DNA from: Clostridia bacterium
Lineage (GTDB): Bacteria > Bacillota > Clostridia > Oscillospirales > CAG-272
NCBI GenBank assembly: GCA_017441005.1
Contig: JAFSAM010000044.1
Coordinates: forward strand, 31,049-95,048
DNA: 64,000 bases
Direction of reading: 5' to 3'
Below the pieces are notes generated by a model, which was not told the DNA's origin, made no database searches, and was given only the letters and a program-made list of their open reading frames with translations. Shown here piece after piece: positions 1 through 64,000 of the stretch; the stretch's first letter is position 1; the number at the start of each line of letters is the position of its first letter. Both the position numbers and the translations under genes were made by a program.

Positions 1-390
1 CTCATCCCAAGTAAGCGCGGGATCAGAGATAAAGTCCTCGTAGTCGGTATCTGTAGAAAGGTTGATGTAGGGAAGTCCGTGATATACAACGCCTTTTTTA
101 AAGATAAGAGTTTTACCTACAAGATTACCTTTAGCATCCTTTGTGAGGTCCATATCCCTTGCGGGGGTCCATTTGACCTCAGCCATCTTGTACATATAGT
201 CAACTACCCAGTCACGCATATTCTTTTCGGGAATCTTGAAGGGGGATTCGACCGGATCGTTTTCGGGATCCTTACTTTCGGTAGAGGTGTTGTTTGTTTC
301 GCCGTCGGTTTTGTCTGTTTCAGAGCCGCAGGATGCAAGAACTGCAAACGCAAGCATCAGAACCAGAAGAAGTGAGAGAAATTTTTTCAT
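1..390 (-). CDS. Family A paralog A0, lipoprotein form. Only the N-terminal part is present because the gene continues past the left edge.
   Basis: Edge-truncated, so it is absent from the ORF track. Minus-strand translation from ATG 390..388 gives MKKFLSLLLVLMLAFAVLASCGSETDKTDGETNNTSTESKDPENDPVESPFKIPEKNMRDWVVDYMYKMAEVKWTP... This is a signal peptide with lipobox LASC, an acidic/Thr linker, then the family motif DYMxKMAxxxWTP. It is the most divergent member. Confidence 0.75.
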   Translation of the reverse strand, partial: MKKFLSLLLVLMLAFAVLASCGSETDKTDGETNNTSTESKDPENDPVESPFKIPEKNMRDWVVDYMYKMAEVKWTPARDMDLTKDAKGNLVGKTLIFKKGVVYHGLPYINLSTDTDYEDFISDPALTWDE

Positions 391-440
391 CTTTTGTTTC
401 CTTTCGAGTAGAGTTTTTGCTAAGATAAATTATATCGGCA

Positions 441-1532
441 TTAAACCGTAAACTCAAAGTGTTCGAGATCAACACCGCCGCGGGCAATTGCAACTCGGTA
501 GTTGAACGTATAAGTACCCTTTTCAAGAGTAGAAAGATCAAGATCCTTGTTCATATCGTCAATTACAAGATCGTACTTGTTTGTGAAGTTGTACTGGAGA
601 GCTTTTCTCACTACCTTGCCATCCTTGTCCTTTACTGTTGCATAGGCATAGTCGAGAGGGAAGGTGGAGGTGATGGTACCCGTGAAGCCGTTTTTGATGG
701 TTTCGGGAGTGTTTATACCGTCATAAATGATGTATGCATCCTTAGCCTTTTCGCCGTTTGAATAGATCTCAAGCGTGATAGCCATAAAATGCTTTTCATA
801 AAGAGTGTTGAATGTGTAGTGACGGTTCACAAACCAGGTCGTGGGGATATCGACCGTTTTGTCCCAGGCGTTTGTCTGCTCAATTACGATAACTTCGGAT
901 TTTTCACCGTCGATCATACCGTATTCGTCGTAAACCACGATAGGCTCCTGGCTGACCATTCTTACGTGGCCGGATCCGGTCTTTTTGCAGAAGTAGATAA
1001 CGTCGCCGGGCTTTGTCATAGCATATGACTCAAAGATCTTTGTTTTGGGGTTATTGTCCCAAATATCGTAGGAGTCGTATCTGTCACCGAACTGCTCGTA
1101 GGGAATCTTGATATCGTTGGGGAACTTGAAAATACCGGGATACCACTTCTGAGGCTTTGTTCCGCCGACACCGCCGTTGGAAATAAGCTGCTGGAAGGCC
1201 CTTGCCATAGAGGAAGAGCAGTGGTTTCCGATTATGTCATCAAAATAGTGGGACTCAAAGGAGAACACGCCGTCTTTAACGAACTGCTCAAAAGCATCAA
1301 GACCGCATTTTGTGTCGGAGTAGGGCATACCGTAATATGTAACACCTTGCTTGTACTGAAGGCTTGCATTGAAGTCGTATGCCTTTTTCATACAAACGTT
1401 CATATCGACGTCAGGAGTCCACTGTATCTGGGACATCTTCATCATATAGTCGAGGACGATCTGTCTGTAATCGCCTTCGGGGGCTTTTATTGTAGCAACC
1501 TTACAATTGTTTTGAATTTTAATGTCTGTCAT
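441..1532 (-). CDS. Family A paralog A1, signal-less form. Putative Cys/His (papain-like) hydrolase of unknown function.
   Basis: Track ORF is 441..1562. I prefer ATG 1532 (MTDIKIQNNCKVATIKAPEGDYRQIVLDYMMKMSQIQWTP). AAAGGAG lies about 10 nt upstream, and GTG 1562 would put that SD inside the CDS. The N-terminus then aligns with the paralogs. Motifs: GNHCSSSM, SGHVRMV, IEQTNAW, C-terminal VAIARGGVDLEHFEFTV. Confidence 0.85.
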   Translation of the reverse strand: MTDIKIQNNCKVATIKAPEGDYRQIVLDYMMKMSQIQWTPDVDMNVCMKKAYDFNASLQYKQGVTYYGMPYSDTKCGLDAFEQFVKDGVFSFESHYFDDIIGNHCSSSMARAFQQLISNGGVGGTKPQKWYPGIFKFPNDIKIPYEQFGDRYDSYDIWDNNPKTKIFESYAMTKPGDVIYFCKKTGSGHVRMVSQEPIVVYDEYGMIDGEKSEVIVIEQTNAWDKTVDIPTTWFVNRHYTFNTLYEKHFMAITLEIYSNGEKAKDAYIIYDGINTPETIKNGFTGTITSTFPLDYAYATVKDKDGKVVRKALQYNFTNKYDLVIDDMNKDLDLSTLEKGTYTFNYRVAIARGGVDLEHFEFTV

Positions 1533-1607
1533 TTTTTTACACTCCTTTTTAGTAGTAATCACAACTCTGCCTATTATACAACAGAAATATTAAAAAGTAA
1601 ATATAAA

Positions 1608-2705
1608 TTATACTTCAAATTCAATTTTTTCAAAATCAACGCCGCCGCGTGCAATACCTGCACGGATAGTCAACGTGTATTTTCCTTTTTCGAGAGAGGG
1701 AAGATCAAGCTCATTTCCCATAGGAACGAGATCCATTTTGTATGTTCTCTGGAAATCGTATCTGTGAGAGCTTCTGACCAATTTATTATCCTTATCTCTT
1801 ACTGTCATACGTACATACGTAAGAGGGAAGGAGGAGATGATATCGCCGTTTATACCGTTCATTACAGTTTCAGCACTGTTTGTTCCGGTATAGGTTACGA
1901 ATGCATCCTTGGGTTTTTCGCCCGAGGTGAATATCGTAAAAGTGATGGGGCAGAAGAATCTTTCGTAAAGTGTGGCAAAGCTTCTCTTACGATTGACGTA
2001 CCAGGTGGTGTTTCTTCCGCGAGCGGTCTCTTGCGTATCAAACTGGTTTGTCTGCTCGATCGTGTAGATAAAGCTGTTGTCGGGGTCGATCTCGCCGTTT
2101 TCGAAGCGTGTGACCTCGGCGGGCTGACTGATCATACGGAGGTGACCTGTTCTCACCTTACTGAAGAAATAGAGCACGTCGCCCTTGTCGACAGATGCGT
2201 ATGCCTCCATGACTGTCTTTTTTGAATGGAGATCCCAGAGGTCGGAAACGTCAAATCTGCCAAAGTCCTTTGGGTACTTCAGATCGCCGCAGTACTTGAG
2301 CATAGTGCCTCTTTCGGGACAAGGAGCAATGCCTCCGTAATACGGAAAGTCGAGCAGCTGCTGATATGCAAGACCCATAGAGGAAGAGCAGTGGTTTCCT
2401 ATGATCTCTTCATAGTATTCGGAGTTGGGTACAAATTTTCCGTCCTCGAAGAACTGCTCGAATTCATCCTGGGAGCATTTGGTGTTTGCATAAGTCATAC
2501 CGTGATAGGTCTTGCCTTTTTCGTAAACAAGATCTACACCGAAATCGCCTGCATTTTTCCACTTGATATGGAAGGTTTCTTTCGGTGTCCACTCAAAGTC
2601 GGCCATTTTCATCATATAGTCCATAACTATCTGACGGTAATCGTCACCTACAGGCGGCTTGAATATAGCAACCTTGCAGTTCTCATTAAATATCATTTCG
2701 CACAT
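1608..2705 (-). CDS. Family A paralog A2, signal-less form
   Basis: 365-aa ORF with AGGAG upstream of ATG 2705. N-terminus MCEMIFNENCKVAIFKPPVGDDYRQIVMDYMMKMADFEWTP. Motifs: GNHCSSSM, RTGHLRMIS, IEQTNQF, C-terminal RAGIARGGVDFEKIEFEV. Confidence 0.88.
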   Translation of the reverse strand: MCEMIFNENCKVAIFKPPVGDDYRQIVMDYMMKMADFEWTPKETFHIKWKNAGDFGVDLVYEKGKTYHGMTYANTKCSQDEFEQFFEDGKFVPNSEYYEEIIGNHCSSSMGLAYQQLLDFPYYGGIAPCPERGTMLKYCGDLKYPKDFGRFDVSDLWDLHSKKTVMEAYASVDKGDVLYFFSKVRTGHLRMISQPAEVTRFENGEIDPDNSFIYTIEQTNQFDTQETARGRNTTWYVNRKRSFATLYERFFCPITFTIFTSGEKPKDAFVTYTGTNSAETVMNGINGDIISSFPLTYVRMTVRDKDNKLVRSSHRYDFQRTYKMDLVPMGNELDLPSLEKGKYTLTIRAGIARGGVDFEKIEFEV

Positions 2706-2734
2706 TTTTTGATATCTCCTTTTTTCAACCTATG

Positions 2735-3838
2735 TCAAACCGTAAACTCAAACTTTTCGAAATCGACGCCGCCTCTTGCGATGCCCGCACGGATAGTGAG
2801 TGTGTACGTGCCCTTTTCGAGGGAAGTGATGTCAAGCTCTTCGTTTAACTCTGATAAATCAATGTGATAGCATTTGGGAAGATCATATTTCATAGCACTT
2901 TTAACAAGCTTGCCGTTTGTGTCTCTGACCGTGATTCTTGCATAAGCAAGAGGGAAGGTGGAGGTTATTGTGCCGCTAATTCCGTTCATTACCGTAGAGG
3001 CATTATTTTCTCCGTGGTAGTAGACATAGGCATCCTTCGATTTTTCACCGGAGGTGAATATCGTAAGTGTTACAGGCTTGAAAAATCTTTTGTAAAGTGT
3101 CGCAAAACTACGTTTCCTGTTGACGAACCAGGTCGTTTTTCTGCCCTGAGCGGTATCCTGATCATCCCAGATGTTTGTCTGCTCGACCGTATAGATAAAG
3201 CTGTTATCTGGGTCAATGTGACCGTTTTCAAAACGGGTAACCTCAGCAGGCTTGCTTACAAGACGAAGGTGTCCCGAACGCTTTTTGCTCGAGAAATACA
3301 ATACGTCGCCCATATCAAGCTCGGCATAGGCCTCCATAACGGCATCCTTGGAGTTTGCGTTCCAAAGATCCTCGGAGTCATAGGTGTCGCCCCATTTCCC
3401 GGGGAGATTGAGATTTCCCGGGAATTTAAGCATCGTTCCTCGATTGGGGTTAGGCTGAATGCTTCCGAAGAAAGGGAAGTCGATAAGCTGCTGATAAGCC
3501 ATATCGATCGAGGACTGACAGTTGTTTCCGACACAGACCTCGTAGTATTCGGAGTTGTTTACAAACTCGCCGTCTTCAAAAAGCTGAAGGAACTCGTCAA
3601 AAGAGGCTTTTGTAAAACAATACGTAACACCGTGGTATTTCTTACCTTTTTCGTATGTGAGGTTAAGCCCCATATCGGTGCGGTTTGTTCTTAACTTTAT
3701 ATTGAAGGTTTCTTTTGGAGTCCACTCGAAATCAGCCATTTTCATCATATAGTCCATGACTACCTGACGGTAATTGTCCGACTCGGGGGCTTTGAAGGTT
3801 GCTACCTTACAGTTTTCCTGAAAAACCAATTCGCTCAT
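2735..3838 (-). CDS. Family A paralog A3, signal-less form
   Basis: Track ORF is 2735..3847 (MGFMSELVF...). ATG 3838 (MSELVFQENCKVATF) matches the A2/A4 N-termini exactly in length. Either start is possible. Motifs: GNNCQSSI (the His before the Cys is replaced by Asn), RSGHLRLVS, VEQTNIW, RAGIARGGVDFEKFEFTV. Confidence 0.85.
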   Translation of the reverse strand: MSELVFQENCKVATFKAPESDNYRQVVMDYMMKMADFEWTPKETFNIKLRTNRTDMGLNLTYEKGKKYHGVTYCFTKASFDEFLQLFEDGEFVNNSEYYEVCVGNNCQSSIDMAYQQLIDFPFFGSIQPNPNRGTMLKFPGNLNLPGKWGDTYDSEDLWNANSKDAVMEAYAELDMGDVLYFSSKKRSGHLRLVSKPAEVTRFENGHIDPDNSFIYTVEQTNIWDDQDTAQGRKTTWFVNRKRSFATLYKRFFKPVTLTIFTSGEKSKDAYVYYHGENNASTVMNGISGTITSTFPLAYARITVRDTNGKLVKSAMKYDLPKCYHIDLSELNEELDITSLEKGTYTLTIRAGIARGGVDFEKFEFTV

Positions 3839-3871
3839 AAATCCCATTCTCTTTCTTATTAAAAATCTTGT

Positions 3872-4972
3872 TTAAACGGTAAATTCGAATTTTTCGAAAT
3901 CGGCGCCGCCTCTTGCGATACCTGCACGGAGTGTAAGCGTGTAAGTACCTTTTTCAAGGGAAGAAAGGTCTAACTGTTCGTTGAGACTTGCAATGTCGAC
4001 GAAATAGTCCTTTGCGAGGTTGTAGGCGATTGCATGCTTTACGAAGTTTCCGTCCTTATCCTTGAGTGTAATACGAACGTAGGTGAGAGGGAAGGTTGAT
4101 GTGATAGTACCCGAAACACCATTTTTGATGGTTTCCGCATTGTTTATTCCCGAGTAGATGACGAATGCATCTTTAAGCTTTTCACCCGAGGTGTATGCTG
4201 TGAAAGTAACGGGCTTAAAGCGCTTTTCGTAAAGGTTTGCAAATGAATACTTGTGGTCGATGAACCATGTTGTATTTTTGCCCTGTGCAGCCTCGGTCTT
4301 GTCCCAGGCATTTGTCTGCTCAACCGTATAGATGTAGCTGTTTTCGGGGTCAATAAGACCATTGTCAAAACGAACGACCTCTGCGGGAAGGCTAACCATA
4401 CGGGCGTGCCCCGATTTATATTTATCACTGTAGTAGAGAATATCGCCTGTGTCGACGGAAGCGAATGCTTCCATGACGTCATTTTTGGAGTTGATCGCCC
4501 AAACATCGGCGGCATCGTAGCCGTTTCCGTATACTGTGGGTTGTTTTAAGTTTCCGCAAAGCTTGAGCATAGTTCCTCTTTGGGTGTTGGGCTTAACTGT
4601 ACCTGTGTAGGGGAAGTCGAAGCACTGCTGGAAAGCCATATCCATAGAAGCGGAGCAATGGTTACCGAAGCACTCTTCGTAATATTCGGAATTGGGTGTG
4701 AGCTCGCCGTTTTCAAGGAGCTGCTCAAAAAGGTCAAGCGTACCCTTGGTATCGGTATAGGTCATACCGTGGTATTTTACGCCCTTTTCGTATGTTAGAT
4801 CGACCTTGAATCGGGGAGTGCCCTTCCACTTGATATTGAAGGTCTCTTTGGGAGTCCATTCAACGTTTGCCATTTTCATCATATAATCTTTTACGATCTT
4901 GCGGTAATTGTCTCCCTCGGGAGCTTTAAATTTGGCAACCTTACAGTTGTCCATAAAAAACATTTCAGACAT
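3872..4972 (-). CDS. Family A paralog A4, signal-less form
   Basis: 366-aa ORF with AGGAG 9 nt upstream. N-terminus MSEMFFMDNCKVAKFKAPEGDNYRKIVKDYMMKMANVEWTP. Motifs: GNHCSASM, KSGHARMVS, VEQTNAW, RAGIARGGADFEKFEFTV. Confidence 0.88.
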   Translation of the reverse strand: MSEMFFMDNCKVAKFKAPEGDNYRKIVKDYMMKMANVEWTPKETFNIKWKGTPRFKVDLTYEKGVKYHGMTYTDTKGTLDLFEQLLENGELTPNSEYYEECFGNHCSASMDMAFQQCFDFPYTGTVKPNTQRGTMLKLCGNLKQPTVYGNGYDAADVWAINSKNDVMEAFASVDTGDILYYSDKYKSGHARMVSLPAEVVRFDNGLIDPENSYIYTVEQTNAWDKTEAAQGKNTTWFIDHKYSFANLYEKRFKPVTFTAYTSGEKLKDAFVIYSGINNAETIKNGVSGTITSTFPLTYVRITLKDKDGNFVKHAIAYNLAKDYFVDIASLNEQLDLSSLEKGTYTLTLRAGIARGGADFEKFEFTV

Positions 4973-4990
4973 TTTTATATTCTCCTATGG

Positions 4991-6067
4991 TTATATTATA
5001 AATGTAAATTTTTCAAAATCGTAGCCGCCTCTTGCTATGCTTGCCCTGAGCTTAAGCTCGTATTTTCCCGCGGGAAGGTCGGAGAGATCAAGGGATGCAC
5101 ATTCTTTTTTGAGGTCAAATTCAAACGTTTCGCCAAGATTGCGAACGTGAACCTTTTTTACAATCTTGTTGTTTTCGTTTTTTATTGTAAGAAGGAGGTA
5201 ATTAAGAGGGTAGTTTGATTTGATCTTGCCGTTTATGCCCTTTCTTACTGTTTTGGCAGTGTTTTTTCCGTTATAGAATACGTATGCATCGGTAATTGGA
5301 TTATTATCGTGGAACGTATCTAACGTAACAGGCATAAATCCGGTTTTAAAAATGGTGGAAAACTTGCGTTTTTTGTCTATATACCAGGAAGAGACCTGCT
5401 CGTCGGTGAACCAGAGATTGGTATGCTCGACAACGTATATATAGCTGCTTTCGGGGTCAATCTTGCCGTTTATGTCTCTGACCGTCTCGACCTTGCTTAC
5501 CATTCTGACGTGACCTGAGCCGGGGATACATTTGAAAAGAATATCGCTTTTTTTCAGTGTGGCAAAGGCTTCGTAAACCGCCTCCTCGCCGTTCAGCTCA
5601 AACACCGTCGATGAATGCCATACGCCCTCTCCCGGATTTTTTAAATCACCTGCAAGTGAGAAAATTCCTTTTCTCTGTGAAGACGGTCTGAACGTGCCGT
5701 AGCCTACGGGAATGATCTGCTGATAGGCAAAGAACATGGACGACGAGCAGTGGTTTCCCACGATGTCCGTATAATAATAGGAATCGCAGGAAAACTCGCT
5801 GTTATCAACAAACTGCATAAACTCGTCGAGGTTTGCTTTTGTGTTGCCGTAGGGAATACCGTAATATTTTTTACCCGCCTTGTGCTCGAGCTCAAGCTTA
5901 TATTCTCTTGGAACATCGGGCGAATGGGTCAGAAGGAAATCCTCCTTCGGAGTCCATTCGACGTTTGCCATTTTCATATAGTAATCAAATACAATATCTC
6001 TTTTGTTGCCCATGGGCGCTTTAAATTCAACGACTTTTGTGTAATCGTGAACTATCGGTTCGCACAT
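4991..6067 (-). CDS. Family A paralog A5, signal-less form
   Basis: 358-aa ORF with AAGGAG upstream. N-terminus MCEPIVHDYTKVVEFKAPMGNKRDIVFDYYMKMANVEWTP. Motifs: GNHCSSSM, GSGHVRMVS, VEHTNLW, RASIARGGYDFEKFTFII. Its sequence is closest to A6 and to the lipoprotein A7. Confidence 0.88.
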   Translation of the reverse strand: MCEPIVHDYTKVVEFKAPMGNKRDIVFDYYMKMANVEWTPKEDFLLTHSPDVPREYKLELEHKAGKKYYGIPYGNTKANLDEFMQFVDNSEFSCDSYYYTDIVGNHCSSSMFFAYQQIIPVGYGTFRPSSQRKGIFSLAGDLKNPGEGVWHSSTVFELNGEEAVYEAFATLKKSDILFKCIPGSGHVRMVSKVETVRDINGKIDPESSYIYVVEHTNLWFTDEQVSSWYIDKKRKFSTIFKTGFMPVTLDTFHDNNPITDAYVFYNGKNTAKTVRKGINGKIKSNYPLNYLLLTIKNENNKIVKKVHVRNLGETFEFDLKKECASLDLSDLPAGKYELKLRASIARGGYDFEKFTFII

Positions 6068-6097
6068 AATACAAACTCCTTCTCAGATCAAACGATA

Positions 6098-7177
6098 TTA
6101 TACGGTAAAGTTGAAGTGCTCGAACTCGCAAACGCCTCTTGCAATACCTGCACGGAGGGTATATTCGTAGTTACCCTTGGGGAGATCGAAGAGTTGTTTG
6201 TCCTTCGATTCTTCTGCAAGGTCAACTTTATATACTTCTCCGAGTTTTCTTACGTTCATTCTCTTGACTATCTTACCGTTTTCGTCTTTGATCGTAACCA
6301 TAACGTAGTTAAGAGGGAAGGTTGCTTCAACAATGCCGGAAATACCGTTTTTAACAGTTTCGGCGGTGTTGTTGCCGTCATAGAAAATGAACGCGTCTGC
6401 AATGGGGGTGTTATCGTGGAAGGTGTCGACTGTGATAGGCATAAACAAGGTTCTGAAGAGTCTTGCAAAGCTGTATCTCTTGTCGATATGCCATGTGGAG
6501 TTTTTATCCTCGGTATACCAAGCACTGCAGTTTTCGACGGTTATAACGTAGCTGTTTTCGGGATCGATCTTGCCGTTTTCATCTCTCTTTACGTCGACGT
6601 CACTAACCATTCTTACGTGGCCGGAACCGTGCTTTGCGAAGAAAAGAATATCAGCGTACTCGAGTGTTGCGTATGCTTCGTAGATAGCTTCTTCACCGTT
6701 CAAGTCAAAGAGATCTTTGGAAACCCATGTCCAAGGACCGGGACTTGTAAGATTTTTGGGAAGGGAGAAGAGACCTTTTCTTGCTTCCGAGGGACGGAGC
6801 GTGCCCCAGCCTACGGGAATAAGCTGCTGGTATGCAAGAAGCATTGATGACGAGCAGTGGTTGCCTACGATCTCGGTGTAATAATACGAATCGCAATGGA
6901 AAACACCGTTTTCGTCTATATGGTCAGCAAACTGATCGAAGTCAGCCATTGTGTTTGCATATACAACGCCGTAGTATGTTTTTCCACCGATGTAATCGAG
7001 CTTAACACCGTAGTCTTTTTCTGTACCGGGAGCCCAGGTGTTGCAAAAATCATGGGGGGCTTTCCACGGAATTGTCGCCATTTTCATATAGTAATCAAAT
7101 ACGATCTTTCTTTTGCTTCCCACGGGGGCGGGGAACTTTGCGACCTTAAGGTCATTACGGAAAGTAATATCGCTCAT
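6098..7177 (-). CDS. Family A paralog A6, signal-less form
   Basis: 359-aa ORF with GGAGGA upstream. N-terminus MSDITFRNDLKVAKFPAPVGSKRKIVFDYYMKMATIPWKAP. Motifs: GNHCSSSM, GSGHVRMVS, VENCSAW (third motif degenerate), RAGIARGVCEFEHFNFTV. Confidence 0.88.
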   Translation of the reverse strand: MSDITFRNDLKVAKFPAPVGSKRKIVFDYYMKMATIPWKAPHDFCNTWAPGTEKDYGVKLDYIGGKTYYGVVYANTMADFDQFADHIDENGVFHCDSYYYTEIVGNHCSSSMLLAYQQLIPVGWGTLRPSEARKGLFSLPKNLTSPGPWTWVSKDLFDLNGEEAIYEAYATLEYADILFFAKHGSGHVRMVSDVDVKRDENGKIDPENSYVITVENCSAWYTEDKNSTWHIDKRYSFARLFRTLFMPITVDTFHDNTPIADAFIFYDGNNTAETVKNGISGIVEATFPLNYVMVTIKDENGKIVKRMNVRKLGEVYKVDLAEESKDKQLFDLPKGNYEYTLRAGIARGVCEFEHFNFTV

Positions 7178-7210
7178 TTTGAATTATCCTCCAAAGTGTT
7201 TTGTCGAAAA

Positions 7211-8494
7211 TTATTTAACAGTGAATTCAAAGCTTTCGATCGTAGCAGCACCTCTTGCAATGCCTGCCTTGAGGGTGTACTTATATGTACCTGCAGGAAG
7301 CTCGTTGAGCTTTAAGCCGAAGGTTTCTCTGAAGACGTCGATCTCATAGCACTCGGTGAGGTTATTCTTTATAGCCTTCTTAACAACGTTACCATTGGCA
7401 TCTTCAATTAAAATACTCATATAGTTGATGGGGAAGTTGGAGCTGATCTGACCTGTGAGCTTGCTTGTGATCTGCTCGGGAGTGTTGCTGCCTGTAAACC
7501 AGATATATGCATCCCATACCTTATCGTTATCGTCAAAGTATGTATCGAGGGTGATAGGCATAAACTCTGTGCTCCAAAGCTTATCGAAGGTGTATTTTTT
7601 GTCAACCCACCAGGTTGTGTTTTTGTTATTGTCAAACCATGCGTTGGTATTTTCGATTACATATACGTAGCTTCTGCTGGGATTGAGCTTGCCTGCAACA
7701 GTTTTAGATACCTCGACCTTGGTTACGAAACGGGTGTGACCTGAGCCGGGAATACACTTGAAGAGGATATCGCCCTTATCAAGTGTGGTGTATGCTTCGT
7801 ATACTGCCGCCTGACCGTTAAGAGTAAATACATCCTTGGAGTACCATGTGCCGTCGCCGGGGTTTTCGAGATCGCCGGCGAGCTTAAAGATACCCTTTCT
7901 TGCTGTGGAAGGACGGAGTGTGCCGTAGCCTACGGGAATGATCTGCTGATATGCAAGGAACATACAGGAGGAGCAATGGTTTCCTACGATATCCTGATAG
8001 TAGTAGGAGTCACAGTACAGCTTGCCGTCCTTGATGTGGTCCATAAATTCATCATAGTTTGCCTTTGTTTCGCCATAGCAAATGCCGTAATAGGTCTTAC
8101 CGGCTTTGTATTCGAGGTTAACGCTGTAGTCGCGCTCAACGTCGGGGCGGTGGGTGGTTACAAAGTCAACTGAAGGAGTCCATTCGACCGTAGCCATCTT
8201 CATCATATAGTCGTATGTAGCCTGACGCTTGTCAACCGTAGGTGCGGGGAAGCACTGCTCAAAAGTAGCATTTGCGGGCTTTTGTCTGTTTTCAAAGGGG
8301 CTTGTTTTCATGGGCTCAGCCGATGTTTCTGATTCGGTTTCTGCCACTGTTTCATCAGTTGTTTCTTCAACGGGCTGTGTTTCTTCGGTCTCAGTGGTTT
8401 CCTTTGTTTCACTTTCGCCTCCGGAACATGCAACGAGAGCAAACGAAAGAACAAAAACGAGAGCAAGAATGCTAAAAAGCTTGAAATTTTTCAT
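7211..8494 (-). CDS. Family A paralog A7, lipoprotein form
   Basis: 427-aa ORF with AAGGAG upstream. Signal peptide MKNFKLFSILALVFVLSFALVAC with lipobox LVAC, then a Glu/Thr-rich linker (ESETKETTETEETQPVEETTDETVAETESETSAEP). Motifs: YDYMMKMATVEWTP, GNHCSSCM, GSGHTRFVT, IENTNAW, KAGIARGAATIESFEFTVK. Confidence 0.9.
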   Translation of the reverse strand: MKNFKLFSILALVFVLSFALVACSGGESETKETTETEETQPVEETTDETVAETESETSAEPMKTSPFENRQKPANATFEQCFPAPTVDKRQATYDYMMKMATVEWTPSVDFVTTHRPDVERDYSVNLEYKAGKTYYGICYGETKANYDEFMDHIKDGKLYCDSYYYQDIVGNHCSSCMFLAYQQIIPVGYGTLRPSTARKGIFKLAGDLENPGDGTWYSKDVFTLNGQAAVYEAYTTLDKGDILFKCIPGSGHTRFVTKVEVSKTVAGKLNPSRSYVYVIENTNAWFDNNKNTTWWVDKKYTFDKLWSTEFMPITLDTYFDDNDKVWDAYIWFTGSNTPEQITSKLTGQISSNFPINYMSILIEDANGNVVKKAIKNNLTECYEIDVFRETFGLKLNELPAGTYKYTLKAGIARGAATIESFEFTVK

Positions 8495-8528
8495 AGTGTG
8501 CTCCTTTTAATTAAAAATGTAATAAAAT

Positions 8529-9803
8529 TTATTTTGTAAAGTTAATGGTTGCGACGTCAGCACCACCGCGCGCAATACCTGCTCTGATGGTCAACGTGTA
8601 GTTGCCGGGAGCAAAGTCAGATGTCTTGAGATAGAATTTTCTCATATCAAAGGTGTAGTTTGTTTTCATACCTGCTTTGGTGTCTCTGTGTACGATGTTT
8701 CCGTTTTCGTCCGTGATGGTGATCATGACGTAGTTAAGGGGGAAGTTTGAAGAAACAGTACCGGGAAGAATGCCGTTTTTGATGTTGTTTTCGGTGGGAT
8801 TACCGTCAAAAGCAAGATAAGCATCCTCGTAAGTGGGGTTATCTTCGTGGAAGATTTCAAGAGTTACAGGCATAAACAGAGTGTCATAGAGCTCTGTGAA
8901 GGTGTATTTTCTGTCAACAAACCAAGTGGAAACCTGTTCGCTTGAGTCCCATGCATTTGTCGATTCAACACAGTAAACGTAGCTTCTTGTGGGCATAAGC
9001 TTACCGGAAGCGCTCTTGGATAATTCAACCTTGCGCACCATACGCGTATGTCCGACACCCGGGATGCTCTTGTAGAGAATGTCGCCTTCTTCAAGTGTGG
9101 CAAAAGCCGCGTATACAGCATCCTGTCCGTTAGCTGCAAAAACCTCGTTTGAGTACCAGTTATCGCCCAGACCCTCGGGAATCTTGAGATCGCCGGCAAG
9201 CTTCAAGAGACCGATTCGTGAAGAAATGGGCTTGAGCACGGAGATGGGCATATCGACGATCTGCTGATATGCAAGTGTCATTGTGGATGAGCAGTTGTTT
9301 CCTATGATCTTTTCGTAGGAGTAGTTATCCATTTTGAGCTCGTTCTTCTCGTTAAGGAAAACTGAGAACAACTCTAAACTGCAGTGAGTATCGCCATAGG
9401 TAGTGCCGGAGTAAGTCTTATCCTTATAGAATTTAATAGCCATATTGGGGTCAAAGGAGGCAGGGCCTTCCCAACCGATCGTGAAGTCCTCGGAGGGAGT
9501 CCACTTAATAGTAGCCATCTTCATCATATAGTCCATAACGATTTCACGAGGATTTCCTTCGGGAGCCTCAAATACCTGGAAGAACTCGTATTGGCTTGTA
9601 TCCTCCGGCCACTCATCCTCCTCTTTAGGAGCTTCTGTTTTTTCAGGCTCCGGAGCAGATGTAGCGGGGGCTTCTGTTCTTACGGAATCGCCGAGCGGAT
9701 CGATGGTTCCTTCAGGTTCTTTTGTGCTTTCATTGCTTCCGCAAGCGGTTACAAAAACAAGCAGCGCGGCAAGCAACAGAATAAATAAAAGATTGTTTTT
9801 CAT
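8529..9803 (-). CDS. Family A paralog A8, lipoprotein form
   Basis: 424-aa ORF. Signal peptide MKNNLLFILLLAALLVFVTAC (lipobox), with a linker containing DPLGDSVRTEAP. Motifs: GNNCSSTM, GVGHTRMVR, VESTNAW, RAGIARGGADVATINFTK. The SD is weak (AAAGG). Confidence 0.88.
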   Translation of the reverse strand: MKNNLLFILLLAALLVFVTACGSNESTKEPEGTIDPLGDSVRTEAPATSAPEPEKTEAPKEEDEWPEDTSQYEFFQVFEAPEGNPREIVMDYMMKMATIKWTPSEDFTIGWEGPASFDPNMAIKFYKDKTYSGTTYGDTHCSLELFSVFLNEKNELKMDNYSYEKIIGNNCSSTMTLAYQQIVDMPISVLKPISSRIGLLKLAGDLKIPEGLGDNWYSNEVFAANGQDAVYAAFATLEEGDILYKSIPGVGHTRMVRKVELSKSASGKLMPTRSYVYCVESTNAWDSSEQVSTWFVDRKYTFTELYDTLFMPVTLEIFHEDNPTYEDAYLAFDGNPTENNIKNGILPGTVSSNFPLNYVMITITDENGNIVHRDTKAGMKTNYTFDMRKFYLKTSDFAPGNYTLTIRAGIARGGADVATINFTK

Positions 9804-9858
9804 AAGTTTAACCTTTCTGAAAAATATAATATTTTTTAGCCTTTAATATTTTGGCTTT

Positions 9859-9957
9859 TGTAGCTCTAAAAAGCTGTTTTAGGGCTACAGAAAACAAAAT
9901 ATGTAATAAATGTTTTCCGTACACGGCAGTTTGCATATGTTATGCATCTGCCGTGTA
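9859..9957 (-). other. Two long hairpins in the 169-bp gap between A9 and A8. No clear U-tract follows either.
   Basis: Hairpin 9859..9889: TGTAGCTCTAAAA / TTTTAGGGCTACA, 13 bp with one G-T pair and a 5-nt loop. Hairpin 9920..9957: TACACGGCAG / CTGCCGTGTA, 10 bp, with an inner TGCATA/TATGCA stem. Both were read directly from the sequence. Confidence 0.6.
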
Positions 9958-9972
9958 TGAAAAAAACAAAAA

Positions 9973-11262
9973 TCATTCAATAGTAAAGTCAAAGTTTTCG
10001 ATTTCCCAACCGCCTCTTGCAATTGCCGCTTTAAGACTGAAGTTGTACTTACCTGCAGGGAGCTTGTCTGCGCTAAGGGTGTAGGTCATATCACGAAGGG
10101 TGATCTTGTAGTTGTTCTGAAGATCGTATTTCAATACTTCCTTTACAATATTGCCTTCGGAGTCGGTAATGGTGGCTCTGACGTAGTTGATGGGGAAGGT
10201 GGTTTCGATCGTGCCTTTAAGCATTTTTTTCAAAGATGTTTCGTCATTTCTGTCTGTGACAAGTATGTAAGCATCGTAGACTACAGGGGTTTCTTCGTGG
10301 AAAATATCAAGAGTGAATGGTGTGAAGAGGGTAGATGCCAATTTTTCGAAGGAGTATTTTCTGTCGATAAACCAAGTCGATTCTTGCTTATTATCTGCCC
10401 AAGCACTTGTCTGCTCGATGCAGTAAACGAAGCTTCTGGTGGGTATGATCTTTCCGGCTGCCGTTTTTGCTACCTCGACCTTGCTAACCATACGGGTGTG
10501 ACCCGATGGGGCTACCATTTTGTAGAGGATGTCGCCTCTGCCGAGCGTTGCGTAAGCATCATATATCTTATCTACTCCGTTGAGATCAAAAACAGCTTTG
10601 GAGTCATAGGAGAGATTACCCTCTTCATCGGGAGGAGGGAGTGTAAGTCCTTCTGCAAGGCTAATCAATCCCTGACGGTGATTGTTTTCTTTTAGACCGC
10701 CGTAATAGGGAAGATCAATGATCTGCTGATATGCAAGCCCCATGGATGCAGAACAGTGGTTGCCGATTATTTCCTCGTAAATATCACTGTTCGGTGTAAA
10801 CGTGCCGTCAATTATAAAATCCTCGAAGGTATAGAGGGCGCACTTTGTTTGTGCGTAGGGAACACCGTAATAGGTTTTTCCTTCAATATATTTAAGTTGA
10901 AGTCCCGTCGAGCCGTTCTCCTTGTGGGTAGTCCATGTCTTTCCGGCAACCCATTTTACTTGAGACATTGTATACATGTGGTTGTATACGATCTCGCGAA
11001 GATCGCCTGTCGGAGCATCGAATTTCTTATATGCCGCATACTTTGAAAGATCGGGAGCGTACTTTTCGGGATCTATGGTGTTGACCTTAGGCGGTTCCGA
11101 TTCGGTTGGAGCTTCAGTTCTGACAGAATCCCCCAAAGGATCTACAGTCTCTGCAGTCGATTCGGGCGTGTCATTATCTGAATTCTTATCGGATGATCCG
11201 CATCCGACAAAAACAAACAGACAGAGAGTAAGGCAAAGTAAAAAAGTCAAAAGTTTTTTCAT
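9973..11262 (-). CDS. Family A paralog A9, lipoprotein form
   Basis: 429-aa ORF with AAGGAG upstream. Signal peptide MKKLLTFLLCLTLCLFVFVGC (lipobox), with a linker containing DPLGDSVRTEAP. Motifs: GNHCSASM, PSGHTRMVS, IEQTSAW, KAAIARGGWEIENFDFTIE. Confidence 0.9.
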   Translation of the reverse strand: MKKLLTFLLCLTLCLFVFVGCGSSDKNSDNDTPESTAETVDPLGDSVRTEAPTESEPPKVNTIDPEKYAPDLSKYAAYKKFDAPTGDLREIVYNHMYTMSQVKWVAGKTWTTHKENGSTGLQLKYIEGKTYYGVPYAQTKCALYTFEDFIIDGTFTPNSDIYEEIIGNHCSASMGLAYQQIIDLPYYGGLKENNHRQGLISLAEGLTLPPPDEEGNLSYDSKAVFDLNGVDKIYDAYATLGRGDILYKMVAPSGHTRMVSKVEVAKTAAGKIIPTRSFVYCIEQTSAWADNKQESTWFIDRKYSFEKLASTLFTPFTLDIFHEETPVVYDAYILVTDRNDETSLKKMLKGTIETTFPINYVRATITDSEGNIVKEVLKYDLQNNYKITLRDMTYTLSADKLPAGKYNFSLKAAIARGGWEIENFDFTIE

Positions 11263-11288
11263 TGTCGTTTCTCCTTGGAATAATAATT

Positions 11289-11332
11289 AATATCAAATTG
11301 ATATTTTTAGACATCAAAAATCAATTTTGATG
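11289..11332. promoter_or_regulatory. Pair of AT-rich palindromes (candidate operator sites) upstream of A9
   Basis: 11289..11305 is AATATCAA-A-TTGATATT, perfect 8+8 arms. 11312..11332 is CATCAAAA-ATCAA-TTTTGATG, perfect 8-bp arms. A third related copy, GCAATTTGATC, lies at about 11343..11353. They sit 27-90 nt upstream of the A9 start codon (11262). Confidence 0.4.
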
Positions 11333-11364
11333 CTTAAAAAAAGCAATTTGATCATTTTATACAC

Positions 11365-11387
11365 GGCAGCCGCATTAAGCGGCCGCC
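11365..11387 (-). other. GC-rich hairpin just downstream of the A10 stop. It shares the ACACGGCAG string with the 9920 hairpin.
   Basis: GGCAGCCGC-ATTAA-GCGGCCGCC (9 bp, one A-C mismatch). It is preceded on the plus strand by ACAC, giving ACACGGCAG as at 9921..9929. Confidence 0.5.
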
Positions 11388-11407
11388 AATGCATAAAACA
11401 TAAATTC

Positions 11408-12706
11408 TTATTCTACTGTAAACTCAATTGTCTCGATGTCCCAAGTGCCTCTTGCAATACCTGCTTTGAGGTTGAAGGTATAAGTTCCTGTGGGAAGCTT
11501 ATCAGCATTGAGCTGGAATGTCATATCTCTGATGTTGACCTTGTAGTTCTTGGTAAAGTCGTACTTGAATGCTTCGCTTACGATCTTGCCGTCAGCATCG
11601 GTAATAGTTGCTCTTACATAGTTGAGCGGGAAGGTAGACTCGATTGTACCTGCCAACATCTTCTTGATGGTTTCGGGAGTGTTCTTGCCCTTCATCATAA
11701 TGTATGCATCGTAGATCTTGGGGTTTTCTTCGTGGAAGATGCAAAGAGTGAAGGGGGTGAAGTTTGTGCTGTTAAGTGTTTCAAAAGAGTACTTTCTGTC
11801 GATGAACCAAGTGGACTCTTTCTTGTTGTCAGCCCAAGCGTTTGTCTGCTCAAGGCAGTATACATAGCTTCTGCTGGGAACGATCTTACCTGCAACGGTC
11901 TTGTAAACTTCAACCTTGCTTACCATACGGGTGTGACCGGAGCCGTCGATCATTTTATAGAGAATGTCGCCCTTATCGAGAGAAGCATAAGCTTCGTAAA
12001 GCTTATCAACGCCGTTGTGTGCGGTAACAGTCTCGGAGATCCAGTCGTCGGGGTTGTTTTCTGTTCTTGAAGGAGGAATTTCGAGGGGGGCAGCAAGCTT
12101 GATCAAGCCACGGCGTGCGCTATTTTCTTTAAGACCGCCGGAATAGGGTAAGTCGATGATCTGCTGATAAGCAAGACCCATGGAAGAAGAGCAGTGGTTT
12201 CCGATGAGCTCTTCATAGTATTCGCTGTTGGGCGTGAAGGTGCCGTCAATTACAAAGTTTTCGAAAACGGAAAGGCCGCATTTTGTGTTGGAGTAGGGAA
12301 TACCGTAGTAGGTCTTACCTTCTTCGTATGTGATGTTTACACCGAAGTCGCCCTGTACCTTCCAGTGAGTGTTCCAGCCCTTTGTTGCTTTCCATTCGAT
12401 CTGGGACATAGCGTACATATAATCGTAAACTATGTCACGGGGATTACCCTTGGGAGCTTCAAATATTTTTACGTAATCGTATTCCGCAAGTTTTTCAGCT
12501 GTAGGAGTATACTTGCTGTAATCGATATCTGTTTCTACAGGCGCGGGGGGCTCGGTAGCGGGAGCTTCTGTTCTGATAACGCCGCCGCCCAGAGGGTCTT
12601 TCGTCTGTTCGGGAGTTGTTTCTTTTGAACCTCCGTCACTGCTTCCGCAGGATGCCAAAACGACAATGAGCAGAAGGCTCAATGTGAGTAAAAAAACTTT
12701 TTTCAT
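11408..12706 (-). CDS. Family A paralog A10, lipoprotein form
   Basis: 432-aa ORF. Signal peptide MKKVFLLTLSLLLIVVLASC (lipobox), with a linker containing DPLGGGVIRTEAP. Motifs: GNHCSSSM, GSGHTRMVS, LEQTNAW, KAGIARGTWDIETIEFTVE. Confidence 0.9.
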   Translation of the reverse strand: MKKVFLLTLSLLLIVVLASCGSSDGGSKETTPEQTKDPLGGGVIRTEAPATEPPAPVETDIDYSKYTPTAEKLAEYDYVKIFEAPKGNPRDIVYDYMYAMSQIEWKATKGWNTHWKVQGDFGVNITYEEGKTYYGIPYSNTKCGLSVFENFVIDGTFTPNSEYYEELIGNHCSSSMGLAYQQIIDLPYSGGLKENSARRGLIKLAAPLEIPPSRTENNPDDWISETVTAHNGVDKLYEAYASLDKGDILYKMIDGSGHTRMVSKVEVYKTVAGKIVPSRSYVYCLEQTNAWADNKKESTWFIDRKYSFETLNSTNFTPFTLCIFHEENPKIYDAYIMMKGKNTPETIKKMLAGTIESTFPLNYVRATITDADGKIVSEAFKYDFTKNYKVNIRDMTFQLNADKLPTGTYTFNLKAGIARGTWDIETIEFTVE

Positions 12707-12730
12707 TTTTTAAGATATCCTTTCGTTTAA

Positions 12731-14014
12731 TCAGTCAATGGTAAATTTAACGGTTTCAATATCAACACCGCCGCGGGCAATACCTGCACGGCAATTGAAC
12801 GTATATTCGCCGGGCTCAAGCTTGTCGAGACCGAGCTTGTAGGTGAAGTTTCTGAGATTGATCTTGAAGGATTTAGTGAGATAATACTCAAGATGTTCTC
12901 CGACGATCTTGCCGTCCTTATCTGTTATAGTGAGTCTTGCGTAAGCGAGAGGGAAGTTGGATTCGATAGTGCCGTTGAGCATCTTCTTGATGGTTTCGGG
13001 AGTGTTCTTACCCTTCATCGCGATGTAAGCATCCTCGATAACGGGGTTTTCTTCATGATAGATCTTAAGTGTAACGGGCATAAAGAAAGTATCATAAAGC
13101 TGAGAGAATGTGTACTTTCTGTCTATGAACCATGTGGATTCCTTCTTGCTGTCAGCCCAAGCGTTTGTCTGTTCAAGACAGTAAACGTAGCTTCTTGCGG
13201 GAATGATCTTACCGGCAACGGATCTGCTAACTTCTACCTTGCTTACCATACGTGTGTGGCCGGAGCCGTCGATGCTCTTGTAGAGAATATCGCCTTTGTC
13301 AAGCTTTGTGTATGCTTCAAAAACAGCTTCCTGACCGTTGTGCGAGAAAACCGTGGCAGATATCCAGTCATCGGGGTTGTTGGGGTTTCTTGAAGGGGGA
13401 ACTTCAAGAGGCTCGGGGAACATGAGATATTCTGTTCTTGTAGTAACGGGTTTAAGGCTTCCCGAGTAAGTCAAGGGAATTATCTGCTGGAACGACATAA
13501 CCATAGAAGAAGAGCAGTGGTTACCTACTATTTCTTCATAGTAAGGACTGGGGGTGGGGGTAAATCTCTTGTTTGCGGGCAAAAACAATTCAAACTCCTC
13601 AAGGGTTGCGTTTGTTCTTGCGTAAGGAACACCGTAGTAGGTCTTACCTTTTTCGTAGGAAAGATTAACGCCGAAGTCGCCTTCACCTTTCCAGGTTGTT
13701 GTCCAGGATTCAGCTGCAGTCCACTTGATCTGTGACATTGCATACATGTAGTCATAAACTATGTCACGGGGATTGCCTTCGGGAGCCTTGAAATCAAAGA
13801 AGTAGTCATAATCTTCTCTTTTTACAGGTTCAGCTTCAGGCTTAGTGGCAGCGGGAGTTTCCGCTTCGGTTTTGGGACCTTCTGTTCTGACGGAGGGACC
13901 CAAGGCATTAACTGTCTCTGTTGCTTCGACTTTGTCTTCTTCGGATGAGCCGCAAGCAACCAAAACGGATGCCGCAACGATCAGACTGAGGACAAGAAAA
14001 ATAAGTTTTTTCAT
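12731..14014 (-). CDS. Family A paralog A11, lipoprotein form
   Basis: Track ORF is 12731..14077. I prefer ATG 14014 (MKKLIFLVLSLIVAASVLVAC, lipobox) because GAAAGGA lies about 8 nt upstream. The 21-aa extension (MTSKFNYRKTKNFYKPRKEKT) would overlap the A12 stop. Linker contains ALGPSVRTEGP. Motifs: GNHCSSSM, GSGHTRMVS, LEQTNAW, RAGIARGGVDIETVKFTID. Confidence 0.88.
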   Translation of the reverse strand: MKKLIFLVLSLIVAASVLVACGSSEEDKVEATETVNALGPSVRTEGPKTEAETPAATKPEAEPVKREDYDYFFDFKAPEGNPRDIVYDYMYAMSQIKWTAAESWTTTWKGEGDFGVNLSYEKGKTYYGVPYARTNATLEEFELFLPANKRFTPTPSPYYEEIVGNHCSSSMVMSFQQIIPLTYSGSLKPVTTRTEYLMFPEPLEVPPSRNPNNPDDWISATVFSHNGQEAVFEAYTKLDKGDILYKSIDGSGHTRMVSKVEVSRSVAGKIIPARSYVYCLEQTNAWADSKKESTWFIDRKYTFSQLYDTFFMPVTLKIYHEENPVIEDAYIAMKGKNTPETIKKMLNGTIESNFPLAYARLTITDKDGKIVGEHLEYYLTKSFKINLRNFTYKLGLDKLEPGEYTFNCRAGIARGGVDIETVKFTID

Positions 14015-14060
14015 GGTTTTTTCCTTTCGTGGTTTATAAAAATTTTTTGTTTTTCGGTAA

Positions 14061-15128
14061 TTAAATTTTGAAGTCAAAAGCTTCGATCTCAGTACCGCCC
14101 CTACCGATTCCGGCGCGCAGAGTATAGGTGTAATCGCCTTCGGGCAGGGTGTCCGTTTTTAATTCGGCAAAGAATTCGGATAGATCGATTCTGTACTGTT
14201 TTGCAAACTTGTATTTATAGATCTCGCCGACTGTGTTTCCGTTGCTGTCGGTAACTGTCGCTCTGACGTATGCAAGAGGAAAGTTTGATGTGACTTTTCC
14301 GTTGATACCCGATTTGATCGAATCGCCGTTATTTTTTCCGTCAAATGCTATGTAAGCATCCTTGAGTTGTTCTTTTGTGTGGAATATGTCGAGTGTCAGC
14401 GGCATAAACTTCGTGTTCCAAAGCTTTTGGAAGGAGTATGGGCGGTCGATCCACCATGTCGTCTTTCTGTCTGTTCTTGTTTTGTCGAACTCGTTTGTTT
14501 GTTCAATGCAGTATACGATGCTGTTTTCGGGATCGATCCTGCCGTTTTCGTCTCTGACGACCTTTATACTTCTTACCATACGTGCATGTCCCGTGCCCGG
14601 CTTGATCTTGTTGATAATGTCGCCCTTGTCGGCTGAAGCATAAGCTTCAAAGAGTGCCTCCTGTCCGTTCAGGTCGAATATGTCCTGAGTAAAATATTCG
14701 TCTCCGTCGGGCTTTTTTAAGCCGTTTACAAAAGAGAGGATCCCGTTTCTTGCGGTACCCGGCTTCAGCCTTCCCTCGAAGGGAAAATCGATAAGCTGCT
14801 GATATGCAAGTCCGATCGATGAGGAGCAATGGTTTCCGACCATTTCTTCGTAGTAGTAATTCGGGGATGTGAACGTGTCGCCGTCTTTTGCAAACATATT
14901 GAACTGATCGAGCGATGCTCTTGCCTGCGAGTAGGGAACGCCGTAAACGGTCTCACCTTTTTTGAATGAAAGATCGACCTTAAAATCGCCTTTCTTTTTC
15001 CAGGTTATTTCAAAATCCTCGCCTGCGATCCACCTTGTGTTTGCCATAGCCATCATATAATCCATGACTATCGTGCGGTAGTCGCCCTCGGGGGCTTTAA
15101 ATTCTTTATAGAAAGTATATTCACTCAT
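14061..15128 (-). CDS. Family A paralog A12, signal-less form
   Basis: 355-aa ORF with GAGGAA upstream, starting only 11 nt after the A13 stop. N-terminus MSEYTFYKEFKAPEGDYRTIVMDYMMAMANTRWIAGEDF. Motifs: GNHCSSSI, GTGHARMVR, IEQTNEF, RAGIGRGGTEIEAFDFKI. Closest to the lipoprotein A13. Confidence 0.88.
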   Translation of the reverse strand: MSEYTFYKEFKAPEGDYRTIVMDYMMAMANTRWIAGEDFEITWKKKGDFKVDLSFKKGETVYGVPYSQARASLDQFNMFAKDGDTFTSPNYYYEEMVGNHCSSSIGLAYQQLIDFPFEGRLKPGTARNGILSFVNGLKKPDGDEYFTQDIFDLNGQEALFEAYASADKGDIINKIKPGTGHARMVRSIKVVRDENGRIDPENSIVYCIEQTNEFDKTRTDRKTTWWIDRPYSFQKLWNTKFMPLTLDIFHTKEQLKDAYIAFDGKNNGDSIKSGINGKVTSNFPLAYVRATVTDSNGNTVGEIYKYKFAKQYRIDLSEFFAELKTDTLPEGDYTYTLRAGIGRGGTEIEAFDFKI

Positions 15129-15139
15129 ATTTGTTTTCC

Positions 15140-16372
15140 TCAGCCTATGGTGAATTGGAAGCTTTCTATCTCGGTACCGCCTCTTGCGATTCCCGCGTGC
15201 AGACTGTAGGTGTATGTGCCCGGCTCGAGCTTGCTTATGTTAAGTGAAGAATAGTCTGTTCTTAGGTTTACCTTGTAAGATTTATCAAACTTTCGGCGGT
15301 AGATCTCACCGACTATATTACCGTCAGAGTCAGTGATGGTTGCTCTTACATAAGAAATGGGGAAGTTTGACGTGACAGTGCCGTTTATCGTCTTCAAAAT
15401 GGACTCGGGAGTGTTTTTATCATCGAATGCGATGTAGGCGTTTTCAAGCTGTTCGCCGTTGTGGAATATTTCAAGTGTAAGTGGAATGAACTTTGTGTCG
15501 AGCAATTCTTGGAAGGTGTATGAATGCTCGATCCACCAGGTTGTGTTTCTGTCTTTGGTTGTCTTATCGAATGCATTTGTCTGCTCAATGGTGTAAACCA
15601 AAGATCTTGCAGGAATAATTTTGCCTGCAGCCGTTTTGTATATTTCAACGTGGCTGACCATACGTGAGTGACCGGAGGTCTTGACGAATTTGCCGAGGAT
15701 ATCCCCCTTACCCATTTTTGCGTATGCTTCGAATATTTTTTCTTTTCCGTTAAGGTTGATAACATCCTCGGAGTACCAGTCCTTTGTAGTTTCGCCTGCA
15801 GGCTGTTCAAGACCGTCTATAAGCTTGATGACTCCGCGTCTTTCGCCTACGGGCTTAAGGCTGCCTGCATAGGGGAAGTCGATGAGCTGCTGATATGCAA
15901 GTCCCATCGAGGATGAGCAATGATTTCCGATAATCTCTTCGTAGTAGTATGTGTCAGAGGTGAACGTGCCGCCTTCTGCAACGAACTGAGAAAACTGCTC
16001 GAGACTTGCTCTTTGCTCGGAATAGGGAAGCCCGTAGTAGGTTTCTCCTTTTTTGAAGTCGAGGTTTACTTTAAAGTCGCCTTCGTCCTTCCAGGCGATC
16101 GAGAAATCCTCGCCGGCGATCCATTTGTAATTTGCCATAGCCAACATATAGTTGTAAGCTATCTCGCGGTAATCTCCCTTTGGGGCTTCGAATATTTTAT
16201 AGAATTCGTAGTCAAGCTCCGGGTGACCTTCTGTTGTTTCAAGTGCGGTGGATTCTTCTGTTGAAGGCTCTTCTGTTTCGGGAGCATCGGGCTTGTTGTC
16301 CGAGCTTCCGCATGATGAAAGAATGAATGCTGCAAACAATGCAACAAGCGCAAGGATGAAAAGTTTTTTCAT
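15140..16372 (-). CDS. Family A paralog A13, lipoprotein form. First gene of the array in the direction of transcription.
   Basis: 410-aa ORF with ACGGAGGAA upstream. Signal peptide MKKLFILALVALFAAFILSSC (lipobox), then a Glu/Thr/Pro linker. Motifs: GNHCSSSM, TSGHSRMVS, IEQTNAF, HAGIARGGTEIESFQFTIG. Confidence 0.9.
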   Translation of the reverse strand: MKKLFILALVALFAAFILSSCGSSDNKPDAPETEEPSTEESTALETTEGHPELDYEFYKIFEAPKGDYREIAYNYMLAMANYKWIAGEDFSIAWKDEGDFKVNLDFKKGETYYGLPYSEQRASLEQFSQFVAEGGTFTSDTYYYEEIIGNHCSSSMGLAYQQLIDFPYAGSLKPVGERRGVIKLIDGLEQPAGETTKDWYSEDVINLNGKEKIFEAYAKMGKGDILGKFVKTSGHSRMVSHVEIYKTAAGKIIPARSLVYTIEQTNAFDKTTKDRNTTWWIEHSYTFQELLDTKFIPLTLEIFHNGEQLENAYIAFDDKNTPESILKTINGTVTSNFPISYVRATITDSDGNIVGEIYRRKFDKSYKVNLRTDYSSLNISKLEPGTYTYSLHAGIARGGTEIESFQFTIG

Positions 16373-16432
16373 AGGGGGTTCCTCCGTAAAAATGAGATTA
16401 ACTTGGGAGGGAAGGTGAATGAATTAAACCTT

Positions 16433-16462
16433 GAATAAAAACGTGCACTTTCCCAAGTGTAC
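16433..16462 (-). promoter_or_regulatory. Terminator-like hairpin plus U-run inside the 5' leader of A13 (possible attenuator)
   Basis: mRNA sense reads GUACACUU-GGGA-AAGUGCAC followed by GUUUUUAUUC. There is no upstream co-directional gene for it to terminate. Downstream, UUCCCUCCCAAGU (about 16401..16413) can pair either with ACUUGGGA of this hairpin or with the SD GGAGGAA (16379..16385). Confidence 0.35.
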
Positions 16463-16476
16463 AAATATACATAATA

Positions 16477-16505
16477 AATGTACCACAAACCGTCCGAAAA
16501 TTCAA
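16477..16505 (-). promoter_or_regulatory. Candidate sigma-70-type promoter for the Family A array
   Basis: Minus-strand reading is TTGAAT (16505..16500), a 17-nt spacer, then TGg-TACATT (extended -10; -10 at 16482..16477). Both hexamers are imperfect and other AT-rich candidates exist upstream. Confidence 0.3.
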
Positions 16506-16646
16506 CCTTTTACATAAAAAAATAGCAAATTTTAATATTATATATTATATATTAATAATTCTTTCAAAAATAAGGTGGTTGTGAACAAAGTGTTTCCGAG
16601 GTGGGCGAAAAATAAACAAAAAAAGGGCGAAAAAAATGCACTGCTA

Positions 16647-16675
16647 TTTACAACGGCAAAAAATAGGTGTATAAT
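16647..16675 (+). promoter_or_regulatory. Candidate promoter of the udp-like gene
   Basis: TTTACA (16647..16652), 17-nt spacer, TATAAT (16670..16675). The start codon is 28 nt downstream, preceded by AAGGAGG. Confidence 0.5.
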
Positions 16676-16702
16676 CAATTCAAAGAATCCAAGGAGGTAA
16701 AT

Positions 16703-17452
16703 ATGAGTAAACAATATCATATAGCCTGCCAAGAGGGCGACGTAGGAAAAATATGCATACTTCCGGGCGATCCCGGCAGATGCGAAAAGATTGCAAGGTA
16801 TTTTGACGAGCCTGAAAAGATCGCACAAAATCGTGAATACGTGACGTATACGGGGAAGTTGTGCGGTAAAAAAGTGTCTGTTACATCGACGGGGATCGGC
16901 GGTCCGTCAGCGGCGATCGCAATGGAAGAATTGACCGCGATAGGGGCTGATACCTTTATAAGGGTCGGAACCTGCGGCGGAATCGATCTGAAGGTAAGAT
17001 CGGGGGATATAGTAATAGCGACGGGCGCTGTCAGAAACGAGGGCACCAGCCGAGAATATGCACCGATCGAATATCCCGCAACTGCCGATTTTGACATAGC
17101 GACAGCTCTTGTGAAGGGCGCAAAAAAGCTTGAATATCCGTATCATACCGGGGTAGTGCAGTGCAAGGATTCATTTTACGGTCAGCATTCACCCGAGAGA
17201 AGCCCCGTTTCCTATGAGCTTTTGAATAAGTGGGAGGCGTGGAAAAAATTAGGCGTTCTTGCAAGTGAAATGGAGTCGGCGGCTCTGTTTGTGACTGCGG
17301 CGGCTTTGGGAGTGAAGTGCGGTTCTGTGTTCAGCGTGGTCTGGAATCAGGAAAGAAAGGCAAAGGGCCTTATCGAAAGTGACTGCCACGATACGGAACG
17401 GGCGATCAAAACGGCTATAGAGGCAATAAAAATAATAATAAACGGAGACTGA
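16703..17452 (+). CDS. udp: Uridine phosphorylase (PNP/UDP family nucleoside phosphorylase)
   Basis: Track ORF is 16667..17452. ATG 16703 follows [38 protein letters not shown]...[16 protein letters not shown]...EMESAALF aligns along its whole length with my recollection of E. coli Udp ([23 protein letters not shown]). Confidence 0.85.
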
Positions 17453-17456
17453 CAAA

Positions 17457-18395
17457 ATGACGGCTTTTTACGAACTTGAAATGCAATATCTGCATTTACT
17501 TGAAAAACTGAGGGATATTCCCGGATTAAACACATTTTTTGAGCTTATAACCGAGCTCGGCTTTGAGCTTATAGCTTTAGGCGCAATATGCATCATTTTC
17601 TGGTGTATCGACAAAAACTTTGGCTACAAGATGGGCTTTGTATATTTTGCATCGGGTATGCTCGTACAGGGCTTGAAAATAACCTGCCGTGTGCCAAGAC
17701 CCTGGGACAGAGAGCCCGGATTCTTGCCCGTAGGCGGAGAAGAGGGCAGAGTATTCCAAAAGGCAACCGGTTTTTCCTTCCCGAGCGGACATACACAGTC
17801 GGCGACCACCCTTTTCGGCTCACTTGCTTTCTACTTTAAAAAGACGTGGGTAAAGGTTCTTTGTGTGGTAACCTTCCTTCTCGTCGGCTTTTCGAGAAAT
17901 TACCTCGGCGTACATTATTCGAGCGACGTTATCGTATCGATGCTCCTTTCGTTGGCTTGTATACTTATTTTCGGCAAGGTTTTTGAAAAGATCGCAAACA
18001 ACAAAAAATACGATCTGCTCGTAGCGATAATTCTTGCCGCGATCTCTTTGTCCGTTATGGTGTATGCACTTATTCTCGAGGGCAACGGTACTATTACCGA
18101 TCCCAAGTACGCGCTTGACTGCTGTAAAACGGGCGGCGCGGGACTCGGCTTTGCGATCGGCTGGTACGTCGAAAGAAAATGGGTCGATTTCAGTGTAAAG
18201 ACAGATAAGGTATGGCATCAGGTTGCAAAGGTCGCGATCGGAATCGGACTTGCTCTTTTGCTTAAAGAAATCCCCAAGATCATATTCGGTGATACCGCAA
18301 TTGTCGGAATGATCAGATATATGTTCGTTACATTTTGGATCGTAGGCGCATTCCCCTATATAGTGAAAAAATACGGCAAATTGATCCTGAAATAA
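17457..18395 (+). CDS. PAP2-family membrane phosphatase
   Basis: 312 aa and polytopic. It has the three PAP2 motifs: KITCRVPRP, FPSGHTQ and SRNYLGVHYSSDV. Confidence 0.85.
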   Translation: MTAFYELEMQYLHLLEKLRDIPGLNTFFELITELGFELIALGAICIIFWCIDKNFGYKMGFVYFASGMLVQGLKITCRVPRPWDREPGFLPVGGEEGRVFQKATGFSFPSGHTQSATTLFGSLAFYFKKTWVKVLCVVTFLLVGFSRNYLGVHYSSDVIVSMLLSLACILIFGKVFEKIANNKKYDLLVAIILAAISLSVMVYALILEGNGTITDPKYALDCCKTGGAGLGFAIGWYVERKWVDFSVKTDKVWHQVAKVAIGIGLALLLKEIPKIIFGDTAIVGMIRYMFVTFWIVGAFPYIVKKYGKLILK

Positions 18396-18448
18396 TAAAA
18401 GATGCTCCCCGAAAAAAGGGGAGCAAATTTGTAGTGGAGAAAATACGC

Positions 18449-19471
18449 ATGAAAGAATACAACGGTTTACATACCGAAGAGGTGTCGGCGGCACATCCTT
18501 ACAGACACAATTATCTTGATTCTGTAAACAACCTCGCTATACTTACTTCCGAGGTAAAGCAAGGGGAGAGGGATGCATATATTACACCCGAAAAGCTCCG
18601 TTTGAACAGAGAAAAATACGTTGCCGATTTCAAAAGCATCATAGGCGAGCCGCTTTTTGACCGCAAGAAGCAAAATGAGGTTCAGAAAATGTTTGTCGGC
18701 ATCGATGCTCAAGGGTATATTTACAGACTGGTCTTCAATTTTGAGAAGGGAATAAAGTTTTGCGGACTCCTATTCGTTCCTTTTGATGCAAAGAAAAAGC
18801 TGCCGCTTGTAACGGCAATACACGGCGGCGACGGAACTCCCGAGCTTATGTCCGATATGTACGGAAAAAACTATTACGGGCACATAACCAGAAGATTGCT
18901 TGACCGAAACGTGATCGTTTTTGCTCCCCAGCTTCTTATATGGGACGGCAGATCATACGGAGACGTATTCGACCGTTTTGAGATAGACTCACGATATAAG
19001 GCATTGGGGGGCAGTCTGACTGCTTTTGAGGTAGAATGCATAAGAGGGGCTTTGGATAAGCTTGCCGAAAACGAGCTTGTTGACAGCGACAAAATGGGAA
19101 TACTGGGACTGTCATACGGCGGATATTATTCGCTTGTAACTGCGGCTCTCGACGACAGAATAAAGGCTGTTTATTCCTCTTGCGTATTTAACGACAGAAT
19201 AAAATATTCTCGCCCCGATTTTGTCTATAAGGGTATGGCTGATAAATTTCTCGATGCGGAGATGGCGGCTCTTATAAGTCCCAGACCTCTTTACCTTGAG
19301 GCGGGGAAGAATGACGGAATATTTAAGCCCGCCGGAGCATTGACTGAAATCGAGCGGTTAAAACAGTACTATTCCGATGCTTCCGAAAACCTTGTATTCA
19401 AGATAACGGACAGCGGACACAAATACGATGAATCGGATGACGGAATTGATTTTTTAATAAAAAGATTATAG
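18449..19471 (+). CDS. Alpha/beta hydrolase (esterase or dienelactone-hydrolase-like)
   Basis: Track ORF is 18335..19471, which overlaps the PAP2 gene. ATG 18449 follows GGAGA. The nucleophile elbow is GLSYGGYYS (GxSxG). A late DSGH could supply the catalytic His. Confidence 0.7.
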   Translation: MKEYNGLHTEEVSAAHPYRHNYLDSVNNLAILTSEVKQGERDAYITPEKLRLNREKYVADFKSIIGEPLFDRKKQNEVQKMFVGIDAQGYIYRLVFNFEKGIKFCGLLFVPFDAKKKLPLVTAIHGGDGTPELMSDMYGKNYYGHITRRLLDRNVIVFAPQLLIWDGRSYGDVFDRFEIDSRYKALGGSLTAFEVECIRGALDKLAENELVDSDKMGILGLSYGGYYSLVTAALDDRIKAVYSSCVFNDRIKYSRPDFVYKGMADKFLDAEMAALISPRPLYLEAGKNDGIFKPAGALTEIERLKQYYSDASENLVFKITDSGHKYDESDDGIDFLIKRL

Positions 19472-19477
19472 AAAATA

Positions 19478-19509
19478 CGGTGTGTGGATCGACCGCACAC
19501 CGTATTTTT
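19478..19509 (+). terminator. Rho-independent terminator of the hydrolase gene
   Basis: CGGTGTGTGG-ATCGA-CCGCACACCG (10 bp, one G-T pair) followed by TATTTTT. Confidence 0.75.
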
Positions 19510-19511
19510 GC

Positions 19512-19556
19512 AAAAAAAGAGGTATACGTTTTTTCGTATACCTCGTGTTTTTTGGG
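19512..19556 (-). terminator. Rho-independent terminator of groEL (flanking A and T runs make it potentially bidirectional)
   Basis: GAGGTATACG-TTTTTT-CGTATACCTC, a perfect 10-bp stem, flanked by A7 on one side and T6 on the other. Confidence 0.8.
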
Positions 19557-19566
19557 GAGCCGATTA

Positions 19567-21219
<1,653 letters not shown>

Positions 21220-21239
21220 TTAGGTTAAAAACCGTAAAT

Positions 21240-21575
<336 letters not shown>

Positions 21576-21602
21576 TTAGCACTCGAGGTGTTCGTTTGCT
21601 AA
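21576..21602. promoter_or_regulatory. CIRCE element (HrcA operator) in the groES leader
   Basis: TTAGCACTC-GAGGTGTTC-GTTTGCTAA against the consensus TTAGCACTC-N9-GAGTGCTAA. One arm is perfect and the other has 2 mismatches. Confidence 0.85.
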
Positions 21603-21613
21603 ATCTGTGATTA

Positions 21614-21642
21614 ATTGTATATAATTTCCATAGAAAAATCAA
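21614..21642 (-). promoter_or_regulatory. groESL promoter
   Basis: Minus-strand reading is TTGATT (21642..21637), 17 nt, TACAAT (21619..21614), about 11 nt upstream of CIRCE. Confidence 0.6.
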
Positions 21643-21741
21643 GCATAATCGTAATTATTAACACTTAATTAACATTTTGCTTTTTTCAGCATAAACAAGC
21701 CTCCGACGGAATAATTATCGACATAGAAAGCGAGGGAAATA

Positions 21742-23100
21742 ATGCAACGTTTTTTCGACTTTTTTAATAAATATCTGTTCGGTCCGTCATTGCCTTTTGT
21801 GATAATCGTGCTCGGCGGATTTCTCTTTATAAAGTACGGCGGTTTTATTATATTCAGACCGAGGCAGGTTATTTCCGTTTTGACAAGAAAAAACACAGAA
21901 GAGGGAATATCGCCGTTTAAAACCGCTATGCTTGCTTTGGCAAGTACGCTTGGCGTTGGCAACATAGTCGGCGTTTCGACTGCCATTTTTTCGGGTGGCC
22001 CCGGCGCTGTATTTTGGATGACGGTAAGTGCATTTGCCGCAATGCCTCTGAAATACGGGGAGGTCGTTCTTGCTATGAAATACAGACGTAAGGAGGGCGG
22101 CGAATACAGGGGCGGTGCTATGTACTATATAAACGATTGCCTGAAAAAAAGAGAGTTGTCTGTATTATTCGCATTTTTGTGTATAGTTAATTCATTCACA
22201 GTCGGGAATATAGTACAAATAAAAGCTTTTACCGAGTCTTTTACAGGAGTATTCGGAGGAAGAGCCTTTTATATCGGCATGATCGCTGCTGCGGTTATCC
22301 TGTTTTCGGTAAGTCGGGGAACTGAGAGAATAACAAGCATAACATCAAAGATAATACCTTCAGCTACTCTGGCTTATATCGGAATATCGGTGTATATTAT
22401 TTGTGTGAATCATACACAAATAATACCGGTTATAAGGCTAATTTTTAAAGAGGCATTCAGTATAAGAGCTGCCGTCGGAGGGGTCGGCGGATATACACTT
22501 ATGAAGGCAATGCGCTTCGGGGCTGCGAGGGGAATAATGTCAAACGAGGCGGGGAGCGGCACGTCTCCCACAGCTCACGCGAAATCTAACTTAAAAAGCC
22601 CTGTAGAGCAGGGATTTTGGGGGATATTCGAGGTGTTCGCAGATACCGTATTGATGTGTAATCTTACGGCTTTTGTGATACTTTTATCTTTTGATGAATA
22701 TGTGCTCAAAAGCGGACTTGACGGCATGGAGCTGGTTCTTGCATCGTACGGAAAATATATAGGTGGAAAAACCGACGTTGTAATAGCTGTTGCCGTCATG
22801 CTTTTTGCTTATTCTACCGTAATATGTCAGTGCTTTTACGGAATGGAATCCGTCTATTATCTGACGAAGAAAAGGGCGGCATTGACGTTATATAAGCTGA
22901 TGTTTTGCTCTTTTGTAATATACGGTGCCGTAGGCAGAAGTGAAATGATATGGAGCTTGACCGATTTCAATATTTCTTTGATGACAGTCATAAATACGGT
23001 GTGTATTTTTATGCTTTCGGGCATCATAAAAAAAGAGACGGACAGTTATTTTTTAAAACGGCCAAATGCCGAAAAGAAAACAAAAAACTCTCCCGCATAG
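21742..23100 (+). CDS. Sodium:alanine (amino acid) symporter, AGCS family
   Basis: 452 aa and polytopic. The N-terminal FFNKYLFGPSLPFVIIVLGGFLFIKYGGF and GPGAVFWMTVSAFAAMPLKYGEVVLAMKYR...GGAMYYI are typical of alanine/glycine:cation symporters. Confidence 0.8.
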   Translation: MQRFFDFFNKYLFGPSLPFVIIVLGGFLFIKYGGFIIFRPRQVISVLTRKNTEEGISPFKTAMLALASTLGVGNIVGVSTAIFSGGPGAVFWMTVSAFAAMPLKYGEVVLAMKYRRKEGGEYRGGAMYYINDCLKKRELSVLFAFLCIVNSFTVGNIVQIKAFTESFTGVFGGRAFYIGMIAAAVILFSVSRGTERITSITSKIIPSATLAYIGISVYIICVNHTQIIPVIRLIFKEAFSIRAAVGGVGGYTLMKAMRFGAARGIMSNEAGSGTSPTAHAKSNLKSPVEQGFWGIFEVFADTVLMCNLTAFVILLSFDEYVLKSGLDGMELVLASYGKYIGGKTDVVIAVAVMLFAYSTVICQCFYGMESVYYLTKKRAALTLYKLMFCSFVIYGAVGRSEMIWSLTDFNISLMTVINTVCIFMLSGIIKKETDSYFLKRPNAEKKTKNSPA

Positions 23101-23116
23101 CACATACGCGGGAGAG
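23070..23116 (-). terminator. Terminator of hom, overlapping the 3' end of the convergent symporter gene
   Basis: CTCTCCCGC / GCGGGAGAG, 9-bp stem (23088..23116). In the minus sense it is followed by a T-rich run (plus strand AAAACAAAAAA, 23076..23087). Confidence 0.6.
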
Positions 23117-23131
23117 TAAAAAGCTTGGTGA

Positions 23132-24331
23132 TCAAAGAACCTCAAACCAAGAAACAACGTCGAGCTTTGATGCCATTTCGTCAAAGACCTTCTTCTTTAA
23201 GGGTTGAGTGATAAAGGACAATTCACCGTCTCTGAGGGTGATTGAAGAAATGTCGCTAAATACCTTCTTTACGTTTTCTTCATTAAGCGCATTCTTTACG
23301 CAGACGTAGTATCTGGAGACGTTTTCTTCTGCGGGGGCAAGATCGTCATCAGTTGCTTTTTCCCAGATCTGGTTTTTGAGCTCGGGTCTGCCCGCAATGT
23401 CGACGATGTCGGCAACTACCGCACTTGCCGTAGGCATCTTGCCCGCACCTCTGCCGATAAACAGAACATCGTCTACCGCGTTGCCGTTGATGAGCACGCC
23501 GTTGAATACGTCGTCGACCTTTGCAAGAAGATTATCGTAGGGGACGAGCCTGGGAGAAACGGAAACAGCCATCTTGCCGTCTACGTCTTTTGCCTGACCG
23601 ATAAGCTTTATAGCGTATCCGGAATCAGCTGCATTTTTTACATCTTCGAGTCTTATGTTTGAAATACCGGTTGTGGATACCTTTGCAGGATCTATAAGCT
23701 TGCCGTAAGCGATTGCCGCAAGGATACATATCTTTCTGCAGGCATCGATGCCGTCGACGTCTGCGGAGGGATTTGCTTCTGCGTAACCCTTCTGCTGCGC
23801 TTCCTTCAATGCAACCTCAAATGTTTTTCCGAAGTCGATCATCTGTGTGAGGATATAGTTGGTAGTACCGTTGAGAATGCCGTTGATGGAGTTGATCTTA
23901 TTTGCGGCAAGGCAGGTGCCGAGAGGACGGAGAACGGGAATACCGCCGCCGACACTGGCTTCAAAAAGATATCTCGCGCCGTTTTCTTCCGCTGTTTTAA
24001 GGAGCATATCGCCCACTTCCGCAACAACGTGTTTGTTGGAAGTTACGACAGACTTGCCCTTTTTGAGAGCGGCTTCGGAAAAATCAGCCGCGGGATGAAG
24101 TCCGCCCATTGCTTCAGCAACAATGCTGACCTCGTCATCATTGAGAATAATATTGAAATCGTGAACGATTTTATCAGCAAAAGGACTGTCGGGGAATTCG
24201 CGAAGATCAAGAATGTATTTAATATTGATCTTGTCGCCGATCTTTTTTTCGATGGATTCCTGGTTTTGTGTGATCACGTCAGCAATTCCGCTTCCTACAA
24301 CGCCAAAACCCAAAATAGCAATGTTCGTCAT
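23132..24331 (-). CDS. hom: Homoserine dehydrogenase
   Basis: 399 aa. MTNIAILGFGVVGSGIADVI (Rossmann), central NGTTNYILTQM and a C-terminal ACT-like region. Typical Hom layout. Confidence 0.88.
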   Translation of the reverse strand: MTNIAILGFGVVGSGIADVITQNQESIEKKIGDKINIKYILDLREFPDSPFADKIVHDFNIILNDDEVSIVAEAMGGLHPAADFSEAALKKGKSVVTSNKHVVAEVGDMLLKTAEENGARYLFEASVGGGIPVLRPLGTCLAANKINSINGILNGTTNYILTQMIDFGKTFEVALKEAQQKGYAEANPSADVDGIDACRKICILAAIAYGKLIDPAKVSTTGISNIRLEDVKNAADSGYAIKLIGQAKDVDGKMAVSVSPRLVPYDNLLAKVDDVFNGVLINGNAVDDVLFIGRGAGKMPTASAVVADIVDIAGRPELKNQIWEKATDDDLAPAEENVSRYYVCVKNALNEENVKKVFSDISSITLRDGELSFITQPLKKKVFDEMASKLDVVSWFEVL

Positions 24332-24364
24332 GTTGCACCTCTGTATTATTAGACTAATTGATTG

Positions 24365-25363
24365 TCAATCATTGATGTAATATATTTGTACCGTTACAGC
24401 ACGTCCGCTTTGGGTCGCACTGAAAATGCGGTATGATCTTGAAAGCACAGATGATTCGTGTTCACCGTTCACTCTGTCGATCGCTTTTAGAATTACTCCC
24501 TCCGGAATCTTGTTATTGTCCGTGTAGGACAAATATAATTCAAAATAAGTCTTTTTTTCAGAAACGGCATTCTTGATCTGAAAGTATGCCGTATCCTCGA
24601 GAAGATCCGCTGAAGATACGTTTGCGTTGATCTGAAAATAGTAGTTATTGTCGCTGTCGCAAACGGGGAGTGAAAAGTCGGTATAGAATCTGTGTGTTTT
24701 TGAGATCTCCTTGTCGGAGAGATTGAAAAAACCGTGGAAATTCAGGTCGGACAGAAAGTCGACGTCGGAATCGTTCCAGGTACAGTCAATGTGAAAATAT
24801 TTATCTCCTTGCTTAACGACGTTCCAAAGGTGGGGCTGAACGTCTGTTGCCCCCTCTGCGATGATACATTCGATTCCGCATCTGTTAAGCAGGATTTTGT
24901 ATGCCGCGGCATAGCCGTCACAGAAAGCGTATTTTTCAACCAATGCACCGTAGGCGGTGTGGGAGGTTTTGTTTGGATTGTTCTCCGTATCCTTTTTTCC
25001 CGCATAGGTACAGTAAGACGTCAGAAAATCGTGAAGAATAACAGCTTTTTCGAAATCGGTTTCAGCATTTTTGATGTATGCCATAGCTGCCGCACTGACC
25101 GCCTCGATCTCCATTCGCATCTCTGTGAAGTTTGATGCCGTATCGTTGTAATTCATAGTTACCGAGGTCTTGTATCCGTCACAGAAGAGCTGAAAAGAAT
25201 TCTGATTTAAATAGAATAGCATCGGACAGTCAAATGTGACAGCCTTCGCGACTCTCTGAAATTCTTTTTCAGTATACTTATATGGGACTATTTCGCTTTC
25301 GCTCTCAAAGTTTTCGGCGGCTGATTTTATGCTTTTGAAAAGCAATTGTTCTTTATATGTCAA
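24365..25363 (-). CDS. Transglutaminase-like (papain-fold) domain protein. The true N-terminus probably lies upstream (see findings).
   Basis: 332-aa ORF from TTG 25363. Cys motif FCDGYAAAYKILLNRCG, His motif QPHLWNVVKQGDKYFHIDCTWND (transglutaminase-core C/H/D pattern). The same frame stays open to 25546 and encodes a TM helix there (YLLPILIYVLVFFVVCFAAIFISI) with no canonical start. Confidence 0.75.
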   Translation of the reverse strand: MTYKEQLLFKSIKSAAENFESESEIVPYKYTEKEFQRVAKAVTFDCPMLFYLNQNSFQLFCDGYKTSVTMNYNDTASNFTEMRMEIEAVSAAAMAYIKNAETDFEKAVILHDFLTSYCTYAGKKDTENNPNKTSHTAYGALVEKYAFCDGYAAAYKILLNRCGIECIIAEGATDVQPHLWNVVKQGDKYFHIDCTWNDSDVDFLSDLNFHGFFNLSDKEISKTHRFYTDFSLPVCDSDNNYYFQINANVSSADLLEDTAYFQIKNAVSEKKTYFELYLSYTDNNKIPEGVILKAIDRVNGEHESSVLSRSYRIFSATQSGRAVTVQIYYIND

Positions 25364-25661
25364 CTGGTTGTAATAGTAGTAATCTTCCAGATATTCCGGC
25401 GGAGTATTCTCGATTTTTTTGTCGTTTGCAGCATAACGGATCTTGATAGATATAAAAATGGCGGCGAAGCAGACGACAAAAAATACTAATACGTAAATAA
25501 GGATAGGGAGAAGGTAATTTTTTTTCTTTTCGGTTTTGATTTTCTCTCACCTTCTTCCGGATATAGACTCTACAATTATACCATAAATAATTTTTAATTT
25601 CAATAGAATCGGAAAAGTTTATTCAAATAAAAAAACATAGACAAAAAAAGCAAAAAAACAC

Positions 25662-25690
25662 TTGTAAAATCGAAAGGATTAATGTATAAT
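25662..25690 (+). promoter_or_regulatory. Candidate promoter of the 25751 oxidoreductase gene
   Basis: TTGTAA (25662..25667), 17 nt, TATAAT (25685..25690). GGAGGAA is the SD before ATG 25751. Confidence 0.55.
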
Positions 25691-25750
25691 AAATCCGTAT
25701 GGCAATAGCAAATAAAAATATTTATTATAAAACTCGGAGGAATCACAATT

Positions 25751-26797
25751 ATGAAAAAGATCAAATGGGGCGTAATCGGCGCCGGCGGTATTGCAGACCG
25801 CCGTACCATTCCCGGCATGATGCTTGCAGAAAATGCAGAGCTTGTTGCTGTAATGGAAATCAATATGGAGCTTGCTGAAAAGATCAGAGCAAAGTATGGC
25901 TGTAAGTATGCTTACGATAATTATCAGGAGCTTATCGACAATCCCGAGGTAGAGGCAGTTTACATTGCATCTCCCGTGTTTGCACACGTTGAGCCCGCAT
26001 TGGCAGTAGCTAAGGCAAAGAAGCATCTTCTTTGCGAAAAGCCCATCGCATTTACAGTTGAAGAGACAAAGAATATCATCAATGCTTGCAAGGAAGCAGG
26101 CGTTAAGTATGCAACCGGTTATATGATGAGATTCGGTGCATATCATATGGCGATCAAGAAGCTTATCGCAGAGGGCGGCATCGGTGATGTTGTTTCTGCA
26201 AGAGCACAGCTTTCCGGTTGGTTCCCGGAATCCGCTAAGAACTGGCGTCAGGAAAAGAAGCTTTCGGGCGGCGGCGCATTGGTCGATATGGCTGTTCACT
26301 GCATTGATATCATCGAGTATCTTACAGGTGCTACCACAACAGAGGTTGGCGCGTTTGTTGATACAAGAACGTTTACATACAACGTAGACGATTCCGCAAA
26401 CGTTCTTCTCCATCTCTCCAACGGTGCTGCTGCTTACGTTGACGCGCACTTCAACGTTCCCGATGAAGCAGTAAAGAACCGTGTTGAGATCTATGGTACA
26501 AAGGGTTCTGTAATTTGTGAAAAGACAATCGGTCAGATCGACGAAGGCCACGTTGAGGTTTATACCTCCGAGGACAAGGGCTACGATGCACAGCAGAACA
26601 GAGAAGATAGCGAAGCTAAGACTCTCGATGTTGAATTCGGCAATATGTATACAAGAGAGATCGAGTCCTTCTCCGACTCCATTCTCAACGATACTCCCGT
26701 TGCAATTCCTATGGAAGTAGGTCTCCACATCCAGCAGGTAACAGATGCTGCATACAGATCTGCAGAAAACAAGACCATCGAAATGGTTCTTGACTAA
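25751..26797 (+). CDS. Gfo/Idh/MocA-family NAD(P)-dependent oxidoreductase
   Basis: 348 aa. MKKIKWGVIGAGGIADRRTIPG (GxGxxG), the EKP motif (LLCEKPIA) and a C-terminal alpha/beta dimerisation domain. Confidence 0.88.
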   Translation: MKKIKWGVIGAGGIADRRTIPGMMLAENAELVAVMEINMELAEKIRAKYGCKYAYDNYQELIDNPEVEAVYIASPVFAHVEPALAVAKAKKHLLCEKPIAFTVEETKNIINACKEAGVKYATGYMMRFGAYHMAIKKLIAEGGIGDVVSARAQLSGWFPESAKNWRQEKKLSGGGALVDMAVHCIDIIEYLTGATTTEVGAFVDTRTFTYNVDDSANVLLHLSNGAAAYVDAHFNVPDEAVKNRVEIYGTKGSVICEKTIGQIDEGHVEVYTSEDKGYDAQQNREDSEAKTLDVEFGNMYTREIESFSDSILNDTPVAIPMEVGLHIQQVTDAAYRSAENKTIEMVLD

Positions 26798-26812
26798 TCC
26801 CCGATATAAACA

Positions 26813-26847
26813 GATTCCCCTCGGCTGAAAACCGAGGGGATCTTTTT
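26813..26847 (+). terminator. Rho-independent terminator
   Basis: CCCCTCGG-CTGAAAA-CCGAGGGG followed by ATCTTTTT. Confidence 0.8.
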
Positions 26848-26981
26848 ATACAATAAATAATGAATTTGCAGAAATGAAATGACCTTCTCCGGTGGGAGAA
26901 GGTGGCTCGCCGTCTATGTTTTAAAAGAATATGCTGTTATAATACGGCGAGTCGGATGAGGTCGTCATATGTTGCTGTCTA

Positions 26982-27010
26982 TTGACAAATAATCTTGCGT
27001 ATGATAGAAT
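26982..27010 (+). promoter_or_regulatory. Promoter of the 27094 gene
   Basis: TTGACA (26982..26987), 17 nt, TAGAAT (27005..27010). Confidence 0.6.
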
Positions 27011-27093
27011 TATTGTGTGAAAAGGGGACGGCACCCATAAGAAAAAACAGAGTTCACTTCATTGAATGATCAAAAGCAAAGGGGGAGACACCC

Positions 27094-27864
27094 ATGGAAA
27101 AAAACGTTATTGTGGTTGATGAAGCAGGCAATGAATATGAAGCGACCTACCCTAAAAGGGCTAAAGGTCTTGTAAAAAACGGCAGGGCGCGCTTCATAGA
27201 TGAAAAAACAATATGCCTTGCGTGCCCTCCGAAAAAAAGCATGGAGGACAAAAAAATGTCAGAAAATAAAGAAATCAAGAGCGAAACCAAAAATTCACGT
27301 GTAGCATCCGAGGTACAGCAGACTGCGGAAAACAGACCGCTTACCGCTCGGGAGATATTTGAAAAGATTGCTGAACTTCAGGAACAGCTTACAAAAAACT
27401 CGTATCACTCGTTGCACAGGCTTGACGATTCGGTTGCATCTATATGCGGAGCAGAGGAAAACGAAGGAAAGAATGAACAGGTATCAGAGGTGTGCGGTGT
27501 GTTCAAGATGCGCGAAGACACCTTGGCCAATATGCTTTCGCTTTATGAAAAAATGTACAATGACCTTAATTCCGAATACTCGCAAAAGATAGGGCTTGTC
27601 AAGGTAGCGTTTGATAGGCAGGCTGAATTGATCAGCAAGACCGAATTAAAGCCTGAAGATAAGTTTGCGGCTTTGTCTGAAGTAACGGAAAAGATAGCCG
27701 AGCTGACAGAAAAAATTTTGATTCCCACAACGCAGATCACCGCAAAGGAAAATGTTGCGCGGGAGTTAGTCAGACTTTTGAGAGTAAAAGACTGTCCGAA
27801 GGATTCTGCAGTGTATGCCTCCGAAGCATTGGGCGAATTTTTGGGAGATTCCGACAGTATTTAA
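27094..27864 (+). CDS. Hypothetical protein with a small basic N-terminal domain and a long acidic helical or coiled-coil region
   Basis: 256 aa with GGGGGAG as SD. MEKNVIVVDEAGNEYEATYPKRAKGLVKNGRARFIDEKTICLACPP, then a Glu/Lys/Leu-rich sequence. I recognise no family motif. Confidence 0.7.
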   Translation: MEKNVIVVDEAGNEYEATYPKRAKGLVKNGRARFIDEKTICLACPPKKSMEDKKMSENKEIKSETKNSRVASEVQQTAENRPLTAREIFEKIAELQEQLTKNSYHSLHRLDDSVASICGAEENEGKNEQVSEVCGVFKMREDTLANMLSLYEKMYNDLNSEYSQKIGLVKVAFDRQAELISKTELKPEDKFAALSEVTEKIAELTEKILIPTTQITAKENVARELVRLLRVKDCPKDSAVYASEALGEFLGDSDSI

Positions 27865-27884
27865 AGTAAATTGAATACAAAAAG

Positions 27885-27919
27885 AGCCTATGCGGTTTTA
27901 CCCGTATAGGCTTTCTTTA
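27885..27919. terminator. Bidirectional terminator between convergent genes
   Basis: AGCCTATGCGG-TTTTAC-CCGTATAGGCT (one G-T pair), with T-rich runs on both strands. Confidence 0.75.
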
Positions 27920-27978
27920 TTTGGGACTTAAACTTGGCATAAATAGTGTGATATGCGTGTTATAATATGAAATATTAC

Positions 27979-29094
27979 TTAATGAGTATTGAATTCAAAC
28001 AACTCGTCCATAAAAATGGGCTCGTAGCCGTGATCCTGGCACCATTTCATAATGGTGTCCATCTTTTCGTAGTAGTTGGGCTGGTGTTTTTCAAACTCGG
28101 GATAGAAATACTGTTCGTGTAGGCATATATCCTTGAACTGATAGAATGGGAAGTCTCTTTCCTGCTGATCGAAGCGAGGAGGAATTCTCTCGACGTCTAC
28201 GTGCTGAATACCGCCGTTGTAACGGAAGAAATAGAGATCCTCTTCTTTGTCGTAGTAGAAGCCGTATTTTTTCATGATGAAGCACTGTGCCGCATCAAGA
28301 TACATACGAGCATCAACACCAGTGTTGACGTTTGAGTCAAACCCTCCCACGAAAGCCTTGTAACCGAGATACTTTAAAGCTCTTGCACCCTCTACCGAGC
28401 AGTCAGCAAAGTGAAGTGTTGTAACTGTTTTTGCAAACGCCTCTTCGCCGGCGAAACGGATGATCTCTTTGTTTACCCTACCTGCTTCAAAATACATTTT
28501 GTCGTAGGATACGTGAGAATAAGGTCTAAATGGGGTGTCGCCGTTGGCGTGGAAGGAAAGTCTGAGCCAATCGGAGTTTGCTTTCCATTCGGGCTTGTAT
28601 TTATCTGTCATCTGAGAAATATTCCAGCCGCCGTGACGTTCGGTCTCGTAGTAAATGTTAACGTGGAATTTTGTTCCGTATTTGTCGTGCATAGACTTGA
28701 GCAGGGCAAGATAAGGATCTTCGAACATAGACTCATATTTGTCCTGATTCTCGGTCAGGTTCTGCAAGAACCAGATATTGTCATCAAGTGAAAAACGGTA
28801 TTTTTTGAAACCTTTTTTGAGGAAATAAACAGTTACCGAGGCTGTTTCGCCGGTGTCGACATCCTTTACCTCGATTTTGTTTTCATATTTGTCAAGAATG
28901 ATGTCAGCTCGGTATGTTCCGTGCCAAAGGTTGGGGAGGGGCTGACCGTTAATGGTAAAATTACGTCCGTCGCGTGCCTGAACGCGTGCGTTTATTTTCA
29001 GTGTATCGCCTATTCTTTCTCCTGCGGCATCGGTAAGCATAATACCGTCAAGGGGGAAGAGAATATCGATGTTGTTTTCCGATCTTTTTATCAT
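27979..29094 (-). CDS. Family B paralog B1. Uncharacterised cytoplasmic protein, possibly a deacetylase or glycoside-hydrolase-like barrel with an N-terminal beta domain.
   Basis: Track ORF is 27979..29151. ATG 29094 (MIKRSENNIDILFPLDGIMLTDAAGERIGDTLKI) follows GGAGGA and matches the paralog N-termini. Core: KKYRFSLDDNIWFLQNL...FHVNIYYET..HGG...SFHANGDTPFRPY...LHEQYFYPEF. No signal peptide. Confidence 0.85.
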   Translation of the reverse strand: MIKRSENNIDILFPLDGIMLTDAAGERIGDTLKINARVQARDGRNFTINGQPLPNLWHGTYRADIILDKYENKIEVKDVDTGETASVTVYFLKKGFKKYRFSLDDNIWFLQNLTENQDKYESMFEDPYLALLKSMHDKYGTKFHVNIYYETERHGGWNISQMTDKYKPEWKANSDWLRLSFHANGDTPFRPYSHVSYDKMYFEAGRVNKEIIRFAGEEAFAKTVTTLHFADCSVEGARALKYLGYKAFVGGFDSNVNTGVDARMYLDAAQCFIMKKYGFYYDKEEDLYFFRYNGGIQHVDVERIPPRFDQQERDFPFYQFKDICLHEQYFYPEFEKHQPNYYEKMDTIMKWCQDHGYEPIFMDELFEFNTH

Positions 29095-29164
29095 AAATAT
29101 CCTCCAAAAAATGCCGTGCAATTTAACTTCAACTGTACGGCATTTTGTCATTAAAATTTTTTAA

Positions 29165-30277
29165 TTAGTGGGTGTCAAATTCAAAGAGTTCATCCATAAA
29201 TATGGGTTCAAAACCGTTTTCCTTGCACCATGTAGCTGCACAGTCGAGCTTTTCGTAATAGTCGGGCATGTGAGCATGGAATTCGGGGTAGAAATACTGC
29301 TCGTGGAGACAGAAATCTCTGAATTCATACCTCGGCATATTAACACGCTGTCTGTCAAACTGTGCAGGGAAGTCTGCAATATTACCGCGCTGAATACCGC
29401 CGTTGTAACGGAAATGGTAAATGTCCATTTCTTTATCGTAGTAATAGCCGAATTTGTCGATAATTGCGCACTGTTCAGCATCAAAATACATTCTAATGTC
29501 AGTGTTATTGTCTGTGTTCCAGTTGTAACTTGAGACAAAAGCTTTAACTCCGAGGTCACGGAATGCTTTTGCGGCTTCTTTGGAGCAATCTCCCCAGTGA
29601 ACGGTGGTAACTGTCTTTGCAAAAACTTCTTCGCCTGCAAAACGGAGAATTTCCTTGTGAACTCTTTCCATTTCAAAGTAAGCCTGTTCGTATGTAGCAT
29701 AGATATATGGTCTGTCGGGCTTGTCTGCGTTAGCATGGAAAGAGAGACGCATCCAGTCGGAGTTTGCCTTGAATTCTTCTTTGTATTTATCCGTCATCTG
29801 GGACAGATTGAAGCCGCCGTGACGGGGGGTCTCGTAGTAAATATTGATGTGGAACTTCGAGCCGTGCTTGTCGTGAATGGATTTGAGCAAAGCAAGATAA
29901 GGATCCTCGAACATAGACTTGTAAACGTCTTTGTTTTCATTAAGATTCTGCAAGAACCAAATATTGTCATCGAGAGAGAAGCGGTATTTTTTGTAACCTC
30001 TCTTCAAGAAATATACATCGATTGACCATTCTTCGCCGGAATCAGTATCTTTTACGGTAAGAGTATTCTTGAAATTTTCAAGAACAGCATCTGCTTTATA
30101 GATGCAGTGATTTACACGGTCCATAGGTTCACCGTTAAGTGTCAGGTTTCTGTTGTCGGAAGCAGTGAAAGCAACTCTGATTTTTAAAGTGTCACCAATT
30201 CTTTCGCCGGACGTTTCTGTGAGCATAACACCGTCGCGGGGGAAAGTAAATTCGCCGTTGTAAGCTGATCTTTGCAT
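29165..30277 (-). CDS. Family B paralog B2
   Basis: Track ORF is 29165..30292 and starts at a TTG inside the SD. ATG 30277 (MQRSAYNGEFTFPRDGVMLTETSGERIGDTLKI) lies 8 nt after GGAGGA. The core is identical over 83 aa to B4. Confidence 0.87.
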   Translation of the reverse strand: MQRSAYNGEFTFPRDGVMLTETSGERIGDTLKIRVAFTASDNRNLTLNGEPMDRVNHCIYKADAVLENFKNTLTVKDTDSGEEWSIDVYFLKRGYKKYRFSLDDNIWFLQNLNENKDVYKSMFEDPYLALLKSIHDKHGSKFHINIYYETPRHGGFNLSQMTDKYKEEFKANSDWMRLSFHANADKPDRPYIYATYEQAYFEMERVHKEILRFAGEEVFAKTVTTVHWGDCSKEAAKAFRDLGVKAFVSSYNWNTDNNTDIRMYFDAEQCAIIDKFGYYYDKEMDIYHFRYNGGIQRGNIADFPAQFDRQRVNMPRYEFRDFCLHEQYFYPEFHAHMPDYYEKLDCAATWCKENGFEPIFMDELFEFDTH

Positions 30278-30328
30278 AATGAAATCCTCCAAAAATAGTG
30301 GTATACAAAATATTTTATGTTTTAGTTC

Positions 30329-30357
30329 ATTATATAGCTATTAGTAAGAAAAATCAA
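30329..30357 (-). promoter_or_regulatory. Internal promoter for B2-B1
   Basis: Minus-strand reading is TTGATT (30357..30352), 17 nt, TATAAT (30334..30329). Confidence 0.55.
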
Positions 30358-30407
30358 GTAATTGATCGGTTTTTCTAAAAAAATAATTATTTTTTGCTTC
30401 TCGCAGA

Positions 30408-30440
30408 AAATATAAAAGGGCTTCGCAAAAAGGAAGCCCT
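30408..30440 (-). terminator. Terminator after B3
   Basis: GGGCTTC-CTTTTTGC-GAAGCCC in the minus sense, followed by TTTTATATTTT. Confidence 0.65.
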
Positions 30441-30448
30441 AAAAAACA

Positions 30449-31558
30449 TCAGTGGGTATTGAATTCGAACATTTCGTCCATAAACATTGGTATGTAGCCG
30501 TGGTCAGAACACCACTGTGCCGCAGTATCGAATTTTTCGTAGTAGTTATTTTGATGCCACTTGAATTCGGGGTAAAAATACTGCTCGTGAAGACAGATGT
30601 TCTTGACGTCGAAGAGGGGCATAGCTTTGATCTGATTTTCAAAATGGTCGGCAAATGTCTCGGGGTCTCTGCGCTGGATACCGCTGTTATACCTATAGAG
30701 GAATAAGTCGAGCTCTTTATCGTAAAGTATTCCGTATTTGCGCAAAAGGGCACACTGCTCGGCATCGCAGTAGAGACGGAGGTCAGTGTTGCTGTCGGTG
30801 TTTTGGTTGAAGTCGTCGATGAGTGCACGTATTCCGAGGTCGCGAAAGGCTTTTGCCGTCTCGACGGTGCAGTCGCCCCAATGGATCGACATTGCGGTTT
30901 TGGCAAATGCTTCCTCGCCCGCGAAGCGCAATATCTCTTTGTTTACTCTTTCCATTTCGAAGTGTGCTTGTTCGTATGAGGCGCAAATATATGGTCTGTT
31001 TGGCTTGTCTGCGTTGGCATGGAAGGAGAGTCTCAGCCAGTCGGAATTTGCTTTGAATTCCTCTTTGTATTTGTCTGTCATTTGCGAGAGGTTGAAGCCG
31101 CCGTGACGAGGGGTTTCATAGTAGCAGTTAAGATGAAATTTTGAACCGTGCTTATCGTGAATGGATTTAAGGAGTCCGAGATACGGGTCCTCAAACATAG
31201 ACTCGTATTTATCCTTATTTTCGGTAAGATTCTGGAAGCACCAAATGTTGTCGTCAAGAGTAAAGCGGTATTTTTTATATGCTTTTTTGAAGAAAAATAC
31301 GTCGATCGAGTTTTCTTCGCCGCTTTGTGTATCAACGACGGTAAGTGTCGTTTTTTTGTCATTGATGACATATTCGGCTTTATATTCGCAATGACCGGTT
31401 TCGGTCATGGGAAGACCGTTCAAGGTGAGGCTTCTGCCTGTATGGCCGACAAAAAGTACTTCGATCTTCACTCCGTCACCGATTCTTTCGCCTGCAGCAT
31501 AGGTAAGTCCTACACCGTCTTTTGGGAAATGGAACTCGCCCTTAGAGTTTCTTTTCAT
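30449..31558 (-). CDS. Family B paralog B3
   Basis: 369 aa. MKRNSKGEFHFPKDGVGLTYAAGERIGDGVKI...KKYRFTLDDNIWCFQNL...SFHANADKPNRPY...LHEQYFYPEF. Confidence 0.87.
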   Translation of the reverse strand: MKRNSKGEFHFPKDGVGLTYAAGERIGDGVKIEVLFVGHTGRSLTLNGLPMTETGHCEYKAEYVINDKKTTLTVVDTQSGEENSIDVFFFKKAYKKYRFTLDDNIWCFQNLTENKDKYESMFEDPYLGLLKSIHDKHGSKFHLNCYYETPRHGGFNLSQMTDKYKEEFKANSDWLRLSFHANADKPNRPYICASYEQAHFEMERVNKEILRFAGEEAFAKTAMSIHWGDCTVETAKAFRDLGIRALIDDFNQNTDSNTDLRLYCDAEQCALLRKYGILYDKELDLFLYRYNSGIQRRDPETFADHFENQIKAMPLFDVKNICLHEQYFYPEFKWHQNNYYEKFDTAAQWCSDHGYIPMFMDEMFEFNTH

Positions 31559-31579
31559 AACCGTTACCTCAAATAAATT

Positions 31580-32692
31580 TTAATGCGAATTGAACTCGAA
31601 AAGCTCATCTGCAAAAATGGGCTCGTAACCGTGATCGGAGCACCACTGGGCAGCTACGTCCATTCTCTCGTAGTAGTCGGGCAGATGGCGCTTGAATTCA
31701 GGGTAGAAATACTGCTCGTGGAGACAGAATTCCTTGAATCTGTAGACGGGGCATTCTTCTGCATCGCGGTCAAGCATTTCGTAGAAATTCTTTGGATCTC
31801 CGCCTTGAATACCGCCGTTGTATGCAAAATGGTATATGTCCATTTCTTTATCGTAGTAAAAACCGAACTTGTTGATTATAGAGCACTGCTCGGCATCGCA
31901 GTACATACGGATGTCAGCGTTGTTGCTCGAATTCCAGTTGTAGCAGCCTACAAAAGCTTTTACGCCGAGATCGCGGAATGCTTTAGCCGCTTCTTTTGTG
32001 CAGTCACCGAAGTGGATCGATGTGACGGTCTTCGCGAATGCCTCTTCGCCTGCAAAACGCAAAATTTCTTTATGAACTCTGTCCATTTCAAAATATGCCT
32101 TTTCGTAGGTCGCAAAGCCGTAAGGGCGGTTGGGAAGGTCGGAGTTTGCGTGGAAAGCAAGGCGCATCCAGTCTGAATTTGCCTTGAATTCTTCTTTGTA
32201 TTTATCTGTCATCTGGGAAAGATTAAAGCCGCCGTGGCGGGGAGTTTCATAGTAAATGTTGATGTGGAACTTGGAGCCGTGCTTGTCGTGAATGGACTTC
32301 AGCAGAGCAAGATATGGATCCTCGAACATAGACTTGTAAACGTCTTTGTTCTCATTAAGATTTTGCAAGAACCAAATATTATCATCGAGAGAGAAGCGGT
32401 ATTTCTTATAGCCCTTTCTTAAAAAGAAGGCATCTACCGACCAGGATTCACCTGTGTTTTCGTCGGTGACTGTAAGTGTATTTTTGCCGTTTTGCATAAT
32501 AAAATCGGCTTTATAGCAGCAGTAGTTGAAGCGTGTCATAGGCTCGCCGTTGAGGGTGAGCGTTCTGCCGTTTGACGCGTTAAAAAGAACAGTGATCTTT
32601 AGTGTATCTCCTATTCTTTCGCCTGAATAATCGGTGAGCATAACACCGTCTCTGGGAAACTGAAATTCTCCGTTTGCAACAAATCTTTGCAT
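31580..32692 (-). CDS. Family B paralog B4. First gene of the array in the direction of transcription.
   Basis: 370 aa with ACGGAGG as SD. MQRFVANGEFQFPRDGVMLTDYSGERIGDTLKI...KKYRFSLDDNIWFLQNL...AFHANSDLPNRPY...LHEQYFYPEF. Confidence 0.87.
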   Translation of the reverse strand: MQRFVANGEFQFPRDGVMLTDYSGERIGDTLKITVLFNASNGRTLTLNGEPMTRFNYCCYKADFIMQNGKNTLTVTDENTGESWSVDAFFLRKGYKKYRFSLDDNIWFLQNLNENKDVYKSMFEDPYLALLKSIHDKHGSKFHINIYYETPRHGGFNLSQMTDKYKEEFKANSDWMRLAFHANSDLPNRPYGFATYEKAYFEMDRVHKEILRFAGEEAFAKTVTSIHFGDCTKEAAKAFRDLGVKAFVGCYNWNSSNNADIRMYCDAEQCSIINKFGFYYDKEMDIYHFAYNGGIQGGDPKNFYEMLDRDAEECPVYRFKEFCLHEQYFYPEFKRHLPDYYERMDVAAQWCSDHGYEPIFADELFEFNSH

Positions 32693-32744
32693 AACTGTAA
32701 CCTCCGTTTACTCTTTGCCAAACACAAAGATGTATCTAACAATG

Positions 32745-32772
32745 ATTATAGCATCGAGAAAGCAAAAATCAA
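32745..32772 (-). promoter_or_regulatory. Promoter for B4-B3
   Basis: Minus-strand reading is TTGATT (32772..32767), 16 nt, TGc-TATAAT (extended -10; -10 at 32750..32745). Confidence 0.55.
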
Positions 32773-32798
32773 TAGATTTCTTTCTTTTTAAAAAATTT

Positions 32799-33887
32799 TT
32801 ACTCATAAGATTTTCTGGAAAGGGTGTTTCTTTCTGCCGCACCGAAAAAGCCGTCGGGGGTGAAGAGCTTATAGTTGCCGCAGATATCACCCGTATCAAA
32901 TGTCTTTGTCATACTTCCTTCCTGAAGCATAACGACGTAGGGAGAAGAGGGCATAATGACTATGCGCGGATGGCTTGACTCAAATTCAAATGAGGACTCA
33001 AAAAGCATTGAAGGTCGGTCATTTCTTTTTAAGGCCCTTGCAGATATGCGGTAGAAAAATCCGTCGCTTTTGAATATAACGGGCTTAAAAATGTTTGTAA
33101 ATGAAATAAGGTTACAAGTGTATATTTTGCCGTTTATTTCAATCTCGAATGTGTTTTTTGGGCGGTTTTTGAATACCGAAAGATAGGGGGACTTGATCTT
33201 TGGCGCTTTTACCTTTTTTTCGGAGCAGTATTTATTCAGTCTCTTTAAGAATGAGGACATTTTTTTCAATGCTCTGATATAAAGGATCACCGCAATAACA
33301 AGCGGAATTATAAGCGTGTACGAAATAAGCTTCAGCACCATAACTATGGTGGAAACAGTCGGAATAATGTAGGATACCAAAAAGAAGAAAACAAAGAGCC
33401 CCGGAATGGCTAACAGAATATGTAGCAAAAACTTTGCTGTAAAAAGCCAGGAGTTCTTTTTTCGTTCGATCAGGCTAAGCCAATGCGTTCTCGCAAAAAT
33501 ATATGTACCGATATTTGAGAACACGGCAAAAATAACGGTTATAGGATGTACAAAATCCGAGACAATGAAAACAAAAAACACGACTGTTACACAGAGATCA
33601 AAAATGAAATTGAACGAAAGCAATTCGGGTAATGCCTTTTGTTTTTCTTTCTTTGCAAATACAGCGAACTGTATTTTATCATATAGCGAAAATGCAAATG
33701 ATGTTGAAAGATATACCGCGACCATCACAAGTGTCTGCCACAGCATTTTTTCGTCCGGGGTAAAGCGCGGTGCAAAAAAGAAAAACAAATATTTTACGAT
33801 CAAAAACGTGGCGGTAACACAAAGGTGTTTAACAACTGAAGACAGAATACTCATAAAGACGGGGTAGTATTTTTTTATGTTTTGCAT
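32799..33887 (-). CDS. Polytopic membrane protein with a C-terminal soluble domain, function unknown
   Basis: 362 aa with GGGGAGAA as SD. About 6 hydrophobic helices in the first 210 aa, then a basic juxtamembrane stretch (KKMSSFLKRLNKYCSEKKVKAPKIK) and a roughly 130-aa soluble tail. No motif recognised. Confidence 0.7.
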   Translation of the reverse strand: MQNIKKYYPVFMSILSSVVKHLCVTATFLIVKYLFFFFAPRFTPDEKMLWQTLVMVAVYLSTSFAFSLYDKIQFAVFAKKEKQKALPELLSFNFIFDLCVTVVFFVFIVSDFVHPITVIFAVFSNIGTYIFARTHWLSLIERKKNSWLFTAKFLLHILLAIPGLFVFFFLVSYIIPTVSTIVMVLKLISYTLIIPLVIAVILYIRALKKMSSFLKRLNKYCSEKKVKAPKIKSPYLSVFKNRPKNTFEIEINGKIYTCNLISFTNIFKPVIFKSDGFFYRISARALKRNDRPSMLFESSFEFESSHPRIVIMPSSPYVVMLQEGSMTKTFDTGDICGNYKLFTPDGFFGAAERNTLSRKSYE

Positions 33888-34039
33888 AGGTTCGTTCTCC
33901 CCACAAAATTAATTTTATTCTTAAGACACCGAAAAACAAAAATAGGTTGGTTTTTGAAAATATAACGGATTTTGTGAAAATTATAGCATATTTATACCAA
34001 AAAGTAAATGAAATTGTGGAATATAATTTAATTATTTAC

Positions 34040-34068
34040 TTGAAAAAAAGGGGGCGGTGTGATATACT
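34040..34068 (+). promoter_or_regulatory. Promoter of the 34115-35991 gene pair
   Basis: TTGAAA (34040..34045), 17 nt, TGa-TATACT (extended -10; -10 at 34063..34068). Confidence 0.5.
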
Positions 34069-34114
34069 GTATAGAAGAAAGTAAGCACTATTATACATCA
34101 AGGGAGCTGAAAAA

Positions 34115-34966
34115 ATGATAAAATTGGGATTTATTGATTACTACTTGGATGAATGGCATGCAAACAACTATCCGAAATTTATAACCGATTGTGTAGGCGA
34201 TGAAATAAAAGTTGCTTATGCATACGGAATGATCGCAAGTCCGAAGTCGGGAAAAACCTCGGCCGAGTGGTGTGAAGAGCACGGAATCGAGCTTTGTCTG
34301 ACGATCGAAGAGGTAATAGAAAAGAGCGACGGTTTGCTCGTTCTTTCGCCCGACAATGCAGAGATGAAGGAAGAACTTTCCGATCTCGCTCTAAAATCGG
34401 GTAAGCCTGTATTTATAGACAAGACGTTTACAACGGGATACGAGTCGGGAAAGAGAATGTTTGACCTTGCTGAAAAGTATAATACGCCGGTGTATACCAC
34501 GTCTGCACTTCGTTATGCTCCCGATTACGATGAGATCGATCCTAAGGACGTTACCGCCATCGAGTGTATAGGCCCCAATGATTTTGATATTTATTCCATT
34601 CACATGCTCGAGCCTCTTATGAAGATAATGAAGACCGATGCCAAGAAGGTAATGTATACCGAAGGCGAAGGCTATTACCGTCTCAGTATCGAGTTTGCGG
34701 ACGGCAGACCGGGTAGCATTTCCGGTTATATGAATAAGAGATTCCCCTATATGATCGCGGTTGCAGGCAAGACAGAGCATAAGGTCGTTAAGGCGGCAAA
34801 TCCCTTCTGGCCCGTGTTTACAGAGGCGCTTTGCGAATTTTTCAAGACAAAGAAGCCGATGGTAGACCATAATGAATCTCTTGCGATTATGGCAATCAGA
34901 AGTGCGGGACTTGAAGCTATGAAGAAGCCCGGTGAATGGGTAGCGCTTGAAAACAGAGGATTCTGA
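34115..34966 (+). CDS. Gfo/Idh/MocA-like protein with a degenerate nucleotide-binding motif
   Basis: 283 aa. MIKLGFIDYYLDEWHANNYP replaces the GxGxxG loop, and VFIDKTF sits where the EKP motif is expected. The overall layout (N-terminal Rossmann-like, C-terminal alpha/beta) resembles the downstream neighbour. The assignment is tentative. Confidence 0.5.
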   Translation: MIKLGFIDYYLDEWHANNYPKFITDCVGDEIKVAYAYGMIASPKSGKTSAEWCEEHGIELCLTIEEVIEKSDGLLVLSPDNAEMKEELSDLALKSGKPVFIDKTFTTGYESGKRMFDLAEKYNTPVYTTSALRYAPDYDEIDPKDVTAIECIGPNDFDIYSIHMLEPLMKIMKTDAKKVMYTEGEGYYRLSIEFADGRPGSISGYMNKRFPYMIAVAGKTEHKVVKAANPFWPVFTEALCEFFKTKKPMVDHNESLAIMAIRSAGLEAMKKPGEWVALENRGF

Positions 34967-34983
34967 AGACAGAGGTTTTTGCT

Positions 34984-35991
34984 TTGAAAAAATACGGAAT
35001 TATGGTGATAGGCTGCGGTCATATCGGCAGTCAGCACCTTGAGAACATTTATTACAGAGATAATATACAGATAGTTGCCGTTGTGGATCAAGACCTTGAC
35101 AGCGCAAAGCTTGCCGCAAGAAAATACGGTGCGCTCGAATACGGAACAGACTATCACAAGTTTCTCGACGACGACAGAGTCGATATAGTTATAGTTGCGA
35201 CTTATACGTCTACACACCTTCCGATACTGAAGGAGTGCGTAAAAAAGGGAAAGCACGTTTTGTGCGAGAAGCCTATAGCTGCTACGCTTGAGGACGGAGA
35301 AGAGTTCGTAAGGGTAGTGAAGAATGCCTCCGTAAAGGTATTGGTCGCTCATATATTGCGTCATAATAAGTCTTACATTAAGATCGGTGAAATGATTAAA
35401 AACGGCGCGATCGGTGAATTAAAAACGGTAAGAATGGTTCAAAACCATCACGCACTTGAGTCAAACAGATTTTCGAATCTTTTGAAGGATTGCACTCCCG
35501 TTCTCGACTGCGGCGTTCATTATATAGACGTTATGCAATGGTTTACGGGCTCGAAGATCTGCGAGGTGTCTGGTGTCGGCACAAAGATCGATCCTACGTC
35601 GCCGCACTACGATTTTACCATTATGACTTTCCGTATGGAAAACGGCTGTGTCGGCTACTACGAGGCAGGCTGGAACAAGAATATAGAATCGCAGAACATG
35701 AAGGAGTTTATAGGTACAAAGGGAAGGATATCCCTCGTTCTTCAGGAACTTCGTTCAAATGACCGTGAGGAGGGCGACCTGATCACTCTTTATGACGGCG
35801 AAAGCGGCGAATACAGAATAATCAACAACGATTCCACGTATAAGGATATGTACGGTCAGGTGTGCACGTTGATCGATATGATCGAAAACGATACGGAGGG
35901 TAACCCCACCATCGACAGCGTGTTCAGCGCATTCAAGACCGCCTGTCTGGCACAAAAGGCGATCGAAGAAAACAGAATCATCAAGATATAA
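34984..35991 (+). CDS. Gfo/Idh/MocA-family oxidoreductase
   Basis: 335 aa. TTG start lies 8 nt after AGAGG. KKYGIMVIGCGHIGSQHLENI (GxGxxG) and VLCEKPIA (EKP). Confidence 0.85.
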   Translation: MKKYGIMVIGCGHIGSQHLENIYYRDNIQIVAVVDQDLDSAKLAARKYGALEYGTDYHKFLDDDRVDIVIVATYTSTHLPILKECVKKGKHVLCEKPIAATLEDGEEFVRVVKNASVKVLVAHILRHNKSYIKIGEMIKNGAIGELKTVRMVQNHHALESNRFSNLLKDCTPVLDCGVHYIDVMQWFTGSKICEVSGVGTKIDPTSPHYDFTIMTFRMENGCVGYYEAGWNKNIESQNMKEFIGTKGRISLVLQELRSNDREEGDLITLYDGESGEYRIINNDSTYKDMYGQVCTLIDMIENDTEGNPTIDSVFSAFKTACLAQKAIEENRIIKI

Positions 35992-36000
35992 AAAACAAAA

Positions 36001-36034
36001 AACTTTGCTCTTGAAAAAAGAGTAAAGTTTTTTG
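36001..36034 (+). terminator. Rho-independent terminator
   Basis: AACTTTGCTCTT-GAAAA-AAGAGTAAAGTT (12 bp, one G-T pair) followed by TTTT. Confidence 0.75.
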
Positions 36035-36072
36035 GGATTATAGGCAAAAAACAAGGAAAAGGAAGTGATACA

Positions 36073-37758
36073 ATGAAAAAGCCGGAGCTTTTGGCACCCG
36101 CAGGCTCGTATGAGACTTTGGAGAGCGCGATACTTGCAGGAGCCGATGCCGTATACCTCGGCGGAAAGCTTTATAATGCCAGAATGAACGCAAAAAACTT
36201 TGATTCGGAGGCAATGAAAAGGGCGGTCGATTTGTGTCACAAAAACGGTGTCAGGCTATATGTGACACTCAATACGCTTATATATGACAGGTGCTTTAAG
36301 GATGCGTTGCTTTATGCCGAGGAGCTGTATAAGCAAGGTGTCGATGCACTTATAACTGCCGACGTCGGCTTTTCCAAGAAACTGCACGAGTATCTGCCCG
36401 ATTTTGAGCTACACGCAAGCACGCAGATGACGGGGCATAACGTTTCGGCTGCCGAGTATCTTGCAAGGATGGGCTTCAGCCGAATGGTTTGTGCGAGAGA
36501 GATGCAAAAAAAGGATATAGCATATCTTGTAGAAAAATCTCCCATTGAAATAGAGGCTTTTGTTCACGGAGCTATGTGCGTTTGTCAGTCGGGACAATGC
36601 CTGATGAGCAGCTTTATAGGCGGAAGAAGCGGTAACAGAGGCGAGTGCGCACAGCCCTGCAGATTGCCTTATAATAATTCGTATCCCATCTCGCTTAAGG
36701 ATATGTGCCTCGGAGGACATATAACCGAGCTTGCCGAAATGGGAGTCGCGTCTTTAAAGATCGAGGGAAGAATGAAATCCCCCGATTACGTCTATTCTGT
36801 TGTAAGCACGTACAGGAGATTGCTTGACGAAAACAGAAACGCAACGCAAAAGGAGATCGACCGACTTGCCTCGGTTTTCAGCAGAGGCGGCTTTTCCGAC
36901 GGATATTTTATCGGTAAGGTCGATAATTCGATGCTCGGAATAAGAAGCTCGGGCGACAAAGAGGCTACAAAAAATACAAGCATAAAGCAGACAAAGGTAG
37001 GAGCAGCCAAAGATGCGATTAAGCTTCAAGAAAGAAATGGCAGTCTTCCTTCCGTTATTGAAATCGACACAGACGGAGACAGATGCGAAAAAATCAACAG
37101 CGCAAGATTTTTTAATGTCGAGTCAATTCCGAAAAGCGATTATTTTGATATAATTTATCTTCCTTTGGAGAAGTTTGACGGCACCCGTGCAAACGGAATC
37201 GTTATGCCTCCGGTAATATTCGACAGCGAAAAAGAAAGGGTCGAAAGATTGCTTGAGTCCGTCAAGAAAAAGGGGGCTTTGCATTGCCTTGTCGGTAACG
37301 TCGGACACATAGAGCTTGCAAAAAAATACGGCTTTATCATCCACGGCGATTATAGGTTAAATATATATAACAACACGTCTTTTGCAAACTACAGTGATAT
37401 GAAGAGCATACTTGTGTCACCCGAGCTTACCTTGGCGCAGATTCGGGACATAAAGGGCAAGAAGAGTGTAGTCGTGTATGGAAAAGTACCTCTTATGACT
37501 CTTGAAAAACGAACGGGACAGCGCGTCTTGCGCGACAGAAAGCGAGTGGTTTTTCCGGTATTTAAGGAAAGCGGAAGAGAGATCGTTGTGAATTCCGTTC
37601 CCATTTATATGGCTGACAGGGAAGATGCTTTGCGAAAGAGCGGAATATTTGACCGTCACTTTATTTTTACTACCGAAACCAAAGAAGAGGTTTTAGCGGT
37701 AATAAAGGCGCATAAAGAGAAAAAAATCGGAAAAAATAACGTAAAAAGAATAAAATAG
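36073..37758 (+). CDS. Peptidase U32 family protein (collagenase-like or RNA-modification-associated U32)
   Basis: 561 aa. MKKPELLAPAGSYETLESAILAGADAVYLGG and the U32 signature region EAFVHGAMCVCQSGQCLMSS. Confidence 0.85.
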   Translation: MKKPELLAPAGSYETLESAILAGADAVYLGGKLYNARMNAKNFDSEAMKRAVDLCHKNGVRLYVTLNTLIYDRCFKDALLYAEELYKQGVDALITADVGFSKKLHEYLPDFELHASTQMTGHNVSAAEYLARMGFSRMVCAREMQKKDIAYLVEKSPIEIEAFVHGAMCVCQSGQCLMSSFIGGRSGNRGECAQPCRLPYNNSYPISLKDMCLGGHITELAEMGVASLKIEGRMKSPDYVYSVVSTYRRLLDENRNATQKEIDRLASVFSRGGFSDGYFIGKVDNSMLGIRSSGDKEATKNTSIKQTKVGAAKDAIKLQERNGSLPSVIEIDTDGDRCEKINSARFFNVESIPKSDYFDIIYLPLEKFDGTRANGIVMPPVIFDSEKERVERLLESVKKKGALHCLVGNVGHIELAKKYGFIIHGDYRLNIYNNTSFANYSDMKSILVSPELTLAQIRDIKGKKSVVVYGKVPLMTLEKRTGQRVLRDRKRVVFPVFKESGREIVVNSVPIYMADREDALRKSGIFDRHFIFTTETKEEVLAVIKAHKEKKIGKNNVKRIK

Positions 37759-37790
37759 TATATATAACTCAAGAAAAGAGGGTAAACGAT

Positions 37791-39014
37791 ATGACAAAGA
37801 AGGTTTTAAGAAATTACGCAAGACTTATAACCAAGGTTGGTGTAAACGTGCAAAAGGGACAAGAGGTTGTCATCAATGCAGAGACGGACCAGCCCGAGTT
37901 TGTAGCACTTGTTGCAGAGGAATGCTACAAGGCGGGGGCAAAAAGGGTAGTTGTTGATTGGTCTTATCAGCCTTTGACAAAGTTGGGAGTAAGATATCGC
38001 ACACTGAAAGACCTCAGCAGAGTTGAGGAATATCAGGAAGCTCGTTTGAAATACAGATTAGAGACTCTGCCCGCAATGATACATCTTCACTCGGCAGATC
38101 CCGACGGACTGAAGGGCATAAATCAAGAGAAATACAGCAAGGCAACGCAGGCGATAAGAAATGTTACGAAGCCTTACCGCGATCAGATGGACAATAAGTA
38201 TCAGTGGTGCATAGCGGCTGTCCCCTCTGTTGCTTGGGCAAAGAAAGTATTTCCCGGCGAAAGAAAGAGTGTTGCCGTCGAAAAGCTTTGGGAGGCGATC
38301 CTTTATTCGTCAAGGTGTGACGAGGATCCCATCGCAGCCTGGGACAGACATAACAAGAACCTTCACGCAAAATGCAAGTATCTTAATGATTTAGGGATAA
38401 AGACCTTGATCTATAAGTCATCGAACGGAACCGATTTCCGTGTCGGAATGATCGAGGATGCAGAGTTCCTCGGCGGTGCTCACGAGACTGTACAGGGCGT
38501 TGAATTCAATGCAAACATCCCGAGCGAAGAGGTGTTCATTTCTCCCAAGAGAGGTATGGCAGAGGGCATAGTTTATTCTTCAAAGCCCTTGTCGTATCAG
38601 GGTGAAGTGATCGACAATTTCTCTGTAAGATTCGAGGGCGGCAAGGCTGTCGAGGTAAAGGCGGAGCAGAACGAGGAGCTTCTCAAAAAGCTGATCGGTA
38701 TGGACGAGGGTGCCGCATATCTCGGAGAGTGCGCTTTGGTTCCTTACGATTCTCCCATCCGTAACTCCGGCGTACTTTTCTATACAACACTTTTTGATGA
38801 AAATGCTGCTTGTCATCTTGCATTGGGCAGAGGATTTACCAATACCATAAAAAATTTCGACAACTACACATTAGAAGAATTACATTCCAAGGGAATCAAC
38901 GATTCTATGATCCACGTCGACTTTATGATCGGAACAAAAGACCTTGACATTACCGCCGAGACGATGGACGGAAAGACCGTACAAATATTCAAGGACGGAA
39001 ACTGGGCGTTTTAA
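37791..39014 (+). CDS. Aminopeptidase, M29 (AmpS/PepS) family
   Basis: 407 aa. NYARLITKVGVNVQKGQEVVINAETDQPEFVALVAEECYKAGAKRVVVDW and the C-terminal IHVDFMIG motif are typical of M29 thermophilic metalloaminopeptidases. Confidence 0.85.
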   Translation: MTKKVLRNYARLITKVGVNVQKGQEVVINAETDQPEFVALVAEECYKAGAKRVVVDWSYQPLTKLGVRYRTLKDLSRVEEYQEARLKYRLETLPAMIHLHSADPDGLKGINQEKYSKATQAIRNVTKPYRDQMDNKYQWCIAAVPSVAWAKKVFPGERKSVAVEKLWEAILYSSRCDEDPIAAWDRHNKNLHAKCKYLNDLGIKTLIYKSSNGTDFRVGMIEDAEFLGGAHETVQGVEFNANIPSEEVFISPKRGMAEGIVYSSKPLSYQGEVIDNFSVRFEGGKAVEVKAEQNEELLKKLIGMDEGAAYLGECALVPYDSPIRNSGVLFYTTLFDENAACHLALGRGFTNTIKNFDNYTLEELHSKGINDSMIHVDFMIGTKDLDITAETMDGKTVQIFKDGNWAF

Positions 39015-39024
39015 TTAAATATAC

Positions 39025-39061
39025 GAAAAAATCCGCTTGTTTTAAACAAGCGGATTTTTTG
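39025..39061. terminator. Bidirectional terminator between convergent genes
   Basis: AAAAAATCCGCTTGTTT/AAACAAGCGGATTTTTT, a perfect palindromic hairpin with A and T runs on either side. Confidence 0.85.
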
Positions 39062-39067
39062 TCGTTA

Positions 39068-42000
39068 TTATTCTGTTCTGAGTGCGACAACGGGATCTTT
39101 CTTAGACGCGCTTCTTGAAGGTATGATACCTGCAATCAAGGTCAGAAGAACGCTTATAGCTATTAGTATCAGTGCCGCATTGAAGGGAAGAACTGCTCTT
39201 AGGTTTGTAAGACCTGTGAAGTGAAGAAGAATTGCGTTTATGGGAATACAGAGCAAATACGTTACCACAACACCGAGCAGACCGGAAGCAAATCCGACGA
39301 TGATAGTTTCGGCGTTAAACATACTTGATACGTCACGCTTGGATGCACCGATCGCACGGAGAATACCGATTTCCTTTGTTCTTTCCTGTACTGAAATGAG
39401 TGTGATAACACCGATCATGATCGAGGAAACCACAAGGGAGATCGCAACGAATGCGATGAGAACGTATGTGATCGCATTGATTATAGTCGTGATAGACGAC
39501 ATCATGATACCGAGAAGGTCGGTATATTTGATCTGACGAAGCTCATCTACCGAGTTGTTATAATCTTTGATGGCGGCTACAATTACGTCTTTATTCTCGA
39601 ATGATGAGGCATAGATATTGATTTTTGCCGGAGAATCGAGATCGAGATAACCCATAGCGACAAGGTTTTCGTCATAGGTGGAGTCGGAGAACTCCATAAG
39701 CACGTCATAGAGGTTTGCAATCTGCGAATTGGTGAGTGAAGCAAGTACAGCATCGAGTGTTGCTGCCGCTTGTTCAGGGGGGAGCATAGATAGCTCTGCC
39801 ATCTTTTCCGCAGCATATTCGCTTGCTACCTGCTCGGTGAGTATAGCGGAAAGCGCGGCTGTCAATTCAGCGTCGGACATTTTTCCAAGGTATGCAGCTA
39901 CTTCTTCCTCGGAAACGTTCATTTTAGAAGCAAAAATGGGAGCAAGAGTTGCCTCAATAGCTTCGCGGTTGGGGAAGAGGCTCATTTTTTCTGCAAGTCT
40001 TCTGCTTATCTCTTCTTCCGAAGGAATGCAATTCATCGCAATGAATACCTCGGCCTTGCCGTTTGTGTCGAGAGAAGAAACGTAGTTGATGAAGTTTGTA
40101 GCCTTTATGTGTGTCAGGAACACCTCGTCATAATAACGTGCAAGATGTTCGTTTGTATAAGAGGGGAAAGCTTTGTCAAACTCTTCTGCAAGTTGAGCTG
40201 GGGTTTTTGATGCAAGTGCCTTCATCTGTTCTGCGGCGTATTCGCCCTTGATATTTGCAGTTTGAATAGCATTAAACGTATTTGTGATCTCGTTGCTGTT
40301 CATACTTGCGAGGTATTTAAGAGCATCTTCTTTTGTGGTATTCATTCGAAGTGCTATTACATCAGCCATAGCGTTTTCCATATCGGTCCTTGTCAGACCT
40401 TTGCTCTTTTCAGCAAGCTTTTCCGCAATGTATTCCTCAGAGGGGAGACAAGCGATCTCGGTAAAGAGTTCTGCTTTTTTTGCTTCTCCGATGGTTGCTA
40501 CGTAATCTTTAACAAAGTTAACCTTTCTTTCAGATGTGAGTGAGCCTTTTGTCGGATCGAAGGGAAGACCCGTTATAACGTCAATATCCGGGGAATCAAG
40601 CTGTGCCTTGATTACGGGAGCATCAGCGGCTTTTTCTATAAGATACTCTGTCAGGCCGTAGGTGTATCCGATACCGCCCGAGAGCATTGTGTTGTTGGAG
40701 TCTTCCTTGGGACGTATAATGCCGGTAACCTTGAGGGATAGTCCGTTGTCATAGAGATAACGGAGCTCGTCTGCCGAGTTTCTGCGGTCAACGTAAAGTC
40801 CGGTTTCTGCATCATAGCGGTAACAGTCAGCATTAAGAACTGTTTTGAATTCCATATTGCGGATATCATCAAAAGTCCACTTATACACCTTGTTGTTGAG
40901 CTGTGCGCCGTTGAGTGATGCCTGAGCCAGATTGTCAATATCTTCTGCAGACAAAAGTCCTAAGGTGTAGAGAACAACGTCTCCGAGCTCGTTGTTTTTA
41001 TCTACGATAAGCACGATCTCGTCATATTCGTTGGGCCACTCGCCCTCGATCTCATACTGATCTTTGATAAGATCATTTACGGGCGAGCCGTCTTTTCCGG
41101 GGAGTATCTCCTGCCAAATACCTTTACCGCCGATCTTCATTTCCGAGGATGAGCCGAGCGGAGACATAGAAGTCATAGCCGACATTGAGGACATATCAAC
41201 GTTCAGATACTTGACCATAAGGTTTGTGATCACTTCTTCGAGGTCAGAACGGATGATATCCCCGTCTACGTTTTTCGTATAGACCTGAAGATCGAGGTTA
41301 TAAGCGTACTGAACGCCGTTTATCGCATTTCCGAGCTTGGAATCGGGATCGGCAGTTTCCCGGTCAAGGTATATTTTAAACGATTTGAGGTCGTTTTTGG
41401 TTTCCTCAATGCTTTGCATAGCCTTGATCATATTTTCAAGTGCGGCTTTTTTGTAGACACCGTCCTTTTCGTGCGTTTCACCTTCTTGATCAACGTTCAA
41501 AAAGGCTTGGATAAGGTTTGACATTTCTACTGTGGTTGCTTCAAGGGTGAGCGGGTACGAAGCGAGTGCTTCTTCCTGAACGGAATTGATGTAGTTTGTA
41601 GTGCCCTGAGAAACCGAGAGTATCAAAGCTATACCGATAATACCTATTGAGCCGGCAAAAGAGGTGAGGATAGTTCTGCCTTTCTTTGTGAAAAGATTTT
41701 TAAGAGAAAGCATAAAAGAGGTTGCGAACGACATAGAGGGCTTTTTCGTTTTCTTGTTTTCAGAGTTAGCCTTTTCTGCTTTCTGCTTTTCTGTTTTATA
41801 TTCCTCCTCGGTAAGGGGCATAGAGTCGTGTGTGATCTCGCCGTCAAGCATGTTTATGATACGCGAGGAATAGCGGTCTGCCAGCTCGGGATTGTGTGTA
41901 ACCATAACTACAAGACGGTCTTTGGAGACTTCCTTCAGTATTTCCATGACCTGAACGCTTGTTTCGGTATCCAATGCACCTGTAGGCTCGTCGGCAAGGA

Positions 42001-42487
42001 TAATATCGGGGTTGTTTACGAGAGCACGGGCGATTGCAACTCTCTGCATCTGTCCGCCGGACATTTCACTTGGTTTTTTATTCAACTGGTCTCCGAGACC
42101 GACGTCAATAAGAGCCTGCTTAGCTCTTGCTTTTCTTTCTGATTTGCGGACTCCGGAGAGAGTAAGCGCTATTTCAACGTTTTGAAGAACGGATTGGTGA
42201 GGAATAAGATTATAGCTCTGGAAAACAAAGCCTACCGAGTGGTTTCTGTAGGTATCCCAATCTCTGTCCTTGAAGGATTTGGTGGAACGTCTGTTTATAA
42301 AAAGGTCTCCGTCCGTATATTGGTCAAGGCCTCCGATAATGTTAAGTAAAGTGGTTTTTCCGCAGCCCGACGGGCCAAGGATCGAAACGAATTCCGAAGA
42401 GCGAAATGTGATGTCGACGCCCTTAAGAGCATGGACCACACCGTTTCCGGCAGGATAATCCTTTTTGATTTTTCTGAGTTCGAGCAT
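39068..42487 (-). CDS. Fused ABC transporter: ATP-binding domain plus MacB/FtsX-type permease with a very large extracytoplasmic domain
   Basis: Track ORF is 39068..42520. ATG 42487 ([14 protein letters not shown]) follows AAAGGAAAAAG. Walker [10 protein letters not shown], signature SGGQMQR, Walker B ILADEPT. TM1 is [20 protein letters not shown], followed by about 690 aa non-hydrophobic, then a C-terminal FtsX-like 3-TM bundle ([19 protein letters not shown]...). Confidence 0.88.
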
Positions 42488-42632
42488 ATCTTTTTCCTTT
42501 CTTAGAAACAATATCCGCATTATAATAATTAATTATACACTCTATTGTAAACACTGTATAGAATTTTTTTTTATTTTTTTTGAAAATAGTGTAACAAAAA
42601 TCGGAAAAAATAAAAAATAAAGCAAAAAACTC

Positions 42633-42661
42633 TTGTAATAATAAAAAAAATGTAGTATAAT
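42633..42661 (+). promoter_or_regulatory. Promoter of the 42703-44009 operon
   Basis: TTGTAA (42633..42638), 17 nt, TATAAT (42656..42661), in a very AT-rich divergent intergenic region. Confidence 0.55.
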
Positions 42662-42702
42662 ATTTATTCAACAAGATAACTGTTTGGAAGGAGTGAAGGT
42701 TA

Positions 42703-43305
42703 TTGGAGAAAAAGAAAATTAAAGACGGATTTAAAGACGATAACGGTAAATGGCACTTTTTTACTGTACCCAATATACTTACGATTTTCAGAATTTTGCT
42801 CATTCCTTTGTTTGTGTATCTGTTTATAAAAGATTATGACATTGAGGCTTTTGCGATTCTCGTGCTTTCGGGTGTTACAGACGTTGTAGACGGATTTATT
42901 GCGAGACATTACAACATGGTAAGCGCAGTCGGAAAGGCGCTTGATCCGATTGCGGATAAGCTTACTCAGGTAGCTATGCTTTCATGCCTTATGACGAAAT
43001 TTGTTTCGATGTGGGTACCTTTTCTTCTTATGATATTCAAAGAGTTTTTTTCGGGTATATCCGCTTTGGTTGCAATCAAATATACAGGTGAGGTTCACGG
43101 GGCAGACTGGCACGGTAAACTTACCACGTTTTCGTTGTATACTATGATGGCTTTGCATATAATATGGCCTACTATTCCGTCGGTGCTTTCAAACGTACTT
43201 GTAGGATGCTGTGTGGGTCTTATGATCATTTCGCTCTTCTTGTATAACGTTAAGAATATAACTATGGCTAAGGATGGAAAGAAAAAAGAGGAGAATTCCA
43301 AATGA
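42703..43305 (+). CDS. CDP-alcohol phosphatidyltransferase family protein (PgsA-like)
   Basis: 200 aa. TTG start after GGAGTGAAGG. Family motif DGFIARHYNMVSAVGKALDPIADKL (D-G-x2-A-R-x8-G-x3-D-x3-D). Multiple TM helices. Confidence 0.82.
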   Translation: MEKKKIKDGFKDDNGKWHFFTVPNILTIFRILLIPLFVYLFIKDYDIEAFAILVLSGVTDVVDGFIARHYNMVSAVGKALDPIADKLTQVAMLSCLMTKFVSMWVPFLLMIFKEFFSGISALVAIKYTGEVHGADWHGKLTTFSLYTMMALHIIWPTIPSVLSNVLVGCCVGLMIISLFLYNVKNITMAKDGKKKEENSK

Positions 43306-44009
43306 ATAAAGTTGTGAAATGGCTTGACAACTTTTGGTATCATTACAAGTGGCACGTTATAGTAGCTTCGTTTTTTGTCATTGTTTTCGGTGTTGCGACA
43401 GCACAGATGGTAAGTAAAGAAAGTGTTGATTCTTACGTAATGTATGCGGGACCTTCAGCTTTTACTCCAAATGAAATATCGGAGATACGAGACGTATTCG
43501 AAATTGTTACCCCCGATTCAAATAAGGACGGAGATTCGTACGTTGAATTTATTGATATTACTTATTTGACCGATGCCAAGCTTAAGGAAAACAAGAAGCT
43601 TGCCGAAGAACAAGGAACCGAGTATAAGCCGAATATGGAATTTGTATACAATTCAAGGGAAAAGTACAGAGTCCAGTTGGCGGCGGGCGATGCATATCTT
43701 GTGTTGGTAGATCCGGAAACGTATATGATGGATTACGGGACCGGAATGTTTGAGAAGCTTGAGGATATTGGTATTTCGACCGATAAGGCGTATGACGAGT
43801 ATTCGATCAGATTCAAGGATACCGATTTCGGAAGCTATTTCCCGATTTTCAATAGGATTCCCGACGATACGTTGATCTGCTTCAGAGCTATGAACGTGAC
43901 CGCCAAGGCACGCGGCAAGAAGGAACGTAAAAAATATGATAACCAGCTTGAGCTTTTTAAAGCAATTCTTGCTTATGAAGCGGAAGTAACGGTTGATAAT
44001 GAAGAATAA
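43302..44009 (+). CDS. Membrane-anchored hypothetical protein
   Basis: 235 aa. ATGA start/stop overlap with the upstream gene. One N-terminal TM (WHVIVASFFVIVFGVATAQMV), then a soluble domain. No motif recognised. Confidence 0.7.
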   Translation: MNKVVKWLDNFWYHYKWHVIVASFFVIVFGVATAQMVSKESVDSYVMYAGPSAFTPNEISEIRDVFEIVTPDSNKDGDSYVEFIDITYLTDAKLKENKKLAEEQGTEYKPNMEFVYNSREKYRVQLAAGDAYLVLVDPETYMMDYGTGMFEKLEDIGISTDKAYDEYSIRFKDTDFGSYFPIFNRIPDDTLICFRAMNVTAKARGKKERKKYDNQLELFKAILAYEAEVTVDNEE

Positions 44010-44015
44010 AAATAC

Positions 44016-44095
44016 GGTGTATTCGAGCTTTGTCGAGTACACCTTTTTTCATGCAACAAGGCACATAGTCATACTATGTGCCTTGTTGATTTCTT
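44016..44095. terminator. Two tandem hairpins forming a terminator region between convergent genes
   Basis: Hairpin 1 (44016..44043): GGTGTATTCGA-GCTTTG-TCGAGTACACC, T-rich on both sides. Hairpin 2 (44054..44088): perfect 16-bp stem CAACAAGGCACATAGT/ACTATGTGCCTTGTTG with a 3-nt loop, then ATTTCTTTTT. Confidence 0.8.
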
Positions 44096-44159
44096 TTTGT
44101 GACGGAGGTAAGTCTCCATGGCGTAGATAAAATTTTTCAGAGTGATCGTATTTTGCTTA

Positions 44160-44336
44160 TCAGCCCTCGGATTTGGGAACAAAAGAGTTGCAGTTTGTAC
44201 ATCTTACGTCGGTAGGATGGCTTTCCTGTGTGCCGATATTGATTTTGTCAAGTGCACAGTAATTTTCGGTCTGACTGTGATTTGCACAGCTTACGACCGT
44301 ACATTCGATGCAGTGGTTTTTACATTTTGTGTTCAT
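44160..44336 (-). CDS. Small Cys-rich protein, DUF1540-like
   Basis: Only the last 58 codons of track ORF 44160..44744. ATG 44336 follows AGGAGGA by 7 nt. Sequence: MNTKCKNHCIECTVVSCANHSQTENYCALDKINIGTQESHPTDVRCTNCNSFVPKSEG. The duplicated C-x-V/T-x2-C ... C-x-x-F pattern matches my recollection of the DUF1540 family of Firmicutes. Confidence 0.7.
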   Translation of the reverse strand: MNTKCKNHCIECTVVSCANHSQTENYCALDKINIGTQESHPTDVRCTNCNSFVPKSEG

Positions 44337-44430
44337 AATAATATCCTCCTTGTTTCGTACGATATTATTTTGATACGGTAGGTCAAAAAATATTCGCAAA
44401 AAGAATATAATATCAGCAGAAAAATTTGCA

Positions 44431-44480
44431 AAAAAAAATAATGCCCACAGGACAAGTAGACGTGTGGGCATTGTTTTTTT
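44431..44480 (-). terminator. Terminator of the FGGY kinase gene
   Basis: AATGCCCACA / TGTGGGCATT, 10-bp stem with a 13-nt loop. In the minus sense it is followed by ATTATTTTTTTT. Confidence 0.75.
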
Positions 44481-44481
44481 A

Positions 44482-45972
44482 TCAGAGATAGAGTAAGGAA
44501 GAACGAACCTTCTTGTATTTTTCGTACTTTTCTGCGTAGATTGAAGCAAATTTATCGTCGGGGTATACGGTATCGCCGTAAACAACGAACTTGGAAGCAG
44601 CTTCGTGAAGGTCTTTATATTTTCCGAGTGTGACTGCCGCGAGCATAGCACAGCCTGCCGCACCCGCCTCGTCTGTAACGAGAGGTGTGATAGGACGCTT
44701 GAGGATATCTGCTTTGATTCTGAGCCAAATGGGGGATGTAGCACCGCCGCCGGTAGCCTTGAGGCTGTCTACCTTAATTCCGAATCTTTCGAGAGTTTCA
44801 AGGTTGTACGCCATTTCGTATGTAAGACCTTCCATAAATGCACGGTAGATATCGGGCAAGCCCTTTGCCATATCAAGACCGGTGATCGTACCCTTTGCGT
44901 TAGCTACAAGGTCGGGAGTACCGCCGGCACCCATAAAATGGGGAACAACGATTACCGAAGAAGGCTCTGTAGCGCAGTTCTCGTCAAGGATTCTGTATAC
45001 CGAAACGCCTCTCTGTGCGGCTTCGGGCTTGAGGTTTGACGCAAAGCAGTCTCTGAACCATTTGAGCGAAACACCGCCCGCGAAGTTGAATGCATAGGTT
45101 GCATAGAGGTCTTCGCCTGCGGGATGTGGAACGCATACGAAATTGTTGTTTGTGAATTCGGGGTTTCTTACGATGCCGCGGAATACGGGAGTGATACATT
45201 CGACAGAGCCTGTACCGTCGACGGCTTCACCCTCGTTAAGCACGCCTGCACCGAGTGCAGCAGCAACCTGGTCGTGTGCAGAGATGACAACCTTTGTGGA
45301 TGTGGGAAGACCGAGCTCTCTTGCAAGAGAGGGTATCATTTCGCCTACAACGCTTCCGCAGGGAACGGGTGTCGAGAAGAGATCGGGAGAAAGACCTGCC
45401 GCGTCAAGGATCTCTTTAGAAATACAACGGTTTTCAACGTCAAACGTAAGGGAACGGCAAGCCAAGCTGTAGTTGATCTTAGCTTCGCCCGAAAGCTTAT
45501 ATGCGATATAGTCACCGATAAGCAAGAATTTCCAAACGTTGTTTCTGACCTCGGGAATATTTTCCATAGACCAGATAACTTTAGGAAGAGAATACATAGC
45601 ATCCGGCTTGTCGCAGGTGATATGCATTATTTTTTCCTTGCCGAGCTTGTCGATAAGTCTGTCGGTTTCGGCGAGACCTCTCTTGTCGGTATACATAATG
45701 ATGTTTGAAAGAGCATTTCCGTCCTTGTCGACGGGAACAAAGGATTCACCGAAAGAGGTAATGGAAATAGCACCGACCTCGTCTGCCTTAATGTTTGCCG
45801 CACATCCCTTGATCACCTCAAGAACAGAAGAAAACATTTCATTCGGGTTCATATCAGCTTGTCCGGCTCTGGTGGTGTATTCCTTGTAGCATTTGTAAAG
45901 GAATTTTCCTTCTTCGGAAAAGGCAACGCATTTACAGCCGCTGCTTCCGACATCAAGACCTAAAAAAATCAT
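44482..45972 (-). CDS. FGGY-family carbohydrate kinase (xylulokinase or glycerol-kinase-like; substrate unknown)
   Basis: 496 aa. MIFLGLDVGSSGCKCVAF (the N-terminal phosphate-1 motif of the FGGY/actin-fold kinases) and the C-terminal ATGGGATSPIWLRIKADIL motif. Confidence 0.85.
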   Translation of the reverse strand: MIFLGLDVGSSGCKCVAFSEEGKFLYKCYKEYTTRAGQADMNPNEMFSSVLEVIKGCAANIKADEVGAISITSFGESFVPVDKDGNALSNIIMYTDKRGLAETDRLIDKLGKEKIMHITCDKPDAMYSLPKVIWSMENIPEVRNNVWKFLLIGDYIAYKLSGEAKINYSLACRSLTFDVENRCISKEILDAAGLSPDLFSTPVPCGSVVGEMIPSLARELGLPTSTKVVISAHDQVAAALGAGVLNEGEAVDGTGSVECITPVFRGIVRNPEFTNNNFVCVPHPAGEDLYATYAFNFAGGVSLKWFRDCFASNLKPEAAQRGVSVYRILDENCATEPSSVIVVPHFMGAGGTPDLVANAKGTITGLDMAKGLPDIYRAFMEGLTYEMAYNLETLERFGIKVDSLKATGGGATSPIWLRIKADILKRPITPLVTDEAGAAGCAMLAAVTLGKYKDLHEAASKFVVYGDTVYPDDKFASIYAEKYEKYKKVRSSLLYL

Positions 45973-46018
45973 ATCTTAATCTCCTAAAATTATTAGAATT
46001 AAAACTTTATTTATACTA

Positions 46019-46047
46019 ATTATAATTATTTTACGTTAAGTTGTCAA
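46019..46047 (-). promoter_or_regulatory. Consensus promoter of the FGGY kinase gene
   Basis: Minus-strand reading is TTGACA (46047..46042), 17 nt, TATAAT (46024..46019). Both hexamers are perfect. Confidence 0.7.
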
Positions 46048-46052
46048 CGGAT

Positions 46053-48221
46053 TTAACACCAAAATTCAAACAAACGTTCAAACGAGAGGAATGCATCCTG
46101 TAAATATCCCGATTTGCTGAGATAATCATAGATCAGAGCAGAATTTATGAGAATAGCAGATGCTGCCGAATAAACGAAAAATGCAGTGATAAATGTTTTT
46201 GCAAAGCCGTTTTCTGACAGCTTATATTTTTCGTAAAGGAAGAAAATGATAATCATTCCTCCGAGTATGAACTGCCACGAAAAGTCAGCGGCGTATCTTA
46301 CTCCGTAACCGCTTTCCCATATTGAGAAAATGATGACAAGGGGGCAAAGGATGCATACGGAAAGAAGGAGGAGCGAGGGGATAAGTCTTTTCTTTTTGTC
46401 TGCTTTTTTATATGCAAGAGGAGCGAGGAAGAGACCGAGCGAGGGGATTGCTCTGTAGAACAGACCGATGGCATTTCTGTTTGCGATAAAGTAGTATCCG
46501 TTCGTGTTGAGCGAAGAAAAATTCGAGAAAATAAACGGGAATTCCGGCTTAACGTAGGGGGCGGCAAACAGGTAGTTCCAAAAACCGATAAACACAAAAT
46601 CTGTGTGATATTCCGCCCTTGTGAAGTCGTTTATGGTAAGTGAATACTGTATACCGAAATCGAAGAAATTGCCGAATCTCACGTAGTTGTAGATCATTTG
46701 TATTCCACCGATCAAGACGAATGGAATGAGTGCTGCTGAAAGAAAGGCTGTGATCGACTTTGCTTTATTCAGATTTTTTGAAATTGCCGTCGACTTCGTT
46801 TTAAATAGTCCGACCGCTATAAAGAGCAGGGCAGCAACGCAATACACTGCAAGCGTCGGACGGCAAAGAACCGCCAAGGCAAGACAGGTCGAAGACAAGC
46901 AAATGTGCCGCTTGTATATCTTGCCTTCGGAAATAACGTTGGATTTTATGAGGAAATAGAAGCCCATGCAGGTAAACGCAAAGCCGGAGCTCTGGGCGAT
47001 CTCATAAAAGAGCGGAGATGCAAAGCAGTAGTAGACAGCACTCGAAAACTGAATGACCAAGAGGGAAGATACAGCTACGCTGAGAGGCAAACGGGGGAAG
47101 AATTTTTTGATAAATTCATAGAACAAAAGCGAAAGAAAGGCAATTCCGATCATACCGAATATCATAACGGCTTCGGGGGTGGAAAAATAGTATCCGGTGA
47201 GAAGGTTAAAAGGTAAAAACAGGAGCAAAACCGGTGCTATACCGTAATATGAATAGTATTTTCCATCAAAAAGGAGGTGATCCCACTTGTAGCTCAAGCC
47301 TTCTGCTATTCTTGCGCCCCAATCATAGGGGTTGTCCATTTCGAGCAGGTTTTGCGGCGGGGTATCAAGGAGTGTGACCCGGCCGTTTTTGAAGGCATCG
47401 ACAAGCTCTTGGCTTATCTGATTACCGCTCGTTTGGGCAAGGCTGTTGAACAGAATTCCGCTTTTATTGTAATTGTACAGAACTGTAATGAATACTGCAA
47501 AGGCAAGCATTATTCCCGTTATAACAAATGTTGAGTAGGCGAAAGCTCCCGATTGTTCTTCGACTGTTGATTGCATGGTTTTGGTATTCAACAGCAGATA
47601 CATCATAAAGACCAGTGAGAATATCAGAATTGCTCTGAAAGCGGAAATGTCGAGAGGAACGTGGGAGTTAGCCGTGATTCCGTTGACCGAAAAATAACAG
47701 CCCTCGTCAGCTGACAAAGTAACGCGAAGATCGCTTACCTTACCCGACATATTAAGGATAACGGTTTTGGTTTTTTCGTCATTTCTTATGATTACACCGT
47801 CAGCCGTACCGTATCTGTAATCGGCAGAATAGGTCTCGTCTTTTGCATCGATTTTTACGTTTACAAGGTTTGTTTTCTTTGTTCTTATTTCGAAATCTTC
47901 AAGATATGCCGAGTCGTGAAGAGTGCAATCAATATAAAGTGTGCCGATTCTTTGATCAACGTTTTTAAAGCTGATCGTGGTTTTGTTTATAAAATTTAAC
48001 GACTCTGTAGAATACTGCGCATTTGCAAGAGAGAGTGATTTTTCTTCGTAGTTGCCAAAGCACAGATGATATGAGTGATAGTTAAAAATGAAAACTTCCG
48101 CAAAAACACAAACAGACAGTAATATAACACCGAACTTTTTTGTTTTTTTGCTTAACGGGATGAGCATGATTCCGAGTCCCACGAGTAATATTACCAAAAA
48201 ATTTATCAGAGCATTTCCCAT
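46053..48221 (-). CDS. Large polytopic membrane protein, GT-C-like glycosyltransferase candidate (PMT/ArnT-like)
   Basis: Track ORF runs to 48224 (GTG). ATG 48221 lies 7 nt after GGAGGA. About 722 aa: 2 N-terminal TMs, a roughly 130-aa extracytoplasmic beta-like insert, then at least 10 TMs. The loop motif DNPYDWGARIAEGLSYKWDHLLFDGKYYSYYGIAPVL is reminiscent of first-loop acidic motifs of GT-C enzymes. The assignment is tentative. Confidence 0.45.
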   Translation of the reverse strand: MGNALINFLVILLVGLGIMLIPLSKKTKKFGVILLSVCVFAEVFIFNYHSYHLCFGNYEEKSLSLANAQYSTESLNFINKTTISFKNVDQRIGTLYIDCTLHDSAYLEDFEIRTKKTNLVNVKIDAKDETYSADYRYGTADGVIIRNDEKTKTVILNMSGKVSDLRVTLSADEGCYFSVNGITANSHVPLDISAFRAILIFSLVFMMYLLLNTKTMQSTVEEQSGAFAYSTFVITGIMLAFAVFITVLYNYNKSGILFNSLAQTSGNQISQELVDAFKNGRVTLLDTPPQNLLEMDNPYDWGARIAEGLSYKWDHLLFDGKYYSYYGIAPVLLLFLPFNLLTGYYFSTPEAVMIFGMIGIAFLSLLFYEFIKKFFPRLPLSVAVSSLLVIQFSSAVYYCFASPLFYEIAQSSGFAFTCMGFYFLIKSNVISEGKIYKRHICLSSTCLALAVLCRPTLAVYCVAALLFIAVGLFKTKSTAISKNLNKAKSITAFLSAALIPFVLIGGIQMIYNYVRFGNFFDFGIQYSLTINDFTRAEYHTDFVFIGFWNYLFAAPYVKPEFPFIFSNFSSLNTNGYYFIANRNAIGLFYRAIPSLGLFLAPLAYKKADKKKRLIPSLLLLSVCILCPLVIIFSIWESGYGVRYAADFSWQFILGGMIIIFFLYEKYKLSENGFAKTFITAFFVYSAASAILINSALIYDYLSKSGYLQDAFLSFERLFEFWC

Positions 48222-48258
48222 CACAGGTCCTCCGTTTAATCAATATACTTGGAAAAAT

Positions 48259-48287
48259 ATTATACCATACAATGAGTAAAAAAACAA
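48259..48287 (-). promoter_or_regulatory. Promoter of the GT-C-like gene
   Basis: Minus-strand reading is TTGTTT (48287..48282), 17 nt, TGg-TATAAT (extended -10; -10 at 48264..48259). Confidence 0.55.
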
Positions 48288-48313
48288 CCGATGCCCCTAA
48301 AAAACATCGGCTG
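48278..48313 (-). terminator. Terminator after the ATP-grasp gene
   Basis: Minus sense: CAGCCGATG-TTTTTTAGGGG-CATCGGTTG followed by TTTTTTT. Confidence 0.65.
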
Positions 48314-48321
48314 ATTGTCTG

Positions 48322-49554
48322 TTATTTCTTTTTGAAATAATACTTTTTGAAGTTTTTGTATTGTCCGAAGTAGTAGCGCTTGATCTTAAGCCAGCGTTTG
48401 AGGTTAAAATCCTCTTTGCAGTCAAGCGTGCGCATATATTTTTTTTGCTTGATGAGCGATTTGATTTCTTTTTTCAATTCTTCGTCTTCAACGTACTTGA
48501 ACACAACGCATTTTGGTACGTTTGCCCAAAGGGCAATGTTTTCGTTGAAAACACAGGAATATTCTTTTCCGTAAACCGCATCGTCGACAAGTGTTTGCAT
48601 AAGATTAAGTCCCGCACTTCTGACAAAGAATGAGCTTCTTCCGGGACGGGGATTTATCTCCATCATATAGTATTTTTTTCTTGTCCGGTCATACTTCATA
48701 TCGATGTTTGAAAAGCCGATATAACCGATATCTTCAAGAAATTTCTTGATTTTATTATAGAGCTCGATGTCTCCTCTCGAAACGATCGCGGCATAATTGC
48801 CGAGTGTTTTGGGGTGGTATTCCTCAAGTGCCGGCTGACCGAGACACATAAGCCTTACCTTTGCATTTGAGTCGGAATAAGAGTTCATAACGCGCATGTC
48901 GGAGTCGTCACCGGGGATGAATTCCTGAATGATAAGCTTGCCGTTATAGCCGGAATTATTCATATTCTCCATCGTTTTGACGTAGGTTTCTTTGTCGTAG
49001 AAGAAAAATACCTTCTTTTTGCCCTCGAATTCGCAGTGCAAATATTCGTATGCATTGGAGTTTTCGGGTTTAACGACGATCGGGAATCCGAACGGAAGCT
49101 TATCTATGGCAGCGATCCTGTCGTCAGGGAGAGCTATGTAGGTATGCGGATAATCCATTCCGTGCTTTTCACACAGAGCGTAGAACTTGTCTTTTGTGTC
49201 AAGCGTGTCAAGCAGCTCGGGAGAGATAAACTTGTTTTCGATCAATCCCTCAAATTTATCGTAATGCCTTGACATAAGCGCGCTGTAATAGTCGGAGCAG
49301 GGGATTACTATAAGTTTATCATATTTTGCCTTGTATTCCTTCAAAACTGCAAGTAACGCCGATGGAAATACGGAATCCTTGTCGAAATCTTCTATCTTTT
49401 TTATTGTGAAAAGACTGCTGTTTGACGTAGGAACAAGCTGACGTGTGCAGCAAAGGAGGGGCTTGATCTTATAGACTTCGTTAAAAAGTCTTGCTTGACC
49501 GTATGCATTTTCATCGCTTCCGAGGACGATCGGAAGAAAAGTTGTATTTGTCAT
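48322..49554 (-). CDS. ATP-grasp carboxylate-amine ligase (COG3919-like; candidate stem-peptide or cross-bridge amino-acid ligase)
   Basis: 410 aa. MTNTTFLPIVLGSDENAYGQARLFNEVY (N-terminal pre-ATP-grasp), FPIVVKPENS, IIQEFIPGDDS, MMEINPRPGRSSFF (ATP-grasp Mg/ATP motifs). Confidence 0.75.
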   Translation of the reverse strand: MTNTTFLPIVLGSDENAYGQARLFNEVYKIKPLLCCTRQLVPTSNSSLFTIKKIEDFDKDSVFPSALLAVLKEYKAKYDKLIVIPCSDYYSALMSRHYDKFEGLIENKFISPELLDTLDTKDKFYALCEKHGMDYPHTYIALPDDRIAAIDKLPFGFPIVVKPENSNAYEYLHCEFEGKKKVFFFYDKETYVKTMENMNNSGYNGKLIIQEFIPGDDSDMRVMNSYSDSNAKVRLMCLGQPALEEYHPKTLGNYAAIVSRGDIELYNKIKKFLEDIGYIGFSNIDMKYDRTRKKYYMMEINPRPGRSSFFVRSAGLNLMQTLVDDAVYGKEYSCVFNENIALWANVPKCVVFKYVEDEELKKEIKSLIKQKKYMRTLDCKEDFNLKRWLKIKRYYFGQYKNFKKYYFKKK

Positions 49555-49569
49555 TATGTCAACCTCGTT

Positions 49570-51423
49570 TTATCTTAAAACAAAATACTGCTCATACCAG
49601 AGAAGGAATGAATAGACTGTGTAGATCGCTCTTGCGTTATTGGCTTTTCCTTCAAGATGATCGTTGAGCATCTGATTGAGAATGTCGACGTTAAAGAATT
49701 CCTTGGCATAATCCGCACTGAATTGCTTTTTGACTTTGTCGCCGTATTTTGCATCGCGTATCCATACTCTGAAGGGAACCATAAAGCCCGCCTTCTTTCT
49801 GTTTGCCCATTCGGTGGGAATGTGAGACAAAGCAGCTTTTCTAAAGGCTCTTTTAGTGTGTCTGCCCTTCATCTTTTGTTTTGATGTTAGCGTTTTTGCG
49901 ACGTTCCAGACCTCTCTGTCAAGGTAGGGGACACGTGCTTCAAGAGAGTGAGCCATTGTCATCTTATCGGCTTTGAGCAGAATATCGTAGGGAAGCCAGA
50001 GATGCATATCAAGATACATTTTCTTTGTGAGGTCGTCACATCTCTTTACCTTCTCGTAATAGGGGGCTGTAACGTCCTTATAGGAGAGACTGCTCTTGTA
50101 TCTGTCATTTGTTATTTTGTCGGCTTGTTCGTCGTTCATGATAAACGCCTGGCCGATGTATGTGTCTTCCACTCTTTTTGCGTTTGTTGTAAAGAATGTT
50201 CTGATGTGTCTCTGAGGAAATTTGCCGAAGAGCTTTGCCAGACCTTTGCGGAAGGAAAGGGGAAGCTTTTGATAGATTTTTGAGGGCGTGCTTTGAATGT
50301 ACCAGTCATAGCCGCCGAACAGCTCATCGGCACCCTCGCCCGAAAGAACGACCTTTACGTCTTCTGCGGCAAGCGATGAGAGATAGTAAAGAGGAACAGC
50401 GGAAAGATTTGCATGAGGCTCGTCGGAATGATACTGAACATAGGGGAGGGCATCGAAAAATTCGTCGGGAGTGATTTCTTTGATCTTATTCGGTATATTT
50501 AGTATCTTGCAGAGATCTGCTGCAAGATTAGTCTCGTCAAAGCCTTCAATTTGGAATCCTACGGAATAGGTCTTCATAGGCTTGATCCTGCCTTTTCTGA
50601 CGGTTGACGCAACGTAGCTCGAGTCAACGCCGCCCGAAAGGAATGAGCCTACCTCGACGTCTGCGATCTGGTGGTATTCAACCGAGGAAAGCACTGTTTC
50701 ATCAATCAGTTTTACTGCATTATCAAAGGAGCGCTTCTCGGGAGAAAACTCGGCTTCAAAATATTTTGTTTCGGTGAATTCTCCGTTTTTGTAGGTAAAA
50801 TAGCAACCCGGCGTAAGCTTAAACACGTTTTTGAAAATACACTCTTTCGTGGGGGTATACTGGAATTCCAGATACATCTTCAAGGCATCGGGATTTACCT
50901 CTTTTTTAAAGTGGGGGTGGGGAAGAAAGGATTTGATTTCGGATCCGAAAATAAGTGTTCCGTCAAATACACCGTAATAGAAGGGTTTGATTCCGAAATA
51001 GTCTCTTGCACCGTAAAGCGTATGCTCCTGCTTATCGTAGATGACAAATGCGAACATACCGCGAAGCATAGATGCAGTCTTTTCGCCGTAGACTGTATAT
51101 GTATTCAAGATGACCTCGGTGTCGGAGTTTGTTGAGAATACGCAGCCGTTTTCATCGATAAGTTTTTGGCGTATTTCTCTGTAATTGTATATTTCGCCGT
51201 TAAAAACTATCACGTATCTGCCGTCAGCCGAATGAATAGGCTGGTCACCGCCCTTGAGGTCGATGATGCTGAGCCTTCTGAAGCCGAGGGCAACAAAATC
51301 ATCAACAAAGCTTCCGGCGCTGTCGGGACCGCGATGGATGATAGTATCACTCATTTTTTCTATGAGCTCATTTCTGTTTATTAATTCAGTATTATTTGAG
51401 AAAAAACCGGTAAAACCGCACAT
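49570..51423 (-). CDS. asnB: Asparagine synthase (glutamine-hydrolysing) family amidotransferase
   Basis: 617 aa. N-terminal MCGFTGF (Ntn Cys2) and the PP-loop SFLSGGVDSS. Confidence 0.9.
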   Translation of the reverse strand: MCGFTGFFSNNTELINRNELIEKMSDTIIHRGPDSAGSFVDDFVALGFRRLSIIDLKGGDQPIHSADGRYVIVFNGEIYNYREIRQKLIDENGCVFSTNSDTEVILNTYTVYGEKTASMLRGMFAFVIYDKQEHTLYGARDYFGIKPFYYGVFDGTLIFGSEIKSFLPHPHFKKEVNPDALKMYLEFQYTPTKECIFKNVFKLTPGCYFTYKNGEFTETKYFEAEFSPEKRSFDNAVKLIDETVLSSVEYHQIADVEVGSFLSGGVDSSYVASTVRKGRIKPMKTYSVGFQIEGFDETNLAADLCKILNIPNKIKEITPDEFFDALPYVQYHSDEPHANLSAVPLYYLSSLAAEDVKVVLSGEGADELFGGYDWYIQSTPSKIYQKLPLSFRKGLAKLFGKFPQRHIRTFFTTNAKRVEDTYIGQAFIMNDEQADKITNDRYKSSLSYKDVTAPYYEKVKRCDDLTKKMYLDMHLWLPYDILLKADKMTMAHSLEARVPYLDREVWNVAKTLTSKQKMKGRHTKRAFRKAALSHIPTEWANRKKAGFMVPFRVWIRDAKYGDKVKKQFSADYAKEFFNVDILNQMLNDHLEGKANNARAIYTVYSFLLWYEQYFVLR

Positions 51424-51449
51424 AGTTTTATGTGTCCTTTCGAGTTTGA

Positions 51450-52973
51450 TCAGTGTATTTTTGTAGCCTTTTCGGCAAGTTCGTCATATTCTTTCAGTAT
51501 GTCGATCGATAGCTGTGCATCGGTCGGGCAGTCTTCGTAAACAAGACCTCGTTTTAGTCTTGTCTCCTCTCCTTTACCCGTGAAAAGAATAACCTTTTTT
51601 TCAGCCTTGAAGCCGAAAACGGCATCCTTGATGGCTTGTCCGCGGTCTTCGATCATGGAATATGGGCATTCTTTTATGTTTGATGCAATGTCGGAAGCAA
51701 TGTCGGAAAAAGGCTCTTCGCCCGAATCCTCTTCGGTGATTACGATGTAATCGGAATGAGCATCAGCCTCCTCGGCAAGATCTTTTCTGCGGAGGTGAGC
51801 CTTGCATCCCGGACAGCCGAATACAGATACGACACTGTATCCGGGGTACTCGATACCAACCGTGTTGTAAAGTGCATTGAAACTCATTTTATTGTGTGCA
51901 TAGTCAACGATTATGGCGATGTTCTTGTCTTTGCTGGTATAGACCTGCATTCTTCCGCTTACCCTTGCGTTAGAAAGCCCCTCGGAAATGTATTTTTCGT
52001 CGATCCCGAGAATGTGGCAGACGGCAATGGCGGCAAGCGCATTGGAAACGTTGAAGATTCCGGGCATCGTGATACACATTTCTTTTTCAAACTTGGGTGT
52101 CTTTACGTTGAAATAAAATCCGTTGCCCCTTTTTTCTATCGAACTGCAGTATATTGTATCGTCGGGACTTGTGCCGTAGGTGATTATGTTGCACTTGCCT
52201 CTGGCAGAATCAATTATTCTGTCGGAATAGTCCGAGTCGGAATTGATGACAGCGTTTTTGCATGAATTAAATATTTTTAACTTGGAAGAGAAATAGTCTT
52301 CAAAATCGCTGTGTTCGATCGGGCTTATATGGTCAGTCCCGATGTTGGTGAAAAGGGCGATGTCGAAGCATACTCCGGCAACCCTGTCGTATTTAAGTGC
52401 TTGGCTTGATATTTCGCTTACAAGGTGTGTGATACCGCTTTTGTATGCATTGTCGAAGTGCCTGTAGAACTCGACCGCCTCGGGCGTGGTTATGTGAGAT
52501 TCGAAGTCGTTTACTCCGTCATAGGTATCAATGGAAGAGATAACTGCAATACGCGGTTTGTTCATTGCTTTCATATATCGATCGAGAATTGCACGCAGAT
52601 AGTAGGTAACAGTGCTTTTTCCTTTGGTTCCCGTGATTCCGATCGACACGAGTTTTTCGGGGGCATTGTCAAAAAACAACCGTGCAAGGATCGGCATAGC
52701 TTTTCTGATATCAGAGACAAGTATGCCCTCGGGTCTGCCGTAATCTTTTTCGCTGACATAGCAAATTGCACCTCCGGAAACAGCAAAATCAAGATAGGTT
52801 TCCTTGAAATGCGCGCCTTTGCATATAAAAATTGCGTCGGAAGAAAGCTCTCTCGTGTCATAGGTCAAGCACTTTGCCTCTTTGCAAAGAGTTTCCTTTG
52901 AAAGACTGTGCGAGATAAGCAGCTTTTCTTTTTGCAAAGCACTTAAGTAATCGCCCACAATAGGGTGTTTCAT
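51450..52973 (-). CDS. Mur ligase family protein, MurE-like, with a non-canonical substrate-selectivity motif
   Basis: 507 aa. The MurE-type N-terminal domain (LTYDTRELSSDAIFICKGAHFKETYLDFAVSGGAICYVSE), the P-loop GITGTKGKST, NIGTDHISPIEH and VDYAHN are present. Where MurE has DNPR/DDPx, this protein reads ITEEDSGEEP. Confidence 0.75.
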   Translation of the reverse strand: MKHPIVGDYLSALQKEKLLISHSLSKETLCKEAKCLTYDTRELSSDAIFICKGAHFKETYLDFAVSGGAICYVSEKDYGRPEGILVSDIRKAMPILARLFFDNAPEKLVSIGITGTKGKSTVTYYLRAILDRYMKAMNKPRIAVISSIDTYDGVNDFESHITTPEAVEFYRHFDNAYKSGITHLVSEISSQALKYDRVAGVCFDIALFTNIGTDHISPIEHSDFEDYFSSKLKIFNSCKNAVINSDSDYSDRIIDSARGKCNIITYGTSPDDTIYCSSIEKRGNGFYFNVKTPKFEKEMCITMPGIFNVSNALAAIAVCHILGIDEKYISEGLSNARVSGRMQVYTSKDKNIAIIVDYAHNKMSFNALYNTVGIEYPGYSVVSVFGCPGCKAHLRRKDLAEEADAHSDYIVITEEDSGEEPFSDIASDIASNIKECPYSMIEDRGQAIKDAVFGFKAEKKVILFTGKGEETRLKRGLVYEDCPTDAQLSIDILKEYDELAEKATKIH

Positions 52974-53013
52974 GATCTTTACCTCTTCAAAAAACTAATT
53001 GTGTAAAAGAAAA

Positions 53014-53658
53014 TTATGCCTCGCCGTTTTTGCGGAGAAGTGCGATTGCGGAGGCTACGTCCTCTTTGCCGAAAACCGCAGAGCCGGCAACGATGACGTT
53101 TGCGCCCGCTTTAACAACCTCGTTTATGTTGTCGGCGTTGATTCCGCCGTCGACCTCGATGTCAAGCTCGGGCAGGAGTGCTCTCGATTCTCTGATCTTG
53201 TCAAGAGATTCCGGGATAAAGGACTGACCGCCGAATCCGGGCTCGACAGACATAATAAGAAGCATATCGAACATACCGATAAAGGGCTTCAGTGCAGTAA
53301 CGGGAGTTTTGGGCTTGATCGAAAGACCAGCTTTGATTCCGTATGATCTGATTTTCTCCAATGTTTCAGCAACGTTGTCGCAGCTTTCGAGGTGTATTGT
53401 GATTATATCAGAGCCTGCTTTTGCAAAATCGTCGACATATCGAATGGGGTCGATTATCATAAGGTGGGTGTCAAACACCATTTTGCTCTGCTTGCGGATG
53501 GACTTTTGGATGGGTGCACCGAGAGAAATGTTGGGTACAAAAACACCGTCCATAACGTCGATATGTAAGTATTCTGCGCCGCCCTTTTCGGCTCTGTCAA
53601 CGTCGAATCCGAGCTTTGAAAAGTCTGCGGAAAGAATTGAGGGTGAAATTTTTATCAT
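53014..53658 (-). CDS. rpe: Ribulose-phosphate 3-epimerase
   Basis: Track ORF is 53014..53712. ATG 53658 follows GGAGGAAACCTACC. Sequence: MIKISPSILSADFSKLGFDVDRAEKGGAEYLHIDVMDGVFVPNISLG...MSVEPGFGGQ. Confidence 0.93.
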   Translation of the reverse strand: MIKISPSILSADFSKLGFDVDRAEKGGAEYLHIDVMDGVFVPNISLGAPIQKSIRKQSKMVFDTHLMIIDPIRYVDDFAKAGSDIITIHLESCDNVAETLEKIRSYGIKAGLSIKPKTPVTALKPFIGMFDMLLIMSVEPGFGGQSFIPESLDKIRESRALLPELDIEVDGGINADNINEVVKAGANVIVAGSAVFGKEDVASAIALLRKNGEA

Positions 53659-53931
53659 GGTAGGTTTCCTCCAAAAAAACTGTGTGTGATTTATAAAAAA
53701 ATATGTTTGCAAAGATGATCAAAAAAAAGCAACCGTTCGGCACAAATGGCAGATGTGACAAATGTAATAAAATGCCATAAAATAGTATCAGATATGCAAA
53801 ACGGAATCTCCTTCGAAACAAGGATGTGGCGAAGGCCGAAATAACAAGGATCGTGTGCTGAAAAATACTTCGGGGAGGCCGTTATTATATAGATATCTAT
53901 ACTGCGCGAAAAAGCATATAAATTGGCAGTA

Positions 53932-53984
53932 TTAAGAAAAAACAAAGACAGCGAGGGGAGAGCAAATGAGCTCTCTCTTTGTTT
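53932..53984 (-). terminator. Terminator after ispF
   Basis: An imperfect long hairpin (outer AAACAAAGA/TCTTTGTTT, inner GAGAGC/GCTCTC) immediately after the stop codon. In the minus sense it is followed by TTTTTT. Confidence 0.6.
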
Positions 53985-54461
53985 TTAGCATTTTACAATA
54001 AGGCATACCGCGTGTGCGGCGATGCCTTTTTTTTCGCCGGTAAAACCGAGATTTTCTTCTGTGGTCGCTTTGACGTTTACTGCCGACATTTCGACAGAAT
54101 AGGCTTTTGCAATATTTTTTTGCATTTGCTCGATATATGGGCGCACCTTCGGGGCCTGCATTATCAACGTTGCATCGATGTTGGATATCTTGTAGCCGTT
54201 ATCTTTCAGAAGTTCCGCTGTTTTGGCGGCGAGGATGAAGCTGTCAATGTTTTTGTATTTGCCGTCGGTATCGGGAAAGTGAAGGCCAATGTCGCCGAGC
54301 CCCAAAGCACCGATGACAGCATCCATAATTGCATGGATGAGCACGTCGGCGTCGGAGTGGCCGTCAAGCCCCTTATCGTATGGAATATCAACACCGCCGA
54401 GAATGAGCTTCCTGCCTTCGACCAATCTGTGTACGTCGTATCCGTGTCCGATTCTGATCAT
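53985..54461 (-). CDS. ispF: 2-C-methyl-D-erythritol 2,4-cyclodiphosphate synthase
   Basis: 158 aa. [64 protein letters not shown]. Confidence 0.96.
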
Positions 54462-55246
54462 TTATTTTCCTCCTCGGCAGATTGTCTTGATTTCAAGATT
54501 GCATCTGCAATTATAAGGTCTTCCTTTGTGGTGATCTTGAGGTTGTTTCGTCCGCAGTCGACAAGCTTAATTTTAAAGCCGTAGTTTTCGACCAGCATAC
54601 AGTCGTCGGTAGCAACAAGTCCCTCTTTTTTAGCCGAGAAAGCACAGGCTCTGTATACCGAGGCTCTGAATACCTGCGGTGTTTGTGCGCTCCAGGCAAA
54701 ATTCCTGTCGGGGGTTGACTGAATAAACATATTTGAGTCAGCCATTTTTAGCGTATCGTATATCTTTGATGCGGCGCAGGCACAACCGTCTGTGTAGGCG
54801 GCTTTTACAACGTCTTTTATGTTTTCTCCGGTGATCAGACATCTGACTCCGTCGTGAATTGCTACGTAATCTGCTTCCTCTGAGACTGCTTTGAAGCCGT
54901 TGAGAACCGACTCCTGTCGAGTCTCTCCGCCTTCTACGATCTTTGTGACCTTTGTTAAGCCGTATTTGTTTATTATTTTCGTGTATAGCTCGATCTCGTC
55001 GGACTTTGCGACAATGACTATTTCATCTATATACGGGGAGGATTGGAATTCGATGACAGTTCTTGCGACTATAGGCATACCGTCAAGAAGCATAAATTGT
55101 TTTGTTGTGCCGTCTGCACTCTGCATACGGGTGCCGCTTCCTCCGACGGTAATTATTGCTGATGTCATAGGCTTGGAAAACTTGAGTGTAAGCTTATCAA
55201 GCATACCCGAAACAGCTTTTGCGGTTTTTTGGAAAAAATTGCTCAT
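54458..55246 (-). CDS. ispD: 2-C-methyl-D-erythritol 4-phosphate cytidylyltransferase
   Basis: Track ORF runs to 55432, an implausible hydrophobic AT-rich extension. ATG 55246 ([10 protein letters not shown]...) lies 9 nt after GGAG. The IspD core begins at [34 protein letters not shown] (alternative start 55168, no SD). ATGA overlap with ispF. Confidence 0.88.
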
Positions 55247-55426
55247 CGTATTAACTCCGTTATCATTAATGATGCATATCGGCATAATTATAATTATTAT
55301 AGCACAAATGGAATGTAAAAATCTACATATTTTGAAAAATTTATTAAAAAAATGGTTAGATGCTCTAAAAAAAAGAAATGAGCGAAGAATTATTAAAAAA
55401 AGAGGGAGGAAAATGAAAAAAACTAT

Positions 55427-55454
55427 TTGCAAAACGGATAATATATGTTATAAT
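55427..55454 (+). promoter_or_regulatory. Promoter of the cdaA operon
   Basis: TTGCAA (55427..55432), 16 nt, TGt-TATAAT (extended -10; -10 at 55449..55454). Confidence 0.55.
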
Positions 55455-55480
55455 ATATTAATTATAAAAAATGTCTGGCG

Positions 55481-56461
55481 GTGGTTGTTATTATCAAGGA
55501 ATACTTCAAGGGACTCATCGACGTATTTAAGTCTCAGATGAAAGCGTTTTCGTTCGGCGTAAACGATTTCTTCGACATTTTGATCGTTGCTATGTTGCTG
55601 TACTACGTCTACAAGTTTATAAAGCAGAGGCGTGCGGGCAAGCTTGCCTTGGGTCTCGGTGTCATACTTCTTGTAAACATTTTGAGTAACATATTCTCTC
55701 TCAGCGCATTGGGCTTTATAATAAGCAACTTTTTCCAGATAGGACTTCTTGCCATAGTAATTATTTTCCAGCCGGAGCTTCGCTCTGCGCTTGAACAGGC
55801 GGGCGGTACATCACTTAAGGGCTTAAAGAACCTGGGGGAAAAACACTCGCTTGAAAATACAGAAAAGCTTATAAACGAGCTTTGCGATGCTGCTTGTGTT
55901 ACGGCGAAGGACAAAACCGGTGCTCTGATCGTTTTTGAAAATAAACTTGCACTCAATGACGTGGTCGCAAGCGGAACCGTAATAAACGCAGATGTTTCAT
56001 CGTTTTTACTCAGAAACATATTTTTTGAAAACACCCCTCTCCACGACGGCGCGGTCGTGATCAGGGATGGAAGAGTGTGTGCTGCAGGTTGCTTTTTGCC
56101 TCTTTCGGAAAGCAATACTATTGAAAAGGAACTGGGCACAAGACACCGTGCTGCGATCGGAATGAGCGAGGTCAGCGACGCTATGGTACTTGTTGTGTCC
56201 GAGGAGACGGGTACTATATCCTTGACAAGGAACGGAGAGATCAGAAGAAACTTTGACTATGCCGGACTGAAAAAGGAGCTTACAGCTTTCTTTGTTCCCG
56301 ATGAGGGTGCGACTCCAAAGAAGATGTTTAGTATAATTCCTCAGAAATCATCCAAAAAAACAGAAAAGCCCGCCAAGAAGGAAAAGAAGAAAAAAAAGGC
56401 GGAGTTGCCGACTGATGATGAGATAGGACTTAGTTCGTTTGACGGAGATAGTGAAGAATGA
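55481..56461 (+). CDS. cdaA: Diadenylate cyclase CdaA (c-di-AMP synthase)
   Basis: 326 aa from GTG 55481. The start is uncertain, and ATG 55538 is the alternative. It has 3 N-terminal TMs. DAC domain motifs: TGALIVFE, PLHDGAVVIRDGRVCAAGCFLPLS, LGTRHRAAIGMSE, VVSEETGTISL. The C-terminal Lys-rich tail is unusual. Confidence 0.9.
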   Translation: MVVIIKEYFKGLIDVFKSQMKAFSFGVNDFFDILIVAMLLYYVYKFIKQRRAGKLALGLGVILLVNILSNIFSLSALGFIISNFFQIGLLAIVIIFQPELRSALEQAGGTSLKGLKNLGEKHSLENTEKLINELCDAACVTAKDKTGALIVFENKLALNDVVASGTVINADVSSFLLRNIFFENTPLHDGAVVIRDGRVCAAGCFLPLSESNTIEKELGTRHRAAIGMSEVSDAMVLVVSEETGTISLTRNGEIRRNFDYAGLKKELTAFFVPDEGATPKKMFSIIPQKSSKKTEKPAKKEKKKKKAELPTDDEIGLSSFDGDSEE

Positions 56462-57723
56462 ATAATAATATTTCGAGTGAAAAAGAAAAAAGATCCCGTT
56501 CCGCGGGTTCGGGCAGGGTGATGGATTTCATAGCCAAGATTGCATGCTTGGTGGTTGCATTCTTTATTTGGTTTTATGCAATGAGCTCTGATGTTGTCAC
56601 ACTGGAGAGAGATTTTACAGTTCCCGTAGTTTTTGAAAATGAGGACATTCTTCTTGAAAAGACGGGTTGGTCCGTTCTTTCCGGAAAGGGAAACAGCATA
56701 GTCGTGACCCTGAAGGGTAAAAGAAATACGGTAAACAAGATCAACGATTCCGACATACGCGCGACAGTAGATGTTTCCAATGTAGAAAAGGCAGGGATCC
56801 AGGAGCTTGTTATAAAAGTATCGGCGCCTACAGAGTGCGAGGTAGTCAATATGTCGGTCTCAAGCATTTCGCCAAATATTGATAAAAGGGTGACAAAGAC
56901 CGTTCCCGTAAAGGTTGTATATTATGATTGCACTACGCCTACCGACCAGGAGCTTGAGACGGTGCTGAACGTTTCCTCCGTCGAGATAACAGGCCCGGAA
57001 TCCGAGCTTGATAAGGTAGATGCGGCGCAGGCAGATCTTTCCCCGGGATATGTTACGCAAAGCTTGAAGATGACCGCCCCCCTCAGATTGGTGGACCAAA
57101 ACGGAAACGATATTAAGAGCGATTACGTTACGCTGAATACAAAGACTGTCAATGTCACCGCAAAGCTGTTTGCTTCAAGGGAATTGATCCTGTCGGTTGA
57201 TAACAAATACGGTTATTTCAATGATAACAACGTAAGTATATCCATCACTCCGCAGGTGATCACCGTGCGAGGAGAGCCATTGCTCCTTGAGGAAAAATTC
57301 AAGGACGGGAAGCTTGTCGTGGCTGTGCTGGACGAAAAGAAATTTGTTTCGGACGGCAAGCAAGAGGTTCCGATCGTTTTGCCCGAGGGTGTGACCTTGA
57401 CAACCACCGAAACAAAGGCGGAGATCGACGTAAGACATATAAACACTGATATAAAGACAGTAACGGTAAGTGATATTCAGCTCAAGAATATCGGCGGACT
57501 TGATTGCGAGCTTCAGACAGAGAGTTTGAACATTATGCTGAGAGGGCCTTACGATCTGCTTTCGACTATCGGAGAAGATGACATTACTCTGACAGCAAAT
57601 ATGAAAAACTACAGCTCGGTAACGGGTATAATGGTCATTCCCGTTTCCGTAAGCTTTTCTTCCGAATACGAACGCTCCGTCTACGAGCTTGAAAGCTATT
57701 CGGTTACGGTGAATATCAAATAA
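56458..57723 (+). CDS. cdaR: CdaR (YbbR-domain regulator of CdaA)
   Basis: 421 aa with an ATGA overlap with cdaA. One N-terminal TM, then repeated beta-rich YbbR-like modules. Position directly after cdaA is conserved in Firmicutes. Confidence 0.8.
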   Translation: MNNNISSEKEKRSRSAGSGRVMDFIAKIACLVVAFFIWFYAMSSDVVTLERDFTVPVVFENEDILLEKTGWSVLSGKGNSIVVTLKGKRNTVNKINDSDIRATVDVSNVEKAGIQELVIKVSAPTECEVVNMSVSSISPNIDKRVTKTVPVKVVYYDCTTPTDQELETVLNVSSVEITGPESELDKVDAAQADLSPGYVTQSLKMTAPLRLVDQNGNDIKSDYVTLNTKTVNVTAKLFASRELILSVDNKYGYFNDNNVSISITPQVITVRGEPLLLEEKFKDGKLVVAVLDEKKFVSDGKQEVPIVLPEGVTLTTTETKAEIDVRHINTDIKTVTVSDIQLKNIGGLDCELQTESLNIMLRGPYDLLSTIGEDDITLTANMKNYSSVTGIMVIPVSVSFSSEYERSVYELESYSVTVNIK

Positions 57724-57734
57724 AAAGAGGAAAT

Positions 57735-59330
57735 ATGATGCGGATAGTTATAAGAGACGTGCGTTTAAATGCTTTGGCATCGGATAACGATGCCGAAGCA
57801 GCAGCAAAAAAACAACTGAATAGTGTGTTTGGCGCAAATGGGTTTCGAAACGTATCCGTATACAGAAGTTCGGTTGATGCGAGGCACGTTAATAATATTA
57901 CCAAGGTCTTTTCGGTTTGCGCGGACATTGAATGTAACGGGATCTCTGATGATGTACTGAAAAAACTAAATGCTACGGTGCTTGAGAATGGCGCTTTAGA
58001 CGTTAAGTACGGCAATGAAAAGGCAGAATACAGACCGCTTATCGTCGGATTTGGTCCGGCGGGAATGTTTTGCGGTCTTGTGCTTGCGGAGAACGGATAC
58101 CGTCCGATAATAATCGAGCGGGGAAACGATATTTCCGAGCGTGACAGGGCAGTGATGCTTTTCAGAACAAAGGGTATACTTGACACCGAAAGCAACGTAC
58201 AGTTCGGAGCGGGTGGCGCAGGCACTTTTTCGGACGGTAAACTTGTTACACGAATAAACGATAAAAACTGCAGATATGTTATAGAGTCATTTCATAAATT
58301 CGGAGCTCCGGACAGTATTTTAACTAATGCAAAGCCGCATATAGGCACGGATAATCTCGGAAGGATAGTTTCTGCAATAAAGGAGCGTATAACGGAATGC
58401 GGCGGCGAGGTGTTTTTCAACACCCGTTTTGAAGGCTACAAAAAAATAGGCGGCGGATTGTCCGTAAAAACATCTAAGGGCGATCTTTCATGCAGCACTC
58501 TTGTTCTTGCAACGGGACACAGTGCGAGGGATACTTATACCAATTTGGCGGAAGCGGGACTTGAAATGGTATCGAAGGCTTTTTCCGTCGGTGTGAGGGT
58601 AGAGCAGCTTCAAGCTGAGATAAACAGATCGGTTTACGGCAGATATGCAAAGATGCTTGGAAATGCCGAATATAATTTTTCGTACCGAAAGGGCGAAAGG
58701 GCAGTATATACTTTTTGTATGTGTCCCGGCGGCCATGTCGTAGAGGCTGCGTCGGAAGAAGAAACTGTTGTTGTAAACGGAATGAGCAATTATAAGCGCG
58801 ACGGCGAAAACTCCAATGCCGCGCTTGTCGTTTCGGTTTTGCCTGAGGACTGCGGAGGCTCGCTTTTTGACGGAATGAATTTCCAAAGACAGCTTGAAAG
58901 AAAAGCTTTTGTTATGGGCGGCAGTGATTACGGTGCACCCATACAAACCGTGGGCGATTATTTAAACGGTACGAGCGGTAGCGCGCCCACAAGAATAAAA
59001 CCGTCGTATATGGACGGAAAAAGAAACAGACTGTGCGATTTAAACGGTTTGTTTCCGGGCTATATAAACTCGTTTTTAAAAGAGGGATTGTGCAGATTTG
59101 AAAAGAAGATAAAGGGTTATGCCCCAGCCGATGCAATTATGACGGGCGTCGAAACAAGGACCTCGTCCCCGATACGAATCGTGAGAAATGAGATGCTTCT
59201 GTCTCCGACACTTGACCGTATTTATCCCTGCGGAGAGGGTGCGGGTTATGCGGGAGGCATCACAAGTGCTTCGGTCGACGGAATAAGAGTAGCGCTGAAA
59301 ATTATGGAAAGGTACAAACCTTTAGTTTGA
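57735..59330 (+). CDS. FAD-dependent protein (COG2509-type NAD(FAD)-utilising dehydrogenase)
   Basis: 531 aa. Dinucleotide fold LIVGFGPAGMFCGLVLAENGYRPIIIERG, then GAGGAGTFSDGKL and the C-terminal YPCGEGAGYAGGI. Confidence 0.8.
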   Translation: MMRIVIRDVRLNALASDNDAEAAAKKQLNSVFGANGFRNVSVYRSSVDARHVNNITKVFSVCADIECNGISDDVLKKLNATVLENGALDVKYGNEKAEYRPLIVGFGPAGMFCGLVLAENGYRPIIIERGNDISERDRAVMLFRTKGILDTESNVQFGAGGAGTFSDGKLVTRINDKNCRYVIESFHKFGAPDSILTNAKPHIGTDNLGRIVSAIKERITECGGEVFFNTRFEGYKKIGGGLSVKTSKGDLSCSTLVLATGHSARDTYTNLAEAGLEMVSKAFSVGVRVEQLQAEINRSVYGRYAKMLGNAEYNFSYRKGERAVYTFCMCPGGHVVEAASEEETVVVNGMSNYKRDGENSNAALVVSVLPEDCGGSLFDGMNFQRQLERKAFVMGGSDYGAPIQTVGDYLNGTSGSAPTRIKPSYMDGKRNRLCDLNGLFPGYINSFLKEGLCRFEKKIKGYAPADAIMTGVETRTSSPIRIVRNEMLLSPTLDRIYPCGEGAGYAGGITSASVDGIRVALKIMERYKPLV

Positions 59331-59343
59331 ATCAAAGATCGAA

Positions 59344-59742
59344 ATGAAACAGTTTGGTACAGTTGTTGAAACTGATGGGAAGATGGCAAGGGTAGAGTGT
59401 GACAGACAGTCTGCCTGCGATATGTGCGAAAATGCGGAGCATTGCGTTGAAAAATGCAAGAAGGTATATACAAATGCTTTGAATACTTTGGGAGCAGAGA
59501 CGGGAGATTTGGTTGAAATAGAGACCGAGACGTCAAGAGTGCTTGTCAGTGCTTTAATAGTTTTTTTATTACCTGTATTGTTGGCTATAGGTGCGAATTT
59601 TATTGCAAACAGGATGTTCGGAGAGGGCGTCTCTGTTCTTATAACCTTTGCAGTACTGGTGGGCAGTGTTGTTTTGTTCAGTTTTTTGCTGAACAGACGT
59701 GCAAAAAAAAGAGTAGTAAGCAGGATTGTGAGAATACTCTGA
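59344..59742 (+). CDS. RseC/MucC-family (SoxR-reducing system-like) small membrane protein
   Basis: 132 aa. MKQFGTVVETDGKMARVECDRQSACDMCENAEHC... followed by two TM helices. This is the typical RseC layout. Confidence 0.75.
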   Translation: MKQFGTVVETDGKMARVECDRQSACDMCENAEHCVEKCKKVYTNALNTLGAETGDLVEIETETSRVLVSALIVFLLPVLLAIGANFIANRMFGEGVSVLITFAVLVGSVVLFSFLLNRRAKKRVVSRIVRIL

Positions 59743-59780
59743 TCAAATTCGTAAAAAAATGAAAGTGAGATATAAAAAAG

Positions 59781-61910
59781 ATGGTGAAAAAGAAAGAGTG
59801 GAAAATCAAGTGTGACAGCAGTGCACAGATTGCCGAGATCAAGGCTATTGCCGAAAAGCTCGGAATAAAGACCTTGACCGCACAGCTGTTGTACAACCGC
59901 GGGTATAAGACCCAAGAGGAAGCAGAATGCTTTGTGAAGAATGAAAATATAAGTTTTCACGATTCATTCCTGCTCTCCGATATGGATAAGGCAGTCGCGA
60001 GAATCATGACGGCTATCGAAAATAACGAGAAGATCGTTATTTACGGTGACTATGACGTTGACGGCGTGACATCTGTAAGCATTTTGTACCTTTATTTGAA
60101 GGAAAAGGGCGGTGACGTAAGTTACTACATACCCAGCAGAACCGGTGAGGGCTACGGAATCAATCCTTCCGCAATAGAAAGCCTTGCCGAAAAGGATACA
60201 AAGTTGCTTATTACCGTTGATACCGGAATAACTGCTGTTGCCGAGACAGAGTACGCGAAATCACTTGGTATGGACGTGCTTATAACCGATCACCACGAGT
60301 GTCAGAGTGAGCTTCCCGCAGCGTGTGCGATTGTAAATCCGAGACGCCCCGATTGCATTTATCCATTTAAGGAGCTTGCGGGTGTAGGTGTTGTATTTAA
60401 GCTCCTTTGTTCATTGGAACGCACCTTCTGCAAGGATAGCGGAGATTGGTTGAGAACTGTTTGCGATACCTACGGTGACATTGTGGCTATCGGTACCGTT
60501 GCCGACGTTATGCCTCTTGTTGACGAAAACAGACTTATCGTAAGCCGTGGATTGAAGCTTATTGAAAAGATAAACCGCCCCGGAATCGAGGCATTGCTTG
60601 AGCTTTCGGGAGCAGTATCAAATCCCAAGGCGGGAGTACAGAAAAAGAGAAGAATAACCTCGACTCTTATCAGCTACGTTATCGCACCGAGGATCAATGC
60701 GGCGGGCAGAATAAGCGATGCGACAAGGGCAGTTGAATTATTCCTCAGTGAAACGGCGTCTGATGCCCGTTTGATCGCCGAGGAGCTTTGCGATACAAAC
60801 CGTATGAGACAGGCGGAAGAAAATAAGATCATGGAGCAGGCTTATGAAAAGATATGCAACGAGCATGATTTTGAAAATGATAAGGTAATTGTATTGGCAG
60901 AGGATAATTGGCACAATGGAGCTATCGGTATCGTCGCTTCGAGAATAACTGAAAAATATAATTTGCCTTCAATACTTATATCGTTTGACGGAAACGTAAG
61001 CAAGGGCTCCGGTCGAAGTATAAAGGGTCTTAATCTTGTTGACGCTTTGGGCTATTGCTCCGATCTTCTTATAAAATACGGCGGTCACGAGCTTGCCGCG
61101 GGACTTTCGATCGAAAGAGAGAAGCTTCCCGAATTCAAGAGGAAGATAAATGAGTATGCGGCGATGCATCTTAAACCTGAGAATATGGTAACACAGATAG
61201 ATGTAGATGCGGAGATAAACGAGGAGGATATTACCCTTGAAAATGCCGAGGAGCTGTTTTTGCTTGAGCCTTTCGGAATTTCAAATCCCGTTCCCGTTTT
61301 TATGGTGAGGGATGCTTATGTTATGGAGGCTATGCCCATAGGGTCAAACAGACATACAAGGTATACAGTCAAAAAAGGACAAAAAACTGTCAACGCACTT
61401 TATTTCGGAAAGAATCCCGCGGAGCTTGATCTGTTTTCGGGTGATACTGTAGACGTTGTATTTAATCTTGACGTAAACGAGTATATGAAGAATAAAAACG
61501 TTCAGCTTACGGTAAGAGATATAAGAGCGGGAGAAAAAACGCGCAATATCCGTGCCGAAAAAAGAGCGAAGTACGACGAAATAAAAAACGGCAGAATGAT
61601 ATTGCAAAATGAGGGAATAGTTCCTTCAAGAGAAGATTTTGTAAACGTATACTATGCGATCCAGAGAGAGTTGAGACAGGGGAACGAAAACATTTCCGTT
61701 TATTCCTTGGAACGACAGTTGAACGGTATGAGCTATGTCAAGGTAAGGTTTATAATTGATATACTCAAAGAAACAAACGTATTCAAAATCGAAGAAAAGG
61801 ACGGAGAAGCAGATGCTTATACTGTCAAGATGAGCGGGCTGAAAAACAAGATCAATCTTGAAAAATCGTCCATTTTGAGATGGCTGAAAAGCAGGGTCGC
61901 AAAGGATTGA
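59781..61910 (+). CDS. recJ: Single-stranded-DNA-specific exonuclease RecJ
   Basis: 709 aa. DHH motifs: VIYGDYDVDGVTS, TVDTG, ITDHHE. DHHA1 GGHELAAG. Confidence 0.93.
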   Translation: MVKKKEWKIKCDSSAQIAEIKAIAEKLGIKTLTAQLLYNRGYKTQEEAECFVKNENISFHDSFLLSDMDKAVARIMTAIENNEKIVIYGDYDVDGVTSVSILYLYLKEKGGDVSYYIPSRTGEGYGINPSAIESLAEKDTKLLITVDTGITAVAETEYAKSLGMDVLITDHHECQSELPAACAIVNPRRPDCIYPFKELAGVGVVFKLLCSLERTFCKDSGDWLRTVCDTYGDIVAIGTVADVMPLVDENRLIVSRGLKLIEKINRPGIEALLELSGAVSNPKAGVQKKRRITSTLISYVIAPRINAAGRISDATRAVELFLSETASDARLIAEELCDTNRMRQAEENKIMEQAYEKICNEHDFENDKVIVLAEDNWHNGAIGIVASRITEKYNLPSILISFDGNVSKGSGRSIKGLNLVDALGYCSDLLIKYGGHELAAGLSIEREKLPEFKRKINEYAAMHLKPENMVTQIDVDAEINEEDITLENAEELFLLEPFGISNPVPVFMVRDAYVMEAMPIGSNRHTRYTVKKGQKTVNALYFGKNPAELDLFSGDTVDVVFNLDVNEYMKNKNVQLTVRDIRAGEKTRNIRAEKRAKYDEIKNGRMILQNEGIVPSREDFVNVYYAIQRELRQGNENISVYSLERQLNGMSYVKVRFIIDILKETNVFKIEEKDGEADAYTVKMSGLKNKINLEKSSILRWLKSRVAKD

Positions 61911-61937
61911 AAACTAACTGTAATTTAAGAGGCTTAT

Positions 61938-64000
61938 ATGTATTCCGACATTGAGAAGCTTATCGGTTTGCTTGAAAAAACGAATAAGCATTATGATATT
62001 GAAAAAATAAAAAAAGCATATTTGAAAGCGAAGGAATTGCATGATGGGCAGTTCAGAGCAAGCGGAGAGCCGTTTGTATCGCACCCGATCGCCGTTGCTG
62101 AAATTGTAGCGAAGCTGGAGCTTGACACTTCGTCGATATGTGCGGCATTGCTTCACGATACGGTAGAGGACTGCGGTTGTGACCTCAGGGATATCGAGCG
62201 CGAATTCGGGGCTGAGACCGCTATGCTTGTAGATGGCTTAACAAAGCTTGTAAGGATCCCATTTGAGGATAAAGAAGAGGAACACATGGAAAACCTGCGA
62301 AAGATGTTTCTCGCGATGTCCAGGGATATTCGAGTTATATTCATTAAGCTCTGCGACAGACTTCACAATATGCGTACTCTTTCCGCAAAGCCACCAAAGA
62401 AACAGAGGATAACTGCGCTTGAAACAATGTATGTGTATGCTCCGTTGGCGCACAGACTCGGTATGCAGAAGATCAATCATGAGCTTGAGAATTTATCTTT
62501 GGCATACCTCGATCCCATCGGTTATGACGAAATAAAGAATACCATTCAGGAAAAATACGGACAGAACAAGGATTTTCTTGAGAGAGCGAGAAATTATATT
62601 TCGGAAAAGCTGACAGAAAACGGAATTAAGTTTACGCTTGACGGCAGAATCAAATCTGTATACAGCACGTATAAAAAGATGTTCGAGCAAAACAAGCAGT
62701 TTGACGAGATATACGATTTTTATGCATTGCGTGTGATCGTAGATACCGAGCTTGAATGCTATACGGTTCTTGGTATAATCCATGATATGTTCAAGTCCGT
62801 TCCGGGAAGATTTAAGGATTATATTTCAACACCCAAGCCCAATCTTTACCGTTCGCTTCATACTACGGTAATAGGAAGAGACGGTGTTCCTTTTGAGGTG
62901 CAGATAAGAACATGGGATATGCACCACATTGCGGAATACGGTCTGGCGGCTCATTGGAAATATAAGACAGGCGAAAAGAGCAACAAGGACGAGATAGACG
63001 AAAAGCTCAATTGGATCGCAAAGATAATTGAAAGCCAGGATTATTCGGGCGACTCCGACGAGTTTATGGATATGTTGAAAATAGACATATTCCACGACGA
63101 AACTTTTGTGTTTACTCCGAAGGGGGACGTTATAACTCTTCCGTATGGCTCGACTGTAATTGACTTTGCTTATGCTATTCACTCGGCTGTAGGAAATAAA
63201 ATGGTTGGCGCAAAGATAAACGGCGCTATTGTACCAATCGACAGAGTTCCGAAAAACGGAGAGATTGTAGAGATACTGACAAGCTCAGGCGCAAAGGGAC
63301 CGAGCAGAGACTGGCTTAATATAGTAAAAACCTCCGAGGCAAGAACGAAGATACGTCAGTGGTTCAAAAAAGAACGCAAGGCGGAAAATATCACCGTTGG
63401 TAAGGCGGAGATCGAAAAAGAGTTCAGGAAATACGAAAGATATTATACCGACGAGCAAAGAGACGAGATACTCACAAACGTTTCAAGCCGTCTCGGTGTA
63501 CAGTCTCTTGATGATTTTTATAACGTTTTGGGCTACGGCGGTCTCAGCTTGTCGAAGATATCGGCAAAGCTCAAAGATGAGTTTGATCGTGTCGTAAAGG
63601 TCGAGGCAAATGCAGACACCAAGTTTGATTTAACCAAGATCAAGACCACACAAAAGGTGAGCAAAAATACCGGAGGCGTAATTGTCGACGGAGTGGAAGA
63701 CTGTCAGGTCAAGTTTGCCAAGTGCTGTAACCCTCTTCCAGGAGATTCGATAATCGGGTTTATAACCAAGGGATACGGTATATCCATTCATAAGAGGGAT
63801 TGTCCCAATGTTGAAACCAATATAATCAAAGAGGAATACAATGATCGCTGGGTAAGTGCGTACTGGGATCTTCCTTCAATGACGCAGGGCGGCGGGTTGT
63901 TTGAGGCTGTTATTAAGATCTTTGCAACAAACAGTATGACGCTTTTGGCAGACATAACGATGATATTAGCGGATATGAAGGTAACATTGATGCAGATCAA
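61938..64000 (+). CDS. relA: Bifunctional (p)ppGpp synthetase/hydrolase RelA/SpoT (RSH). The 3' end lies beyond the right edge.
   Basis: Absent from the ORF track because it is edge-truncated. ATG 61938 follows AAGAGG. Translation: MYSDIEKLIGLLEKTNKHYDIEKIKKAYLKAKELHDGQFRASGEPFVSHPIAVAEIVAKLELDTSSICAALLHDTVED (HD domain). Later come ...PGRFKDYISTPKPNLYRSLHTTV (synthetase) and a TGS region. Confidence 0.92.
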   Translation, partial: MYSDIEKLIGLLEKTNKHYDIEKIKKAYLKAKELHDGQFRASGEPFVSHPIAVAEIVAKLELDTSSICAALLHDTVEDCGCDLRDIEREFGAETAMLVDGLTKLVRIPFEDKEEEHMENLRKMFLAMSRDIRVIFIKLCDRLHNMRTLSAKPPKKQRITALETMYVYAPLAHRLGMQKINHELENLSLAYLDPIGYDEIKNTIQEKYGQNKDFLERARNYISEKLTENGIKFTLDGRIKSVYSTYKKMFEQNKQFDEIYDFYALRVIVDTELECYTVLGIIHDMFKSVPGRFKDYISTPKPNLYRSLHTTVIGRDGVPFEVQIRTWDMHHIAEYGLAAHWKYKTGEKSNKDEIDEKLNWIAKIIESQDYSGDSDEFMDMLKIDIFHDETFVFTPKGDVITLPYGSTVIDFAYAIHSAVGNKMVGAKINGAIVPIDRVPKNGEIVEILTSSGAKGPSRDWLNIVKTSEARTKIRQWFKKERKAENITVGKAEIEKEFRKYERYYTDEQRDEILTNVSSRLGVQSLDDFYNVLGYGGLSLSKISAKLKDEFDRVVKVEANADTKFDLTKIKTTQKVSKNTGGVIVDGVEDCQVKFAKCCNPLPGDSIIGFITKGYGISIHKRDCPNVETNIIKEEYNDRWVSAYWDLPSMTQGGGLFEAVIKIFATNSMTLLADITMILADMKVTLMQI

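Follow-up and report, generated by a model that had tools for sequence, protein, structure and literature searches.

[quoted passage not shown] The roles of AslA, RacD, and AsnH have been described, and amidation of d-Asp in L. lactis reduces the sensitivity to lysozyme and cationic peptides (PMC4155827). In Lactobacillus plantarum, an AsnB-family amidotransferase gene, asnB1, is co-located with murE, and the enzyme acts on cytoplasmic precursors (PMC4155827). In the window (the whole stretch of 64,000 nucleotides analyzed here), the two enzyme families of the E. faecium and L. lactis systems follow a MurE, with identities of 38% (ATP-grasp) and 47% (AsnB) as measured on the AsnB–ligase–aspartate racemase operon of Enterococcus saccharolyticus. 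Unlike these systems, the window operon and its genome have no aspartate racemase, the operon itself includes MurE in a host that also has a canonical mDAP-type MurE, and the ATP-grasp enzyme belongs to a long-branched clade of its own. The operon resembles the L. plantarum pair in that an AsnB-family amidotransferase lies beside murE, but the L. plantarum MurE adds mDAP, which is itself amidated, whereas the window MurE lacks the mDAP motif and is accompanied by an extra side-chain ligase.

The three genes lie on the minus strand and were recovered as intact ORFs, spaced as the initial annotation had described. They are predicted to encode a second MurE of the Lys/Orn type (507 aa, 51450..52973), a glutamine-dependent, AsnH-like amidotransferase of the AsnB family (617 aa, 49570..51423), and an ATP-grasp carboxylate–amine ligase of the Asl (d-aspartate ligase) family (410 aa, 48322..49554). 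The gaps are 26 bp between MurE and AsnB and 15 bp between AsnB and the ATP-grasp gene. The terminator placed 3′ of the operon was also found, as an intrinsic terminator on the minus strand (48275..48313) with a 13-bp stem, a 3-nt loop, and a run of seven T. On the other side, rpe (ribulose-phosphate 3-epimerase; 53014..53712, minus strand; TIGR01163, 265 bits) ends 40 bp before the start of the MurE gene, and terminator prediction in this gap gave none. The rpe gene is upstream of the MurE-like gene in all 10 close relatives whose locus extends that far, and the order ispF–rpe–MurE is preserved in loci L012–L019, L026, L048, and L156. Because of the short gap without a predicted terminator and the conserved position of rpe, the transcription unit may begin at rpe, which would then be co-transcribed.

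The MurE-like protein passed TIGR01085 (272 bits, cut-off 257.3; model positions 3–453 of 472), and both Mur_ligase_M and Mur_ligase_C of Pfam were detected. Its catalytic motif set is that of MurE: the P-loop GxxGKT/S, TTP, DH, the Lys at the KxKxF position, which is the site of the carbamylated lysine in MurE ligases, and DYAH. The segments GITGTKGKST, HITTPEA, NIGTDHIS, SSKLKIF, and VDYAHNK are conserved over 84 family members. The mDAP-type motifs DNPR and GxGGxRDxxKR are absent, and EEDSGEEP and GCPGCKAHLRRKD are found there instead. A canonical murE, which a search of the genome located on another contig (440 bits), has SDNCR and GCGGDRDRSKR at these positions and is directly followed by murF. 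The two MurE proteins of the genome share 28% identity; for the window protein and the MurE of E. saccharolyticus or Vagococcus luciliae, in each case the only one, the value is 36–38%. With the Enterococcus and Vagococcus enzymes it has in common GTKGK, NIxxDHIS, DYAHN, G.xG.KA..RR.D, T.(D/E)D(P/S)G.E, and GKG.E without the His. These include the motifs that replace GxGGxRDxxKR, DNPR, and GKGHE in the Lactobacillales l-Lys MurE (NF010628/PRK14022), but the window protein reads EEDSGEEP rather than SDDPGxED. The l-Lys ligase model NF010628 was its top-scoring model at 322.5 bits, below the cut-off of 536; E. saccharolyticus MurE is also below this cut-off (482 bits, 471 of 516 codons scanned). 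As judged from these comparisons, the window gene encodes a second MurE, of the same lineage as the enzyme that Enterococcus and Vagococcus have as their only MurE. The assignment of a Mur ligase with MurE-type domains thus stands, but the protein is a Lactobacillales-type Lys/Orn enzyme rather than a MurE-like oddity.

Since cyanophycin synthetase combines ATP-grasp and Mur-ligase modules, a product other than peptidoglycan, such as a polymer of amino acids (cyanophycin-like or other), a peptide linked to the wall, or a small peptide metabolite, was considered. The window MurE does match the cyanophycin synthetase model TIGR02068, but at 91 bits, far under the cut-off of 850, and in the C-terminal part only, and a cyanophycin synthetase-like enzyme was rejected. 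The alignment of the window protein with true MurE spans the whole length and takes in the DTR and TTP nucleotide-sugar motifs at the N terminus. Moreover, two genomes have no MurE other than one of this lineage, and in one of the two the gene lies in the dcw cluster (PBP–MurE–MurF). Linkage to arginase in sister loci would be compatible with an Arg-containing polymer, and the orthologues of the ATP-grasp enzyme in Paenibacillus (63% identity) lie beside AMP-binding and CotH genes and not with a MurE of the window type. The ATP-grasp family nevertheless follows genera that presumably have Lys/Orn–d-Asp or d-Glu bridged walls, and we regard a non-peptidoglycan product as very unlikely. Two further candidates were discarded: a MurT/GatD-like pair, given that DUF1727 is missing, the partner is a class II AsnB, and MurT entries of the PDB were matched at E ~5e-4; and N-acetylglutaminylglutamine amide (NAGGN) synthesis, ruled out by the model scores.

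The ATP-grasp protein gave weak domain matches to RimK, ATP-grasp_3, and CPSase_L_D2, with full-length coverage. A PDB sequence search returned nothing at E ≤ 1, so a structural homologue could not be named. Full-length homologues, all adjacent to a racemase gene, were found in E. saccharolyticus, Vagococcus (35% identity), and Ureibacillus, Lysinibacillus, and Sporosarcina (41–44%), which we take to be bacteria with Lys–d-Asp walls. The ligases of Planococcus and Psychrobacillus are 34–36% identical. The named representatives come from sampled Bacilli genomes by exact protein look-up, and the placement is based on the Enterococcus and Vagococcus orthologues and gene context rather than on the assayed E. 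faecium Aslfm, L. lactis AslA and AsnH, or L. plantarum AsnB1. In a maximum likelihood tree, the window clade is monophyletic (100/100 support) inside the radiation of racemase-linked ligases. These results assign the window enzyme to the Asl family, in agreement with the proposed kinship to d-aspartate ligases. The clade sits on a long branch, and its specificity may therefore have changed, so that d-Asp is not assured as the substrate.

The whole genome, which is 94% complete, was searched for an aspartate racemase; none was found, and MurI was the only gene of the Asp/Glu-racemase family. The earlier remark that the window holds no such gene thus extends to the genome. A Dat-like class IV aminotransferase (216 bits, below cut-off) was the only candidate source of d-Asp found. 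Among 11 relatives with the same ATP-grasp type, an unlinked racemase was present in six and not found in five. With no aspartate racemase, a residue other than d-Asp is possible in the window clade.

The amidotransferase scored 512 bits with TIGR01536 and has the Cys2 nucleophile (MCGF) and the SGGVDS PP-loop. It might be a plain housekeeping asparagine synthetase, its position next to the other two genes being of no functional significance: the protein passes the generic model for asparagine synthase, the genome has no other AsnB, and no AsnA was found there. However, AsnRS was not found in the genome either and GatB is present, indicating that Asn-tRNA is made by transamidation. Translation in this organism thus does not depend on AsnB. 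The gene order is, in addition, shared by loci from different orders and from Bacilli. With AsnRS and AsnA missing and GatB present, the housekeeping role was rejected and keeps almost no credence.

It has also been considered that AsnB amidates mDAP of the canonical pathway and is not a partner of the ATP-grasp ligase, its clustering with MurE being a co-location of the murE–asnB1 type. Amidation of mDAP is the function of AsnB1 in L. plantarum, AsnB in Bacillus subtilis, and LtsA in Corynebacterium glutamicum. The window genome has an mDAP-type MurE and this single AsnB, and in many genomes the core pair of MurE and ATP-grasp occurs without AsnB. On the other hand, the neighboring MurE is of the Lys/Orn type, and the residue it would add has no free carboxylate to amidate. 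In addition, AsnB lies immediately upstream of the Asl-type ligase in Enterococcus, Vagococcus, and Metalysinibacillus and beside it in sister Clostridia, the same adjacency as in the window. The window AsnB is 42–47% identical to those of the three Bacilli genera, in favor of the initial annotation, and 48–49% identical to the AsnB of cassettes in its own family (AsnB–ligase–racemase–MurE in L151 and L152, AsnB–ligase–MurE in L153). Amidation of canonical mDAP is therefore unlikely, and AsnB is better regarded as the partner of the ligase.

Of the 85 related loci mapped, 48 have the MurE-like gene directly beside the ATP-grasp gene or fused to it, and 12 more have one gene between the two; contig ends truncate many of the others. 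Fusion into one protein of 899–1050 aa was seen in 16 loci, Hominicoprocola fusiformis being an example, and Oscillibacter valericigenes is another carrier of the pair. The adjacency and fusion in 48 loci show that the gene order of the window is not due to chance. The suggested linkage of the neighbors in other genomes was thus upheld, and it goes as far as fusion of MurE with the ligase. The three-enzyme unit of the initial annotation needs qualification: MurE and ATP-grasp form the conserved core, and AsnB is an accessory present in some lineages only. Sister cassettes have the orders ATP-grasp–Asp racemase–MurE::ArgB, MurE–AsnB–ATP-grasp–arginase, and AsnB–ATP-grasp–racemase–MurE, and the order AsnB–ligase–racemase is also seen in operons of Enterococcus, Vagococcus, and Metalysinibacillus. 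The MurE::ATP-grasp and MurE::ArgB fusions are natural evidence that the steps are coupled. The ArgB fusions and the arginase linkage in sister clades point to ornithine rather than lysine as the residue added by MurE.

Here, we propose that the operon is probably responsible for UDP-MurNAc-peptides in which l-Lys or l-Orn occupies position 3 and bears an amidated d-Asx (or d-Glx) as side chain, made alongside the mDAP precursors. The earlier idea of dedicated synthesis of a modified third-position residue or side chain gains support from the family placement, the second murE, and the gene linkage. From the observed families, catalytic motifs, fusions, and separate canonical MurE, we infer the substrates, step order, and timing of another cytoplasmic pathway for peptidoglycan precursors, operating next to that for canonical mDAP precursors. 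In the first step, the MurE paralogue would add l-Lys or l-Orn, which have no distal carboxylate, to UDP-MurNAc-l-Ala-d-Glu. The Asl-family ligase would then activate an acidic amino acid, most likely d-Asp and possibly d-Glu, as an acyl phosphate and transfer it to the side-chain amine of residue 3. The remaining carboxylate of the added residue would be amidated by the AsnB-type enzyme in a glutamine-driven reaction, like that of AsnH in Lactococcus. This would give a stem peptide bridged in the A4 type (Lys/Orn–d-Asx).

More than one MurE match per genome is common in the family of the window genome. At least two MurE matches were found in 93 of 121 sampled genomes and an Asl-family ligase in 69. 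In all 11 other genomes of the family with the window ATP-grasp type, the contig also carries a Lys-type MurE; a canonical MurE is present as well in 10 of these genomes. The two chemistries could be divided between vegetative wall and spore cortex. According to work by Tipper and Linnett in the 1970s, Lysinibacillus (Bacillus) sphaericus reportedly has a Lys–d-Asp vegetative wall and an mDAP spore cortex. This organism likewise forms spores and has two MurE genes together with an Asl-type ligase; SpoIVA is present in the window genome, in which it is the mDAP-type MurE that murF follows. Two MurE matches each were obtained in Lysinibacillus louembei and Sporosarcina pasteurii. The number of MurE genes was compared with SpoIVA in 16 genomes of the family. 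We tentatively suggest that many spore-forming gut Oscillospirales use two MurE enzymes to make both mDAP and Lys/Orn–Asl chemistries, with Asl sometimes fused to MurE or MurE to ArgB, and that a wall/cortex split and a residue other than d-Asp in the window clade are possible; we hold this broader reading with considerable doubt. O. valericigenes has been described with mDAP, which counts against a second route. Further points against it are the racemase not found in the genome, the score of the window MurE under the l-Lys ligase cut-off, and the Paenibacillus orthologues that occur without this type of MurE.

Descriptions of an additional murE or of an Asl homologue in Clostridia were sought in the literature, without relevant results. 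A review of the gut peptidoglycome from 2024 gives the peptidoglycan chemotype as undetermined for Ruminococcus, Ruminiclostridium, and Oscillibacter (PMC11382707). The operon predicts a second, bridged peptidoglycan chemistry in an uncultured spore-forming gut Clostridium, and together with its relatives it offers a testable genomic predictor of chemotype. If the two-chemistry reading is true, abundant commensals would show non-mDAP muropeptides during growth. Whether muropeptides are of the mDAP or the Lys/Orn type bears on host sensing by NOD1 or NOD2, and also on sensitivity to lysozyme and cationic peptides and the choice of endolysin. Enzymological work could conveniently start from the MurE::ATP-grasp and MurE::ArgB fusion proteins.

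The initial annotation interpreted the three minus-strand genes as a candidate peptidoglycan stem-peptide or cross-bridge tailoring module, and this cell wall interpretation is supported by the present analysis. The genes encode a MurE-like protein with the Mur ligase middle and C-terminal domains (51450–52973), a complete glutamine-dependent AsnB (49570–51423), and an ATP-grasp protein with weak family matches (48322–49554). Their coordinates, the intergenic gaps of 26 and 15 bp, and the terminator 3' of the last gene (strong and intrinsic, 48313–48275, minus strand) were all borne out. The rpe gene ends 40 bp before the start of the MurE-like gene, no terminator is predicted in the gap, and rpe may be part of the same transcript. 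The longest ORF of ispD (54458–55432, minus strand) has ~90 residues before the IspD domain (residues 92–314 of 324), so its true start is probably further downstream. Directly past the terminator, a 723-aa protein (46053–48224, minus strand) has no Pfam or NCBIfam match. Its homologue (50% identity) comes after the ligase in the related locus L026 and is absent there in L017, which has an FGGY kinase instead; thus, its tie to the operon is inconstant.

The operon MurE narrowly passes the murE subfamily model TIGR01085 (272 bits, cut-off 257), and its best model is the L-lysine ligase NF010628 (322 bits, under the cut-off of 536). A second, canonical murE was sought in the genome and is present on another contig (440 bits), with murF immediately after; the two MurE proteins share 28% identity. 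The operon MurE retains the P-loop, the N-terminal DTR and TTP, DH, the lysine at the KxKxF position, and DYAH, and it has GCPGCKAHLRRKD, EEDSGEEP, and GKGEE in place of GxGGxRDxxKR, DNPR, and GKGHE. These replacements are conserved across 84 family members. The equivalent set GSAGDKALSRRPD, SDDPGFED, and GKGTE is present in Enterococcus saccharolyticus and Vagococcus luciliae, each of which has a single MurE (36–38% identity), and the unusual motifs are therefore a Lactobacillales-type MurE signature. Identities with the MurEs of Lysinibacillus, Sporosarcina, and Psychrobacillus are 28–32%. As judged from the motifs, the operon enzyme is of the Lys/Orn lineage, predicted to add a diamino acid that has no distal carboxylate. 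This lineage is one of true MurEs, and it provides the only MurE in two genomes, one with a PBP–MurE–MurF–MraY order and the other with an ArgB fusion.

No solved structure matching the ATP-grasp protein by sequence was found, and its profile search gave >500 representative clusters at E ≤ 1e-30. Strong full-length matches (at least 315 bits) were found in 45 of the 401 Bacilli genomes sampled. Exact look-up named Ureibacillus, Lysinibacillus, Metasolibacillus, Sporosarcina, and Metalysinibacillus; Enterococcus saccharolyticus and Vagococcus; Psychrobacillus, Planococcus, Planomicrobium, and Chryseomicrobium; and Macrococcus. In most of these genera the wall is of the Lys/Orn type, bridged by D-Asp in the first two groups and by D-Glu in the third; the Macrococcus wall is Gly/Ser-bridged instead. 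In the D-Asp genera, an aspartate racemase gene directly follows the ligase gene. The AsnB–ligase–racemase order of Enterococcus, Vagococcus, and Metalysinibacillus agrees with the published aslA–racD operon and AsnH step (PMC4155827). Identity of the window ligase is 38% with that of E. saccharolyticus, 41–44% with the racemase-linked group of Caryophanaceae, and 34–36% with the group that lacks a racemase. In the maximum-likelihood tree, its clade, which takes in all three window-type Clostridial contexts and Paenibacillus, is monophyletic (100/100) with a long stem and falls within the Bacilli radiation of the Asl family (D-aspartate-ligase-type enzymes). This placement, proposed initially as a check, assigns the protein by sequence to the Asl side-chain ligases. 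In Paenibacillus, the ligase orthologues (63% identity; regions L007:8001-13197 and L097:6001-10679) precede genes for an AMP-binding enzyme and a protein of the CotH family; the orthologue of L007 adjoins a gerA operon, and a germination-receptor gene lies ~5 kb off in L097. The window MurE lineage is absent from these Paenibacillus species. Paenibacillus species have several MurE paralogues, with three MurE-like genes in P. montanisoli.

The window AsnB matches TIGR01536 (512 bits), has both the Cys2 nucleophile and the SGGVDS PP-loop, and is 47% identical to the AsnB of the E. saccharolyticus Asl operon. Neither AsnRS nor AsnA was found in the whole host genome and GatB was, which disfavors a housekeeping role; Asn-tRNA is probably made by transamidation. 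Beside the kinship with an Asl operon member, amidation of mDAP, as by AsnB1, is a minority alternative to an AsnH-type function.

The 85 related loci mapped fell into six context classes: (a) ispF–rpe–MurE–AsnB–ligase, in the clade of the window and in a genome of the same genus, where a contig end cuts the copy; (b) MurE–AsnB–ligase–arginase (rocF-like, 175 bits); (c) MurE–ligase, adjacent or fused (fusions of 899–1050 aa); (d) ligase–Asp racemase–MurE::ArgB, with a different ligase clade; (e) MurE inside the dcw cluster; and (f) AsnB–ligase–racemase–MurE, in the GTDB family of the window. Class f has a third MurE lineage with TSDNP[D/G/N] for DNPR, likewise without the Arg, and its four-gene cassette is complete at L151:3387-8569 and L152:3047-8325. 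Single proteins joining Lys/Orn-type MurE to Asl ATP-grasp occur at L031:2841-5672 (Hominicoprocola fusiformis), L028–L042, and L044, with a domain order opposite to that of cyanophycin synthetase; Oscillibacter valericigenes has the unfused pair. A complete ArgB (acetylglutamate kinase; TIGR00761, 238 bits) is fused to the C terminus of MurE at L062:6980-9349, where the fusion is the only MurE of the genome, and at ~25 other loci (L058–L091), often with an Asl-type ligase and aspartate racemase upstream. That the same four or five functions are repeatedly reshuffled, and some of them fused, speaks for a shared pathway. Ornithine is a candidate third residue in view of the arginase linkage and the fusions to ArgB; no arginase was found in the host genome.

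The absence of an aspartate racemase, noted initially for the window, holds for the whole genome (94% complete), in which MurI is the only Asp/Glu-family racemase. An unlinked aspartate racemase occurs in only six of 11 relatives with a window-type ligase. D-Asp could come from a Dat-like class IV aminotransferase (216 bits, below the cut-off); alternatively, D-Glu or a different residue may be what the window ligase clade uses.

The operon adds new members to known enzyme families, and no description of the architecture was found in the literature searched. Its distinctive features are the predicted combination of Lys/Orn-type MurE, Asl-type ligase, and AsnH-type amidotransferase, the lack of a racemase, the presence of an mDAP-type MurE in the same host, and the occurrence of fused forms among relatives. 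A review (PMC11382707) lists the peptidoglycan of Ruminococcus, Ruminiclostridium, and Oscillibacter as uncharacterized.

The host is an uncultured gut Clostridium (2.1 Mb) whose nearest relatives are MAGs labelled Eubacteriales, Oscillospiraceae, or Ruminococcaceae, and it is taken as an endospore former because SpoIVA (691 bits) is encoded. Among 121 sampled genomes of its GTDB family, 69 have an Asl-family ligase and 93 have at least two MurE matches. The window-type ligase is found in 11 other genomes, all of which carry a Lys-type MurE on the same contig and 10 of which have the canonical MurE as well. In a small sample of related genomes, SpoIVA was present in 13 of 14 with dual MurE and went undetected in both genomes whose only MurE is Lys-type (G002 and G005, the genomes of loci L075 and L062). 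Lysinibacillus sphaericus has a Lys–D-Asp vegetative wall and an mDAP cortex, and the SpoIVA pattern is consistent with this two-wall precedent. By this analogy, a division of the two MurEs between vegetative wall and spore cortex is a lead rather than a result; Lysinibacillus and Sporosarcina each have two MurE matches.
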